Shown here: in pieces, positions 1 through 64,000 of the stretch
Layout: every line of letters begins with the position of its first letter
Numbering within the stretch: the stretch's first letter is position 1
DNA from: Mayamaea pseudoterrestris
Taxonomy: Eukaryota
DNA length: 64,000 nucleotides
Direction of reading: 5' to 3'
Assembly (NCBI GenBank): GCA_027923505.1
Contig: BROI01000002.1
Coordinates: 744,001 to 808,000 of the forward strand
The notes under the pieces: model-generated
Database searches by the model: none
Told to the model about the DNA's origin: nothing
The model's input: only the letters and a program-made list of their open reading frames with translations
Translations under genes and position numbers: made by a program

Positions 1-3000
1 CTGCCAGCCATGCCATTGCTCCCTTGGCTGTTGCCGGAGGCTTTCACGCCATGCAAGCGGTGTACAATCGACTGGGCGGAAACGATGACAATGTTGATGA
101 CGACCTGCCTGGCATTAACGAATTTATATCGCAATCAAAACACTTGGGCCAGCAAGAAGGCATGACAAATGCAGCTCGATGGAATCAGATGCAGCATGCC
201 TTGAACCAAAGTGCCATGCAAGAGTCGGCGCGAGGCGGTACGGGTTTCTTTGTGCAAAGCAACAAGTAAGTTCGGTTTGGATGACTGCCTGCGTTTTTTA
301 AGCATCATAAATTTCGCTCACGATCAATGTTTCGTCTTCCTTTCGATAGCTATCAAAACGTTTTGCAAAGCATGGCCAAATCTGCAAGTCAGCAGGCTGC
401 CGCATCCGTTGGCAATGCATCGTCGGGTATGGCGTCCGCTGCACTAGCACCAGTTGCCATGTCGATTGCGGTAAAGGTTGTTATCGCGGTAGCAGTAGGT
501 GTTGCAGCAAGTGCTGTTGGAATTACTGCTGGGGTCTTGAGTGGCAGCAAGTCTCCTCTGGCAAAGTTCAAAAACTTGAACAACCCCGGACTTGTATCAA
601 GTCGACCAGATCCAAACAATGGAAACAGTGCGCAACAAGAACTGGAGATACCCGACTCGGAGGAGCTTACATACGGAGCTATTGATTTTGCTAGTATAAA
701 CCCAACAGTGGCGCCGAGTTATAATAACTTCTTTCCTACCGCTACCACTCCAACAAGGATACCCACGTTCGCCACAACATTGAGCCCGGTCAGTTCCACC
801 TTTTCTCCATCGCAAGCAACGACAGGCCCAACAGCTGCAGCATCAGTCATCGGGCAAACGGCCGGTCCCACTAACTTGTCCACGAGTGCACCCTCGGCAG
901 TGGCAACGCTATCGCCTTTAGCGGCACCAACAGCTCCTCCGGTTCCAAGCTTATTTACTACGCCTCCGACGACGGCAACGTTTGAGCCAACGACCGCTAC
1001 AAACTCACCTACGGCTGCTTTGACGACAAACCCAACAATAGTCGCCACCCCGTCTTCCTCTGGAGGTGGAATTCAAACTTCATCACCTGCTGCCATTGTC
1101 CCAACGATTACGACGACAGGGGCCCCGACAGCGACTACGACGAGTGTTCCAGCAAGGGCTACAAACTCTCCGACGCAAGCGACGACCGGGCCAACAGCTG
1201 GAACGACAGATCTTCCAACCTTAATATCACCAGGCCTGGGAAGACCTGGCGTGACTGTAACAGTAGGACCAACTGTTTTATCTACTTCGCTGCCTACCCC
1301 GCTTGTCGCCGCAAGGCCGGGCGTGTCAGTCACATCTGCTCCTTCAGCTATCCCGCTGAGCCAAAATTTTGCACCCGTTAGTACAAGACCTACAGTTGCA
1401 CCATCGGGAGGATTTCCGATTAGTCCAGTAACCATCGCGCCCTCGACTGCCGTTCCTGTTGCGTCTCCGACACCGGTGACATTGGTGCCTTCTGCATCGC
1501 CGCAAACTGGAGCACCTTCCACTGTATCGCCTACGACGGCAACAGAGGCACCGACGGGGCCATTCGTGCCGACACTGGCCCCAGTATTTAGTATATCACC
1601 AGCAACATCACCTGCAGTTACAACAACAGATGTGCCAACAAAAGCTCCGACTTTATCGTTGACAAGATCACCAGCACTGACTTCGACATCACCAGTCGCT
1701 GCTCTGCCTACTCAAGCGCCCGTCTTTTTAATTGTGCCAACAACAGAATCACCCTCGATTACACCTACTAAAACACCTGTCTTTGCCCCAACTCTACCTG
1801 TCGCACCCTCATCAACAAGTTCACCGACGCAAAACCCATTTGAGGTGCCTAGCAAAGCCCCATTACTTTTCTCTTCCCCTATTAGAATTCCTACAGTTTT
1901 GCCGACTGCAAACCCATTCGGCGCACCAAACGCAGCTCCTACCGCATCACCATCAAGAGGTCCCATCAAGAGTCCAACAGATTTCCCACTTGTATCTCCG
2001 ACAAGGGCTCCCAATGCAAATCCCACTTTTTTCCCATCAAAAAACCCAACCACTGATATCACAGCGGCGCCAACTGTAACTCCTACAAAGTCACCTTTTG
2101 GGGAATCTGTCGATGTTCCCACCAAAATCCCATCTGAAGCTCCTGCTACTTCCCCAAACAGCGCTCCTAGCCAGTTGCCTTCAAATCAACCAGTCACGGA
2201 TGCCACAGAGGCACCATCTACACTGCCAAGTAGCACACCCAATGAAATTTCAAGCCAAGTGCCATCTGCGAGTCCAATCAAGGTTGCCACGGAAGTGCCC
2301 TCTTTGTTGCCGAGTGGCACTTCAAACATAGCTCCCTCTGCAAGGCCTTCCCAAACACCAGCTGAAGGTCCAACAGAGGCACCATCTTCGTTGCCAAGCC
2401 GCATACCCATCACAGCTCCCAGCACTTTGCCATCTCAAAATCCTTTTTCGGATGCTATGGCGTCTCCAAGCCAGTTGCCATCTGGAAGTCCAATCAAGGT
2501 TGCCACTGAAGTGCCCTCTTTGTTGCCAAGTGGCACCCCAAACATAGCTCCCTCTGCAAGGCCTTCCCAAACACCAGCTGAAGGCCCAACAGAGGCACCA
2601 TCTTCGTTGCCAAGTAGCACACCGAATGAAATTCCAAGCCAAATGCCGTCTGAGAGTCCAAATAAGGTTGCCACTGAAGTGCCCTCTTTGTTGCCGAGTG
2701 GCATTCAAAACATAGCTCCCTTTGCAAGGCCTTCCCAAACACCAGCTGAAGGTCCATCAGAGGCACCATCTTCGTTGCCAAGCAGCATACCCATCACAGT
2801 TCCTAGCACTTTGCCATCTCAAAATCCTTTTTTGGATGCTATGGCGTCTCCAAGCCGGTTGCCATCTGGAATTCCAATCAAGGTTGCCACTGAAGTGCCC
2901 TCTTTGTTGCCAAGTGGCACCCCAAACACAACTCCCTCTACAAGGCCTTCCCATACGCCAGCTGAGGGTCCAACAGAGGCACCATCTTCATTGCCAAGCA

Positions 3001-5133
3001 GCACACCCATCACAGTTCCCAGCACTTTGCCATCTTACAAACCCTTTGTAGATGGCATGGAGTCTCCAAGTCAATTGCCATCTGGAAGTCCAGCCATGGG
3101 GGCTGCCACTGAAGTGCCATCTTTGTTGCCAAGTGGTTATCCGATCACAGCTTCCTTCGCATTGCCCTCTAGTACACCAGCTGTGGGTCTAGCAGAGGCG
3201 CCATCTTCGTTGCCAAGCAGCACACCCATTACAGTTCCCAGCACTTTGCCATCTTACAAACCCTTTGTAGATGGCATGGAGTCTCCAAGTCAATTGCCAT
3301 CTGGAAGTCCAGCCATGGGGGCTGCCACTGAAATGCCATCTTTGTTGCCAAGTGGTTATCCAATCACAGCTTCCTCTGCATTGCCCTCTAGTACACCAGC
3401 TGTGGGTTTAGCAGAGGCGCCATCTTCGTTGCCAAGCAGCACACCCATTACAGTTCCCAGCACTTTGCCATCTTACAAACCCTTTGTAGATGGCATGGAG
3501 TTTCCAAGTCAATTGCCATCTGGAAGTCCAGCCATGGGGGCTGCCACTGAAGTGCCGTCTTCGTTGCCAAGTGAGTTTCCAATCACAGCTTCCTCCACAT
3601 TGCCTTCTCATACACCAGCTGAGGGTCCAGCAGAGACGCCATCGTCGTTGCCAAGCAGCACACCAATTACAGCACCTACAGGTTCTCCTTCCCAGAGCCC
3701 AGTCAATGATCCCACAAAAATGCCTTCTGAATCACCAACATATGCACCCTTGGCAATTCCTACCCACATGCCTACGAGCGCACCAATTGAAGCCCCTACA
3801 AAAGTAAGTCTACGCTTTGCCGCAGTGTTGTTACCACATATATGTTCTCATAACCATGTTTTCTTTGTGTAGACCCCAACTAACGCGCCAAGCCAAGCTC
3901 CTACGGACAATCCAACAAAGGTATTTAAGTTAAAGCTTTGCCATTGTTGCACTCTCCCAGTTTCACTCATGCTGTCCCATTTCTTTTCACAGGAACCAAC
4001 AAAGGTACCAAGCCAAGCACCTACTGACAATCCCACAAAGGTAAAAGCTTTATAGCTTCTCAATTGTTGCACACTTATTGTTAAGCTTCACACTCCTAAC
4101 GACCTAATTTTGTACACAGAAACCAACAGGTGTACCAAGCAAAGCTCCGACTGCCCAGCCCACAAAGGTAAGTTGGCAAGGCTTGTACATCCTCGCACCT
4201 TGCTAAGTGTTTAATGCTCAGCAGGCACTTGTGTACCTACAGGATCCAACAAAGGTACCAAGCAAAGCTCCAACTGCCAAGCCAACAAAGGTAAGACTGT
4301 CATGGCTTTTTTGTTGCCGCACATTTTTGAGCTTCATATTCTCAGTGACACACACTACTACACAGAAACCAACCAAGAAACCCACCAAGAAACCTAGCAA
4401 AGCTCCTACAAAAAGTCCCACTGCGTCCTCATCTTGTGATGTTCAACGACAGTGCTGGGATGGATATAGACGTTGGGACAATCGCATTTTGTTTTGTAAA
4501 AAGAATGACAGGACTGCCTCATGCATAGAGCCCAAATCCCTTGGAGGCCAACAGAAGGGTGGTTATTGCGGGAGATGTAGAAGTGACCGTAATGATGATT
4601 TTGTCAAAGCGACATTTGGTGATGATACAGAAAACCTTGCAGTTAAGCCAACGCAAGAGCCAGAGACAGCAAACAAGCCAGTGTCAGCAAGTCGCATACG
4701 GTCCACTGACGAGCCAACGGATCCTCCCAGGACCAGAGAGCCCACTGATCCGCCCAGAACAAGAGAGCCCACTGATCCGCCCAGAACAAGAGAGCCAACT
4801 GATCCATTCAGGACCAGAGAGCCAACTGATCCTCCAAGGACACGAGAACCGACTGATCCACCAAGGACTAGGGAGCCAACTGATCCACCCAAAACAAGAG
4901 AGCCAACTAATCCTCCAAGGACACGAGAGCCAACTGATCCACCAAGGACTAGGGAGCCGACTGATCCTCCCAGGACCAGAGAGCCAACTGATCCGCCCAG
5001 AACGAGAGAGCCAACTAACCCTCCAAAAACTGACGAACCGACTAATCCGCCAAGAACCGAAGAACCAACCAATCCTCCAAAAACAGAGGAACCTACGCGA
5101 CAACCAGAGCCTGAAGCGGAGCCAACTGTATAA
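1..5133 (+). CDS. Type-II membrane mucin-like (Pro/Thr/Ser-rich) surface protein, paralog A; 5'-partial. Exons <1-265, 350-3803, 3873-3920, 3993-4040, 4120-4167, 4243-4290, 4366-5133
   Basis: ORFs 24-269, 327-3872 and 4207-5133 join in frame through GT..AG introns (AA|GTAAGT at 265/266, TAG| at 349; AAA|GTAAGT at 3803/3804, etc.). One hydrophobic helix (IAVKVVIAVAVGVAASAVGITAGVL), a long PTS stalk, a 6-Cys module and 9-aa repeats. Colinear with the paralog at 9316-13695. Confidence 0.85.
2190..3700 (+). repeat. Coding tandem repeats of ~56-73 aa (ATEVPSLLPSG...EAPSSLPSS) in the mucin A stalk
   Basis: GCCACTGAAGTGCCCTCTTTGTTGCCAAGTGG recurs with variants; the last copies have a 219-bp period (AGTCTCCAAG at 3061 and 3280). 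Boundaries are approximate. Confidence 0.9.
4711..5088 (+). repeat. 14 x 27-bp coding repeat (EPTDPPRTR)
   Basis: Units counted directly in the translation of ORF 4207-5133. Confidence 0.95.
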
Positions 5134-5516
5134 TGATTACGTGAATTCTACAGCTAAAGTTTCACTTAAATATGTAACTATTTGTTTGATTGCATCATAT
5201 TTGAAAGTTTGAAAGTACTGTACCGGCACAAAAAGCAGAGCATGGCTTGATGCAGGGAAACATCCTGGCTGTTTCACGTACCCCCGCTTGAGCTCCGCCA
5301 TTGTCTGAACTGTTTGTTGAGGCTTCTGTTAGTATCTTGGTCGACGGAAGACACCTTCGTTTACCGCATTCATTCGACGCCTCCCGTGCCGCGAATATGT
5401 CGCAGCGAGTATAACGACGACGCACCGCGAGTGTGATAACCGGTACGACGTATTGTACATCGATCGTCGACAACAACATTCTCGCCATGGTGCATGGTGC
5501 ACCGCAACAATAAGCG

Positions 5517-7264
5517 ATGCAACTGTCTGCCTTTATAATGAAACGGAGACGCGCTCAACTCATTGCTAATATACTCGCAGTCTTCCTGTGGACGCTTGTT
5601 GCGATATCCGAGGCATTTCTGCCATTCAAGGCGTCTGTAAGGTTCGTCGCCTCTACCCAACCATCACTCATTCGATCAGCACGTTTAGTTGCAGCTACTA
5701 GCGATTCAAGCATTCCTGCTTTGCCCGAATCAAAAGCGACAGAGACTGATAATAGACCCCATGAGCAGCGCGCAAAGTGTCCTCGCCCAGCGAGACGATT
5801 GAATCATGCCTTTAAATACCTTTACCGACATGACTGCGATGACCTTGATGATGACATGAATGCCACTAGTTACTTTCTCCAACAAAATTACACAATGACC
5901 GAAATAAATCGCATGAATGCTTCCTTTCCACCACTACTGCAACTTTCCGTCAAGCGACATTTGCATCCCAAGATGCGATTTCTACGCCAAACCATGAAAC
6001 TCCAAAACAATCAACTCGATCAAGTCCCTCCGCAATTCTTTGGGGCGCGTCTCGAGGCTGCCATTGCGCCTCGTCATGCTTTACTCGTTCATTTCAAGCT
6101 GCCTCATGGACAAGACTTGTTGCGGCCGTCGAATGAAGGGGCCCATGGAACTAATAGTTTTGCCAGTTTCTCTTCGACGCTGTTGAATGACTTCTTAATT
6201 TCCTGCCGCGACGCTAAGCGATTCGCAACCCTTTGTCAGTCGTGGCAGCAGCAGAACATGAATACAACTACTGCTGCTGCTGCACCTATATCAGCTCAAC
6301 AAGTCAAGGCGTTTGACGTCTTGTTTGCGCGCGGACTCATGTCGGCGGCACGAAACGAGCACCAAGGTTTGACCTATCTCAACGACGACGAATCGTCAAT
6401 CAACAAGACGACTGCGTCATGGCCGCTGGATTTTGTCAATGTAACGTCGGGCGAGCTCGTTCGCCTCTTGATTTTGCATGGCGCCAATCCGCGGGAGCGT
6501 GACCGACGCGGAGCAACACTTGTCCATTGGGCGGCGGGGACGGGAAATTTGGAAGGTCTCGTGGAGCTGCTTCCTCATGCAGTGACATTTGCTTGCGACA
6601 AGAGTTGTGGCCGACAAAATGGCGGAGTATGGCTGCAATCGGAGCGCGACGGTGCCACGCCACTGCATTGGGCCGTCGCTGGCTGCAATGCACGGCACTT
6701 TGGAACGGGTGGACATGTTGACATTGCCAAATTTCTCCTCTCACAAGTGAGTTTTGACGAGCGACAGCAATACATGGATCAGCGCACCATGGATGGCAAC
6801 TCGGCACTCATGTGGGCGGCGTGGTCGGGTTCGTTCGACTGCGTCAGGCTGCTCGTTGAGCGTGGGGCAAAGGCAGGAGGAACCAACAGGAATGGCTGCA
6901 GCTTGGCGCATTGGGCAACATCAGGTAAATAATTGTAAGTGTACAGTTGCGACTTTCACAATGGGGCTAACGAAATCTTTACTCCTTCCTCAATCCAGGA
7001 GGAAGTCTGGCGGTGTGTCAGTATCTTCATGAGCACACTTGTATTGATTTCTCGGCTCCCAACTCCGGAGGTCACACACCCCTTACTCATGCCGTGGCGT
7101 TCGGACGAGCCGACGTTGTCAAATGGTTACGAGAAAGCGTCCTGGCAGCAGATGTTACAGATGACGCTGCTCTTCGGTTGGCGCAAGACTTTGTTGAATG
7201 GAAAAATGACGATGAAGCTCGTCGGCAAGTGCTGCAGTTGTTCATGGACTCTCCGTCGAATTAA
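5517..7264 (+). CDS. Plastid-targeted protein with mTERF-like segment and C-terminal ankyrin repeats; exons 5517-6924, 6999-7264
   Basis: Signal peptide plus SEA-FLP cleavage motif. FPPLLQLSV..LHPKMRFL..PPQFFGARLE..IAPRH resembles mTERF motifs. Ankyrin repeats GATLVHWAA, GATPLHWAV, GNSALMWAA, GHTPLTHAV. Intron G|GTAAAT...CCAG|GA keeps the frame. Confidence 0.8.
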
Positions 7265-7312
7265 TTGTTGTGTCAATATAGAAAAAGTTATGATAAAAAA
7301 GAACACTAGTAA

Positions 7313-8971
7313 CTAGCTTTCTTTGTAAATTCGCAAAATGATAGGATCGAAGCATTTCAAAATACCGCGCCGCTCAGCTTCAGCGAGCGGCATGTTGGTG
7401 TCTGTAACTCGGTGCAATGCACTCTCGGTCACAACTAAGAACTCGTTATTCCATCCGGATCCGCACAGATGCGCTGGAAAGTCCGCAAGTATACGCTCAA
7501 TCGTGTCGGTTCTAGCCAGAAAGATGTGCGACGAAGTCAGTGTAACATTGTTACCATCATCCACTGCCATGATTAGCTCAACGAAGAATCGATCCATAAC
7601 ATTCTTGATCCGCTTTGCGTCGCCTGTTGCTTTGCTTTTCATCTGCATTTGTCTCACCTTGACTGCCGCCGCTGATGGCTTTTTGCCTTTGCTCTTTGCG
7701 TCAAGAGCTGTAAATTGTAACATGATGCGATCGTAGACTGGACCTGTTGCGACTTCAAATCCATCCTTTGCACAAGAATTTTTAGTATTTGTAGCTACCT
7801 GTGGACAATCGGCATCAATCGGCATACTTTCGCCGCCAGATTCAGTATTTTCTATTGTAAATGAATCCACTTCTTCCACCGAGGCTGTGGGTGCTTCATT
7901 ATCGGCGTCGTAGACACGAATCACAAGCCGGTCAAATTCGGAAATGAATCCTTGAAAAACAGCTTCATGCAGCCGCTGCAGCGTAGGCAGTCGCCTGTAA
8001 TCAAATGCAATTCCATCGCAGTGTTCCATCAATGCCGGCATGACGCGTCGGCGCACCAATAGTTCCGTTTGCTTGTCTGCAGAAACAGTGAAGGAGGAAG
8101 CAATTCTGCCCATTGTGTCCTGCGGCGAAAAGTAGCGATACTCCTCCTTGACTGCCGATTCGTCATCAATACCATCTAACACCAGGCAGCGAAAATACAA
8201 TCTATCATGTTGTTGCAGTTCCGGCCGTCCAGTGGCGCGGCTTTTGATGAGCATTCGCTGGACTTGCTCAGAAACAGTCTTGCTCTTGCCCTGAGCTTGC
8301 TGGTCCAATTTTTGTATCCGCTCATCCAATTTTCGATTCCGCTCCCGCTCCTTAGCTGTCGCTTTCATTTTGTTTCTCCTTTGCTCCATCTTTGCCGCCG
8401 CCAACGCTTGCTCCGCATCTTGGTGGTCGTCCATGAATCGTTTCGTGACGGCACTCAATACTTGGGACGGCATTTGCGATTGTCCAAGTGGCAAATCATT
8501 GCCAACGAGTTGCACGCGGGTTTGAATATTATCACTTGCGTCCTGAATAATCTGCTGATTGTTGTATTGACGATCGTCGTACTTGTCTTGCGACACGCCA
8601 ATGGCGTCGTGAATGCTCACGTCGTTTGCCAAGATGTAAATTTTGCCGGAAGGAAACCAGCCAGCGTCAAATAAAGTCTTGCTGCGAAGACCCGTCGTCT
8701 CGGCAAACGTACCAAGAGGCCAGTCGGTAACGTCTTTGGGCGGATGCATGGTGCAGTCCCAGATGGAGACGCCGTCATGATCAATCAGCAAGCTCCACAA
8801 GGTGCACGGCGTGCGGTTTTCGCATTCCACAGTGGCCCTCTCAAAGAGCTCCCGCAACGAGGTATCCGCTGGTGAATCATGGCATATTGTAATCAATGAA
8901 TTGTCTTTCCGATTCACTGAGTGAGTAATCAGGGATTTGGAGACAGCAATGGTTATGCGAGAGTCGCCCAT
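7313..8971 (-). CDS. Ubiquitin-fold protein: N-terminal UBX-like domain plus two ZFAND1/Cuz1-type ubiquitin-like domains
   Basis: 552-aa ORF. KTLFDAGWFPSG is UBX-like. VQRMLIKSRATG..DRLYF and VRQMQMKSKATGD..DRFFV resemble the ZFAND1 C-terminal motif. Confidence 0.6.
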   Translation of the reverse strand: MGDSRITIAVSKSLITHSVNRKDNSLITICHDSPADTSLRELFERATVECENRTPCTLWSLLIDHDGVSIWDCTMHPPKDVTDWPLGTFAETTGLRSKTLFDAGWFPSGKIYILANDVSIHDAIGVSQDKYDDRQYNNQQIIQDASDNIQTRVQLVGNDLPLGQSQMPSQVLSAVTKRFMDDHQDAEQALAAAKMEQRRNKMKATAKERERNRKLDERIQKLDQQAQGKSKTVSEQVQRMLIKSRATGRPELQQHDRLYFRCLVLDGIDDESAVKEEYRYFSPQDTMGRIASSFTVSADKQTELLVRRRVMPALMEHCDGIAFDYRRLPTLQRLHEAVFQGFISEFDRLVIRVYDADNEAPTASVEEVDSFTIENTESGGESMPIDADCPQVATNTKNSCAKDGFEVATGPVYDRIMLQFTALDAKSKGKKPSAAAVKVRQMQMKSKATGDAKRIKNVMDRFFVELIMAVDDGNNVTLTSSHIFLARTDTIERILADFPAHLCGSGWNNEFLVVTESALHRVTDTNMPLAEAERRGILKCFDPIILRIYKES

Positions 8972-9315
8972 TGTCCATGGTGAGATTCGGTTTGCGGCTC
9001 TCGGCGTCGCCTCGACAAGCGCGAACGTGAGTAACGGACCGACATCTCATACCAATGAAAGGGCATGTTTGTGCCATTGACGTCATCGCACGACGTCAAG
9101 AACCAATTATAATCATTGCCCTACGATGAGGCAATAAGAAATACGCGTTAACGGCGAATTCTACGACTACGTGCAGTCTTTAATGACTCAAGCACGATCG
9201 ATCGCAGTGTCCGCTGGTCGTTGTCCTCGAATGGCCATGGTGGGAAAGAATTTTGCTGCGGTTTTGATTTTGCACTCCAAGACGTTGTTTTGCAAGCAGT
9301 AAATAACAATACACC

Positions 9316-12300
9316 ATGCCTGTTTGGTTTCCTGCAATAGATCAGCTTGAAACCTTTATTACCGAGCCAGCAAGGCTGCAGCAATCGGGCTACATTGACG
9401 ACGACTCGTTCGATACGGCCGAGGGATCGCTGGAGCGATTGGAGGAAGACAACTACTTTGAATCGAATGAAGACTTTGGAAATACAAGCATGGCCTTTGA
9501 TGGTGATGATTTAATGCTCGATGATAATGACATGTTTTACTTTGACAGCATGAGAGACATGAATGACTTTGAGAACAACAAGTAAGTCTTCGCATCTCGG
9601 GTCACGAGAGTGCTTCACTGTCAATTCAGCAATTCAGCAATTCAGCGCTTAAGTGAAACCTAGAGTGAGCTATGAGAGGGCCTCGTCGTTGTGGCGATTT
9701 GTCACCGGAGCAAACATCTCACATAGTGTTACTCTTTATTCCTGTAAACAGTGATGCGAACGTATCAAGCAACGCCGCAGCACATTTAGGCACCACTGCC
9801 GCGATGAAAGCGGCGCAATGGGGTCTGGGAGGTGCTGCCGCTGGCATTCTTGGAATGTGGGACGTTTTAATGGACAGTGGTGGCTCTTTGAACATTGATG
9901 ATGGAGATTTATAGTTTGATGAAACTCCTGACCTAATAAATGATACCAACTACTTGTCCGAAGATAGTATGAACTTATCCAAGTTGCTTTTGAGTGAAGA
10001 TGACCAAAGTCCGCTTGACGCTGATGCAACTCCAAAAAGCGCAGCAGAAGGTCCAGGCATAAGCTCATTAGCAGCTCCAGTTGCAGTGGCTGGTGGCATC
10101 CAGGCCATGCGCGCCGTGTACAGTCGATTGCGCAGTATGCAGAACGATGACTTGGATGAGGACACGCCCGGCGTTCAGGAGTTAATGTCTCAAATGCCGC
10201 CGGGACACTCCACGGCGAAAAGTGTCCCCGATGCAAGTCGGTGGGCTCAAATGCAGCAGAGTATGAATCAAAGTGTCGCGCAGGAATCTACTCGTGGCGG
10301 TGCAGGATTCTTCATGAACTCCACAGCGTAAGTGGAAAAACAAATGAGCGCCAGATGCTTGATAAAATTGGTCCAAACTTGACTAACAATGTCTTTTGTT
10401 CACTTCTTCATCCAATGGCAGCTACGAAAAGACGTTGAGCAGTATGGCTCAAGCTGCCGGGCAGTACGCTGCTGGCACGGTCGCTGGTGCATCGACGGGA
10501 ATGGCTTCGGCTGCCGTTGCTCCTGTGGCCATGGGGTTGGCGGCAAAGGCAGCCATTGCAGTTGCTGTTGCCGTATCGATAGCGGTTGCTGGCAGCACTA
10601 TCGGTTTGATGAGTAAGGACATGATGGCGAAGTTTGGAGTGCCCGGTCAATTACCGGGGTCTGTTGCAGGCGATGGAAATGCGGATGGAAAGGATGGTAC
10701 CGGTTCCACGGCCTTTAACGACGCTCTTGCTGTGCCTGACTCTCAATCACTCAATTTTGGAGCAATAGACTTTGCAAGTTTGAATCCGTCGATAGCGCCA
10801 AATTTCTTCACGGAGGTGCCGACGAAGGCAGAATTCCCTTTTGCGTCGCCTGTTTCGTCGTATCGGTCACCATTGCCTTCTACACCATTAAGCACTAGCA
10901 CTAATACGCCTTCCCTTATCCTTGCTGCCTCTCCAGCTACAAGTGCTGCTCCCAATCCGAGTGTAAGTGGAGCTACCGGTCCACCAGTGTCTCAGCCTTC
11001 GAGGAGTCGATCTGCTGCGCCTGCTGCATCGCTTTTCACCAGTCCGTCGTCGAGCGGCACTTTTGAGCCCACCACAGCTACTGGTGCTCCAACTGCCGAC
11101 AATACCGGAGCTAGCATTCCAACTGCACAAAATGTGGTAAAGAAAACCAGTGCACCTACGTCAATTGTCGATAAATTGGCGAGTGCATCACCAACGGTTA
11201 CCTCAGTTACTTTGACGAGTGCGCCAGTAGAGAATACGCTGGTTACATCTGCTCCCGTCGCAGATGACGCATCACCTGCCACGGCGACTGCGACCCCTGC
11301 CGTGACAAGTTTAGTTCCGAGCTTGAAGCAGTTAACACGAAGTACGGGTGTACCTGTTGGACCCGTTTCAGAAAATCCCACTTCTGTTGCTCCGGTGGTA
11401 ACGCTTGTCACGCCTTCCACTGCGCCACAGACGGAGTTGCCTATAGGCCAATCGCCAATACGAAGCACAGGCACAACAGTAACTAATGCTCCCGTTCCTG
11501 GAAATCCGTCTGTTTCTCTTGTCACCCCTGCATTGGCATCTCAAGCGAGCCAAGCGCCCGTTGCACAAATTACCGGTGCGCCTCTTGCAACATCTGCTCC
11601 TGGTTTGACTTCACGTTTGACGCCTTCAAGGTCGCCGCAAGCGATAGTTTCGACAAGTCGAACGCCCGTTGCGCAAAATACTGTTGCACCTGTCGGGGAT
11701 ACACCAATAACCTCCGCTCCCGCCTTAGTAAATCAGCCAGTGTCACTATTTTTACCAACCTTTGCGCCACAGTCGGTGGTTTCACCTAGCCAAGCGCCCA
11801 ATTTGCAAAGAACGGTTGGGCCTGTTGAAAGTGCGCCTTTTTCCGCCGCTCCCGTCTCTGTAAATACGCCAGTATCTATATTTTCACCGACCTTGGCACC
11901 TCAGCCAGTGCTTCTAACAAGCAACGCACCTGCAACACAAAGTACGGATGCACCTGGCGGAGGCGCGCAAGCAACCTCCGCTCCCATCTCTGTAACTCAG
12001 CCAGTGTCATTATTTTCACCAACCTTGGCCCCTCAATCAGTGCTACAGCCAAGCCAGGCCCCCATCACGCAAAGCACAGGTGCACCAGGTGGAGGCGCAC
12101 AAGCTACCTCCGCTCCTGTCTTTGCAAGTCAACCAGTTTCACTGTTTTCCCCAACCCTGGCGCCTCAGTTGGGGCTTTTGCCAAGCCAGGGACCCAGCAT
12201 GCAAATGACGAGTGCACCTGCCGGAGGCGCACAACCAAGCGCACCATCTTTGGCGCCTCAGTCAGTTCTTCCGCCGCCAAGCCAGGCACCCAACACGCAA

Positions 12301-13695
12301 AGCACGGGTGCACCAGGCGGAGGCGCACAAGCAACCTCCGCTCCTGTAAGTCAGCCGGTTTCACTGTTTTCACCAACCTTGGCACCTCATTTGGGGCTTT
12401 CGCCAAGCCAGGCACCCATCGTGCAAATGACGAGTGCACCTGCCGGTGGCGCACAAGCAACCTCCGCGCCCACCAAAATACCGAGCAATACCCAATCATT
12501 CGGGCCGACACTTACTCCTAGTCGCTTACCAACAATAACACCAGCAATTACACAATCGCCTGTTTCAGTTCCTACCATGCTACCGTCCAACGCTCCAATC
12601 AAGGTGGTCACGGAGGTGCCAGCAGGATCGCCGACAAATACACCTGTTACAATTTTTACAGCAATACCCACAAGCGCTCCAATCGAAAAGGTTACAAGTG
12701 TGCCATCAAAGTCGCCGACAACCACACCTGTTTCAGCTCCTTTAAATTTGCCTTCCAACACTCCACCCAAAATGCCTGCTTTGTCCCCAACTATGTCACC
12801 AGTTTCAGCGCCTACATCTTGTGATGTACTACCTCAGTGCTACGATGGTAGTCAATATTTCCCGAATCGAATTTTATACTGTAAGAAAAATGGAAGGACT
12901 GACTGCATAACACCCGAGTCATTGAGTGGTCAAGATAATGGTGGGAAATGCGGCGACTGTAGCACCGCTGGGTCCTTGCTACGTGTTGCGCATGGTGAGA
13001 CAGATGAAGCTACATCTGCACCTGTTAGAAAGTCTGGTCGAAAGCCTACTCCTAAGCCTACTCGGAAGCCTGTTAGAGCTACACGAAGGCCGACTCGTCG
13101 TCCTAGACCAACAAACAAACCGACGCGACGGCCAAAGCCAATTGCCAAACCTGTTGCCTTTATCCGGACGACGCCAGCTGACGAGCCAGTCCGACGTGCA
13201 AGTCTTACGGACAAACCTACTCGCGCTCCCAAACCTACCGGTACCAACGAATCGACCAGACAAAAAGTGACGGGGCGTCCGACGGATCCGCCTAAAACGG
13301 ATCGCCCAACGAGGCCACCAAGAACCGAGAGACCAACAGACCCACCCAAGACGGATCGCCCAACAAGAGCACCAAGGACTGATAAACAAACAGACCCACC
13401 TAAGACGGATCGCCCAACAAGAGCACCAAGGACAGATAAACCGACAGACCCACCTAAGACGGATCGCCCAACAAGAGCACCAAGGACCGATAAACCGACA
13501 GATCCACCTAAGACGGATCGCCCAACGAGACCACCAAGGACCGATAAACCGACAGATCCACCTGAGACGGATCGCCCTACGAGACCACCAAGGACTGATA
13601 AACCGACAGATCCGCCCAAGACGGATCAGCCCACGAAACCACCGAAGGCGGAAGATGAGGTTATAGCTGATGAAACCGGCAAAGGGCTGAAGTGA
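9316..13695 (+). CDS. Type-II membrane mucin-like surface protein, paralog B; exons 9316-9581, 9752-10327, 10422-13695, with an in-frame TAG at 9912-9914 (possible pseudogene or later start at Met 9969)
   Basis: Shares RWxQMQxxxNQSxxQESxRGGxGFF, the phase-2 intron position, the TM helix, GAIDFASxNP, the 6-Cys module and 9-aa repeats with paralog A. ORFs 9672-9914 and 9954-10331 are in the same frame with only that TAG between them. Confidence 0.75.
11730..12470 (+). repeat. Coding repeats of ~40 aa (PVSLFSPTLAPQ...STGAPGGGAQATSAP) in mucin B
   Basis: About five to six degenerate copies are visible in the translation. Boundaries are approximate. Confidence 0.85.
13279..13656 (+). repeat. 14 x 27-bp coding repeat arranged as a 54-bp higher-order dimer (PTDPPKTDR/PTRxPRTDK)
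   Basis: Units counted directly in the translation. Confidence 0.95.
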
Positions 13696-13844
13696 GCTTC
13701 ACCTGCAAGTTGATACTCTCACTTTTGTAAAGGGCTGTTCGGCGTGAAAAACTGAAAGTAGTGTCCACGCACGCCTGTCGTTGTATTCGATAGTGCATTC
13801 TACTGTAAATATCCTATGTAATGAACTTCAGTGTAAAATGATAC

Positions 13845-15944
13845 CTAAATAGTCCCAAACAGCCTGTTTCCTGTATCTGTATTCCCCGTTCCGGTGTATT
13901 GATTAGAGGAAACCCTCAATGCCAAGAATCGAACGCGAGGGTATTCTTTAGGGAGGTCGCTGGCAGCCACCTCCTGTATAACAGAGGTTAGAACGTATAC
14001 CTGCGGAGCAGAGGTTGTCTGGCTGATGGCTGCTAAGAAGTTGCGTATCGTGCCTCCCTTGTTAACAACAGAGTCAACGACAATAATTTGTTCCGCAGAC
14101 AGGGCTTGTGAAGGTAAATCGAGCCCAGCGTAATGTATAAACTGTGCATCTGGAAAACATTCGAAGACCCCTCGAGCCATAGGCTCCCCACCTCGCATAA
14201 GTGCGACAATAGCAATTCGCTTTCCAGCCGTTTTCACTCCTAGGAAGTCGCCTTGCTGGACATGGCGGAAGCGGCATGACTCAGTAAGGCTAGGCGCAAT
14301 CTGCAAAAGTTTCGCAGTCAAGTAGCGTCCAATCTGGACGTGCACGCTTTGAAGTTGGGGACCCTGGAAGTCGGCACGACGAGAATTTGTCGCGAGTATC
14401 TTGGCAAATGAGTCGTCGGTAAAATGCGTAATGGAATGGATCTTTCGCGTCGCGAGATCATCCAACAAACTTGTCAAATTTCCTACTTTTAGTCCATTAT
14501 GGTAGGCAATGCTATCATTGTCGGCTGGTAATCCCATTTGATACAAGCGCCTGCAATCTCCTGCAACACAGTCGTTGATGAAGCACTGCATAGAGCTGCT
14601 GTGATGCTTGGGATCGACAACAACATATCCCCGATCAGCTGCTTGCAACATAGGAACATCCAAAGCTGTGAAGTCGATGACAAGGTATGCGTCAATCAAT
14701 ATTATCGGGTACAGTGTCACTCATAGCGCCGCACAGTACTTACTTGAATCGCCAAAGGCCATCACGAGACATCCCCGATGCAGACGTCGAAGCTCCTCTA
14801 CTACAATAGCCTTCGCTGACGGGTCAACTACATAATCATGCAGTTCGAGATGATTTCCAGCAATTACAGACATACTGTCCGCCAAGTCATGACTCATTAA
14901 AGCAGCCTGCCAAGTTTCGCGTATTGAGCTCGACACAAGTATGGGTCGCACAAATGGCGGTAAGCGCTGAAGAAATTCTACCCAATCTTTGTGGAACATA
15001 ACCTGCTTCGATCCGACCTCGCTAGCAAAGGCTTGATAGTCCGCAACGGACATTACGCTGCTGTAAAGCATTGCCACTTCAATAAATGGTCGGAAAGGGT
15101 ACCCCGCAAATCGAGTGAAGATATCTTGAAGCGGGTCGCTGCCTATATATAACTCCTTGCACCTTTGCATGTGATCAAAAAACAGACGACCCGTGTCCTG
15201 CGGAGTGATAGTTTTATCGCCATCAATGAGGAGGAAGACATCTGCTGCAGGAACTTTCTGTACGGCGGCTCGTAAAGCCGACCGAGTTTGAAGTCGGCAC
15301 GTATCGATCCGAGGCTCGAGTAGTTCAGAAAGAAACTGACCTGCGTCGTCACTTTGGTTAAGTAGGTTGAAAGACCGACAGTGTCGCGGTAGACTTGATT
15401 TCTCGTGATCGAGCCACTTTTGAAGCACACCAACCGTGAGTGTATCTCTCAAGCGAGAACCCGACAGAGTGTCGGCTGCCCTTTGATCATGTATAGTCTG
15501 AGGAGATACATCGAGGTAGAGAATCATGTCGTACGTTTCTCTGTCCTCGTCGCTGAAAACATTGTCAAAGGAGACGTCACCGCTCGCTGACACCACTGGA
15601 AAAGAGAAATGCCCAGCGACAACTGTTACTCCTTTCAACTCGCGGATACGTTGCACAGCAGCCGACCGAAGTTTTGCTTGTGAGGACAAATCAAGACGCT
15701 TAAAATCCTCTAGGTCGTCGCCGTCGCCATTCTCTCGCATCACCTGAAGGATCATTTCGCTGCCCTCAATACAACGCCACTCCCTGTGCTGCTGCTTAAG
15801 TGATGCGAGGCAATGGCTCTTACCCGACCCCGAAATGCCGTACAGACCAACAACGCAAGAAAATATCATCGTATGTTTTGTTTCAGAAAAGGGCTTGGCG
15901 TTGAAAGTTTTGTTTTGTGGAGGGCCGATGATCGTAGCCTCCAT
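13845..15944 (-). CDS. Three-domain fusion: P-loop NMP-kinase-like + HAD hydrolase + uracil phosphoribosyltransferase-like; exons 15944-14744, 14665-13845
   Basis: Walker A GISGSGKS. HAD motif I LIDGDKT, and motif IV GDS-T-LD formed by splicing (A|GTAAGT..CACAG|CT). PRT motifs LMRGGEPM and VVDSVVNKGGTI. C-terminal TDTGNRLF. Confidence 0.85.
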
Positions 15945-16049
15945 TTACAACAAAACCCAAGCAAAATGACGACGTGGCCAAAACGGAGAAGATACGGCTG
16001 TATCCTCAACCAAAATCAAACTGCAAGTCCCTTGCAACTCGTCGCCATC

Positions 16050-17639
16050 TCATTTCGCTTGCGAATATTTTAAACCGGATCGCAACCTACCGTAAAACAA
16101 CCCCGTCAAACTCTGCGCTGCAGGGCTGACAAAAATCTCGTTGTGGCGCGACACGTCGTCATCAGTTGCCCGCTTCGACTTCTTTGGTCGTTTCTTCTTG
16201 TTTCGTTTCAATTTGATCCGCTCATTGGCCATGAAATCTTCTTGAGTCATATGCTTTGTTTTGGTACAAGCTGAGTTTGTCGAAGGTGTGGATGGCAATT
16301 CTTGCTCCACATCGTCCGCCAATCTTGATTCTTCCTCGAACGATCGTAAAAGAGTCTGTCCCATCAGCCTGTTTAAGTTGCTGTCAGTTGTTCGACCAGA
16401 TTGATACAAGTTTGGCTTGCTTTGTGCAGGGTAAATCAACTCATGGGCCGGGCGCCTGTTGTTGTCTCGCTTGCTCTCACGCAACGCGGCTGCAGCAGTC
16501 TTCATTTGCGCCTCCATGACACTGGGATGCACCCGAACGAGTCGATAGATTGTGTTTAGATCCTGCGAAAGCTGGCACGGCATGAGACGTGTAATGGGGT
16601 CTGGATGCAAGACGGCGTCGGGCGCCGCCTCGAAAAGCTCCTTGACTCCGCCCTGCCATACATGGCCACGAAGAAGTGCAGTGTGAAGGATCCATCGGCC
16701 GTGTTCGTTTGGATCTTTAAATCGTGCTGCTTGCGGATGTATATCTAATAGTCGATACAATACTTGCTCCTGTCGAGGTCTGTACTTGTCGGCAATACTT
16801 GCTTCGGATATCGTCATGTCCATGGCCGAAAGCGCCGCGTAGTGTAGCGGCAGTCGCCCTGTCTTGTCAACTAGAAAAGCTTGATGGGAGTACTGACTCA
16901 ATAAGTAATCCCATATTTCCTTTGGCGTATTTGTAACGCCTAGCGATGCTGCTGCGTGAAGCACGAGTGATTCGTCCCCTCGATGCATGGCAATGCGGCG
17001 CAAGAGTAGCTCCATCTTTTGCCAAAAAATGGTCGCGTAATTGCTAGCTATGTCTGTTGAATGCTTGCGGCCCTCCCATAGCGCTGTCATTGGCGTTTGG
17101 TATGCGCTGTCGCTGCCCTTTGCGTGAATTGCCTTGGTAGTCAAAACGGCAGCAGTGTCCGGATGCGCTGTCAAGAGCTCCTTTAATACATCCAGCGAAG
17201 CATTCTCTCGGCATGCGTAGTGCAGCGGCAAGTTCCCAGAGTCGTCAGGCATAATTGCGGAGCGTGGAGTCACGCCAAGTAGCTTGCGAATGAATCGAGC
17301 CGGCGGCTTGTTGCGACACGCCAACGATAGCGGCGTCATGGCAGTGACTGGGTCTATGTAAAAGACGTCCAGAGGAAATCGCTCCAAGCGCTTCTCGGCA
17401 AACTGCCATCGCTTCTTGCTTATTATTTTGTAGAGTTCACAGGATCCAGAAGCAAGAAATTGGTCATCGCCCAGCTGATCGAGCAGAAACGATGAGGCGC
17501 TATCATCAAGTGAGTTTGAACACGTCGGATCTGGGGACGGAGCCGCCTTGCCAAGGCGCGACGCTTCCTTGTCCTCTCGCATTCGCGTCTTGCATGGACT
17601 GGTCCAGGAACGCCAGGATGCGACGCACTTTTCGTTCAT
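16050..17639 (-). CDS. Ankyrin-repeat protein of the expanded diatom type
   Basis: MTPLSLAC, GNLPLHYAC, GRLPLHYAA, WILHTAL, ELFEAAPDA..DP.TRLMP. The start Met is uncertain; the open frame extends to 17885. Confidence 0.75.
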   Translation of the reverse strand: MNEKCVASWRSWTSPCKTRMREDKEASRLGKAAPSPDPTCSNSLDDSASSFLLDQLGDDQFLASGSCELYKIISKKRWQFAEKRLERFPLDVFYIDPVTAMTPLSLACRNKPPARFIRKLLGVTPRSAIMPDDSGNLPLHYACRENASLDVLKELLTAHPDTAAVLTTKAIHAKGSDSAYQTPMTALWEGRKHSTDIASNYATIFWQKMELLLRRIAMHRGDESLVLHAAASLGVTNTPKEIWDYLLSQYSHQAFLVDKTGRLPLHYAALSAMDMTISEASIADKYRPRQEQVLYRLLDIHPQAARFKDPNEHGRWILHTALLRGHVWQGGVKELFEAAPDAVLHPDPITRLMPCQLSQDLNTIYRLVRVHPSVMEAQMKTAAAALRESKRDNNRRPAHELIYPAQSKPNLYQSGRTTDSNLNRLMGQTLLRSFEEESRLADDVEQELPSTPSTNSACTKTKHMTQEDFMANERIKLKRNKKKRPKKSKRATDDDVSRHNEIFVSPAAQSLTGLFYGRLRSGLKYSQAK

Positions 17640-19085
17640 GTTTCGGAGGAATGAAATAGAAGAAGTAGAGGTGCGCGCGTCCGTCGAAAAACGTAACGAG
17701 GCAGATGACCAAGTTTTCGCTCTCAAACCACAAAAGATCCTGGCAAAGCTACAGTTGCCAATGACGGCGACAAGATCCTCGGAGCAAAAGGCCTGCCAGC
17801 ATTTTTGCTTGCCCAATTTACAAATGCTACTTTGGCTTGCGCAAAAGTGCAATCCATGCATGTTTGACTTCCACTTGCATCTCAATCGCAGTTTCTGTTG
17901 GAAGGCTTGCGTGCGCGCGCGTCCAGGTTTTAACGCTTGGTTTTATCTTCCATAATTCGGGATTGGTACGACCGTTTTTTGTGACCATCACTAACAGTAG
18001 TGGACAGCATAACCTGAATAAGCAGTCATATGTCCCGAAGCCAATGATATTTTTCCCTATAAATCTAGCACTTGATAGAGCTAGGCTTAAAGAATACGGG
18101 GTCCAAGTTTGGTGAAAATCACTTCGGCACATCTAGAGATGCGCCAGCTGTTGTGATGGATTTTTGCAACCGGGACTCGTTTCGCCACTTTTCACAAGCG
18201 CGTTTCGCATCGCCAAAATGGACCAATTTCACCACCCAGCGATAACGAAGGAACGACAAGTACTGAAAAGCTACAAACACAACGATCCATTTGTATAAAC
18301 CCACAAGGTGATGATGTTATGTTGTACTGCATCAAAATGATGTAAATTAGGTCCCCAGAGCTGCATCACATTTGAGCCATAACCCCATTTTGGCACCTTG
18401 GGTCATTAATATCTTTCGACACCATTGGTTGCTTGACGTAATGAGGGTCATTCCTGAGTCGTATTGATGAATACTCCATGATGAAAGCCCTAATTCACGA
18501 ATCTAAACTTATTCAGGTTATGCTGTCCAGCACTGTAAGTAAGGCAAAAGTCACCGAGAACAAATGGTATCTTTGCATATCACTTAAGAATACTTAGGAA
18601 GGGTCCAAAAGGTCAGTCTCGCGATGCATCTAGTAAAAAAAGGTCCAGCGGACCCTTTCGTAACCGTTAAACCGTAAACGTGACCGACTGGCTCTCGAAT
18701 TGCATCGAATGGCCTCACTTAACAGGCTATCACGCGATCGATCGCGACGTTTGTATCAGCTGTGTCCTGGCTCCACATTTCGCATACGCGGGAACTGCAA
18801 AACCAAATAAGATACTACTACCACTAATCGAAATCTTATGTCATTACGCTCCGTTTGCGCTTATAATATTTTTTATACGATAGCTATAGCTTGTGAAATA
18901 TGGTCCCCCAATTAGCAAGTCGAGACGTTCTTGGCAACGGATTGGCTGGCGCGCAACTGCTTCTAAGTATGTGACGTCATGAGTCCCGGTCCGCGAGGGT
19001 CCAGCGACAGTAAAGCAGTGACAAGATCTTCGTCGCGACCATGGAACCAATTCATTCGTTTTTAAAGAAGGGCCACCAAAGCACC

Positions 19086-20258
19086 ATGCCTCGTTCCAAT
19101 GGCGGCGCAGGCCGTAGACAAAAGTACAACTCTGGTGGAAGCAACAAGAATAAGAAGACATACAGCAATCATAATCCGGCTCGTGGCGGTCCAGGAGTGC
19201 TTTGGACGTGCGAGCCTGGCAAGGAGCGACGGTGCTTGCGCGAAGGACTAGATATTTTGCAGCATTACCTTGCGGATGATGTAGCGATGAAGAAACCTGA
19301 GGTAGATGATGACTTCAAGCAGAAACAGCAGACGGATGCTTCCAACGAGCAAGGTAAAGAAGGCGAACCGAAGCTCACTCTCGATGATGAGATTGCCATG
19401 CTCAAGAATCGAAACAAAAGCAAGAATGGAAAGTCATTGTCAGATTTGCCCTTTCAGGAGTACGAGACGGGTTGTAAGGGTACTGTATTTATGCTTTATA
19501 CAGGGTCTACTCGTGCCGATGCAGTCATTGCCGAACAAGACTGTACCAGCAGCGATCAACCGCAAGCAAAGAAAGCTCGCCTTGAAGAGACCGACAGTGT
19601 TGCCGCAGCTGTAACAGCGACCACGACAAAATGCGCGTCCGATGGGGACGAGGCAAGTGACCCGCAGTCACAGGAAAAGGTTGCGCTGCCAATCTCACCA
19701 GATGAATCAACTTGGCAAGTACTTCCTACCGTTCTGACCATTTTTGAAGATCAGATCAAGGATGCGGCCCTAGCGGCCACTGCAGCAGTACAGGACGACG
19801 ATGACAATAAAATATCGGACCAAGGTTCTAAAGGATCTGCTTTGGGCAGTCAGCCTGTTTCAAGCAGTAGCCACATTCCTACCTCTCGTTTCATGACTCG
19901 CATGATTCCCATTCAAGCGACTTGCTTCGCCAAAGCGCAAGAGGTCCAAGATACCTTTGCATTGCTGCTTGAACAGCACGTTAGCGCTCAAGACTCGAAA
20001 CATACGTTTGCCATTTCAACCAAGCGTCGGTGCTGCGAGCACTTGAAGAGTCAAGAAGTGATTCAAGCCATTGGTGGGCAGGTGGCGAAACTTCGACCAA
20101 ACTGGACGGTGAATCTCCGGCAGCCAGACTTTACAGTCATTGTGGAAACCTGCAAGACTCTTGTTGGAATTTCCATATTGCCGAGTAGTTACTTGTCGGT
20201 GGTGCGCAACTTTAATTTGGCCGAGCTTCGTACCAACATTGGAGTGGCGACGGAATGA
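19086..20258 (+). CDS. THUMPD1: THUMP-domain protein (Tan1/THUMPD1-like tRNA acetylation cofactor)
   Basis: GPGVLWTCEPGKERRC N-terminal motif; SRFMTRMIPIQATC, TFAISTKRR, VNLRQPDFTVIVE, FNL. Confidence 0.85.
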   Translation: MPRSNGGAGRRQKYNSGGSNKNKKTYSNHNPARGGPGVLWTCEPGKERRCLREGLDILQHYLADDVAMKKPEVDDDFKQKQQTDASNEQGKEGEPKLTLDDEIAMLKNRNKSKNGKSLSDLPFQEYETGCKGTVFMLYTGSTRADAVIAEQDCTSSDQPQAKKARLEETDSVAAAVTATTTKCASDGDEASDPQSQEKVALPISPDESTWQVLPTVLTIFEDQIKDAALAATAAVQDDDDNKISDQGSKGSALGSQPVSSSSHIPTSRFMTRMIPIQATCFAKAQEVQDTFALLLEQHVSAQDSKHTFAISTKRRCCEHLKSQEVIQAIGGQVAKLRPNWTVNLRQPDFTVIVETCKTLVGISILPSSYLSVVRNFNLAELRTNIGVATE

Positions 20259-20508
20259 TTTAGTTTAATCGAGGAAGGTCTCAAATTAATAATCGTCGTA
20301 CTGCTGCAATCTCAATAGCGACTTGGTTTTAGTCAATGTAACTGCGCAATAATTTGGGCTACCGAAATAGCTGGAGACCAGACAGAACTTGGTCGCGATC
20401 AAAGCTGAGTAACGAAGCGACGGACCGACTCGGATCCTTCGACACGATCGAACCAGCGCACAAAAGTGAGCGAAGAGCGATGGAGGGAATCATCAAAAAA
20501 TCACCATC

Positions 20509-21368
20509 ATGCTTGTCACATCCTTAATAAATCAGCTTCCACCTCATGCAAATGCTCTCTTATTATCAAGATTTGGAGTTGAGCATGGGGATTTTATTGG
20601 ATTTGCACAAAACGCTGCGTCATGGATGGACGATGAATGCATCGGATCGTCGTCAAATTGCATCCAAACGCTGACCTCTGTTATTAAAAGCTCCATCCAC
20701 CCAAGTCTGCTTCTATCCTTATCAGCTACTGGTCAGTTTAAAGGCGAGGTTGTCATGATACTGTAATATCAAGCTCTCATACACCAGCGCATCTTTTAGA
20801 CTCGTCGTCTACAGAATTCGCTCCAGTTCTAAACATTCCAGCACTCATTTCCTTTGTCGTGGTTGCATTGGCCTTTGTTTCCTTGCAGATTCGTGTCACA
20901 TCCATTGGAGATGCCGCAGACCGTCGAACAGACGCTTTAAAGGCACTCAGAACGATCAAGTCGCTGCAACTAGAGGGCAAGGCTACCACGGAACAAGTCG
21001 ATGAAGCATTGCGAAAGTACGAACAAACCTTTTCGGAAGTGGAGCAACTACGAAACGTCTTGCCAGGCGTAAGGATACGACCGCCGCCGGTGACTGCTGG
21101 TTTGGCTCAAACGAGAATGAAGGAAAACGAGGCTGCAGCCAAGCAGTTCTTGGGGATTGAGCCGACTGCGGCAGACGTAGAAGAGAATGATATCAACAGT
21201 GAGAAGGGGAATGGAAGGCTTGCACTACCTTTGGTGGCAATACTGGTTTTAGTCTTAATCAGTCAAATGGGTTTGCTGATGTTGCTGGCGAACGACCCGA
21301 TGTCGTCGTCCATGGATCCGACCATGACGACCACGGAAATATTAGATGCAATTAGCAATTTAGAATAA
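20509..21368 (+). CDS. Hypothetical membrane protein (two hydrophobic segments flanking a coiled coil); exons 20509-20731, 20800-21368
   Basis: G|GTCAGT..TTTTAG|AC joins ORF 20509 in frame to ORF 20859. The 5' end is uncertain. Confidence 0.6.
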
Positions 21369-21418
21369 CATACGTCGACGATAAATGTCTCTCATAAATT
21401 AAATTATGATATATTTAA

Positions 21419-22606
21419 CTATGCAGCTTCGTCAGCCGGTGAGAGAGGATCAAAGTCGGGCAGAGGCATCCACTCCTCATGTCCAGCCGTCCCACACCCA
21501 TCAATCTCCTCCTCAAACTCAAAGGACGGCAGAGGCGGTCGCTCTAATCCTCCCAGCACATGCCCCGTCCGCCATAGAGGCTTCTTTACTGCATCTCGGA
21601 CCTCGACAAAATGTCCATTGTTTCCGGGTACAGATCCATTTACGTAAAGCAGATTGCGTCCTCGGTCAATCTTGATGACTCGCAAGCTTTGCGTCGTCAC
21701 GCGGGTTCCACCCATGCGGCCTGCCATCTTTTTACCCTTGAACACCTTTCCAGGATCCTGGCACTGCCCAGTGGATCCATGTGCCCGATGAGCCTTGGAA
21801 ACGCCGTGCGATGCCGGCAAACCACCAAAGCCATGACGTTTCATGGGCCCCTGAAAACCCTTACCCTTGCTAATTGCCGAAACATCAATATTTTGACCCG
21901 GACAAAAGTGACGAGCATGAATTTGACTCCCAATTGGTAAAAAGTGCGACTCGTCCGAAACAAGAAACTCGCGCACCAAGTAGGGTGGATTCTCATCTTC
22001 ACTCTGCAAAATCTCCGCATATTGACCCAAGACACTTCTACCAACATTTTTACGCTTTCGCTGACCAGCAACAACCCGCATGGCCGAGTAGCCATTCTTC
22101 TCCAACGTCTTGTGTCCCAAGACAATGTTGTTATCCAAATACAAGACCGTGCAAGGATGGCGCACTCCCCAGTCATCAAAGAGAGGCATCATTCCAACCT
22201 TGATGGCGAGCGCGCCGCATCGCTTGTCGCGAAGCGTCCAGGGACGCTCCTTGCCGTGGAGCTCGTATTCAAAGTCTTCCAGTTTATAGCTGACTTGCAA
22301 GGGGCGCTTGCGCATGCCTGGTTTCCAATCTGGAATGATTTTGCTAGAATGCTCCTGCTCAAGCTCCTCCAATTGCTCCTTTATAATTTCTTCAATCTCT
22401 TGAGGAGTAAGTTTATTGTTGTTATTTAGAGTTTGGATTGTGCTATCTATATTGTTATTCTTGTCGCTTGCAAGGATTCGCGAAGTGTGGAAACTGACGG
22501 CGCACAGCGACGGTGCGATTACTGCAGTGGGACGCACGAGCGACAGTCTCGCTTGCTGAGACGCTAAAGTTCGCGTTATCAGTCGCCGACTGGCTGATGC
22601 AAGCAT
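21419..22606 (-). CDS. MRPL3: Mitochondrial 50S ribosomal protein L3 (uL3m)
   Basis: KVGMMP, SKGKGFQGPMKRHGF, ASHGVSKAHR, PGKVFKGKKMAGRMG, GSVPG; Arg-rich mitochondrial presequence. Confidence 0.95.
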   Translation of the reverse strand: MLASASRRLITRTLASQQARLSLVRPTAVIAPSLCAVSFHTSRILASDKNNNIDSTIQTLNNNNKLTPQEIEEIIKEQLEELEQEHSSKIIPDWKPGMRKRPLQVSYKLEDFEYELHGKERPWTLRDKRCGALAIKVGMMPLFDDWGVRHPCTVLYLDNNIVLGHKTLEKNGYSAMRVVAGQRKRKNVGRSVLGQYAEILQSEDENPPYLVREFLVSDESHFLPIGSQIHARHFCPGQNIDVSAISKGKGFQGPMKRHGFGGLPASHGVSKAHRAHGSTGQCQDPGKVFKGKKMAGRMGGTRVTTQSLRVIKIDRGRNLLYVNGSVPGNNGHFVEVRDAVKKPLWRTGHVLGGLERPPLPSFEFEEEIDGCGTAGHEEWMPLPDFDPLSPADEAA

Positions 22607-23404
22607 CTTTGCTGCTTCTTACTATTTTGCGAACAAGGTCAAATCAAGGAGGCGATGCTGATGATGCTTGGGCGTCAAGGAAGGGCGAGAGGTTGTGGTT
22701 GTGGTTTTGCGAGTCTTTCTTATTGCTCATCGATTCACGAGTAATGTGTCAGCAAGTCATGCTACGACGCGAGCGCGACAGTACGATGCCGCGTCTCGCT
22801 ATGTCGCGTCTCGCATTTTTTGGTGTGCATAACTACCGGTACTGTACCGGTAACTACCTCTGCTTGGGTGCCGATCCTGCGGCGCTGCAACAAGATGGCT
22901 CACTTTCTTACAATCCAATTGGGCCAAGCCCAAAGACTCCTCGTTGTTTCCCAAGTTTCACCAGTCATTCTATACACAACTGCTTGCACTTTGTAAATAA
23001 AAAGGCCAACTCCGTAGGAGACGATAGTACGATGGACACGTGTTTTCGGCGAACTCCGTCTCCGAGTTTTCCTCGTGCCTGGTGGCGCGATTCTCGCTCT
23101 TGCTTGCATGCCGGCGCGCAAAATGCATGTGTCTACCTTCATTGTGCCGAAAATCAACCGCGGGACCTAGCAAAGTATGCAGCTGTAGCAAATGCTTGGT
23201 AAAGAGTAGTTGTACATGTATAGTTATTCATCTTTTGTTATTAAGCAGTTAGACTGGATCGCGGCCACGGGTTATAGCTTCGCATGCAGCATTGATTCGC
23301 ATATTGTATATACCTTCTCATGCAAGGCTGTAGAAATACTTTATGTATCATGCTCTATAACATTCTCTATATTGTCTATAATTCTAACCTGCAAGCAGTT
23401 CCTT

Positions 23405-23971
23405 TTATGAGAGTTTTGCATCAAACTGTGCCAAATGAGCGGCTCTTGTGCGATCATGCTTGGAATGCCGAGCGCTAATGTGGCTCAATGAAACAGAATC
23501 GACAGCGCCAAACTTCTTCATGTCGCTGGCTTGCTTGCGCAACAAAACTGACTGAAACTTGTTCGACATGTGATAGTTGTTGTTTCCAAATATCTTGGCA
23601 ATGGAACCTTCCAGACCTCGAGCACAAAATCGGTCTTCGTCCATCATTGAAACTTTGCCCCGAAGAACAATAATTTCCTTGAGCGTGGCCCTCGTGTCTC
23701 GTCGAATGGCATCGTAGTCTTCATCTTGTAGCCAGCAATCTTCTGCGTCGTTTGATTCAATGTCATGGTAACGGTTGGCAAATTCGGCAATACAGACGCC
23801 CTTTCCTTGTTGCTTGGGACGTTTGTTGAGTTGTTGCTTCGGACATGGCTGACCAAGCTCTGATAATGTGCGCTTGATGCAAGCACGAGGAGAGACAGTC
23901 GATTCCTCCTTGCGCCCAATAGCAGATGCCTTGGAGGCAAAGGGGATGAGTGCGTTCATGGCAGCGTGCAT
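23405..23971 (-). CDS. Hypothetical protein of a diatom-expanded family (W..DEDY..IR / CARGLE motifs)
   Basis: Motif pattern common in diatom hypothetical proteins. Start Met chosen at 23971. Confidence 0.6.
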   Translation of the reverse strand: MHAAMNALIPFASKASAIGRKEESTVSPRACIKRTLSELGQPCPKQQLNKRPKQQGKGVCIAEFANRYHDIESNDAEDCWLQDEDYDAIRRDTRATLKEIIVLRGKVSMMDEDRFCARGLEGSIAKIFGNNNYHMSNKFQSVLLRKQASDMKKFGAVDSVSLSHISARHSKHDRTRAAHLAQFDAKLS

Positions 23972-24317
23972 TTTGGTTTTATGAGCACCATCAGCGAGTC
24001 GTTTTCTCACACGGACCGTGACCGACGTTTTTGGTGGAGTTGCGCGATCCGTGACCGAGGGAACAAGAAGTGGCGCGCTGGCTTGCCGCCTGGCGCGTAT
24101 GTAGACTCGGAACCTGTATCGTGCATACAGTGTTGTACTTTCTAAAGCAGTCTGTGGATAATTTTCATCATCGCACCGGCACTCGCTGACGCACACTCAT
24201 CATTCGCGCGTTGACGCTGCACGGGCGAATGCCGATCACCATGAGGATCGCCTGCCGTCAATTTTGCTGTATTACCGATAGTCGAGAATCAACTTAACAA
24301 GCCCAACCTTTTAAATT

Positions 24318-25082
24318 ATGAGAAGCGAATTGTGTATTGTTGTCGCGGCAAGTTGCTGGCTGCCACTCTGCAGTGGATTCTTCGTCACTGCACCTTCGTC
24401 GTCCATTTCGACTTTTTCGACGACGCGTCAATCCAAAAGTACATTTCTTTTGGCAGCCGTCGCATTGGAACCAGAACCAGAAGGTGGCGAGGAAGTGGTC
24501 ACACAAAATACAGTGCCTGGATGCCGCATCAAAAAGATGGCAGCCGTGCCCGAAATCAGCAGTGACGATGGAGATGTCTACGAGTTTTGGTTGACGGCAA
24601 CGGCAGAAGCTGCCATGATTCAGGAGATCCGAACGACTGTTCTCAAAGATGCTGCCAAGAAGGCCAACTTTCCGGGGTTCCGAAAGGTGAATATAAGATT
24701 GTTTAATGGTTGTGAATGCCGCGTGTAATGCTTTTTTATACTCGTTCCGACTCACAGCGCACCTTTTCTTACAACACAGGGCCAAGTTCCCGAGTATGCG
24801 CAACCTCAGATTACTGGATTTGCCGTCCAGGAATCAATCATCAAGACTGTACAATCTGCGGTGGATGCGTACGGTTTGAAAGCATTGTCTGGCAGTGATG
24901 GCGAGGTCACTGTCAAGGAAGATGTCGCTAGCTTGGCCAAAGCTTACAAGAAAGGAGACTCCATACAGTTCACCGGCACTTTCAAAGCGGCAATGCCTAT
25001 AACAGCATCGGCAGCATCGGTGAATGAAAATGACGCAGTAACGGACGCAAGCGTCATTGATGTGGCCGCAGAAGCAGCATAA
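24318..25082 (+). CDS. Plastid-targeted trigger-factor N-terminal (ribosome-binding) domain protein; exons 24318-24686, 24780-25082
   Basis: Signal peptide plus CSG-FFV. Splicing (AAG|GTGAAT..CACAG|GGC) creates FPGFRKGQVP, the GFRxGxxP trigger-factor signature. Confidence 0.8.
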
Positions 25083-25631
25083 TGCGTCTCGAGTCTGCGC
25101 CTGAAAGCACGAAACGTAACCTATCGTTAGGCAGTATCTGCTAGCTAATTTCGTCATCTTGCCTCGTATACAGTCGATTTATCCGCATCTTGATCGTGCC
25201 TGCCTGCTGTTGGCACGAACGAGGTTCACTCTGCCAATGCATCCTTCTCTGTCGCCATGGAGATGCGTCTTTTATCGTCTGCTAAGCATCATAGTTCACA
25301 CTGTATAGTCTTCATGAGCCTTGAAACATACTTATTCATGAATGGCTACCAGTTACAGGTAGAAGTAATGCAAACACGACCAACTACCGGTACATACAGT
25401 AAATGAATCGCATCGGTACTTCAAAAAGTGTCTTGCGGCAGTTTCAATTTCAAATAGCTCGCGCCAGCCACCGCGTAGATTCAGTACCAAAGGCTACAGG
25501 CCATTCCTTGACGACGTTCGTTCCAACAACTTCTTCGGCGCGAGGTTGCTCCTCATCTTCTCCGGCTCTCCTTCATTGAATGATCCGTTGATACGTGTGT
25601 GTATACATATATAGACTAGTTATTACTCACC

Positions 25632-28435
25632 ATGGGTTGCGGTCATAGCAAGGCAGCATCTGCCATGCAGGACGGGCAGTCGAGGGGTAAGAAGAACAAG
25701 CACATACAGCAACAGTCGCGTCGCCAATGAATATTCTGTAGGGGCAGCAGCAGCATCTAACAATCACTGTCCGTCTCTGTTGCATCAGATGTTAATTTCA
25801 AAGCCCATTCTCATTCCACAAAAACATCCGATGAATCCATTAGCAGAACCGCCACGTTCATTGGCAAGCTTGCCGGCAATAACGTCGACGTTACCACCAC
25901 CATCAAGCCAATCTTGGATCCAGCCTCGAGCATTCCACACCGACGTTCCTCGGCCCGACAGACCAAGCCCAACGACTGGACCGTGCGGCCCGGCTACAGC
26001 AGCGGCGCCTCGTCGCTGGATGGAAGTACAGGCGACTTGAGCGACGACGGAAGTGTTTCGCCAAAGTCGTCGGTCAAGCGCGTTTCGTCGCGCAACTCGC
26101 TGGATCTTTCCAGGCACTCCGAGCGACTGGGGCTTGACGATTTGAGGCAGTGCATGGCGGAGAATGGAGATATATGTCAGAGTATTGTACGGATTGAGTC
26201 GTCCTTTGGAAAACCGATTGAGGAGGTTTATGACGGAGTTCACCAAGGTCCTGTGCTTGGATCGGGCGTCGCTGGAGTCGTTCGTCTCGTGACCCATCGA
26301 GCGACGGGTCTCAAGTATGCAGTCAAAACTCTTGATTTAGGTAGGTCTCAATGATTTTATTTTTCGTGTTGCAGTTAATGTCCATTCTCACATTGATCGA
26401 TCCGTTTGTTTTCGTCGCAGCTCTCATTGATACTGTGGAAGGCGTCAAGCAGCTTCGAGATGAAATCTTCATCATGTGCCAGCTAGACCACCCAAACATT
26501 GTTCGCATCGATGAAGTCTACGAGTCAACCAACGAAATATACATTGTACAAGAGCTGTGTCTCGGAGGTGACCTTTTTGATCGCTTGGATCAAAAGGAGG
26601 ACTATCATTACACGGAGGCCGCATGCGCGCGCCTTGTCAAACAAATGGTCAGCGCTGTGAGGTACCTTCACTCGAAGGGTATTGTACACAGGGACCTAAA
26701 GTTAGAGAATTTCCTTTTCAACAACTCTGCGGACAATTCGGATCTAAAGATGATAGATTTCGGACTATCGAAGCATTTTGATATGGGCCAAACGCACACG
26801 GAAATGGTGGGCACGCCGTACACGGTTGCACCGGAAATTATTCGCGGTACCTACGACGAGGCGTGTGACCTTTGGAGCCTGGGAGTCATTACATATCTAT
26901 TGCTGAGCGGTGAGACTCCCTTTGGTGGACTCGACGGCGAGAACATGCTTGTAGTGAGACAGAACATTATGCGAGCGCAAGTAACCTTCAAACCCGCAGA
27001 TGTTTGGGCGAATGTTAGTCCCGAGGGCAAGGCATTTGTGAAGAAATTACTCCAAGCTGATCCGAAGAAACGGCCGACTGCCAAGGAAGCGCAGAAGGAC
27101 GAGTGGATTCAAGTTTGGGCCAAAAAGGTAAGTCCGAATGATGAGCTTTCGCAATTTCTATTTTATTACCTATGCTAATGTGTATGCCCACAATCGTTCA
27201 GGACGCGAAGGAAGGTGGGAGCCTCAACCCGAAAACTGTTAAAGCCTTGATGGCGTTCAAGGAGTCGACGCAAATGCAAAAGATACTCTCGGAAGTTCTG
27301 AGCTTTACCCTTTTGCCGGAGCAGATGCTGGAGTTGAGGACAGAGTTTGAGAAAATTGACACAAATGGTGATGGTGAAATATCGCTTGATGCTTTGAAGA
27401 AAGTGTTGATGGAAAGTGATACTGGATCTCTTGGTGCACAAGAGATTGACGATATATTTGAATCGATCCGTTTCAACAAGAGCGAACCTATCGTTCGTTG
27501 GCATGAATTTCTCGCTGCTGGATTGTCGCAGGCTCGGGTTGACGATCGCAATCTTAGAATTGCGTTTGACCGACTTGATAGTGATCGAAAAGGGTGAGTC
27601 TCTATGTTTCGCTTTTTAAACCGCTGAGATTTATTTGATTATTTACTAACATTATGTCAGGTTCATATCATTCGAGGACCTGCAAGGCCTCATGGGAGGT
27701 AGCACCGCATCTGAAGAACTTGAAAAAATATGGAAGGACAGTTTGCTCCTAGTCAAGTCGCATTTAAATCAAATCACGTTTGAAAGCTTCAAGCAATTGA
27801 TGAAAGGACAAGGTAAAAACGACAGTCGATCTGCCTTCGTTGCGCTTAACACCAGCAAACGTGCTGGCGAGAGCGCTCAGTTCATGCTTCCGGAACAATC
27901 GTTGACTATGGTAACGGAAGGCGTTGAGATGGAAGCCATCCTGCCTGTGAGTGAGGATGAAGAAGACGAAATGATTCCCATGCCTCATTACACTAAGAAG
28001 AGGTCGCGATCTTTCGAAGAAAAGGTGTCGACATGGCAAGACACCCATAGCAAGAGCGAATCTTTTTTGCCTTCCACGCAAGCAAATGACATTTCAATGT
28101 CGTTCATTGTCAATGCAGATGGACTGGACTTGGAGACAGACCATGGAGCTTCCTCTCTTCTTGTCAATCGAGCCGTTTATCGTAAACATCGAGGAATGCG
28201 ACTTGCCGTTGCTGAAGCATCAAAGCAGTTTGACAAAAAGCGCACGGAAATTCGCGACAAAGACACGAATGTTGCAAGTCACGCTGGTCTCATCATGAAA
28301 CGCGGTTCGGCGCCTCCAGTCGCCTTGGAAGACGCTCATCGGCAAGCGTTATTCCAAGCAGCTGCGAATCGAGCTGGTCGTCGACGTTCACGAAATCATA
28401 CAAAGACTGTGTCTGACGTTACAGGCCTCCTTTAG
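25632..28435 (+). CDS. Calcium-dependent protein kinase (CDPK) with N-terminal MGC acylation motif; exons 25632-25686, 25789-26340, 26421-27127, 27202-27593, 27661-28435
   Basis: LGSGVAG, YAVK, HRDLKLEN, DFG, APE; EF-hands DTNGDGEISLD and DSDRKGFISFED. All four GT..AG introns keep the frame. Confidence 0.92.
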
Positions 28436-28473
28436 TACATATATATGGAATTTGAAGTATGTTTACACTAGCT

Positions 28474-31238
28474 TTACTTAAATTCGTCCCTGAGCTGCTG
28501 TAGCATCTCTATCATCTCGGATACCTTTTTCTCGCCCTCCACGTTGTTGTCGCGGGTGCGAATGTTCACCGTTCCATTCTTTACCTCTTGCTCTCCGACA
28601 ACGAGCTGGAAATTGTATTGAGCGATTTGTGCGTTTCGAACCTTCTTTTGGAATGTATTCTTCGACAGATCGACGTCAGCATAGAAACCGGCTGAGTGTA
28701 GCTGCTTTCGAACGTCGTCGCAATAATCATTCCAGTCGGCATGCACAGGGATGACTGATACTTGTCGCGGACTCAACCACAACGGCCACTTGCCTCCGTA
28801 ATGTTCGCACAGCACGGCAAACATTCGTTCGACACTTCCCAACATTGCGCGGTGAATCATTACCGGTCGGGCAAATTGCTTGCCTTCCTCCTTACTTGCC
28901 GTTGTGTATTGCAAGTCGAAACGAATTGGTAGTTGGAAATCAAGCTGGATCGTGGCACATTGGTGGACGCGCTCCATTGCATCCATGACCTTAATATCAA
29001 TCTTGGGTCCGTAAAATGCACCATCTCCAGGGTTGACGCGCCATGTACCCTTGCCGGAGAACGTGTCCATCGCTTCAGCTAAGGCCGCTTCGGCTCGATT
29101 CCACAGGTCAATTTCGCCCAGCGCTTTCTTGGGGCGCGTCGATAATTCGAGTTTGTAAGTCATGCCGAAAATATCGTAAACGTATTTCATAAATTCCAAA
29201 GCAGCAATTACTTCGGCCGTGATTTGATCCTCGCGGCAATAGATATGAGCATCGTCTTGCTGGAACCGACGGACTCGAGTCAAGCCGCTGAGTGCTCCCG
29301 ATAATTCGTTGCGGTGCAAGACACCAAAATCAGCCATGCGAATTGGTAAATCACGATATGACCGAATGGCACCAGCAAAAATTAGGCAGTGTCCAGGACA
29401 ATTCATGGGCTTCATTGCCCATTCTTGTCCCTCAACGTCGAAGCAAAACATGGCGTCCTTGTAATGCATGGCGTGGCCAGATTTGTGCCACAAATCTAGG
29501 TTGTAAATGTTTGGTGTGATGACTTCGTCGTAGCCGCGTACCCAGTATTGCTGCTTGATAAACTCAACCAGCTTGTTGTAGATGCGCGCCCCATGCGGCA
29601 GCCAAAAGGCGCTGCCCGCCGACAAATCGTGGAACATGACGAGCTGCTGCTTGCTGGCAATAACTCGATGGTCTCGCTCCTTGGCCTGGAAAGGGAATTA
29701 ACAGGTATACAGAGTGAGAATGGAGGACGAATTGTTGTTTTCCAAACACTATCGGAGCGACTAGGGAAAGCTCAGAAGAATCAGCGGATAATGCTTGTCG
29801 GTCATGTGGTTTCCGAGAATGAGATTCATTTTTGTTTCCTCACAGCTTTGTGTAAGACTACACGAAAGCAAAAATTCCACGAACTAACCTTTTCCTGATT
29901 CTCCTTCCATACTTTCAGCATTTTCTTATCCGGAAAGCTAACGCCGTACATGCGCTGGAGTGTATCATTGTCGGCCTCGCCTAACCAGTAGGTCGAAGAG
30001 TGCCGAGTTGCGCTAAACGCCTTGACCTTGCCCGTATGCGAAAGATGCGGACCCCGGCACAAGTCAATCAAGTCTCCGCAGCGGTAGACGGTGGTGCGCG
30101 AACCATCCGGAACCTTTGTGGTGAGAATGTTCACCTTGAACGGATTGTCCGCAAAAAGTTCCAAACCTTCCTCCTTGGTAATGACCATGCGTTCGAATGG
30201 CTGCTTCTCCTTGACAATTTTTGACACTTCTGCTTCGACCGATGAGTCTGCATCAATTTGTTTGGTACGGAAAAGTGGAACGATTAATAGTGTGAGATGA
30301 TGCGCGAAGTCTAAATCGCGATAAGCGTAGCAGACAACATCGCTTCAAAGAACAGTTGACTACAACTCACAATCATCTTCCTTCAACGCATCCGTTCCCA
30401 TGAAGGAATCATAGTAGAAACCACCAGCTAGTGGCGGCCCAATGGTCAATTTGCAACCAAACAAATGTTCCAGCGCTTCACCCATCATGTGCGCCGACGA
30501 GTGCCAAAAGACCGTCTTGGCGTCGGCGTCGCCTTCAAACTTGAGTAGCTCCAGTTTGGAAACGTTACCAACTAGTGGTCGCGTCATGTCCCACAGAAAG
30601 GTCATGTTGTTTTCGTTCTTGTCGCCATTTGCGTCATTATCAGCATCATCGTCACTACCAATCAAAAGCGTATCGGGCGCCTCCATACCGTCTCGTTCCA
30701 AACTATAGTCGCTGCAAAAGTCTGCGTACGTGACGCGCGCTACCGTCGCCGCATCGGCCAGTCCCTGCGAAATTTCGCATGCCACACTATATGGCGTGGT
30801 GACGTATGACGTGAAGGCTTGCTGATTCTTGTCATGCGTCAATACTTTGCCGTCAGGCATGGTGATTGTAATTGGCACTGGCACTTGTGCGGAAGCTTCC
30901 TCCAGTCGACGCTGCTTGATTTGATCGTAGGTTGACACGCGATGTTGGAGCCACGCAGGTTGCTTGGTGCGTGCTGTAAAAGAGTCTCCTCCAATCTTTT
31001 TGCTGCTGCTCGCGTCCATCTTTGGACCACTTCCAGCAACGGCACGACGGCCCTGTCCGCCGCCTCCAGCTGATGAAGATGGCTTTGGAGTAGTAGCAGC
31101 AGCAGCAGCAGCAGGTTCACTAGGCGTCGCACTTGCAGCATTCCAATCCGGTTGGGCGACGCCAGGTGCATCCAGAACGGTCCATTTTGGGGTTGATTGC
31201 ACGGCAACGGCTGCAGCGTCCTTGGAAGGTTTGCCCAT
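28474..31238 (-). CDS. TARS1: Cytosolic threonyl-tRNA synthetase; exons 31238-30371, 30247-29889, 29685-28474
   Basis: [51 protein letters not shown]. Confidence 0.97.
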
Positions 31239-31600
31239 GATGCTGATACTAGGAGAAATGTCTGATTGCTATAATAGAGAAATCTCTCGCACGGGAAAGA
31301 GGACAAGAAGTGTAGCACGGAAAGATGCAAAGGATCGGCAATGGTGATGGAAGAGGATGAGCGGTTCCTGGTGGGTGACATACTGTCGCACTGGTTCTGA
31401 AGATCTTTTCCTCGTGCGACGGCCAGGCGCCGAAATCGTCCCTCGACCATGATGAGCAGCGGTCCACACAAAATTGGTTCATCCTCCTTGCCTGGCAATC
31501 ATCAAATACTTTTGTCAAACTATTTTAGCTCGAATCGAAGATTAGGTAGATCTGCGACTCGGTAACTCACGTATTATTTTGCAACTACTTTAACTGAAAA

Positions 31601-34093
31601 ATGGAAACGATTGCGGCTGCTGCTCCGACGGAAGAAATCGTGAGCGATCCTTCGCCGGAAGAAGCGGATATGAAGGCACCAACGATCACAGATCCTGCCC
31701 CTATCAATGGAGACGAACAAGTAGATTCTGCTGCTGCTGAAGATGAACAAACTCCTGCGGAAACTCGTACCGTCGAGGAGCAAACTGGGTTGCCGCCAGG
31801 CGCGACCTATATTTCGGCCCCTCCAGCGCTTACTGCAGAAAATGATGACGACGACGACGGAGAAGATCTCTTTGGAGACTCGGATGAAGACGACGACGAT
31901 GATGACGATGAAGAAGAAACTAGTTCTGCTGCCCCAATCGAAACTGTTGCATCCTCGCCTCCTCCTGTTGCCAACGGCGGTAATGACGCAGCTGCTGCTG
32001 CAACTTCTCCTCCGCCAGACAGCAGCAACAACCCCATTGACGAAATCGTATCTGAACCAAAATTGGCTTCCATTCCCCGCAAGCAGCCATCAACTCCAAC
32101 GTCAGCTGCTTCACCTCCAGCAGCAGCAAAGACTTTCTCCTCACCACCATCCACTACTTCGACTGCCGCTTCGTTTGGTCTACCCTCCACGACCAAGATT
32201 CCCAAGTCCGTCACGCCCCAAATTCTCAACGGCAAGCTACTCGACTTACTCAAAACGCTTCCGGTGCACATGATGAACGACGCCCTTCAAGAGTACGACG
32301 ACGCCGTGGACGTGAAGGGCTACTCGTCCATTCGCAACCACGGCGCCTACTTGCATGGCGTGGTCAAGCGCTACGTGAGTGTCCAGGAGCGAGCGAATAG
32401 TGAAGGCTCCAACGTGTTGCCCATGGGCGAGTCGCTCACGCCGACGATCAACGAGCGACTGGAGCAATTGGTTTCGTCCGGATTTTGTACGCGGGATGAA
32501 ATGAACGATAAAGTCAAGAGTAAAATTCGCATGCTTTCGGAAAAGGATGCGCTCTTTGCTTTGGATGAGTTGCGTACGGTGGATCGGGCGTCCATTCGCA
32601 ACTTTGGTTCCTACTTTATGGGTAAGTATGAGAAGAGATGGATCGATGGATGATGGGAAAATTGTCCTTACAAGAAATGTTTTGGTGTCTCACTCTCATG
32701 CTATTCTTTTACAGGTATTCTCAATCGGTACATGCGTGGAGATGTTACTTCCAAGGCTCGTCCTTCACACCATGAACAACCGTCCGAGCGCCACCAGCAG
32801 CGCGGTGGCAGAACCAAGGATCGTCAGTATCGTGATTCAGCGTCCAATTTTCATCCTCCTGATCGCGATCGGTCTAGGGATCGTTACGGCAATGAGGGCA
32901 TGCGTCAGCCAAATCCATATGGACCTCCTCAGCCGCAAGCTTACGACAATCGTCAAAATGCGTATACGCAGCCGCCACAGCCTCCTCAGTGGCAGCAGAT
33001 GAATCAGCAGGCGCCGCCAAACAATCGTTCCATGATGCCTGGAAATCAGCAGGGACACATGTCTGGGAATTACGATAATAGTTACTTGCCACCTCTTCCA
33101 GCACAAGCGCCACCGCAGCAGCAGCAGCCGTATCAGATGCAAATGAACAGCAACTCGAGTAACAATCCCATGTTCAACTCGCAAGGATATCCCCCGCAGA
33201 ACTTGCAGCAGCAGCAACCTCCTTCCTCGTTCGATAATAATCAAACCTACTATCAGAACCCGCAATCAATGATTGGACAGTCGCAGCAACAGCATCCGCC
33301 ATCTCAGTACGGCATGCAGCAGATGCCCCCGCAGATGAACCAGCCACCGGCTGTATACTCGCCGCCGCAACAACAACCGCAAACGGGATATGGTGCTAGT
33401 GGCCCAATGATGAACAGCCACCAGGTTGGAGGCGGCCCCGGAATTGTGCCTGGTTCGTACGGCCCATCGTCTGGTGCCGGGCCTCATGGATTACCCGGGT
33501 CATATAATCCTCCTACTGGTAGTAATTGGCAGCAACAGCCGCCGCCGCAGCTCGATATTATGGGTCTTGCGGACAAGGCTGCGTCAGCTGTTCAGGCGTT
33601 ATCCTCGCAAAGGGGAATGCCGCAGCAGCACCATCAGCATCACCAACCTCCACCAATGATGAGCAATTATGGAGCGCCATCTATGAGCCAACAGCCAATG
33701 CCAGGACAGTATCAACCGTACGGCGGCGGCGCACCTAGTAGTGGCTTGCCTCCCATGGCGCATCCAGGCATGCAACAGCCATCTTACCAAACTGCAACGG
33801 GTCCGCCACAAATGCAGCAGCAGGGCAACGATGCTTTTAAACGACGCACTCAAGCGAGGATAGAAGATCTACCTCCGTCGGTTCAGTACGCTGTGCAGAA
33901 CATCCAGGCCACTGGAGCCGTCGATGGTCCACTTGATCCGGGCATTCTGGGCATGATCTTCGATCTTCCAGAAGATCTGGCCCTAGGTGCGATCCAGCGC
34001 TTTTCTGCTATTGATCGGAGCGCCATGCGAAGCAAGACGGCGTATTTGGCTGGACTCTTGCGACGCGAACTGGAGAAGATTAATCGACGTTAA
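31601..34093 (+). CDS. Protein with three hnRNP-Q acidic (NURR)-like helical domains and a Q/P/G-rich low-complexity region; exons 31601-32621, 32715-34093
   Basis: Three copies of (S)IRNxxAY/SYxxGxxxRY-type endings: [47 protein letters not shown]. Confidence 0.7.
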
Positions 34094-34191
34094 TATTGTT
34101 TAGTCTATAGCACTCGTACGTCATGTTTATTGTTCTGTAAACCATGATCGTGTTTGGCCATTCCAAATATTTTAACTTTACTCGCTAATTA

Positions 34192-37100
34192 TTATTTACT
34201 CATGAGCTGTCGAACGCCTTCCCAGTCGCCAGGTGGTATACGATTCCGTCGTTGCATATATTGGATGAGGCATCTACAAGCGCCATCTCCGAATGAATTT
34301 CGAACGCGTATGACCTCTTCATCGTCGCAAGTCTCATCAAAGAGCTGATCCTCCATATTTTCGTTATCAAGGTCGATGTAGCCTTCTTCGAGTACGGTTC
34401 GTATCATAATATTGTCGGCTTCCCTTAGTATCTTGCAAGCAGATTCCCACTTGCCCTCTAAGTAGAGATCGACCCCTTCTTTAAAGGTATGCATGAAGTC
34501 GGCGGTGACGTGTTGTCGCATGGCCTTGAGGTCCTGATCAGTTTCCCATATGGCACTTGAGTACAGTTCAGCGTCAAGGTCAGCAAGCTCAGGCGGCCGC
34601 TCAAAGAGGAAAAAGTTGACGCCTTCGTATCGCGCATCATATGTAAAGATCCGCTGTGGTACACTGCTGCCTTTAACAAAAACGGTATCAAGATGCCGCA
34701 GTTTCTGCCGCGCAGCTCGCGACATCAATTCTTCAACAGCTTGGCTCATGAGAAGTGTGACACCATATTGCTTGGAGGCGCTCATCATTCTAGACGCCAT
34801 GTTGACGTGAGGCGAAAGATATGTGGCGTCAATTTTGTGTTCGCTTCCCACGGCTCCTTCAACTGCCCAACCAGCATCCATGCCGTAGATAGCACTGGCG
34901 AAGTATGCGCCAACACCACCACCGAGGCGAAAATCCTGACGCCAACTCTGCAACTTCCGATCGCGATGAATCCCAGCAAAAGACTTTAACAAACCCAACA
35001 AAGCTCTATCTGTAAAAGCCTGGATGCCTGGTAAGCTTGCCAGAGCAACCTGACCCTCCGTTGCGTCCGTTGCATTTCGCTTCTTCATCTGCTTCATTTT
35101 AGCTTTCATACTGCGTGTGACTTTGGTGCTGGTGTTAAAAACGACATCTGTCGCCCTTTTCTTCTTGTCATGTACATCGGTGAAGTCTCCGATACGGAAA
35201 ACCATTAAGAACGCGCCACCCAAGTTTTTGTTGCATTGTCCAGAATCACCAAGAGCCCACCTGTATACCTCCTCGTGCACCACCTTTGCAACATCATTTA
35301 TAAGGATTAATACATCATTACCAAGATCCAAAACTCGCGAGAAATCGTTTACAGCGACAAAACCAAACAGAGCATAGACGCGTTTGCCCGGAACAGTAGG
35401 ATTAAAAACCACGGTGGCTCCAGCCTCCGTGCGAGCAAGGTTAGCGGAAATAATTCCAGCACCAGCGACTCCCCAACACTTTCTCAAAAGATCGGCAATC
35501 TTGGAAATTGCAGTTATGAGCTGCTCAGTTTCATAATTTCCAAGCTGGTCACCGCCTTCGGGTATCAATGCGTCAGCATGCGCGAGTGGATTCTCAGCAT
35601 CTGATGAGGGACAGGTGACATGAGCTCCGCAACAAAGAGATAGACGTACAAAAGCAACTAACATATACCACTTACATCTCACGACAATTTTCAGCATGCG
35701 CCTCAGCGGTTCCAAAACAAGCCGTGCAATGTCGCCTCGCATTACTGCGAGCGAGGATAATGTTAAAACGAGCATGCATACCATCAGTATGAAAAGAGTC
35801 AACATGCTATCACATGGAAATGCATATTTTGTCAGATGTGCGATTCGTAATAGCGCAATAGCGCATCATGTTGATAGTTACTTACGTGAAAGAAATTACA
35901 TCGCCTTGTTCCATAAAGGCAGTCACTTGGAAGTCTGCCGTGCCCAACCCAAAATCAACAGCTATGTCCTCATTTACTTGCGTGTATTCGACGATACCCT
36001 CAACGCGAGCTCCGAGTCTTTCGGCAAAATATTCTGATGAAGCTAGGGAGGGATCAAGTGGATTGAAAGTGGCCCAAAATTCACATTGGCTCACCTTGGA
36101 CAAAGACTCAGGACATGCGGTTATGACTCCCGAAGCCTCTTGCCAGTCACATCGAACAGGCAGAACTTGCGCCCAGAGAAGCAAAGGAATATCATACGTG
36201 CCACCTTGTTCGTCAATCTTATAGTCAGTTGTCGCTTGAGCTGTGCTCTCTACCCATGAAAAAACAGCGTTGCGCAGATAATCGCATTCATCGGTAGAGT
36301 TGGAAAGCAAATTATTCTGCGCGAGTAACTTAACCAGCTTATCGGAAGATTGATTGGATGATCCTAATGTATAAATAACAGGATAGACAGCGACCATCAA
36401 CATACTAGCACAGAAACCAAGTGAGTGAGTGTTTAAACCATGCAAGGAATGTCACGGAAAAACTTACAGTAGCGCCAGAGATCGATGAGTGTTGACGGCC
36501 ACAAGTGATGTCCCTATGTTTGCGGCCTTCTTGAGCTGTCGATCATGGGCCGATGTGGGCCCTGTGGGTGCATCCTTGTCAGTTTCGTCCTGTCAAATAC
36601 GAACGAGATATTTTTTAGTAAGTACGGAGCAGTAGTAGACGAAAGTCAGACAATTGTTGCAGAGTGTAGAGCGTACCTCCAATAGAGTTGGAGATTTTCT
36701 AAACCAACTTCGAGCTGCTGTGCCCGACTCTGGTCCCCCCACAAATATAGTTTGAAGAAGAGCTAACAAGAAATAAAGTCGTAAGTACGACCAGTTCCTT
36801 TCGCTAGAAATACACGAACATCGCGCAGCGTACTTACTCGTTCCTTGTCCATCTAAGTCTTCGTCAAACATGCTTCGAATCCACATTTGCTTCCAATGAC
36901 GAATAAGTGCAAACATTCGCAAAAACATCAATCCAATGACAAACCGTCCTTGTGTCATTTTGACTCTCGTGGACCCTGTGACTGCCAACATTGCGGCATG
37001 CTGCATACTGAAGGCGACGCTTCCAGGTGCATCGCATCTATCGCGCAAAATACATGGCATTTCAGGAATGAATAGGATCAATGCGAGCGATTCACAAAAT

Positions 37101-38852
37101 AGATGAAAACTGTCAACGTGTCGTGCAATAGATGGCTGGAAGGCTCGCTCTGATTTAACAGCTTGATTGTAGTCCCAAGGTCGCGTCAGATACTCAAAGA
37201 AAAGTTCCACGACGAGAACGCACCATACAACTCTGAAAATATTTCGAGTCGGTGAGAAATCACAAACGGTGTTCGATGACGCAACGAGCAACTTACAGTT
37301 CCAATACTGCGGATGCGCGATCCTTCGAAGGCGGTAGGAACGCGTAGGTAAACGGCTCAATCATGAGATATATAAAGCTACAGAAAACCAGCAGATTAAT
37401 GCACGTCAACTTGATTCGGCAGCCATAGCCACGTTCGCCCGTCAAAACGTGTGTTGCAACCGTCTTGGCCGATTTTCTCGTGTCAACAAACCATGGAATG
37501 AGATTGTACACAACGAATCTATCCCACCATTCCATAACAAGTTCTAGCCTTGACGCCATTCGTATATCCTTCTTCAGCTCCTCATCAGTATTAGCAACCG
37601 CCCGCGTCGTTCGCTTGGCAGCTTCCTCGGCCGCTTCCAAACCCGCCGATCCACCAGCGCACGGCTCCATCCATTGCGGATCAGCTCGTTGCTCGGTCCC
37701 AGTGTCGTGGCGCCGCACCGTGTAGTATCGCTCATCCTCATCAAAGTGAACCGTTACAACCGTGCAAAGCACAAAATTGTACGGCCCATTTCGCTCAGGC
37801 TCCGTTTTGCCTTCTCGAGCAGAATATCCATACATGTTGACTGGATCAATTGAAAAATCCATGGGGTCATCCTCATGGTTTGTAATGTTCAGCAGCGTGA
37901 GCATGCAAAGAACCGCTTCGTCTTGTCCAAACTGAGTCGTCCGCAAGGACGGAACCGACGCGGACGCTGCCACGACCGAGGCAGCCGCTAGTACATTGTC
38001 CCAGTCTGCCGACGATCCATCCCCAAGTCGATGGACGGCGTCGGACATGTTGAATCGACTGCTTCCGCCACTGCTGCTGTTTGTAAGGTTGGACATGCGA
38101 CTGTGACGATGCTGCTGTATTGAAAAACGAGTCGACTGCGTAATGGATTGATGGCGTCTTCTGCGATGGTTCATACTACCCATGCTAGAGTTTTGATCAT
38201 CCGAAAGTGCGCTGAGTTGCGACTGAATCGACGGTCGAAGGTAAACGTGCGGTCGACGCCCGCCCCGACGAGCACTGGTGCGAATTTCATCCGGCGAACC
38301 GACAGTGGGACGCCGGGTAAGCGGCGGTGTCATTAATAGTTCACTACTTGATCCTCCCGGAAGAGGTGCCGACTTGATTGTCCGCCCTCCAGAACTTCCT
38401 GAAAGGCGAATGGAATTGTCTCGTCGCGATAAGAATTTGCCCAATCGTTGGATTGACTTTGTCGACGAGCTTGGCGTGCTGGGAGTCATTGGCGACAAGC
38501 CACTCACGTCATCAGCTGCATAGCGCAAATGAGCGCTGCTTCCTATTTCTTCAGGAAGAGATTCCGTTCCTTCGTAAAGAGGTTGCAGTGAGTTTGATGA
38601 AGCAAGCATGTCATCCATGGAGCCTTCCGTATAGGATGCAATTGATTCGGATCCTTCATGATGTTCGTAACCATAAACGTCTTCCTCGTAGCCATAATCG
38701 GGAACAGTCTCTCCTTTATCATATCCTTGCTCCATGTCCTCATAGTCTTCGTCAAGTTCGTCCTCGCCCTCGCTGTCAAGCTCCGCCATTCTCTGAGCGG
38801 CTTCGGCCATTTCATCGAGGAGCGACCCTCGCTTGCTGCTTCTCTTTGGCAT
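34192..38852 (-). CDS. Multi-TM class III adenylyl-cyclase-like protein (alveolate AC-alpha type), probably catalytically degenerate; exons 38852-37297, 37232-36838, 36762-36677, 36589-36468, 36404-35886, 35806-35676, 35600-34192
   Basis: NKNLGGAFLMVF and GWAVEGAVGSEHKIDATYLSPHVNMASR. Six GT..AG introns join ORFs 37293, 36593, 35882 and 34192 in frame. Several TM helices. Confidence 0.85.
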
Positions 38853-39149
38853 AGTACCCTTTCGTCTATTGCGAGTACTGTGTAATATGCAACTACCGTA
38901 TGTACCAGCAGGTGTACTCTGGTCATGCAAAAGAATCCGGCCTGCGAAAGCACTGTGGCATCGCGAGGGACATTCATTCATAAGGAGAGCCGATGGGACA
39001 TCAATCAATGCGCGCCAGCCATGCTTTGCTTTTAACTTGATCCTTAACTGTGATTCGGTCTGAATCAGTCGTCATCACCATGGGCCGTCCAGATCCTCCG
39101 CGGCAAATCAAGCGCTGCTTGCTTTTGTTGAATAGACTGTGAGAGAAGT

Positions 39150-40743
39150 ATGATGATTACAGCTCGACGAGCAATCCTTCAAAAGGCGACTGCTGCCCGA
39201 GGAGTCCGAGCTGCGTCGTCGGAAGCAGCCAAAATGGTGACGGGGTGCGTGAATCAAGTGGATGGAGTGATGGAGCGAACTAATATTCTGTGATATATTG
39301 ACTAACTCCTGCTATTTCATATACAACCTTCTATGTAAACGGCGTCATATCTGCAGTACATTCAACTTCCTTTCCGATCAGGACCGCATCTTTACCAACC
39401 TTTACGGCGAGCAGGACTGGCGATTGGCCGACGCCACCAAGCGCGGCGACTGGCACTTGACCAAGGAAATCATGTGCATGGGCCCCGATTGGATCGTTCA
39501 GGAGATCAAGGATTCTGGATTGCGCGGCCGCGGAGGCGCCGGCTTTCCATCCGGACTCAAGTGGTCCTTCATGCCCAAGGTGACCGATGGACGGCCGTCC
39601 TTTCTATGTGTCAATGCCGACGAGTCGGAACCAGGTACCTGCAAGGATCGCGAAATTATGCGCAAGGATCCGCACAAGCTTGTGGAAGGATGCTTGATTG
39701 CGGGTTATGCCATGCGCGCGAGAGCGGCTTACATTTATATTCGCGGCGAGTACTTCAATGAGGCTGTCGTTATGGATGAGGCGATTCATGAAGCGTATGC
39801 GGCAGGTTTGATTGGAAAGAATGCCTGCGGATCGGGATATGACTTTGATATCTACTTGCATCGTGGAGCTGGAGCGTACATTTGCGGAGAAGAAACGGCG
39901 CTGATTGAGAGTCTTGAGGGAAAGCAAGGCAAGCCTCGCCTCAAGCCGCCATTTCCGGCTGGTGTTGGCGTCTTTGGATGTCCCTCGACTGTTACCAACG
40001 TTGAAACGGTTGCCGTCGCTCCTACCATTCTCCGTCGGGGTGCCAGTTGGTTTGCATCATTCGGCAATGAGAACAACCGCGGTACCAAGCTCTTTGCAAT
40101 TAGTGGACACGTGAAGAACCCCATTGTCGTTGAGGAAAGCATGTCGATTCCGTTGCGAGACTTGATTGAAAAGCATTGCGGAGGCATGCGTCACGGATGG
40201 GACAGCGTTCAAGCCTGCATTCCAGGTGGATCGTCAGTCCCCGTCCTGAGCAAGCCTCAATGTGACGAAGCAATCATGGAGTTTGATGACCTTCGCGCCA
40301 AGGGGTCGGGTCTTGGAACGGCTGCTGTCACCATGTTTGACAATACCGTTGACATGGTCGGCGCCATTCGTCGCTTGTCACATTTTTACAAGCACGAGTC
40401 ATGCGGGCAATGCACGCCATGTCGCGAAGGTACTGGCTGGCTCGAGGACATTTTGATTCGCATGGAAAAGGGTGACGCCGACAAGCGTGAGATTCCCATG
40501 CTTGAGGAGATTTCGCGACAGATTGAAGGACACACAATTTGTGCGCTTGGTGACGCTGCCGCCTGGCCAGTGCAAGGTTTGTTGAGGCATTTCAAAAAGG
40601 ACATTGAGGACCGCATTGATGATCCAAGCTCGTTTGATGCAGAAGCTGCCTTCCAAAAGGCATACAGTGGAGATCCATTTGCCAACCACAACTGGGTTAA
40701 GAAGCATGGTGGTGGCTTGGCGTACGGTAGCGCCAAGGCTTAG
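39150..40743 (+). CDS. NDUFV1: Mitochondrial complex I 51-kDa flavoprotein subunit; exons 39150-39244, 39357-40743
   Basis: [52 protein letters not shown]; presequence in exon 1. Confidence 0.98.
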
Positions 40744-41088
40744 GGTTGCTGCGGTCGGCGATGCTTTATAGAGTTTAGTGCTGTTACAACCAATCACCTA
40801 GATTTTACCGCTAGATATGCTGCAACCGCATGTTAATTTTATCATATGTCAAGGCTGGTAGTAAAAAATATGTCAGCGGGTTCACCATAACATCATTTCG
40901 TGCAACCAATGATACAGTACAGGAGCTCTAGTAACTCGCACAAATAAAAATGAAAAGCAAAGCCGGAGCGACATTAATCGACTTCATCACGCTGCCGCTC
41001 GTTTTTGTCACGTTTCCTTTGCTTACAGTTTCCATCAACACTTTCTCTTTGTTCATACGCCGGATCGAATCAACGAACATACAGCAAT

Positions 41089-41720
41089 ATGCATACAGTG
41101 TGGGTTCGACTAAATGCCGTAGTATTCTTTGGTTTGACAGTCTTGCTTTGCTTGTCGGGCTTGGCGGCTGTTTCCAAGTTTGGCCACAGCTACAAATACA
41201 AGCCAGGTATGACTTGCGCCATTTCGAGATGCAGTAGCTGATTAGTTTTGTATTGTCTGTGTGTATATATTAAAATGTTCCCGCTCATCGTCTTTCTTAC
41301 TCATTTTGCATTGTATCAGACATTCAAACACTAAAACTGAATACACTGCGATCGCTCAAGAGCCACGGCGGCGTCGACCGAGCACTATTGAGTTTTGATT
41401 TAAAGGTCGACTTGGAACCAGCGTTTCACTGGAACATTAAACAACTTTTTGTATACGTGGTGGCCTTGTACGATTCGGAGGATGGAGAGAATGAAGTGGT
41501 TCTTTGGGACAAGATTGTGGAAGCTGCTGACGATAAACTGATTGACGAGCGAAACGTCTTTGTCAAGTATGCTTTGCTGGACAAGGGAGATGATTTGAGA
41601 GGAAAGGAGGTGACGCTGCAGCTACAATGGGATCACATGCCAATTACAGGGCTGCTGCATATGGACAAGCAACCACTGGAAGGATGCAGCAAGTTCCAGC
41701 TGCCGACGGATTACCAGTAA
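41089..41720 (+). CDS. SPCS3: Signal peptidase complex subunit SPC22/23; exons 41089-41206, 41320-41720
   Basis: MHTVWVRLN + TM; DLEPAFHWNIKQLFVYVVA, NEVVLWDKIV, KYALLD. Confidence 0.93.
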
Positions 41721-42330
41721 GCGCTGGCGACTGCCGCAGTTGACTTGAGGATATAATAGACCTTTTAATGTGTTTTCGTGGGTATAGCTTGGCGTTTTAT
41801 GAATTGATTTACCGGTATTTTTTATGGTCGTAAAGTGTTTAGTGCTCGATGAAAGGTGACGAACCCTAGCTTAAAGCAAAGTGAATCCTCTCACTTTCAG
41901 TATCGTCGATAAATTGTTGTACTACATAGCTTTTGCAGTCCGCGTCTTTGCTTGGCTTCGCTTTAAAGCAAAAGTAAAAGTCGAGGACTCGAGTGATTGA
42001 GTAGCTAAAGGTACGCCGTCATAACCACTGCGACTCAAAAGGTGACACGGCGCGTCGACCATGACGACAAACAGATGGAATCCATTTTGGGCTTCCTCTC
42101 CACAACAACACAGGGACAAAGAAACAATCAAACCATCCCATCGTGCGAAACACAAGCAAAGGTGTAGAGTAGACGGAATCTGGTTGATTTAGTCAGCGAC
42201 GTAAAGTACTGGAAATCAAGTAACTCTCGAGTCGAACGTCCCTCGTATTCGCTATTGCGGCGTCTTCATTGGTTAACGCATCACTATTTTACCTTGCTGT
42301 CACAAGTTACTACTAGACGACAATCAAGAA

Positions 42331-45300
42331 ATGAAGGATAATTGCTCTAATGAATCTTGCGAGTCGCTGTTGAAAAAGCAAAATCAAAGGGCTTTGCATG
42401 AGCACCAGGGGCAGCTTACACACGCAACTCGTTCAGACGCGCCAAGGCAAACCATGCCACTTAACGAGGACGCCTTGCAACTTGACGACGAATGCATACA
42501 CCCCATATATCAGCCAAGACGGATACGTCGTTTTGCTGCCTGTGGAGGATTTCTGGGAGGCTGTATAGGAATGTTGTTGCTGACCTTGCTCAAGAATCAC
42601 TTTGGGCTTGATGAGACTGCGCTGCAATCCTTGTTACACACGCACTGCAGAGCTTCTCCCAGAGTAAGAGGAAACAGACTTTTATCATCGTATAAAACAG
42701 ATGAATATTTAAAGCCATATTCGAAAACAAGAGCAGACAAGAGCATTCAGATGCATTCCTCTTCAAGCGGCCGACGAAATCTCGTTGAATCAGCAACTGA
42801 CAATCATGGACCTTCCCTCGTCATTGCCGGCAAAATGACCGTCGTGGATGCTCCCTGCAACATTGCCCAATTGAATTTGAAGAATAACGAGTGGAGCCTT
42901 AGTGAACGTATTCAGCTCTCCCTCTACAATTCCTACTCGGGCGGCGAAGTTTACAGCCTGTTGGCCAATCATACGACGAGCAGTATAACAAGCGTCGCGG
43001 ATGAGGAGGAAGCCAGCAGCAGCAGTAAAAGCAGCAATAATTTACATTCTATCATGCAGCGAAGATCCATTCAGCCAATTACGACTGGTTCCGGCGAACT
43101 CATCGTGGTAGGTGCATTTGACACTACGTATCGAAACAGCCAAGTCACATACTGCTCCGTCGGCATGTGGGACGGATCACAACTATCCAAGGTTGGTGAA
43201 GGCTTGTGCAACTCTGCCTTGAGCAAGGGCATGAAGATTACCTGCGCGGCGCTCGCTGGCCCTCACGATGTTTACATTGCCGGTTCCTTTCAAACACAAG
43301 TTTGGAGCGGCGACGAGCATGCCTTTGTCCGTATCTACAATATTGCTCATTTCAACGCCTTGGAGCAAATGTGGTCGCCGCTGAACGTTGGTCAAATCAC
43401 TTGCTCGTGGTGCACCGTGACGGTGCTGGCGCTGGCCTGGGACTCCAAGCGCCGACAGTTGCATGTTGCTGGAAAGTTTAATGCGATTGACGGACGCAAC
43501 GTGCCGGCTGGGTTGGCCGTTTACGACTTTGATTCCGGTCACTTGGTGGCGCATCCTGGTGGCGGATTGACCATGCGCAATATCACACAGGACGGTGTAG
43601 GGACGGCCTTGCAAATGGATGAGGAGAGTGGTGTGCTGTACGTCATGGGCTCGTTCGAACGCTTGACGGCGACGAACGAGATTTGCCTAGGTTTAGCAGC
43701 GTATGAGATTGAAGCGGATCGCTGGACATGCTTGGCGGATGCGGCTCATACTGTCCTGCCAACAGGTGGTGGCAACATGCTATTGACGCCGTATGGTCTC
43801 ATGGTGGCAGGTAAAATTACGAACAAGACGACTTGGCCTGATTCCGATCGGCCGTACACCATTGCGCTACTAAAAACTACGCTCAAGACTCGTAACGAAA
43901 AGACGGAGGGGAAGCATGACGAAGTCATTGTCGAGGAGAAGCAGTATCATGCGTTCAACTGGTCGTGGCTTCCTGGATTCAAAGGTCATGACGAACCATT
44001 GCATGCCTTATCAAATGGTTTTGCTACCTACGAAGGCACTGTATTCATTGCTGGCGACAACTTTGTAGCAAAATGGTCGTATCAACCAAAGTCACAGTCG
44101 GAGGACGATAAAAATCGCGGCTTACTGGACACGTCGCGCTACAGTAGTCGCCCGCAGGAAATTGTGCCAGTCACGGAAGTTCTATCCGGCGAACAAGTGC
44201 GAGGCGCGATCATGGCAATTTCGCAAATGATGCCCATGTCAGAAGACGGAAATGGAGGACCCGGACAAGTCAACATTACCATTATTGTTTATTGCGTTGC
44301 TGCTGGCTGTGTACTTGGCGTAATTGGCGCTATTCTTTGCAACAAAAATATTACTACTGCTCTTTTCCCGTTCTTGCAAAAAGACAAAGACTTCAAGGGT
44401 TTTACTCTCGATACCCTCACATATAGTGCGATTGAAAACTCAAGTATCATGGAGGCTTATAACAAGGCCATGAGAACACGCTACGTTGAGCAGCCCAACC
44501 TGCTCACCATAATCGACCCACAAGAAATATTCTTGCAGCGAATCATTGGAGAAGGAACGTTTGGACGCGTTTGGAGTGCAAAATGGAGAAGCGCTAGTGT
44601 TGCTGTTAAGGAATTTGTATTTGCCCAGGCAGCTGTCGCAGGTCGATCGTCTATGCAAAATGAAATAGTGGAAGAGATTATTGGAGAAGCTGGAATGATG
44701 GCGATTTTGCGCCACCCTAATGTCCTACAGCTCTTTGGCTGCTCGCTCACAGCACAAGCTATCTGGATTGTCAGTGAGCTTTGTTCGCTGGGTAGTCTCC
44801 GGCAGGTACTTGACGACAACTCGCAGGTGCTACCGGTTGAAAGAAGGCTCAGTCTTGCCTTGCAGATAGCGGAGGGAATGACATATCTGCACAATCAAGA
44901 ACCGCCCATTATACATCGAGATCTCAAGAGTCATAATATTTTTATTCATGAGACATTTACGGATGCTGAGGATGCGAGTACATCCTCCGGCAAGAACAAG
45001 AACCGACGACACGCCGGGGATCCGTACGACAAGCTAGACACCCATTCGACTCTACTTGCAAAGATTGGTGATTGGGGCTCTGCTCGTGCGGCGCTGTCTG
45101 GTTCGAGAACGATGACTCATGGAATGGGCACAGCATGTTGGCTCGGTGAGTTTGATTGTGTGTGATTTCCAGGTCGTCTTTGTGGCATTTCGATGTTATT
45201 TTTCTAAACCGCATGCTCTCCTTTTATGCATAGCTCCTGAAGTAATTAAGCATGCGCGCTCTTCAAAGTTCAGTGATGTATACGGCTATGGCATTATTCT

Positions 45301-45580
45301 GTGGGAGCTGGCAACGAGAGAGGAAGTCTACCAAGGCCTCGAGACAACGCAAATTATTGCCAAGGTTGCTAACGAATGCCTAAGGCCGCCTGTCCCTCCA
45401 GATTGTCCATGGAAGGATATCATGGTCAAATGTTGGGCCGAGAACCCGCATGATCGTTTAGAGTTCAAAGACATTGTACGTGAACTTGGGGCAGTGTTGA
45501 ACGAGATTTTAAGAAAGAGCGTTACCATCATTCGCGAGCAAGATGGAGAGGACGACTCTTCTAGCGTGCTGGACCTCTAA
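42331..45580 (+). CDS. Receptor-like TKL protein kinase with beta-propeller-like ectodomain; exons 42331-45145, 45234-45580
   Basis: N-terminal hydrophobic segment; repeats LIVVGAF/VYIAGSF/LHVAGKF/LYVMGSF; TM ITIIVYCVAAGCVLGVIGAILC; IGEGTFG, VAVK, HRDLKSHN, DWG, WLAPE. Confidence 0.88.
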
Positions 45581-45659
45581 ATCATCTATGCTGCACAAAT
45601 CTCGGCTACTTTAAAATGCATTTACTATAGCTTGCATATATATTATATAATTTGTGTAA

Positions 45660-48410
45660 TCAACTTGCATCAAAATCTATCGTAGCCGTGATAATGGAAG
45701 CAAACAGTCTTACCTCGTCCAATAAATGGTCAGCATCCGACGTCCCTAACTCATCGACAGAAAGTGTCAGCTTGACCCGCTTAATCGGAGGGGCTGAAGT
45801 GTCTCCATTTCCGTTCTTGTCGCTGCTTATGCATTTAAAGCACGACAAGGCGACGGATGTTCGTGTTGGTGGATGGAATGGGGAATTAACTGTCATCGAC
45901 ACATGAAGTGGCACAATTTTAAGAAATGCATCATTCGCCGCGGCGACAAACGAACAAAAGTTTTGCTGTACATGAGATGTCTTCTTAGTCACAGCATCCG
46001 TTTTTACTTGTGCCTCAATCAATTCTTGGTCCAAGAAAACACTTATAGGAGGAGTCGGGAGGAACGCCAAATCGTCCATCGCAGGAACTGGATCGCCTGC
46101 GGCATCAATGACGGCGCCCAAGCCCAGTCCCGCACCCACTGCAATCGGAGTCAACCCGTACAGCGCAGCCGCTCCGCAACATTTAGTCAGAGACAGCTTA
46201 ACATCAGCCGCTGAGGACAAAATGGCTCGCTCGCGTAGTGTGCTAGACTTGTCATCAAAGTCATCCCATTCTCCCCCAATGCCAATGCGCTCTCCTAAAA
46301 TATTCATTGAGCGCACCAATCCATCAAAGAGCTGACGAACAGCTCGTCCACTTGAGGTAGCCGCCGCGGCTCGTCTTCGATTCGACGGCAAGGCAGCAAT
46401 TCTCACAGACATTGACTCGCTCGCTGTCTCACTGTTGCATGCAAGCTCGCCAAGCAACTTGGTTTGACGAGAAAATGTGGGAGTAAATGATCCAGTGCGG
46501 GTGTCACATTCCAGTCGAAACAAAATGGACATGCGGTAATTTATATGATTCTCTTCATCTCTGACATATCCATGATAATCAATTCGAGCAGTCACAGCAA
46601 TACTTCCACGATGAGCAGTCAACATCATCCAGCTGGGTAAAAGTCGGCTTTGCGTGTTCTGCAGCGTTTTAACGACAGCCGAACACCTTCGTACTGCACA
46701 AAGCCGCGTTGCTGCCAAGAGTGCGTTGCTAACCGACAATTCTAATGGATTGGAAGTTGACTCGATAATTTCATGACCAATGGCTCGCAGATATGGATCA
46801 GTATTGATCTGCTCCAACATGGACCGACCGCCACTTAATAATACGCGGATGCCAAAATTCACTTGTGCAGAAATTATTAATCGCAGCTGACTCGTTTTCG
46901 TTGCATCGGATTGACGATGATCAAACTCAGCGTGAGTTTCTGCCGCACCAGGAGCACCCTCACTCATTGTCAGTTCTCCCATTGACGGCGCACCAAACGA
47001 ATCATCCACTCTCCAAAACGACACTGTCACAGCTCCCAAGAGCCCGTCGTTGGCATTCCCTGCTGCATTGCCGTCAAAGAAGCGCACCGGATCAACGTGA
47101 ACCGCGTGCGTCGCGGCAGCAGCCACGGCACCCCAAACGCCTCGTCGCAAGGCTTGCGCCTGCGCCGACAGCAATTCTAGCTGCCACGATAGTGCAAACG
47201 TATGCGCAACCTCAAAGAGCGCCTGCAGTGGTTGTGCTGGCGTATCGTCCATGTCATCCATGTCGACATCTCCGGAAGCATCGCTTGTCGAAGCACTCTT
47301 TCGCTGCTTATATTCTACTTCTTGCTTTGCCATGGCTCTGGCCGCCAAACGATGCAAATCGTAACGCTGCCTATGTGAACTCTCCAGCTGATGCGTAAAT
47401 TCTCCCGTTTTGGCGTGAACGCTCACGTCGAGCGAAAGCAACGTCCATGTCGGTTCGTCCTCATCCACTTCATCGCCGCCGCTGCTGCTCGAAAAGACGG
47501 TTAACAGTGCCATGATTGGGTACTGCGGCTCATTGTCATTGTCGTCATCATTTCGAATTGCAGTATTATGTATGTTCTTTGGTGTCCCGTATACCAATCT
47601 TACAATACCTCCGCGAACAATGAGCTTCCACAAGGGAGGTGGCATGTCACCCTTCCGCCGCCGCCGCCAACCCACTTCTCCGTTCACCAGCTTGCGCCTA
47701 ACCACCAACTCCCACTCCTGCTGCAGTCTCGCCTTGCTCCACTGCGTCTCAACTGTTGCATTACTACTTAGTTTCAAGTTACTTGGCAAATCGTACCAGC
47801 CTCGACCAATCATGACATCCAGCGCCCCGAACAAGTCATGCGGCGGCGCCCTCGCGGAAAACAATTGCCCATGAAAAAAGTACAGCATATCCTGCGCCTC
47901 ATCGGCCTGCTGCCAGTGCGAGTGCGCGTGCCGCAACGTTTTTCCGCAGAGTGACACGATGCGCGACAGGGCCGTGGTGGCGTTGGAGGCGGTCAATGCG
48001 GCAACGTGCGTCAAGCTTTTCGTGTGTGCGTGCAGCCGCCAGACGAGTTCGTGCCGGCGCTGCGCGAAGGAGAGATTGGACATTTGCTCACGTATTTTGC
48101 TGCTAGTTGCTGCTGCTGTATTGCTTTCTTCCGCGGCTGCTGCAGCGTCATCCTCGTTGTTATTGAAGCCGGTCGTCGTTCCAGTCGCCGCCATGGTCAC
48201 GACTTCAAGCTCGCCATGCGCCATATTGTAAAAGTCCGAGTACAAGGCATCCGTGGACGCCAGCAAGACTTGGGTCAATGGTGACACCAGTAGACTCCCA
48301 TCGGTGGGATCGACGGATAGTTCGAGGCGACGAGGTGTCACTGGTTGCTCTCGCTTTGAGTAGTAGGGTGATGACGTTGCGGCGCTGCCATTGTAGTCAT
48401 ACGTTGACAT
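45660..48410 (-). CDS. MED14: Mediator complex subunit 14-like
   Basis: FFHGQLFSARAPPHDLFGALDVM..GWYDLPS matches the Med14 N-terminal motif. First ATG at 48410. Confidence 0.7.
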   Translation of the reverse strand: MSTYDYNGSAATSSPYYSKREQPVTPRRLELSVDPTDGSLLVSPLTQVLLASTDALYSDFYNMAHGELEVVTMAATGTTTGFNNNEDDAAAAAEESNTAAATSSKIREQMSNLSFAQRRHELVWRLHAHTKSLTHVAALTASNATTALSRIVSLCGKTLRHAHSHWQQADEAQDMLYFFHGQLFSARAPPHDLFGALDVMIGRGWYDLPSNLKLSSNATVETQWSKARLQQEWELVVRRKLVNGEVGWRRRRKGDMPPPLWKLIVRGGIVRLVYGTPKNIHNTAIRNDDDNDNEPQYPIMALLTVFSSSSGGDEVDEDEPTWTLLSLDVSVHAKTGEFTHQLESSHRQRYDLHRLAARAMAKQEVEYKQRKSASTSDASGDVDMDDMDDTPAQPLQALFEVAHTFALSWQLELLSAQAQALRRGVWGAVAAAATHAVHVDPVRFFDGNAAGNANDGLLGAVTVSFWRVDDSFGAPSMGELTMSEGAPGAAETHAEFDHRQSDATKTSQLRLIISAQVNFGIRVLLSGGRSMLEQINTDPYLRAIGHEIIESTSNPLELSVSNALLAATRLCAVRRCSAVVKTLQNTQSRLLPSWMMLTAHRGSIAVTARIDYHGYVRDEENHINYRMSILFRLECDTRTGSFTPTFSRQTKLLGELACNSETASESMSVRIAALPSNRRRAAAATSSGRAVRQLFDGLVRSMNILGERIGIGGEWDDFDDKSSTLRERAILSSAADVKLSLTKCCGAAALYGLTPIAVGAGLGLGAVIDAAGDPVPAMDDLAFLPTPPISVFLDQELIEAQVKTDAVTKKTSHVQQNFCSFVAAANDAFLKIVPLHVSMTVNSPFHPPTRTSVALSCFKCISSDKNGNGDTSAPPIKRVKLTLSVDELGTSDADHLLDEVRLFASIITATIDFDAS

Positions 48411-48539
48411 GCTTTGATTCGAAAAAGCTACGCGCAAGCAAGTCACGCTATTAGCAAGCCGTTCCTATGAATAACAGCGTAGACGTTTTAGATTACTCAA
48501 GCATATCTTTGATCAAAAGGCGAACATCCAAAGCGCCAT

Positions 48540-48567
48540 GATGTCGCAGCGCAACCAAACCAATGGT
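48540..48567 (+). promoter_or_regulatory. 28-bp CCAAT-containing motif GATGTCGCAGCGCAACCAAACCAATGGT, copy 1
   Basis: Exact match to 49513-49540; 124 nt upstream of the ATG at 48692. Confidence 0.55.
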
Positions 48568-48691
48568 GCGAGCGCAATTTTCCACCTCGTCCCAGAAAGG
48601 GTTTGGAAATCGACCGCGACATTGACTGCATACGACGTATATAGTTGTACTACAACACCTTTTCGTTGGCAGCCATTGCCCATTCACCAAA

Positions 48692-49405
48692 ATGCGACTG
48701 CAAGTGAAAGCTCCTGGCGTAGTCATTGCAACTATTTGTACAACGCCATGTCTCGCCTTTCACTGTCCATTCACTGGAGTTTCCTTGACGAGGATACAAT
48801 ATGATCCACTATTTTCTTCATCTCCTTCCGCAGTTACCTTCGACAACGACCTACAAATCAATTCCATAGAAGAGGCATCAAACATACTTACAATATGGGA
48901 TAGCTATTTCAGCGGTAGTCAATCAGCTGGACAGGCAGTCGATGAGAATAACGATTCACTGTCAATCGACGTCAATCAAGTCGCCCAATCAGTTCTATTC
49001 TTGACTCATCAAGCAGCCATTCAACGAGTTAATGACCCCTCAAGCGGTCGCATTATGCTTGGAATTTGTGCCAGTTCGGCTTCTCAAGGAATCGAAACGC
49101 TCAAATCATGGGTGTCGACGCTCAAACTTCCGCGAGGCTTGCTGCATGGCATGGATGACGCCGGTGTTCCCTTGCAAATCGACGGAGGCGTATACATCAA
49201 GTACAATTCAGGCGGGGTCTACACTTTTGCCGACATTAAAAAGTCAGGTCGAGGGTTCGACTCGCTATGGAAGCCGGGAGATGCCATGCTCGAGAATTAC
49301 GATGGAACCTATCGAGGAGTTTACTTTCAAGTTGAAATTGGAGATGATACCTTTCGACAGTACCTTTGCCCGCTTGATCTGTTTGATGCGAACGTAAATA
49401 GTTGA
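48692..49405 (+). CDS. Hypothetical protein, probably plastid-targeted
   Basis: 237-aa ORF with signal-like N-terminus (CLA-F). Globular C-terminal part GRIMLGICA..LPRGLLHGMD..VYIKYNSG. Confidence 0.7.
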   Translation: MRLQVKAPGVVIATICTTPCLAFHCPFTGVSLTRIQYDPLFSSSPSAVTFDNDLQINSIEEASNILTIWDSYFSGSQSAGQAVDENNDSLSIDVNQVAQSVLFLTHQAAIQRVNDPSSGRIMLGICASSASQGIETLKSWVSTLKLPRGLLHGMDDAGVPLQIDGGVYIKYNSGGVYTFADIKKSGRGFDSLWKPGDAMLENYDGTYRGVYFQVEIGDDTFRQYLCPLDLFDANVNS

Positions 49406-49512
49406 ACGTAAGTTGTAAAGATTTTTTAAGCAGCTCTTCTATGTCAGTTTTATACATGCTGGTAGTTGAGAGCGCGGTGAAGCTTCATCTCAGCGACGGA
49501 GAATTTCGACGA

Positions 49513-49540
49513 GATGTCGCAGCGCAACCAAACCAATGGT
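49513..49540 (+). promoter_or_regulatory. 28-bp CCAAT-containing motif, copy 2
   Basis: Exact match to 48540-48567. It would lie 113 nt upstream of the ATG at 58715 if the retrotransposon and one TSD copy are removed. Confidence 0.55.
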
Positions 49541-49595
49541 CTCGATTAAAATCTCATCGTACCGGTACAAGTACCCAGGCTTCCCTTCTCCGCCG

Positions 49596-49896
49596 AGTCG
49601 AAACAATTAAGGTTCAGGCCCTGCCAGTGTCCGTTTGTTTCGGTTGATCCTCATGGCTGGATATCTGTTAATATCCAGTATCTGTGAATACTCAAGTTAC
49701 TTAAGCTACAGAAGCAAGCCGACGTTACAAACACGTCGGCAACGGTCCCCTTAAAGTAGCGGTAACAACTAAATCAAATCATTCTATTGCAAAGTACACG
49801 CAATCGTCTCGTTCCCCTCTTCTTACCAAGTTAGCAGACTGATCATCTCCTACTTGACCAAGTACTCAAGGTAACTCGACACAAGTTGCATTGATA
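49596..49896 (+). repeat. LTR 1 (301 bp, AGTCG...TGATA)
   Basis: Directly follows TSD CGCCG; identical to LTR 2 by eye. Confidence 0.97.
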
Positions 49897-49910
49897 GGTT
49901 ATTCGTCCCA
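49897..49910 (+). other. Putative primer-binding site GGTTATTCGTCCCA (second copy 51862-51875)
   Basis: Abuts the LTR end and begins GGTTAT, like the half-tRNA(iMet) PBS of Drosophila copia (GGTTATGGGCCCAG). Confidence 0.6.
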
Positions 49911-49965
49911 ATCACGCGCCCTACTGCCGCTACAAAATCTCGTTCTAGACCCCGAGAAAAGCATC

Positions 49966-51612
49966 ATGTCTACCGACAACAACGACACCGACACGGAGCA
50001 GTACTTCGACACTCCTCCTCCTAAACCCCGAGCTGGCTCTCCAACATCTGCTGCAGCTGATCTTGCCACGCTCATCACAGCTCTCAAGTCGATTCCATCC
50101 GACCAGCTTAAGATCCTCCTCCAAGCCGTCCAACCGACCGACGCGTCGTCGCCTGGAGACTCTCCTCCCAAGGATGAAACCTCTATTCCAACGGCCAACG
50201 AATATGTTTCCCTCATTGGTGGTTACCTCGATGCCGAGCGCAAGATTGCCTTCTGTGGAGGCAAACCGAATCTTGACTACACGCTCCCCCAAGTGCTCGA
50301 GGACGACCCGCTCGCCAAGCACATCCCCAAGACGCCAGCTTGTCACCGCGATTTGACAATGAAGCGTGCTGCTCAGGATTACGCCATTCGCATTGCTTTC
50401 AAGCCTTCCATTGGCAAGTTAGAGAAGGCGATGCCGATGTTCGCCTGGGGCGAGCTCATCCTTCGTGCGCTTGAAACGACTGGCGGCGATTCCGTCACTT
50501 ACTCGCTGTCGAGAGACAACAAGACGCGCGTTAGTGTTTGTACCAACTTTGATGTACTCACGCTCGCTCACGTTATCGCTCAAAGCAAGAAGGATGTCGC
50601 CAATTGGCGTCCAATGGACCACGAGAACAGCTCGATGGCGATCGAGTTCGTGTTGAATCACTTGAGCACGGCGATCCAACAGATTGTCGAGCCTCGCCGA
50701 AAGGAAGATGATACCTTCGCTATCTTCTTTATGCGCATCGCTCAAGCCAACGCTGATCTTTCATACGAAGCTGCCGACAAGATGAAGGCAGAGCTCCGTG
50801 CTTACAAATTGACCGACGTTTCCTACCAAGACGTTCACCATTTTGGTGCCAAGTTCCTCAACACTGAGCGCCAGCTTCACAATGGCAAACGCTGGGACCA
50901 CTCCCTTGGATTAATCTTCATTAGAGAGCTCTCCAAGTGTCCTTCGGAAGTTATGCGTGTAACGTTCATTGGCATTGGAGAACGGTACGACACTGCTCTT
51001 CGTGAAATCAATCCCCTCTCCTACGACGAGCAGCGCTCTCGCATGTTCAGTTTAAACGTTCATATCTCCCAGTTGGTTGAACGCGCTGACGATCTTTACG
51101 CTCAGATCAAAGCAGTTGATGGAGGATGGCCTCCGCTTGTCAATATTGTCGACAAGAAAGCGCCCGATATCAACTCGTTGACGAAACTCAGCCACGCCGA
51201 GCAAGCTGCTCTCATCTCAAGCGGCCAAGTTGACATCAACAATCTCGTTCAATCCAAGGTCAAAGAGCTCCGCACAAAGGACAAGAAGCAGTTGGAGGCT
51301 TACAAGAAGCGATTCGCCAAGCAGTCGCCAACTGGCGACACCAAGGCTCCAAACACGACTCCTTCTGGCGATTCCACCAAGACCGCCGAAAAGCGAGCTG
51401 AACGCCCTTTACCAGCATGGCGCACAAAGCCGCCTGCTGCCAACAATAAAGACGAAGTCAAGGAGGTTGGCAAGTACAAGTTCCAGTGGTGCGACAAGTG
51501 CTCCAAGTGGGTGTGGAATCATACGTCTGCAACGCACAAATCCAAGTCGCCCGAGGCAAGAGTCGAAACAATTAAGGTTCAGGCCCTGCCAGTGTCCGTT
51601 TGTTTCGGTTGA
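49966..51612 (+). CDS. gag: Gag copy 1; C-terminal 26 aa replaced by 17 aa read from LTR 2
   Basis: Identical translation to Gag copy 2 up to KSKSPEA, then RVETIKVQALPVSVCFG*. Confidence 0.9.
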   Translation: MSTDNNDTDTEQYFDTPPPKPRAGSPTSAAADLATLITALKSIPSDQLKILLQAVQPTDASSPGDSPPKDETSIPTANEYVSLIGGYLDAERKIAFCGGKPNLDYTLPQVLEDDPLAKHIPKTPACHRDLTMKRAAQDYAIRIAFKPSIGKLEKAMPMFAWGELILRALETTGGDSVTYSLSRDNKTRVSVCTNFDVLTLAHVIAQSKKDVANWRPMDHENSSMAIEFVLNHLSTAIQQIVEPRRKEDDTFAIFFMRIAQANADLSYEAADKMKAELRAYKLTDVSYQDVHHFGAKFLNTERQLHNGKRWDHSLGLIFIRELSKCPSEVMRVTFIGIGERYDTALREINPLSYDEQRSRMFSLNVHISQLVERADDLYAQIKAVDGGWPPLVNIVDKKAPDINSLTKLSHAEQAALISSGQVDINNLVQSKVKELRTKDKKQLEAYKKRFAKQSPTGDTKAPNTTPSGDSTKTAEKRAERPLPAWRTKPPAANNKDEVKEVGKYKFQWCDKCSKWVWNHTSATHKSKSPEARVETIKVQALPVSVCFG

Positions 51613-51861
51613 TCCTCATGGCTGGATATCTGTTAATATCCAGTATCTGTGAATACTCAAGTTACTTAAGCTACAGAAGCAAGCCGACGTTACAAACACG
51701 TCGGCAACGGTCCCCTTAAAGTAGCGGTAACAACTAAATCAAATCATTCTATTGCAAAGTACACGCAATCGTCTCGTTCCCCTCTTCTTACCAAGTTAGC
51801 AGACTGATCATCTCCTACTTGACCAAGTACTCAAGGTAACTCGACACAAGTTGCATTGATA
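51561..51861 (+). repeat. LTR 2 (internal, 301 bp)
   Basis: Same sequence as LTR 1, followed by the same PBS-like sequence. Confidence 0.97.
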
Positions 51862-51930
51862 GGTTATTCGTCCCAATCACGCGCCCTACTGCCGCTACAA
51901 AATCTCGTTCTAGACCCCGAGAAAAGCATC

Positions 51931-53604
51931 ATGTCTACCGACAACAACGACACCGACACGGAGCAGTACTTCGACACTCCTCCTCCTAAACCCCGAGCTG
52001 GCTCTCCAACATCTGCTGCAGCTGATCTTGCCACGCTCATCACAGCTCTCAAGTCGATTCCATCCGACCAGCTTAAGATCCTCCTCCAAGCCGTCCAACC
52101 GACCGACGCGTCGTCGCCTGGAGACTCTCCTCCCAAGGATGAAACCTCTATTCCAACGGCCAACGAATATGTTTCCCTCATTGGTGGTTACCTCGATGCC
52201 GAGCGCAAGATTGCCTTCTGTGGAGGCAAACCGAATCTTGACTACACGCTCCCCCAAGTGCTCGAGGACGACCCGCTCGCCAAGCACATCCCCAAGACGC
52301 CAGCTTGTCACCGCGATTTGACAATGAAGCGTGCTGCTCAGGATTACGCCATTCGCATTGCTTTCAAGCCTTCCATTGGCAAGTTAGAGAAGGCGATGCC
52401 GATGTTCGCCTGGGGCGAGCTCATCCTTCGTGCGCTTGAAACGACTGGCGGCGATTCCGTCACTTACTCGCTGTCGAGAGACAACAAGACGCGCGTTAGT
52501 GTTTGTACCAACTTTGATGTACTCACGCTCGCTCACGTTATCGCTCAAAGCAAGAAGGATGTCGCCAATTGGCGTCCAATGGACCACGAGAACAGCTCGA
52601 TGGCGATCGAGTTCGTGTTGAATCACTTGAGCACGGCGATCCAACAGATTGTCGAGCCTCGCCGAAAGGAAGATGATACCTTCGCTATCTTCTTTATGCG
52701 CATCGCTCAAGCCAACGCTGATCTTTCATACGAAGCTGCCGACAAGATGAAGGCAGAGCTCCGTGCTTACAAATTGACCGACGTTTCCTACCAAGACGTT
52801 CACCATTTTGGTGCCAAGTTCCTCAACACTGAGCGCCAGCTTCACAATGGCAAACGCTGGGACCACTCCCTTGGATTAATCTTCATTAGAGAGCTCTCCA
52901 AGTGTCCTTCGGAAGTTATGCGTGTAACGTTCATTGGCATTGGAGAACGGTACGACACTGCTCTTCGTGAAATCAATCCCCTCTCCTACGACGAGCAGCG
53001 CTCTCGCATGTTCAGTTTAAACGTTCATATCTCCCAGTTGGTTGAACGCGCTGACGATCTTTACGCTCAGATCAAAGCAGTTGATGGAGGATGGCCTCCG
53101 CTTGTCAATATTGTCGACAAGAAAGCGCCCGATATCAACTCGTTGACGAAACTCAGCCACGCCGAGCAAGCTGCTCTCATCTCAAGCGGCCAAGTTGACA
53201 TCAACAATCTCGTTCAATCCAAGGTCAAAGAGCTCCGCACAAAGGACAAGAAGCAGTTGGAGGCTTACAAGAAGCGATTCGCCAAGCAGTCGCCAACTGG
53301 CGACACCAAGGCTCCAAACACGACTCCTTCTGGCGATTCCACCAAGACCGCCGAAAAGCGAGCTGAACGCCCTTTACCAGCATGGCGCACAAAGCCGCCT
53401 GCTGCCAACAATAAAGACGAAGTCAAGGAGGTTGGCAAGTACAAGTTCCAGTGGTGCGACAAGTGCTCCAAGTGGGTGTGGAATCATACGTCTGCAACGC
53501 ACAAATCCAAGTCGCCCGAGGCAAACAACTTCATTCTTGCCGACTCCGCCAACGTGTTTGAAGAATTCACCGACTACGCTCCCTTCGCTGACAGTCAGGA
53601 ATGA
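51931..53604 (+). CDS. gag: Gag copy 2 (complete) with CCHH zinc-knuckle variant
   Basis: ORF between PBS and pol; WCDKCSKWVWNHTSATH; ends GAA TGA CTT. Confidence 0.9.
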   Translation: MSTDNNDTDTEQYFDTPPPKPRAGSPTSAAADLATLITALKSIPSDQLKILLQAVQPTDASSPGDSPPKDETSIPTANEYVSLIGGYLDAERKIAFCGGKPNLDYTLPQVLEDDPLAKHIPKTPACHRDLTMKRAAQDYAIRIAFKPSIGKLEKAMPMFAWGELILRALETTGGDSVTYSLSRDNKTRVSVCTNFDVLTLAHVIAQSKKDVANWRPMDHENSSMAIEFVLNHLSTAIQQIVEPRRKEDDTFAIFFMRIAQANADLSYEAADKMKAELRAYKLTDVSYQDVHHFGAKFLNTERQLHNGKRWDHSLGLIFIRELSKCPSEVMRVTFIGIGERYDTALREINPLSYDEQRSRMFSLNVHISQLVERADDLYAQIKAVDGGWPPLVNIVDKKAPDINSLTKLSHAEQAALISSGQVDINNLVQSKVKELRTKDKKQLEAYKKRFAKQSPTGDTKAPNTTPSGDSTKTAEKRAERPLPAWRTKPPAANNKDEVKEVGKYKFQWCDKCSKWVWNHTSATHKSKSPEANNFILADSANVFEEFTDYAPFADSQE

Positions 53605-56600
53605 CTTGAATGCGGAAGGACGCCGCCTCTTCTTCTCTTTGTTCAAGCGTTTTGTTTCAAGACTGCCTTCGCCCGGTTCATCCTCAAGCCCGTCGCCGCC
53701 ATGCTCCTCTTGGCTGCACTGAGTATGCTTCCTACCGTCCTACCGGCCGTCCTTGAATCAGTTTGCGCTTGCGCATTGAGTGGACTTGCGCTCAATCAAT
53801 GGTTCTGGTCTTCGACTCTCGCCAACGCCTCTTCGTTTGCTTGCAATGCGCTCAGTCTTTCGCGCGCTGCGCTCGCTCTTCCAACGTTTCTTCGCTGGTT
53901 TTGGTTTGAGTTACTTACGACTACGCTCGAGAGGGAGATGATGTTGCTGTGGATGACAGTTATCCTCGAAGCATTAGCTCTTTCCTATCACCTTTCTCCG
54001 AGTCGCCCCCAACCAACTAGAGACAAGCTCCGTCAAAAACAAAAACACTACGACAAACGCAAGAACTCTACTGACGAACGTCAACTTTCCGTCCAATCAA
54101 AACGTCGCATTCGCCAACAGAAACGATTGAAAAGAACGCTCCGTGTCCCACTCATCTATAGCTATCACCGTTCCTATCCAACAAGATTGCGCAGCGACGG
54201 CATCTATCGTCAAAGAGTCCATTGCCCTCGTTTCGAGACCCTTCCAGACGCCAAGACTGTTCCCATTGAAGTCATTAAGGGGTACAATGGCTTGTTTACG
54301 ACCCTCGTCGAGTCCAAGGCATGCCGATGGTTCGACAATCCCATCTCCCAATTTAATTCCCTCGTCGAGTACCCCAGCCTCATGGACTACCTTGGCGCGC
54401 TCGCTCCTCTCGAGTTTAACAACGTTACCTTCCAAGCAGACTCTACAGTCAATGACTTTGCATTCTCTCCAAGCAATGCTGCTCGATCCTCCACGTTCGA
54501 AATCATTCACGACAGCGGCGCTTCTGCAACCGTCGCCAATCACTTGGATGACTTCGTCCCTGGTACTTACCGCAAAAGCACAAAGAAGATCATTGCAAAA
54601 GGACTCGCATCTGGATTGCAAGTGGTCGGCCATGGCATAATTGACTGGACTCTTGATGGCAACGACGGCAAGCCGCTACGAGTCCGTTGCCAAGCTCTCT
54701 ACATTCCCGACAGTCCGCGCAAGTTACTGTGCCCTCAACAGTACACGCGATACCACAAGCTACACGATCGCGAGGCGAATTTAACGTTTGCTATTAATGG
54801 AGAAGGATTCTGGTACTTTGATCTACACAAACAAGGACGCCCGTCCCTTCTTCACGGCTCGCTCGATCCAGTCACCAACCTACCGACTTCTACAGCAATT
54901 GCAACTCAAGATAGCCCTGAAACACTTCATGCTGAGTTTAATGCATGTGTAACAGACGCTCGAAACGCCAACCTGTCGCCCGCTCAAAAGCTCCTTCTTC
55001 AATGGCATTTCAAGTGCGGCCACGCCAGCTTCCGCAGCATTCAAAACCTTCTACGCTCTGGTCGCCTCGCTACAAGCGATGAGATGCGCAAGCTCCATAA
55101 AGCAGCAGCCTCCTGTGAGATCCCGCGGTGCGCTGCTTGCGAATTTGGAAAGGCAAAACGTCGACCCGCGCCCGGAACGAGTCGTCAACCAACGCCTCGA
55201 GCCGATGGATCGCTCAAGCAAGGAAAGCTTCGACCAGGACAACAAGTCTCCGTTGATCACTACATCTGCAGTCAAAAGGGACGCCTCTATACGTCTCGCG
55301 GCAAAACGTCGACCGACTCAATGTTCAGCGGCGGCGCGCTCTTTGTTGACCACGCAAGTGGATACGTCTTCGTCGACCATCAAGTTGTTATGAACACTCA
55401 TGAAACTCTTCGCTCCAAGTGGAACTTTGAAAAGGTTGCAAGGGATTGCGGCGTTTCAATTGAAAGCTACTTGTCTGATAACGCTGCGTGTTTCACCAGT
55501 CACGAGTACACCGAGCATCTTTCCAAATTCAAGCAGACGACTGTCTTTGCAGGCGTCGGCGCCCATCATCAAAACGGAATAGCAGAACGAAACATTCAAA
55601 CCATTATGAATATGGCAAGAACGATGCTTATCCATGCTAACATGCACTGGACTGACGTTGATGACATGTCGCTCTGGCCGATGGCCGTCGACTACGCAGT
55701 TTACATCTTCAATCGCATGCCAAACGTCGCTACTGGCCAAGCTCCCATTGACATCTTTACTGGTACCATCTGGGCAAGTCACAAGTTCCATCACCTCCAC
55801 GTTTTTGGATCGCCCGCCTACGTTCTTGATCCTCGCATGCAAGACGGCAAGTCCATTCCTCGTTGGAAAGTGCGCTCACGCCGCGGGATCTTTGTCGGCT
55901 TCTCCAGCAAGCACTCAGCTACCGTTCCACTTGTCCTCAATCTGAATACATTAACAATCAGTCCTCAGTATCACGTTACGCATGACGATTGGTTTACTAC
56001 AGTTGACGCTCTTCCTGATTCGCCTCCCAATTTTACGGACGACAGATGGACGAGTCTCTTTGCGACAAGCAAGTACATCTATCCGTTCGACGACGATGAC
56101 CCCCTTCCTGCTCTCAATCCTGAGTGGGAGGACAACTTTGATGCCTCAGCTGCTCGCCAAGACGCTATCCATGCAGCACAGACTCCTTCTACTGCTCCAG
56201 TTTTACCTGCTCCCGCCGCTCCGCCAGCGGTTGCTCCAGTTCCTTCCAATGATTCTCCGCCCGTCACAGACGCTCCGCCTACGAATCAGAGGGAGACAAG
56301 GCCTCCTGAAATTCATTCGCCTCACGAAACTACAGAACCACAGCTTCAGAGGGAGCAGAGGGAGCAATTAGACTACATTGATGGCAATCCTTTGCGCTCG
56401 TCCGCACCTACACCGCGTGTCGCAGCCGATGTCACAGTCAATCCCAGTCCACCAAACGCATCAAACGAGTCCACGATCCTGACGACAGCTCCCACGCTCG
56501 CACAACAACCACAACAACAAGCAAGTGATCCTCCTTTACGACGCTCTGCACGTTTACGTGATCGACCACCTGAGCCAGTCATTACTCGAGCTCAGAGACT

Positions 56601-58293
56601 CCGTCATGCTCGCGACGAAATGATTGAAACCAATATGCTGTTAGCAGAGCATGCGCACGCGGAATACCCTTACTCAATTGGTTTAACGCAAGTGCTACTC
56701 GCCTCGACGAACGATCCCGACACACTCCGCTACGATGAAGCGATGCGCGCTGATGACTCTGAAGAGTTCAGGAAAGCCGCAGGAATAGAGATCAAGTCGC
56801 TCGAAGACCATGGAACATGGGTTGTCATACCAAGGACCAAGGTTCCTCAAGGAAAGCAAATCATCCCCGGCACATGGACCTTTCGCCGCAAGCGAACGCC
56901 CAGCGGTGAGCTTAAGAAACACAAAGCTCGCTTCTGCGTTCGAGGAGACCTACAGAAGGACGTATTCGAAACGTTTGCACCAGTCGTTCAATGGAGCACC
57001 GTTCGTGTCCTCATGGTATTCGCCTTGACGTTCGGCTACAAAACCAAGTGCATTGATTTCACCAACGCTTTCGTGCAAGCAGAACTAAAGGATCCAATCT
57101 ACATTCAATTCCCTCGCGGCTTTCAACACAAAGACGGTCATCAATCAAGCGATTACTGTTTAAAGTTGCTCAAGTCGTGCTACGGAACGAAGATCGCCCC
57201 AAAGCTCTTCTACGAACACTTACGCGACCGACTCGTCGAGCTCGGGTTCACTCAAAGCTTCTTCGATCCCTGTCTCTTCTACCGCAATGGACAAATCATC
57301 GCCTGTTACGTTGACGATTGCATCTGCGTCGCCCGTACCGACAAGGAGCTACAGACCATCATCGACGACCTTCGCTCCAAGTTCACGCTCACCGAAGAAG
57401 GCGATCTCAGTCAATATCTTGGCATTGATATAAAGCGCTCTGGCAAGTCTTTCACGCTCACTCAAACGGGTCTGATTGACAGTATCATTCAAGCTACTGG
57501 AATGGAGGCTGCTAACGGAGTCTTCACGCCCGCCAACGACACGCTCGGCAAGAACGCCGATTTACCTGATCATCAAGAGAGCTGGAGCTACAACTCGCTA
57601 ATCGGCAAGCTTCTTTATCTCGCTGGTAACTCGCGTCCTGATATTGCTTTCGCTGTCAATCAATGCGCAAGATTCAATCACTGTCCTAAAAAGCCACACT
57701 TTGACGCCGTTAAACGCATCGTCCGCTATCTCATCAAGACTCGTGAACAAGGACTCATCATGACGCCCGAAGGCAACCTCACGGTTGACTGTTACGTTGA
57801 TGCCGACTTTGCTGGTTTATATGGAAAGGAAGACGGTCAAGACCCAGTGTGCGCTCAATCCCGTACCGGATACCTCATTATGCTCGGTGGCTGCCCCGTC
57901 TTTTGGCAAAGCAAGCTACAAACCGAAATTGCTCTATCTACAATGGAATCCGAGTACGTTGCTCTTTCTTCAAGTCTTCGCCAAGTCATTCCTATCCAAG
58001 CAATCGTCAAGGAAATGGGAAACAAAATGAAGCAACGCATTCAAGTAAACGCGCGCTCCTACTGCACCGTTTACGAAGACAACGCAGGCTGCCTCGCGCT
58101 CGCCAATGCCCCTCATCTAACGCCTCGCTCTCGCCATTACGCTACTAAGTATCACCACTTTAAGCACCACGTAAAGCAGGGCACGATCAAAGTCGTTAAG
58201 ATTGATACCAAGGAGCAACGAGCCGATATCTTTACAAAGGCGCTGCCCCAAGTCACATTCGAGCACCTCCGCCGTCTCCTTATGGGATGGTAA
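53605..58293 (+). CDS. pol: Pol (hydrophobic/basic spacer - protease - integrase - RT - RNase H); open in the gag frame directly after the gag UGA (first ATG 53701)
   Basis: PR HDSGAS. IN WHFKCGH..CAAC, VSVDH, LSDNA, NGIAER. RT KHKARFCVRG, CIDFTNAFVQ, YVDD. RH YVDADFAG, ESEY, EDN, ADIFTK. Confidence 0.97.
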   Translation, partial: LECGRTPPLLLFVQAFCFKTAFARFILKPVAAMLLLAALSMLPTVLPAVLESVCACALSGLALNQWFWSSTLANASSFACNALSLSRAALALPTFLRWFWFELLTTTLEREMMLLWMTVILEALALSYHLSPSRPQPTRDKLRQKQKHYDKRKNSTDERQLSVQSKRRIRQQKRLKRTLRVPLIYSYHRSYPTRLRSDGIYRQRVHCPRFETLPDAKTVPIEVIKGYNGLFTTLVESKACRWFDNPISQFNSLVEYPSLMDYLGALAPLEFNNVTFQADSTVNDFAFSPSNAARSSTFEIIHDSGASATVANHLDDFVPGTYRKSTKKIIAKGLASGLQVVGHGIIDWTLDGNDGKPLRVRCQALYIPDSPRKLLCPQQYTRYHKLHDREANLTFAINGEGFWYFDLHKQGRPSLLHGSLDPVTNLPTSTAIATQDSPETLHAEFNACVTDARNANLSPAQKLLLQWHFKCGHASFRSIQNLLRSGRLATSDEMRKLHKAAASCEIPRCAACEFGKAKRRPAPGTSRQPTPRADGSLKQGKLRPGQQVSVDHYICSQKGRLYTSRGKTSTDSMFSGGALFVDHASGYVFVDHQVVMNTHETLRSKWNFEKVARDCGVSIESYLSDNAACFTSHEYTEHLSKFKQTTVFAGVGAHHQNGIAERNIQTIMNMARTMLIHANMHWTDVDDMSLWPMAVDYAVYIFNRMPNVATGQAPIDIFTGTIWASHKFHHLHVFGSPAYVLDPRMQDGKSIPRWKVRSRRGIFVGFSSKHSATVPLVLNLNTLTISPQYHVTHDDWFTTVDALPDSPPNFTDDRWTSLFATSKYIYPFDDDDPLPALNPEWEDNFDASAARQDAIHAAQTPSTAPVLPAPAAPPAVAPVPSNDSPPVTDAPPTNQRETRPPEIHSPHETTEPQLQREQREQLDYIDGNPLRSSAPTPRVAADVTVNPSPPNASNESTILTTAPTLAQQPQQQASDPPLRRSARLRDRPPEPVITRAQRLRHARDEMIETNMLLAEHAHAEYPYSIGLTQVLLASTNDPDTLRYDEAMRADDSEEFRKAAGIEIKSLEDHGTWVVIPRTKVPQGKQIIPGTWTFRRKRTPSGELKKHKARFCVRGDLQKDVFETFAPVVQWSTVRVLMVFALTFGYKTKCIDFTNAFVQAELKDPIYIQFPRGFQHKDGHQSSDYCLKLLKSCYGTKIAPKLFYEHLRDRLVELGFTQSFFDPCLFYRNGQIIACYVDDCICVARTDKELQTIIDDLRSKFTLTEEGDLSQYLGIDIKRSGKSFTLTQTGLIDSIIQATGMEAANGVFTPANDTLGKNADLPDHQESWSYNSLIGKLLYLAGNSRPDIAFAVNQCARFNHCPKKPHFDAVKRIVRYLIKTREQGLIMTPEGNLTVDCYVDADFAGLYGKEDGQDPVCAQSRTGYLIMLGGCPVFWQSKLQTEIALSTMESEYVALSSSLRQVIPIQAIVKEMGNKMKQRIQVNARSYCTVYEDNAGCLALANAPHLTPRSRHYATKYHHFKHHVKQGTIKVVKIDTKEQRADIFTKALPQVTFEHLRRLLMGW

Positions 58294-58341
58294 GTTGCTC
58301 ATCTTCTCTGTTATTTGTCTCTATGTCTATAACATCGATCC

Positions 58342-58350
58342 AAGAGGGAG
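58342..58350 (+). other. Polypurine tract AAGAGGGAG
   Basis: Immediately 5' of LTR 3. Confidence 0.85.
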
Positions 58351-58651
58351 AGTCGAAACAATTAAGGTTCAGGCCCTGCCAGTGTCCGTTTGTTTCGGTT
58401 GATCCTCATGGCTGGATATCTGTTAATATCCAGTATCTGTGAATACTCAAGTTACTTAAGCTACAAAAGCAAGCCGACGTTACAAACACGTCGGCAACGG
58501 TCCCCTTAAAGTAGCGGTAACAACTAAATCAAATCATTCTATTGCAAAGTACACGCAATCGTCTCGTTCCCCTCTTCTTACCAAGTTAGCAGACTGATCA
58601 TCTCCTACTTGACCAAGTACTCAAGGTAACTCGACACAAGTTGCATTGATA
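58351..58651 (+). repeat. LTR 3 (301 bp)
   Basis: Differs from LTR 1/2 at one position seen (A at 58466 vs G at 49711 and 51676); followed by TSD CGCCG. Confidence 0.97.
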
Positions 58652-58714
58652 CGCCGCTGCTGCGTGCCATTTCCATATCGGTAGTCAACTGCAGAAAGGA
58701 TTTCAGACATCATC

Positions 58715-60076
58715 ATGTTCAAGTCGAATACAGCTATGCATATATGCCTATTTCTATTCGCTGCTTTGTTTTGCAGCAGTGACGCTTTCGTGGTAAACTC
58801 TTTCAGTCACGCCGTTCCAGCAAGAAACAGTGTCGACTCGAGGAAACAGCATGATGCACAATCTTTGCTGTATGCCGCCAATGAACAATCATCCGAAGCC
58901 ATCAAGCAAAACATTGAAGTCATGCGACTAGAAGCGAAGCGACGATTGGAGGCGCTCCATGTACGCATGGAGGAGTTGAAGCAGCATCAAGTTGAAACGC
59001 AAGAGAAGACTAGTGAGCAAACTATAACAGTGCGCGACAAGGACGGCTCGGCTACTGCAGAATTGACAGCTACAAGCAATGCAGCAATAGTAGACACTGT
59101 ACGGACGCAAAACGCCGACAATAACTATTCACTCGATAGCATGGAAGGGGATTGGGTGGAGTCAACCATTGCATCATCACAATCAGCAACAGCTGCTGCT
59201 ACCTCACCAGTAGTCGCAGTGCCGCCATATCTAAATACTCGCATTGACACGGATCTCTTGACAGACACGCGATGGAAGGTGGCCTACAATATTGGCCGCG
59301 AAGCTGGAACATGGATGCCAAAGGAGTGGGGCAGGTCGGGAGACCGATTGATATTTCAAATTGTCATGGACTTTACCAATGAACCGTCGTTTGACCGGGA
59401 CGACTTTTTCCAAGGCGTTGCTGGTGCCAAAGTACTCAATGTCGTGGAAGCGTGGGTGCTTCCAAGTGGTGTGGGTCGAAATAGTCATGGCAGGCAAGCC
59501 ATGCGCGTCAAAGCAACGGGCGCCTACAAGATACTACCGGGCCTTGGGCCGTGCGGCACCAACATTGTGCGCTTCTACGTGGAACTTGAGGATCAAGTCA
59601 GTGCAACACCCGATTCGGACGTTTCCTGTCCTCAAGGACGAGTGTATGCCACCTGCGGGTACTTTCCAAAGCGCTCCAAACAAAATGGAGTTGCCTCGTG
59701 GAAGGAACGAATGGATGATGAGCATCATGCGTACGTCGTTCGATACGAGCAACTGCAGCGACAGATTGAAGCCGATGGCCGGCTCTTTAGCTTGGAAAAG
59801 ATAAAGCTCATGAAGGAATCCTACATGGTGAGACAAGAATTGGAGCAAGCAACCATGCGTCTGCAGGAGGCTCGTCAGCGAGACCCCGAAAGGTCGCAGC
59901 TCCGCATGACGCGCGATGGCCGCGTCGGATTGACCAAAGAGGGTGGTGTTTGTCGCAAGGTCCAAAAGGGAGTGGCAATGGAGTATCATATACTGGGACG
60001 CATTGAGCTGGCTTGCATTGACAAGCATGAGGCGCATGACGACTACCAAGAATTGGTTCATCAGCTGCATCCCTGA
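58715..60076 (+). CDS. Plastid-targeted hypothetical protein with coiled coils
   Basis: 453-aa ORF; signal peptide plus SDA-FVV; globular region RWKVAYNIGREAGTWMPKEWGRSGDRL. Confidence 0.8.
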   Translation: MFKSNTAMHICLFLFAALFCSSDAFVVNSFSHAVPARNSVDSRKQHDAQSLLYAANEQSSEAIKQNIEVMRLEAKRRLEALHVRMEELKQHQVETQEKTSEQTITVRDKDGSATAELTATSNAAIVDTVRTQNADNNYSLDSMEGDWVESTIASSQSATAAATSPVVAVPPYLNTRIDTDLLTDTRWKVAYNIGREAGTWMPKEWGRSGDRLIFQIVMDFTNEPSFDRDDFFQGVAGAKVLNVVEAWVLPSGVGRNSHGRQAMRVKATGAYKILPGLGPCGTNIVRFYVELEDQVSATPDSDVSCPQGRVYATCGYFPKRSKQNGVASWKERMDDEHHAYVVRYEQLQRQIEADGRLFSLEKIKLMKESYMVRQELEQATMRLQEARQRDPERSQLRMTRDGRVGLTKEGGVCRKVQKGVAMEYHILGRIELACIDKHEAHDDYQELVHQLHP

Positions 60077-60178
60077 ATTCTTGGCTGACAAACTGGCATG
60101 CGCACAACTACGTATACGCACCATCTCCTATTCACTCACTCATGCATCTTATATATTAAGCACCCATTCTATTTTTTA

Positions 60179-60904
60179 TCATAGTTTTGAATCATTGTCA
60201 TTATTCGCAAACAAGGATCGATACGCCGCCGCTTCCTCGGCCATTTGCGCTAACGTTCGATCCGTTCGATCCTTGTCGTCAGCGACTGCTAGCGTGCTGT
60301 TCACAACAAGTTCATCACGCGGAGCCCATACACTCAACTCATCGTAAACGTCATCGTTGCGTTCAAAGTCATACGCGCGTCGCGGCAAAATGTGTACGTG
60401 AACATGCGGAACGCTCTGTCCAGCTGCTCGGCCATCCTGCACAGCCACGTTGAAGGCATTGCAATCTGTATAGTGTTGCTTTAGCATGGTTTGCGTCGCC
60501 CGCACCACCAGCCAAAGGTCGATATATTCTTCGTTTGTCAAGTCTTGCAGCTGTGGAACGACGCGTTTCGGACTGACCAACACGTGGCCCGAAACGATGG
60601 GACGCAGATTGCAAAAGCCAAAGGATAGGTGCGTGCGGTGAAAGATGGAATCAGCCGGAATAATGAACCTCCCAAACAACAAATCTCCTTCCTCCTTCAA
60701 GTCTTTGGATGCTGTCATACTAGTTGTTGTCAATGATTTTCGTATTAATGAGATTCTTGCTTGACTTGACGCAGTAGAGGCGCGAGGAAAAAGTGCAAAG
60801 GATGTTGCTGCTCCTCCACCTTGTCTTCTTCCAAGACGAAAGCCGCAACTGGTACGCGATGAAAGACAGTATACACAGAAAGGGTAGCTATGTCGGTTCA
60901 GCAT
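60179..60904 (-). CDS. FHIT: Bis(5'-adenosyl)-triphosphatase (FHIT/Hnt2 family HIT protein) with N-terminal extension
   Basis: NLRPIVSGHVLV, VQDGRAAGQSVPHVHVHILPR, NDDVY, RTLAQMAEEA..YR. Confidence 0.92.
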   Translation of the reverse strand: MLNRHSYPFCVYCLSSRTSCGFRLGRRQGGGAATSFALFPRASTASSQARISLIRKSLTTTSMTASKDLKEEGDLLFGRFIIPADSIFHRTHLSFGFCNLRPIVSGHVLVSPKRVVPQLQDLTNEEYIDLWLVVRATQTMLKQHYTDCNAFNVAVQDGRAAGQSVPHVHVHILPRRAYDFERNDDVYDELSVWAPRDELVVNSTLAVADDKDRTDRTLAQMAEEAAAYRSLFANNDNDSKL

Positions 60905-61435
60905 TGGCTAGATATTATAAATGATGCACATGTCTGCATGTATGATGATGGGCTGAATTTTTTTTTGATCCAGTTGCTGGTTGCTAGCCTACCGGTATGA
61001 ACGGAAACGGATCCGTCGTCACCGCCGCGCTCATCCGAGTCGTGGTGAGACTCTTGCGCATGCTGAATGATTAGTTGTCTCCGGGTTGCTTTCAGGATCC
61101 GTCCGTGTAATCGGATCTTGATCGTGTTTTGCGCAATGCGAAAGATTGAGCTGCTGCACCTTGCTGCTTTGCCGATGACAATGGTTCAACAATCTAATAC
61201 AGCATGATGTGTGGATGAGATAAGCAGTTGTAAGAAAGTTGCTAGCAATTCGATGCTGTAATTAAAAATGCTGATGAAGGAGCAGAGTGAGTTTCTACTT
61301 TCCATGCTCACCAATCGCTATTAGAGACTACTTTGTAGGTTGAACAGACATATGTTATTCACAGTACTTTTAACCGACTGTTTAAAACTTTAAAATTGTA
61401 CAAAACTATCAAAATCGTTTGCATACGAGTACATT

Positions 61436-62074
61436 CTACAACCCGACCATTCGTTGAACCTTTTTCCTCCACAAACCATCGCGCGTGCTTTGATAGCGCT
61501 GTTGCTTGATTTTCTCCACGGCCAAGATAGTAGCTCGCACTTCGCCACGGGCGTAACCATTGTTGCGGAGCCATTCCTCGCGGATCATGCGTGGCAGCAG
61601 CATGGCTTCCTTGGGGCGGCTCTCCGGTTTGGCTTGCTCGTAGTCGTCAAGTGAGACTTTCTGTTTGTCAAAGGCTGCCCATCGAATCGTCAGTGGAGGA
61701 CCGCCGCTGACTGATGGGTTGTCTCCCAGTAGAATGCCGTGCGAGTAAATTGCAACATCTCCAAAGGATACGGATTTCTTCAGTGGCAGCAGATGCTTGT
61801 TGAAGTTCGAAACGCTTCGTTCCAGTGACTCTGCATGAGACCGAATCTTCAGACATCCCTTTCCTTCATCGCGATGTTCACTGCTTTCGCTATTGATGGA
61901 AAAAAGCTCAAACCCAGAGTCGAGTTGAATGGTTTGCTCGGCATCGCTCGCCTGTTTTTCGGCGCGTCGCTTTCGAAGAAAACGAAGGGTACTACTGCCT
62001 TTCTTCTCGGCTGCAACCTCCTCCGTTGGTGCGATGGACTTGTTGGTAATGGTCATGCTACAATATCTGGCCAT
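61436..62074 (-). CDS. Hypothetical protein of the diatom-expanded GDNPS-motif family
   Basis: SVSFGDVAI..LGDNPSVSGGPPLTIRW..LDDYE..R. Confidence 0.75.
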   Translation of the reverse strand: MARYCSMTITNKSIAPTEEVAAEKKGSSTLRFLRKRRAEKQASDAEQTIQLDSGFELFSINSESSEHRDEGKGCLKIRSHAESLERSVSNFNKHLLPLKKSVSFGDVAIYSHGILLGDNPSVSGGPPLTIRWAAFDKQKVSLDDYEQAKPESRPKEAMLLPRMIREEWLRNNGYARGEVRATILAVEKIKQQRYQSTRDGLWRKKVQRMVGL

Positions 62075-63645
62075 GGTGAGGTAGAATTTAGGTCGCTAAT
62101 GAGGTCGTTGTAGCGGGCGTAAGCTTTGTGGAGGTTTGTTATGATGTACTGGATCGCGTGGTGCGTGAGGTTGCACCTCCGTCTGCTTCCGATCCTCGCA
62201 GAGGAAGTTGGTCCCGAAAGAACGCGTGCGTCAGGCTGAGATATTCCGACTGTGACGCTTTTAGTAGTCATCGGAATTCTCAACATAGACTTATGCCTCG
62301 TCTGGACAGTTGCTTCCATTGTCTACATTGAAGCTGAATAAGAAGGGAGTGACAGGCCCAACCAAATATCATTCATTTCTGATTGATTGAGGTCGAGGGC
62401 AATTGAAAACATAAATGACCTTGACAAACTGGCAAAGTTGTTGCGCAATTACATCCCGGTTTTGGATCAACGCAAATGCAGCTACAGCGGTACATAGAGA
62501 TACTTCCCCCTACTCGAACTTCTCATTGATAGTGCGAAGCAAGGAGGAGTGAGATGCATATGCAAGTGCCATTGCATATCCGTGATGCCGCTTTATCCGA
62601 GAGAAGAAGGACCTGAGCCATCGATCTAGAAGCTGCAAGGATGCATTTTAAAATATGACGCACGAGAGCTATGGATCAAGACAAATACAATCTAGAAATA
62701 ATGCTGGCATACGGTAAGAGCCTATTTAAAGAATACTCCTTTACTGCAAAGATTATGCAATAACCAACCGAGCGCTGTCTTTGTTGCCCTCACGCACTCA
62801 CGCATGCCGCGGCAATATATTGAAATGTGAGGTAAACTGAGAACAAGCAGAAAAATAAAGCATGAGTAGACTACAAATGCATGTTCACCGCGATAAACGT
62901 AGTGATCAAGAAAACACTCGGACATCCAAGGAAGTTGTTTTGCTCCAGGGGACGTTGCCCGTCAGCGAATACTGCAAACGTTTATGGGAAGTTCATCATC
63001 ATTGTGTTCAATAGCAACAATCTTGTTGTCTTGGTTAATTCTTACCTTGCGAGAAAAAGGTCTTGGTTATTGATGCTTGCAATGGAACGAAACATCTGAC
63101 ACTCGGTGCGGCAGCGGCAGTGCGGTGAACAGGTAGCTGCCGTGCGGCGACAAGCGTCTGGCCAGTAACGTCGCGTCCAACATCAATCGTTATGGCGTAG
63201 GAGTGATCCTCAATTAAAAATCGGAGCCCGCGTGCCGAGTGAAAAGGTGCTCTTGCTCGCTGTGGGTCGAGTTTTGAGCAAGCCAAATCATTTGCTTGCC
63301 GCACGGGATCAGCTCATCGAGTGCAAGCGTGAAGTCCCTGGTGGCCAGTGAACGATTGTCACTTCATATTTCAGCTTTTGCATCGAATCTGTGCAATGGA
63401 TGGTGTAGTGTACACAGGATTGTTGCGAGATGCGAGATGTGAGGTGATTCATATCGGATGCGATGCGCAACATTCGATGGATGTGCGTGGCTGTCGCAGC
63501 ACGACTGAATCTTTTAAGCGCGATCTTGACGTCGCAGCAACGTCAGCGGCGCGGCGGATGGTGACCATGACGAAGAAGCGAGAGCTTGATCGGCAGACAC
63601 CGACACGCCATTATAGTCACGTATTGTACCCTTGGCAGCGCAACA

Positions 63646-64000
63646 ATGAAGATGCTAATTACTATAATGCTCCTTATGGGCTCCTGCGCGGCATGGTCAT
63701 CATCACCGTCGCGTCGGTCGTTTCTCGATCAAGTCGCCGCGTCAACGACAGCCATTGTCGGTGGCATGTCCTTGGCGGCGACCAACAATCTGCAACCGGC
63801 CATCGCCGTCAGCGGCTTGAACAAGGTCAATGCTCGTTTGGCTGGATTCGGGCTGGTGCCGTATGAAGGCCTTCCGGATGGATTCACGGTGCTTTCCGAA
63901 ATTTGGGGACGAGGAAAGAACCGATTTCCATTGCTGGTATCCTTTGCCCATCCCATAACGTGGGTCGTGACGCTTCCAAGCAACAATGTCAATGGAGAGG
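63646..64000 (+). CDS. Thylakoid-lumen protein (possibly PsbP-like), 3'-partial
   Basis: Not in the ORF track because it has no stop in the window. Reads MKMLITIMLLMGSCAA-WSSSPSRRSFLDQVAASTTAIVGGMSLAATNNLQPAIA-VSGLNKVNARLAGFGL..., i.e. ER signal, twin-Arg motif and AxA site. Confidence 0.7.
   Translation, partial: MKMLITIMLLMGSCAAWSSSPSRRSFLDQVAASTTAIVGGMSLAATNNLQPAIAVSGLNKVNARLAGFGLVPYEGLPDGFTVLSEIWGRGKNRFPLLVSFAHPITWVVTLPSNNVNGE

Follow-up and report, generated by a model that had tools for sequence, protein, structure and literature searches.

An in-frame UGA between gag and pol of a Ty1/copia-type retrotransposon from the diatom Mayamaea pseudoterrestris as a candidate site of programmed stop-codon readthrough

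The window (the whole stretch of 64,000 nucleotides that was analysed) contains an LTR retrotransposon of the Ty1/copia type with two ORFs in one frame (Table 1); its host is the freshwater diatom Mayamaea pseudoterrestris, which is also the source name given for the closest proteins. Its affiliation is based on the flanking direct LTRs and target-site duplication as well as on the RVT_2-type reverse transcriptase and the domain order PR-IN-RT-RNase H; the DSGAS and YVDD motifs are present in the ORF2 translation (DSGA at residue 862 of the read-through product), and gag matched no Pfam family. The LTRs (302 bp) have the termini GA...TA, not TG...CA, and the 3' LTR differs from the 5' copies by one mismatch (99.67% identity). 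The segment 49595-51559 is a tandem copy of 51560-53524 at 100% identity: The duplicated 1,965-bp unit comprises LTR, leader and gag as far as ...SKSPEA, and the translation of the first unit passes from gag into LTR sequence. This composite, tandem-duplicated nature of the element is absent from the preliminary description of the locus. The latter had characterized the element as young and otherwise intact; indeed, the LTRs differ at a single site and the ORFs are otherwise intact. The element has been recently active.

Table 1. Features of the composite Ty1/copia-type element and of its gag-pol junction (positions refer to the window).
Feature	Position	Strand	Remarks
Left target-site duplication, CGCC	49591..49594	+	Directly before LTR copy 1; repeated directly after the 3' LTR
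LTR copy 1 (302 bp), outer 5' LTR of the composite	49595..49896	+	100% to 51560-51861; 99.67% to 58350-58651
Leader and gag cut off after ...SKSPEA	49897..51559	+	With LTR copy 1, first unit of the perfect tandem duplication
5' LTR of the full-length element	51560..51861	+	LTR comparison
gag ORF, 557 codons	51931..53601	+	Translation; C-terminal WCDKCSKWVWNHTSATH motif common to relatives
gag stop octamer GAATGACT	53599..53606	+	TGA with AA upstream and CT downstream
ORF2 (pol), 1,562 codons plus stop	53605..58293	+	Hydrophobic/basic linker, then PR, IN, RT, RNase H
Sense codons (n=32) after the stop, up to the first in-frame ATG	53605..53700	+	Code for the linker's first hydrophobic window
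Hydrophobic (transmembrane-like) windows of the linker, then Lys/Arg-rich stretch and motif HRSYPTRLR	53629..53793	+	Hydropathy; order matches uninterrupted relatives
First in-frame ATG of ORF2	53701..53703	+	Context GCCGCCATGC; start site if Pol were initiated independently
Protease-like beta-barrel (Pol_BBD) with DSGAS	54505..54744	+	PF22936, ORF2 residues 301-380, E 0.0014 (weak, under curated cut-off)
Integrase region	54985..55953	+	gag_pre-integrs PF13976, residues 461-516 (weak, under cut-off); SH3_retrovirus PF25597, residues 728-783 (over cut-off)
Copia-type reverse transcriptase (RVT_2)	56839..57534	+	PF07727, E 8.8e-40, ORF2 residues 1079-1310
3' LTR	58350..58651	+	One mismatch to the 5' copies; purine-rich tract AAGAGGGA just before
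Right target-site duplication, CGCC	58652..58655	+	Directly after the 3' LTR

The gag-pol junction reads CAG GAA TGA CTT GAA, with the gag stop TGA at 53602-53604. A single frame is open from 51823 to 58293 and interrupted only by this TGA; gag and pol thus lie in the same frame with exactly one stop between them. From the gag ATG at 51931 to the last sense codon of pol, 2,120 codons plus stop were measured, in agreement with the gag-pol frame of ~2,100 codons cut by a single UGA that had been described previously, and the 32 in-frame codons up to the pol ATG at 53701, likewise described as stop-free, are open. On their own, these 32 codons (chance of 0.39 at the shuffled rate of 9.7 stops per 332 codons) and the shared frame of gag and pol (prior of 1 in 3) are not significant. 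The open frame from the stop to the protease region does exceed chance: Between 53605 and 54600, no stop was present versus 9.7 expected, none of 5000 dinucleotide shuffles was stop-free (0/5000), and the other two forward frames of the same stretch contained 6 and 12 stops. Within the read-through product, a Kyte-Doolittle window above 1.6 was located at residues 568-586 (53629-53685), i.e. this first hydrophobic window starts after the UGA (559) and ends before the first Met (592), and there is no upstream ATG from which it could be translated.

The immediate surrounding of the stop, GAA-TGA-CTT, combines UGA with CU at +4/+5 and AA at -1/-2. According to work cited in the available text of bioRxiv 10.1101/2022.12.06.519325, UGA, upstream AA and downstream C or CU favor readthrough; the leaky UGA-C context pointed out in the preliminary description is therefore, together with the upstream AA and the U after the C, in agreement with published contexts. 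Folds of 53596-53720 (125 nt) and 53605-53680 (76 nt) were no more stable than those of shuffled sequences (z +1.12 and +0.69), which, as the folding tool operates without pseudoknot prediction, does not amount to a full exclusion of a stimulatory RNA structure. An Rfam scan of 49400-58800 at E<=1 revealed no SECIS or other family, except for a chance CRISPR-repeat match.

Besides the window copy, at least two genomic copies keep the stop, as does the dominant contig of the public run X1. The annotated protein P0003, encoded on another contig, ends at the same ...FADSQE as the window gag (over the aligned parts, four residues differ and there is a gap of one residue); a further copy, P0007, is read in the +1 frame and encodes ...VRNDLNAEGRR, for which the same nucleotides are required, TGA included. 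In run X1, the site is covered by one contig only (53407-53811; word depth 611.6), which represents the dominant variant and differs from the window at four positions, all of them listed and none within 53536-53718. The alignment of other genomic copies that had been proposed as a check thus finds the TGA in P0003, P0007 and the dominant contig of run X1, and no protein with a sense codon at 53602-53604 was found among 5.8 billion clusters. The copies are close kin: Protein identity in the aligned parts amounted to 91.9-100% in four of five gene models, and to 89% for P0006 and the +1-frame tail of P0007.

Shared descent alone would keep the TGA in these copies; only an excess of synonymous changes argues for function. 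Such an excess is present: Based on the best-supported 40 of 336 differences, and on close kin only, 37/40 listed differences between the window copy and the dominant variant were synonymous in the gag-pol frame (28% expected; P about 9e-18). Behind the stop, all five differences between 53719 and 54279 were synonymous in the gag-pol frame, compared with 1/5 and 0/5 in the other frames. The 96 nt between the UGA and the ATG showed no difference among those listed, and the evidence for selection behind the stop begins at 53719; the sole change in the 96 nt (C>T at 53694), deduced from the frameshifted P0007, is synonymous in the gag-pol frame. In consequence of the synonymous excess, the TGA-bearing lineages retain a functional gag as well as a functional post-stop ORF, i.e. 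purifying selection acts on both sides of the stop. Within the limits of the aforementioned count, the stop is thus kept in functional (selected) copies and not in one dead copy.

The comparison was extended by more distant proteins, with 526 gag relatives at E<=1e-3. Nine fetched relatives (1,779-2,369 aa) are uninterrupted from gag to RNase H; five of these were looked up and are located on contigs of 6.5-8.8 kb, and in seven (P0021, P0028, P0045, P0058, P0112, P0145, P0048), the gag motif or gag homology is followed by hydrophobic helices, a basic stretch and PR. The first hydrophobic window begins 52-77 residues past the gag motif in eight of ten relatives tested, and 60 residues past it in the Mayamaea element. 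Judged by these comparisons, the regions flanking the stop are homologous to the uninterrupted polyproteins of the relatives. Among the listed relatives with a match reaching the C-terminal gag motif (n=84), 32 end 10-59 residues past the motif (26 in the Mayamaea gag) and 49 run on for at least 94 residues. With 32 of 84 gag ORFs ending at this boundary, a stop or shift recurs there in the lineage, the gag-only relatives having been compared as proteins, which do not distinguish between an in-frame pol (stop) and a shifted one. The preliminary description had argued against a random nonsense mutation, and this view is consequently strengthened by the presence of the stop in other copies, by the selection on both sides and by the recurrence of the boundary in distant relatives.

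Readthrough of a gag stop is already known from other retroelements. In gammaretroviruses of the murine leukaemia virus (MuLV) type, gag and pol share a frame that contains just one leaky stop, and a Gag-Pol fusion arises in minor amounts, a layout like that of the Mayamaea element; the Retroviridae are, however, another family, in which pol is ordered differently, and the MuLV stop is UAG, the bypass of which requires a pseudoknot located 8 nt downstream, whereas the Mayamaea element has UGA and no structure was found. A downstream stimulatory structure is needed in MuLV-type readthrough and not in short-context types. Gammaretroviral readthrough is also cited as a precedent in the accessible part of bioRxiv 10.1101/2022.12.06.519325, in which an in-frame TGA between Gag and Pol is described for the fission-yeast Ty3/gypsy elements Tosmo1-3, Tcry1 and Tj1. 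In these elements, the octamer GAA-TGA-CT, identical to the Mayamaea gag stop, is strictly conserved and interpreted as short-context programmed readthrough; in Tj1, this stop is reported there to be essential for transposition. As these elements belong to another superfamily (order PR-RT-IN) and another kingdom, the common octamer reflects convergence or chance and not descent; moreover, function was tested for Tj1, whereas the Mayamaea element is known from its sequence.

The closest layout is that of Tca2 (pCal) from Candida albicans, a member of the same superfamily with gag and pol ORFs in phase and a single UGA between them (Forbes et al. 2007, PMC2194720, as far as available). The rarity in Ty1/copia elements that the preliminary description had attached to such an arrangement was accordingly overstated, since gag-UGA-pol had already been published for Tca2. 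In the same text, Tca2 Pol is concluded to come from gag-UGA-pol RNA, so that a mechanism to bypass the stop is required. The host of Tca2 is a fungus and not a diatom; a candidate pseudoknot is given for the region 3' of its stop, in contrast to the Mayamaea element (no structure detected by a tool without pseudoknots), and a hydrophobic linker as in the Mayamaea element is not reported in the accessible portion of PMC2194720. According to the latter, the Tca2 junction alone gave no readthrough in Saccharomyces cerevisiae, and a minor internal promoter is present; by analogy, simple context-driven readthrough is not necessarily the way in which such a layout operates. The diatom CoDi elements (Maumus et al. 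2009, PMC2806351) resemble the Mayamaea element in host, domain order (PR-IN-RT-RH), young LTR pairs and, in some families, LTR termini other than TG/CA; this likeness concerns the diatom host and general features. The available text of that study covers Phaeodactylum and Thalassiosira, not Mayamaea, and does not discuss the mechanism. No paper on readthrough in diatom retroelements was found in the literature searched. The Mayamaea gag-UGA-pol arrangement is, in sum, an expected variation on a known theme.

Programmed readthrough of the UGA is probably the best reading of this layout (probability of roughly 0.6), with readthrough as the bypass mechanism being suggested by the sequence. Accordingly modeled, an ancestral single gag-pol frame would have been broken by one UGA that sits between the C-terminus of Gag and the hydrophobic/basic linker ahead of the protease. 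Translation of the full-length RNA would mostly end at the UGA and yield Gag, while a small fraction of the ribosomes would decode this codon with a near-cognate tRNA, aided by the short context AA-UGA-CU, and proceed to a Gag-linker-Pol fusion; the outcome would be a high Gag:Pol ratio, with Pol brought into particles via its Gag part.

Alternatively, Pol might be made independently of Gag by a start at ATG 53701 or at a near-cognate codon slightly 5' of it, be it through reinitiation once gag has been terminated, through internal entry or on a shorter transcript from an internal promoter; gag and pol would then share their frame by coincidence or as a leftover from the single ORF of an ancestor. 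As the ATG, only 97 nt past the stop in the context GCCGCCATGC, has a purine (G) at -3 and a GCCGCC run before it, independent initiation is conceivable; in addition, the stop-free 32 codons (0.39) and the shared frame (1/3) carry no significance alone, the evidence for selection behind the stop lies entirely downstream of the ATG (from 53719), and the relative P0125 (1,018 aa) begins with a Met at the head of a hydrophobic stretch. However, a Pol of this kind would lose the first hydrophobic helix, which is positioned like the first helix of the uninterrupted relatives, the relatives make gag and linker as one protein, and Pol devoid of a Gag part needs another route into particles; reinitiation behind a 557-codon ORF is, furthermore, inefficient in eukaryotes without special signals. 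Tca2 bears on both sides of the question: The minor promoter in its gag-pol junction and the failure of the junction to give readthrough in S. cerevisiae would fit independent Pol synthesis, but its Pol was nonetheless concluded to derive from gag-UGA-pol RNA (PMC2194720, in the part available). On balance, we regard independent synthesis of Pol as unlikely.

It is improbable that the family or sub-lineage is defective and the TGA an inherited nonsense mutation, spread by Pol in trans or by segmental duplication. All copies are near-identical kin, in which a shared mutation is expected by descent, copy P0007 is frameshifted and the window copy has itself been rearranged into a composite; an untranslated pol would, however, drift neutrally, whereas the listed differences are predominantly synonymous (37/40), pol behind the stop included. 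The single LTR difference with otherwise intact ORFs, the failure to find a sense codon at the site in any protein among the 5.8 billion clusters and the termination of gag at the same boundary in many distant relatives likewise oppose a defective family. Removal of the stop by splicing from some transcripts, with Gag-Pol from spliced and Gag from unspliced RNA, is known in principle, the gag/pol output being splicing-regulated in some Copia elements; 169 frame-keeping GT..AG combinations span the stop, and codon usage scores close to zero over the first ~180 codons past the stop (53605 to about 54150). Nevertheless, splicing appears improbable as well: The 300 nt preceding the stop contain 15 GT sites, none of them similar to a strong GTAAGT-type donor, the downstream region is stop-free, homologous to the translated linker of relatives and changed only synonymously (5/5), of which neither the open frame nor the synonymous change is expected of an intron, and no joint over the stop was present in four public runs (contigs, none on record as RNA). 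A use of UGA as a standard sense codon, for selenocysteine via a SECIS or under a variant nuclear code, is practically negligible: Selenoproteins exist in diatoms, but Rfam detected no SECIS in the scanned region, and the depositors' gene model P0003 ends at the TGA under the standard code.

If UGA readthrough in the Mayamaea element holds true, it would constitute a natural compact readthrough signal for diatoms, with possible use as a reporter or expression-tuning tool, and a second Ty1/copia case beside Tca2 for comparing the bypass of gag stops. A wider scenario is speculative and rather doubtful as a whole: In a large, mostly undescribed protist Copia lineage (the 526 relatives), the gag stop might be an old, repeatedly kept switch that separates a soluble capsid protein from a Gag fusion with a conserved transmembrane-like and basic linker before the protease. 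In Mayamaea, this switch might operate via structure-independent readthrough on AA-UGA-CU, convergent with the fission-yeast Ty3 elements; the Mayamaea element would then be the first Copia element of stramenopiles that depends on readthrough, by which Gag-Pol might gain a membrane anchor. The relatives split into uninterrupted forms and forms in which gag stops at a single conserved boundary, immediately before the hydrophobic linker; they form a comparative set for the frequency of switches between single ORF and recoding in Copia elements, and this wider set may prove more useful than the stop itself.

The TGA that closes gag lies in the context CAG GAA TGA CTT GAA, and the next in-frame ATG is found at 53701 (see table). 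According to the ORF listing, the stop-to-stop ORFs 51823-53604 and 53605-58293 occupy one common frame, and the joint translation of gag and ORF2 is a single frame with a single stop; the preliminary description of gag and pol as one frame split by one UGA is thus borne out. No Pfam family was matched by gag. Between the stop and the protease region (53605-54600) there were no stops in the gag/ORF2 frame, and 6 and 12 in the other forward frames; dinucleotide shuffles of this stretch contained 9.7 stops on average and were stop-free in 0 of 5000 cases, so that ORF2 truly reaches up toward the gag stop. The 32 stop-free in-frame codons directly behind the TGA, to which attention had been drawn earlier, are indeed present but weak as evidence: at the shuffled stop rate, a run of 32 codons is free of stops with a probability of 0.39, and the prior of a shared frame is 1/3. 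In consequence, the case for readthrough must rest on other evidence.

Features of the element and its flanking repeat (window coordinates, or residues of ORF2 where stated)
Feature	Position	Strand	Extent or remark	Basis
Third LTR copy	49595-49896			
LTRs	51560-51861 and 58350-58651		302 bp; differ at one site	
gag	from ATG 51931	+	557 codons	translation
gag stop (TGA)	53602-53604			window sequence
ORF2	53605-58293	+	1,562 codons	translation
Protease-like barrel	ORF2 residues 301-380		weak match	Pfam
Integrase-related domains	ORF2 residues 461-516 and 728-783			Pfam
Copia-type reverse transcriptase RVT_2	ORF2 residues 1079-1310		E 8.8e-40	Pfam

The junction was searched by words (residues 400-880 of the read-through product, i.e. 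the joint translation with the TGA counted as residue 559) in two protein length classes. Among proteins of 1,166-3,712 aa there was no match, so no database protein has a sense codon at the gag stop site; among proteins of less than 1,166 aa, five matches were obtained, all of them Mayamaea pseudoterrestris gag gene models (NCBI name: hypothetical protein) on five different contigs, none of which crosses the gag stop in frame. P0003 differs from the window gag at several residues, yet has the same end, ...FADSQE; P0007 represents a +1-frame reading of the junction (...VRNDLNAEGRR), which requires the same nucleotides including the TGA in that copy; P0004, P0005 and P0006 end before the stop site and are hence uninformative on the TGA. 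The comparison with other genomic copies, suggested as a check in the preliminary description, therefore speaks for a shared stop: the TGA is also present in the copies behind P0003 and P0007, and a sense codon in none of those found. The M. pseudoterrestris assembly is given as 30.6 Mb with 19% repeats, chiefly Ty1-Copia, in the genome paper (PMC9724779).

Nine public sequencing runs contain part of 52900-54400, none of them recorded as RNA; contigs of the runs X1, X2, X6 and X7 were compared with the window over 51870-58340. The sole X1 contig across the stop (53407-53811; word depth 611.6) revealed four differences (53499, 53535, 53719, 53745), the TGA and its surrounding 183 nt being identical to the window; the equivalent X2 contig (depth 273.4) showed three differences, two of which are listed (53499, 53535), and the contigs shown for X6 and X7 lie outside the stop. 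As the runs may share their organism with the window, they are not independent of it.

The differences in the runs were markedly biased with respect to the reading frame: Among the best-supported 40 of 336 differences, 37 were synonymous in the gag/ORF2 frame, whereas a synonymous share of about 28% would be expected from the transition/transversion mix (binomial P about 9e-18). Within the compositionally odd stretch directly behind the stop (53719-54279), all five of these best-supported differences were synonymous in frame, compared with 1/5 and 0/5 in the other frames (P 0.0016). No difference among the best 40 of 336 fell into 53605-53700; the change 53694 C>T deduced from P0007 is synonymous in frame, but is a single change from a frameshifted copy, and codon-usage scoring was uninformative for the linker, the hydrophobic and basic segment between Gag and protease. 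By this synonymous excess, the TGA-bearing lineages have kept gag, linker and pol under purifying selection, which does not sit easily with a pol that goes untranslated.

An HMMER scan of 1.84 billion representatives with gag, linker and protease as query (the stop read as W) yielded 526 proteins at E<=1e-3. In nine retrieved long relatives of 1,779-2,369 aa (P0015, P0021, P0028, P0045, P0048, P0054, P0058, P0112, P0145) the ORF runs uninterrupted from gag to RNase H; the five that were looked up derive from ENA, Logan and JGI contigs, 6.5-8.8 kb in length. Seven of the nine share a common architecture, consisting of the gag motif WCxKCxxWxxxHxxxxH, a short spacer, hydrophobic helices, a Lys/Arg-rich stretch (with an HRSYPxRLR-like motif in several relatives) and the protease; P0145 is without the exact motif but has gag homology, and in P0015 the protease follows the gag motif almost directly. 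The read-through product of the element has the start of the motif at residue 509 and its first hydrophobic window at residues 568-586, i.e. between the stop (559) and ORF2's first Met (592). The distance from the motif to this window is 60 residues in the element and 52-77 in 8 of 10 scored relatives (116 in P0045, 107 in P0078; P0054 was left out of motif scoring); by this match, the 32 codons behind the stop correspond in position to the translated helix of the relatives.

The linker had no Pfam match and no usable match in the ESM Atlas, and hydrophobic linkers of Copia polyproteins are not known to have been assigned a function. At 53629-54200 of the window (ORF2 residues about 9-200), a transmembrane-like segment occurs together with a stretch rich in Lys and Arg and a motif resembling HRSYPxRLR, a combination shared by the distant uninterrupted relatives P0012, P0021, P0022, P0028, P0058, P0078, P0124 and P0145. 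The alignment of relatives A1 revealed a canonical CCHC zinc knuckle (CxxCxxxGHxxxxC; columns about 560-590) upstream of the WCxKC...H...H motif in most relatives; the knuckle is missing from the element, from P0008 as its closest relative and from a few further proteins, which retain the second motif alone. The single metagenome locus from the contig scan (L001) proved to be a spurious hydrophobic match around which tblastn found no gag or pol; viral contigs gave no match for the window junction or the gag-only relatives P0014 and P0042, and genome contigs none for P0014.

The gag boundary recurs among the relatives. In 84 of the 150 matches listed (out of 526) the best match reaches the gag motif; of these listed proteins, 3 extend less than 10 residues past it, 32 extend 10-59 residues (the element: 26), and 49 extend 94 or more, including 19 with 400 or more. 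The cluster at 10-59 residues would not arise from contig ends alone. When 19 such proteins were aligned, the ends of several gag-only forms coincided with, or lay not more than 6 residues from, a Trp that directly precedes the hydrophobic stretch in the continuing forms; some gag-only forms lie on contigs of 5.8-6.7 kb, so that their ends are real stops and not truncations.

As to how the gag stop is bypassed, readthrough of a UGA in a short leaky context is the favored explanation (probability about 0.6). The octamer around the stop of the element, GAA-TGA-CT, is identical to the one described as strictly conserved in this place in five fission-yeast Ty3/gypsy elements (bioRxiv 10.1101/2022.12.06.519325); work cited therein describes UGA as the leakiest stop, upstream AA and downstream C or CU as favoring readthrough, and the transposition of Tj1 as requiring its stop. 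The shared stop, the purifying selection and the leaky context speak for the programmed readthrough originally proposed. No stimulatory fold was found: 125-nt and 76-nt folds from the stop were no stabler than shuffles. Rfam yielded only a chance CRISPR-repeat match and neither SECIS nor any other family, which speaks against selenocysteine insertion; this or a variant code has a negligible probability.

Initiation at ATG 53701 that is independent of gag, or a different bypass there, would dispense with readthrough. Indeed, in Tca2, whose layout is the same, Pol is reported to be made from an RNA carrying gag-UGA-pol, the junction on its own failed to bring about readthrough in S. cerevisiae, and a minor promoter lies in the junction (PMC2194720), a result that calls for caution; however, the helix-like 32 codons behind the stop contain no ATG and could be translated only through gag, which renders initiation at 53701 unlikely. 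A defective lineage is improbable in view of the synonymous excess in gag, linker and pol. Removal of the stop by splicing could draw on the many GT..AG pairs in the sequence, but none of 15 upstream GT sites resembles a strong donor, and an intron is not expected to remain open and vary only synonymously; we regard it as quite improbable. The gag-UGA-pol layout is already precedented in Ty1/copia (Tca2) and Ty3/gypsy; in the literature searched on readthrough in Copia elements and diatoms, no paper on readthrough in a diatom retroelement was found. Most worth pursuing are the hydrophobic linker, as a conserved feature, and the fact that the lineage divides into forms with a single ORF and forms with a stop.

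The near-identity of the two LTRs noted in the preliminary description was confirmed. The element is composite: A 1,965-bp tandem repeat, 100% identical to 51560-53524 and comprising LTR, leader and gag up to ...SKSPEA, results in the order LTR-gag'-LTR-gag-pol-LTR (repeat region 49595-53524) with CGCC at both outer ends, the gag'/LTR joint coinciding exactly with the LTR terminus. This fits a copy that integrated into a sister copy's gag, with subsequent recombination between LTRs; alternatively, the repeat may be a long-read assembly artefact. The sequence GGTTATTCGTCCC... after the 5' LTR (49897-49917) is likely the primer-binding site, and AAGAGGGA, a purine tract that precedes the 3' LTR (58340-58349), likely the polypurine tract. 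The LTR ends are GAGTCG...TTGATA (49595-49600, 49891-49896) instead of the usual TG...CA; TG/CA ends are reported as absent from three CoDi (Copia from Diatoms) families (Maumus 2009, PMC2806351).

X1 and X2 also contain, at lower word depth, a gag variant diverged by about 13% at 51997-52906, in which there are several indels of small size and 105 nt have been replaced; a diverged sub-family thus co-exists with the window element. The gene models P0004 and P0005, from different contigs, have the identical short tail ...AGMQQKVVSLCR at their ends, and none of the six frames of the window contains it; P0004 departs from gag at ...SKSPEA, the point where the first gag copy of the window joins the LTR, and the tail may mark a derivative of the element family, rearranged or non-autonomous, that recurs.

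Follow-up and report, generated by a model that had tools for sequence, protein, structure and literature searches.

What is a segment of some 300 codons, hydrophobic in its first part and strongly basic in its second, doing between Gag and the protease of a Ty1/copia retrotransposon? The element in question lies in a 64,000-nt stretch of Mayamaea pseudoterrestris DNA, here called the window. It is of a known kind (copia), but a membrane module between Gag and protease is not described in the literature that was searched. We find that the segment (53605-54510) is protein-coding, is under purifying selection, is membrane-like and has a layout that is conserved across relatives, and these points are supported by the data presented below. 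Our best reading is that diatom-type Ty1/copia polyproteins carry, across the lineage, an accessory membrane module and that this segment is one instance of it.

The window element is a Ty1/copia LTR retrotransposon bounded on both sides by the target-site duplication CGCCG (49591-49595 and 58652-58656). It contains three 301-nt LTRs because the 5' LTR, the leader and most of gag have been duplicated exactly, giving a perfect repeat of 1965 nt, and the duplicate unit at 49897-51560 holds neither the UGA nor the module. The Pol frame, 1562 aa long, continues the gag frame past the TGA at 53602-53604, and its core follows the order protease (DSGAS), GAG-pre-integrase, integrase, SH3-like domain, RT (RVT_2) and C-terminal RNase H region. 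In Pfam, RVT_2 is matched at aa 1079-1310 with E 8.8e-40, downstream of SH3_retrovirus, gag_pre-integrs and Pol_BBD, the last two of which lie below the curated cut-offs. A single mismatch between the LTRs marks the insertion as young. The features are as follows.

49591-49595, no strand: left target-site duplication CGCCG, 5 bp, partner at 58652-58656
49596-49896, plus strand: outer 5' LTR, 301 nt, with ends AG...TA, not TG...CA
49897-51560, plus strand: exact duplicate of leader and gag, truncated past the zinc-knuckle-like motif and fused to the middle LTR
51561-51861, plus strand: middle LTR (the 5' LTR of the full-length unit), one mismatch against the 3' LTR
51931-53604, plus strand: gag ORF, 557 aa plus TGA
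53452-53508, plus strand: Gag C-terminal knuckle-like motif W-C-x2-C-x2-W...H-x4-H, common to relatives
53602-53604, plus strand: in-frame UGA between gag and pol, next base C
53605-53691, plus strand: codons 1-29 behind the stop, including marginal helix H1 (53629-53685), near-invariant among copies
53692-53760, plus strand: helix H2, aa 30-52, the top transmembrane candidate, with a 19-residue Kyte-Doolittle (KD19) maximum of 2.17 and no K/R
53761-53928, plus strand: variable loop, aa 53-108, mildly hydrophobic, one N-x-S/T sequon
53929-53994, plus strand: helix H3, aa 109-130, KD19 1.60, lining up with the conserved AP-x-L-W helix of relatives
54004-54144, plus strand: polybasic patch, 19 K/R and 4 D/E, predicted helix
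54154-54198, plus strand: H-R-x-Y-P-x-x-L-R-like motif, here YHRSYPTRLR, conserved in relatives
54199-54510, plus strand: spacer preceding the protease, pN/pS 0.23-0.24
54511-58293, plus strand: Pol core in copia order, stop TAA
58342-58350, plus strand: purine tract adjoining the 3' LTR, read off the sequence
58351-58651, plus strand: 3' LTR, 301 nt

Of the LTR retrotransposons described in model diatoms, copia elements are the main ones, and they are stress-activated (PMC2806351, in the passages available). Judged by its sequence, the window element fits the CoDi (copia of diatoms) group of Ty1/copia (Maumus et al., 2009, PMC2806351; Branch 1 of Llorens et al., 2009, PMC2774666). As in the CoDi elements of the available passages of these papers, the order is PR-IN-RT-RH, the LTRs are near-identical, there is one stop or none between gag and pol, and the length falls within 5.2-8.1 kb. 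The difference is the module: the passages of PMC2806351 contain no membrane module between Gag and protease, and the word 'transmembrane' has no occurrence in its main text. The only eukaryote names found among the PR-IN homologues are Phaeodactylum tricornutum and Fragilaria crotonensis, and one match carries a bacterial MAG label. A protease close to the Gag knuckle, a feature typical of copia but not defining for it, is not found in the window copy, in which the two are 333 codons apart; a short spacing of 48 aa is present in two relatives, L129 and L141.

Sireviruses and errantiviruses have env-like products with predicted membrane helices, encoded as a third ORF after pol. The window element has membrane-like helices in common with these ORFs, but here they lie inside gag-pol. 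An earlier, sequence-only reading of this DNA had noted that env-like ORFs, in elements that have one, follow pol. None was found there, as just 57 nt separate the pol stop (58293) from the 3' LTR (58351). The same reading had picked out about 130 mostly hydrophobic residues past the UGA, then a K/R-rich stretch and then the protease, and this description holds: the peptides it quoted are in place, the 302 codons of the segment are open solely in the Pol frame, with 5-22 stops in each of the other five, residues 1-130 of the module are 64% hydrophobic with 13 charged residues (the rest of Pol is 37% hydrophobic), residues 134-180 have 19 K/R against 4 D/E, and DSGAS starts at 54511.

Within the window module the KD19 maxima are 1.75 (aa 9-27), 2.17 (aa 32-50) and 1.60 (aa 112-130), compared with 1.11 in Gag and 1.42 elsewhere in Pol; aa 66-108 are mildly hydrophobic only, and Gag of this copy has neither a hydrophobic stretch nor a hydrophobic N-terminus. 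As a control we used a soluble RT helix in 36 full-length relatives, which reaches 1.6 in 32/36, 2.0 in 4/36 and 2.2 in 0/36. Thus only H2 of the window copy is convincing by hydropathy, whereas H1 and H3, both of which contain charged residues, are marginal. A KD19 of at least 1.6 is no proof of a transmembrane span, because the RT control reaches the same value in 32 of 36 cases. W116 in H3 falls, in the alignment, on a near-invariant Trp of the relatives. In the AlphaFold2 models the hydrophobic and basic parts form long helices, the packing of which is not confident (pTM 0.33 and 0.32), and for this reason no fold is claimed; the second of the models is a single unbroken helix with no hairpin. 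A diatom plastid-type signal-peptide site (ADA-F) occurs in two other families of the same genome and is absent from the window module.

At least 11 copies in the genome cover the segment wholly or partly, and the TGA between gag and pol is kept in 9/9 of the other copies that span it. A dN/dS-type check, which the sequence-only reading had proposed for relatives, reveals purifying selection among the copies of this family. We counted distinct codon changes against the window copy, pooled over 10 copies and not tree-based, in a pool that includes dead copies, which should inflate pN; on this measure pN/pS is 0.26 for the segment 53605-54510 (P 5.5e-11 vs neutrality) and 0.25 for aa 1-130, compared with 0.13 in gag and 0.08 in PR-IN. 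H2 has 10 synonymous vs 2 conservative replacement changes (pN/pS 0.08, with 0.09 in the protease), the loop (aa 53-108) stands at 0.39, and the basic patch together with the motif at 0.44, a value that is not significant within the family (P 0.10). In other copies the loop has taken up an in-frame 66-nt duplication (one copy) and a compensated -1/+1 shift (one copy). Five other families of the same genome were compared in this way, and their modules gave 0.08 (P 2e-4), 0.26 (P 0.01), 0.40 (P 0.06) and 0.52 (P 0.08), the fifth being one uninformative pair. The segment is open from end to end in 6/11 copies. Whether breaks in it are tolerated in active relatives had been put forward as a decisive point, and all five broken copies are also broken outside the segment. 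Taken together, we regard the segment as almost certainly a translated, conserved module. Codons 1-29 have one synonymous change and zero replacements among the copies and are a candidate RNA signal for stop bypass. In aa 109-212 synonymous change is low, which could reflect RNA-level constraint or recent exchange between copies; no RNA fold beyond that of shuffles was found in this part.

Relatives were retrieved by PR-IN alone, so that the linker between knuckle and protease was not selected for. Among the best 120 of 708 homologues, 45 showed both knuckle and protease, 70 start after gag, and 5 without a recognisable protease motif were excluded. The linker, with a median length of 323 aa, has a KD19 of at least 1.6 in 42/45 and at least 2.0 in 33/45 of these Gag-Pol relatives, compared with 1/43 and 0/43 Gag regions, respectively, and 0/45 PR-IN regions. 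The motifs come in a shared order: the knuckle is followed by A-N-L and D-P-S-A-W, then come helix 1, a loop, an A-P-x-L-W helix, a basic run and H-R-x-Y-P-x-x-L-R; strict patterns match in 21/45 (A-P-x-L-W) and 19/45 (H-R-x-Y-P-x-x-L-R) relatives. A set of 56 de-replicated linkers remained once 11 near-duplicates had been removed, along with 5 linkers of deviating length and one in which there was no stretch. At the loose threshold of 1.4, a hydrophobic stretch lies ahead of the most basic window in 54/56 of them, and two or more such stretches precede the basic patch in 45/56 (fewer than two in 11/56). The loop varies from 0 to 84 aa with the flanking helices kept; it is near neutral, and in most relatives the net charge past the last stretch is strongly positive. 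A conserved glycosylated loop was rejected as a general feature, with loop sequons in just 6/56 linkers. On a profile built from the linkers of 37 relatives, with the window left out, the window segment scores 15.7 bits, compared with 5.7 for the best of 200 shuffles. In the same genome, each of the five further copia families that were sampled has a hydrophobic-then-basic linker, and just one of them scores well on this profile.

The module is also seen where gag and pol are not divided. Among 80 metagenome loci, a sample that includes near-duplicates and overlaps with the protein set, 31 showed knuckle and protease; 26 of these are single-ORF, 5 have an in-frame TGA, and 29/31 have the hydrophobic stretch. 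The claim of the sequence-only reading that Gag-Pol, but not Gag, carries the anchor is thus right, provided that the stop is read through, for the window family and for other module-bearing stop-type families, where the module follows the stop and belongs to Pol, and does not extend to a general rule, as every primary product carries the module in the 26/31 single-ORF loci. A second lineage, found with L058 and 33% identical in PR-IN, has a KD19 of at least 1.6 in 38/48 and at least 2.0 in 19/48 pre-protease regions of 250 aa or more (PR-IN 0/48), with 69 shorter regions and 3 without a protease motif tallied separately. Its motifs differ, and a common origin of its module is therefore not established.

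Searches for recognisable homologues gave little. The segment has no match in Pfam, where the best matches of relatives are single rows at E 0.01-0.04, none below E 0.2 among PDB sequences, none at E<=0.001 in a viral fold library, no usable match in the ESM Atlas and none among phage records. A profile search among longer proteins, of weak evidential value in itself, also gave none. With phmmer against 1.84 billion representatives, one protein (P0121) matches from residue 121 on, the others being mostly protease matches. In the own genome no match to the segment was found outside the element's family, and at that sensitivity there is thus no sign of a captured host gene. As a module of 250-430 aa is unannotated and missed by Pfam, these polyproteins are mis-parsed. 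Full-text literature searching returned no description of the module, with most subscription journals, the Repbase and GyDB entries and the PMC2806351 supplement lying outside the search, and the passages available of PMC8220671 and PMC3758190 hold nothing relevant.

We consider it likely that the module is inserted in a membrane. Gag and the enzymes flank it and both act on the cytosolic or nuclear side, so an even number of spans is needed, and two helices, a neutral loop and a basic C-terminal flank would fit a hairpin. For such a two-pass arrangement the window copy offers one strong and two marginal helices by hydropathy, and unconfident packing in AlphaFold2. We suggest, with our confidence evenly divided, that such a hairpin anchors the Pol precursor at the ER or nuclear envelope and is itself later cut off. 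Ribosomes past the UGA, or all ribosomes in the single-ORF relatives, would expose the first hydrophobic helix and be brought to the ER, where the chain would insert co-translationally as a hairpin of two passes joined by a short loop in the lumen. The basic patch would keep what lies C-terminal of the hairpin, PR-IN-RT-RH included, cytosolic. Such a tether could then hold the complex of genomic RNA and ribosome, together with the Pol precursor, at the ER or outer nuclear membrane, and could concentrate the protease for its dimerisation. The module would be cut out at its flanks, and free Gag and Pol enzymes would enter a particle built beside the membrane, with the basic patch and the HRxYP motif probably gripping RNA during this hand-over. 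In single-ORF relatives the tether would let excess Gag go, most Pol staying membrane-bound, which may set the Gag:Pol ratio. Copia proteases cut at A/V-N-x-type sites, and an A/V-N-x motif follows the knuckle in 24/39 relatives. The basic patch may be an NLS, an RNA-binding patch or a plain positive-inside signal.

A copia-class precedent for ER-linked assembly of translating RNA is Ty1 of Saccharomyces cerevisiae, the RNA of which undergoes SRP-dependent translation and seeds particle formation at the ER (PMC3945221). According to the passages available of this paper, Ty1 Gag has no discernible signal or transmembrane domain and passes through the lumen, whereas here a dedicated hydrophobic module follows NC. 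Particle assembly on the ER or nuclear envelope, as the sequence-only reading had proposed, is plausible. A wider proposal, which we make tentatively and ourselves hold to be rather doubtful, is that diatom copia elements have a membrane-coupled life cycle new for LTR retrotransposons: the internal hairpin would lead to assembly on, or budding into, the ER or nuclear envelope, the basic patch would steer the anchored, integrase-bearing precursor to the nuclear membrane, and the anchor would set the Gag:Pol ratio in single-ORF families, with UGA readthrough rationing it in stop-type families. The cell biology of most sampled relatives, which belong to two deep lineages, is probably unlike that of the textbook cytosolic particle, and the module could provide a handle on how single-ORF copia elements obtain excess Gag, and on assembly-site choice and nuclear arrival of LTR-retrotransposon particles.

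Alternatively, in what would be the life cycle of the sequence-only reading taken to its strongest form, the module could stay attached and shape the membrane. It would then act as a built-in mini-envelope, with particles budding into the ER or perinuclear space or wrapping themselves in a vesicle. This we regard as unlikely. The hydropathy and conservation data fit it equally, every Gag is born attached to the module in the single-ORF relatives (26/31 loci), and ER-targeted retroviral Gag is known from IAP. On the other hand, the anchor is C-terminal to NC, which in retroviral geometry faces the particle interior, the Gag of the window copy has no hydrophobic N-terminus (KD19 maximum 1.11), and just a minority of chains would carry the module in stop-type families. 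An anchor in this position would lie inside a closed capsid and is thus probably cut off first, and as a closed capsid cannot easily hold a bilayer-embedded chain, we favor tethering followed by release. Assembly of particles on a chain that is still anchored thus poses a geometry problem.

The helices may, improbably in our view, not span the membrane at all. They would then make up a patch that is monotopic or binds lipid droplets, or a soluble helical domain whose oligomerisation aids protease dimerisation. The marginal, charged H1 and H3 of the window copy, equalled in hydropathy by the soluble RT helix, would be compatible with this, as would the long continuous helices from AlphaFold2 and hydrophobic moments of 0.25-0.37 in parts of aa 13-102. 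Against it, a KD19 of at least 2.2 is reached in 22/36 linkers vs 0/36 RT-RH regions, the charge pattern of near-neutral loop and strongly positive flank recurs in most relatives, and hydrophobicity is kept despite wide sequence variation, as in membrane spans.

Does translation in fact continue past the UGA? It is quite improbable that the UGA truly terminates translation and that Pol is a separate product, initiated at an internal AUG or translated from a shorter RNA and packaged in trans, in which the module would serve as N-terminal signal or anchor. A signal-like stretch does start with Met codons (aa 33 and 41), and behind the UGA no stable RNA fold was found (z +0.9 to +1.3, by a method with pseudoknots and long-range pairs outside its scope), nor behind the stop in five families (z -1.3 to +1.3). 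But all copies keep an open, near-invariant frame between the stop and Met33, Met33 is Leu in one copy, every stop-type junction examined is an in-frame TGA (window, L058, L069, L070/L071, L129 and L132), and the single-ORF relatives show the module working as an internal segment. The classical example of readthrough at the end of gag is MuLV (PMC5009743, in the passages available). A closer parallel is Tca2 of Candida albicans, in which gag and pol share a frame with a single UGA between them, as here, and in which stop bypass is non-canonical (PMC2194720). In the passages available of that paper, the Tca2 junction alone gave no readthrough and held a minor promoter, which would speak for a separate Pol, but Tca2 Pol derived from gag-UGA-pol RNA. 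A possible pseudoknot is reported for Tca2 and no hydrophobic module is mentioned in those passages, whereas the window element shows no stable fold there and has membrane-like helices in the roughly 300 codons ahead of its protease.

A role as a fusogen resembling FAST proteins or sORF2, which once freed would move particles between cells, for example at gamete fusion, is very improbable. The sORF2/FAST-like proteins of MDG1 Gypsy elements resemble the module in that a polybasic region comes after a transmembrane helix, again in an LTR element that lacks env, and the 5 K/R found in aa 131-145, within 15 aa past H3, compare with a criterion of three or more (10.1101/2025.03.14.642691, in the passages available). 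However, sORF2 is a separate, often myristoylated, single-pass protein of 63-107 aa according to the same passages, whereas the module is internal to a polyprotein, larger and mostly multi-helix, with two or more helices usual and a loop of any length. The window element has no separate ORF of 63-107 aa, no N-terminal MGxxxS/T and no Met-Gly start in its 1562-aa ORF; there is no viral fold match, and a basic patch after a transmembrane helix is generic. That the segment is a non-coding spacer or intron, in which T/C-rich sequence merely reads as hydrophobic, is largely refuted and deserves next to no credence: the 33% T of the hydrophobic part, the low synonymous change in aa 109-212 and the 5/11 broken copies could be cited for it, but T is enriched at codon position 2 (0.41), pN/pS is 0.08-0.26, most single-ORF relatives keep the linker open through 250-430 codons with shared amino-acid motifs, and the broken copies are all broken elsewhere too. 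Four contig sets that are DNA-like (they run into different flanks) contain no joint across the segment and have no bearing on splicing.

The accessory membrane module that we favor is not essential to the whole group, as families exist in which it is absent or a weak remnant (P0102, P0105, L114, L117, L129, L141 and the P. tricornutum family of P0029). In a FastTree analysis of 93 PR-IN sequences, rooted with L058, a large and mainly single-ORF clade is found (support 0.96), and the window lies outside it among stop-type and Pol-only sequences, in a tree with weak deep nodes. Several module-less forms appear nested among module-bearing ones, which suggests losses. Together with the stop-type and single-ORF forms, the module-less families represent natural, built-in controls.

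The 5' part of the element is present twice in the window. LTR, leader and gag are repeated over 1965 nt (49596-51560) with zero mismatches, and the partial upstream gag ends directly 3' of its zinc-knuckle-like motif (the knuckle); a 2-nt match to the purine tract forms its junction with the middle LTR. The resulting arrangement, LTR-gag(part)-LTR-full unit-LTR, is enclosed by a single target-site duplication. All three LTRs (49596-49896, 51561-51861 and 58351-58651) have the termini AG...TA instead of TG...CA; three CoDi families in which TG/CA is likewise absent have been reported (PMC2806351).

Two other copies of the family carry an identical 680-nt insertion at the 3' end of gag, at about 2870-3550 in L065 and about 2935-3615 in L066, the sites being 30 nt apart and equivalent to window positions 53521 and 53491, respectively. 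With its long direct terminal repeats (TAGC...GCTA) and 4-bp duplication, the insertion is a TRIM-like element. As both sites adjoin the breakpoint of the partial gag in the window, the end of gag is possibly a hot spot.

Inside the module of hydrophobic helices and basic patch that precedes the protease, family copies show 5 synonymous changes over the 104 codons of 53929-54240, a rate about one quarter of that on either side. A search of this interval in the window for an RNA fold signal found none. The interval could possibly be an RNA element, for example a packaging or processing signal, or else reflect recent exchange between copies.

In L050 and L053, two other families of the genome, the module begins with a signal-peptide-like stretch that ends in A-D-A followed by F. 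The window's family lacks this site, which resembles the cleavage motif of diatom plastid-targeting sequences. Beyond the knuckle, these two families, L049 and the relatives L114 and L117 have long acidic tails of low complexity. In L114 and L117 an in-frame stop ends the tail some 65-70 codons upstream of the protease, and no hydrophobic module was found between knuckle and protease. L129 and L141, which form an almost identical family, have a short knuckle-to-protease spacer of 48 aa; as L141 is open at the position of an in-frame TGA in L129, this stop may have arisen by mutation instead of serving for readthrough. The distant L058 lineage looks almost wholly two-ORF, since only 2 of 117 pre-protease regions, taken from proteins P0352-P0471, contain a knuckle within the same ORF, and many of these regions share a motif of approximately R/K-W-x(5-6)-F/Y-P-x-x-W/F-x-x-L-S.

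The host neighbours of the element are as follows:

45660-48407, minus strand, Med14-like gene
58715-60076, plus strand, 453-aa ORF with hydrophobic N-terminus, whose start lies some 60 nt beyond the element; no Pfam match
60179-60775, minus strand, HIT-domain gene

Directly upstream of the element, a DUF1824-like ORF is bracketed by the copies of a perfect 28-nt direct repeat (48540-48567 and 49513-49540), 973 nt apart.
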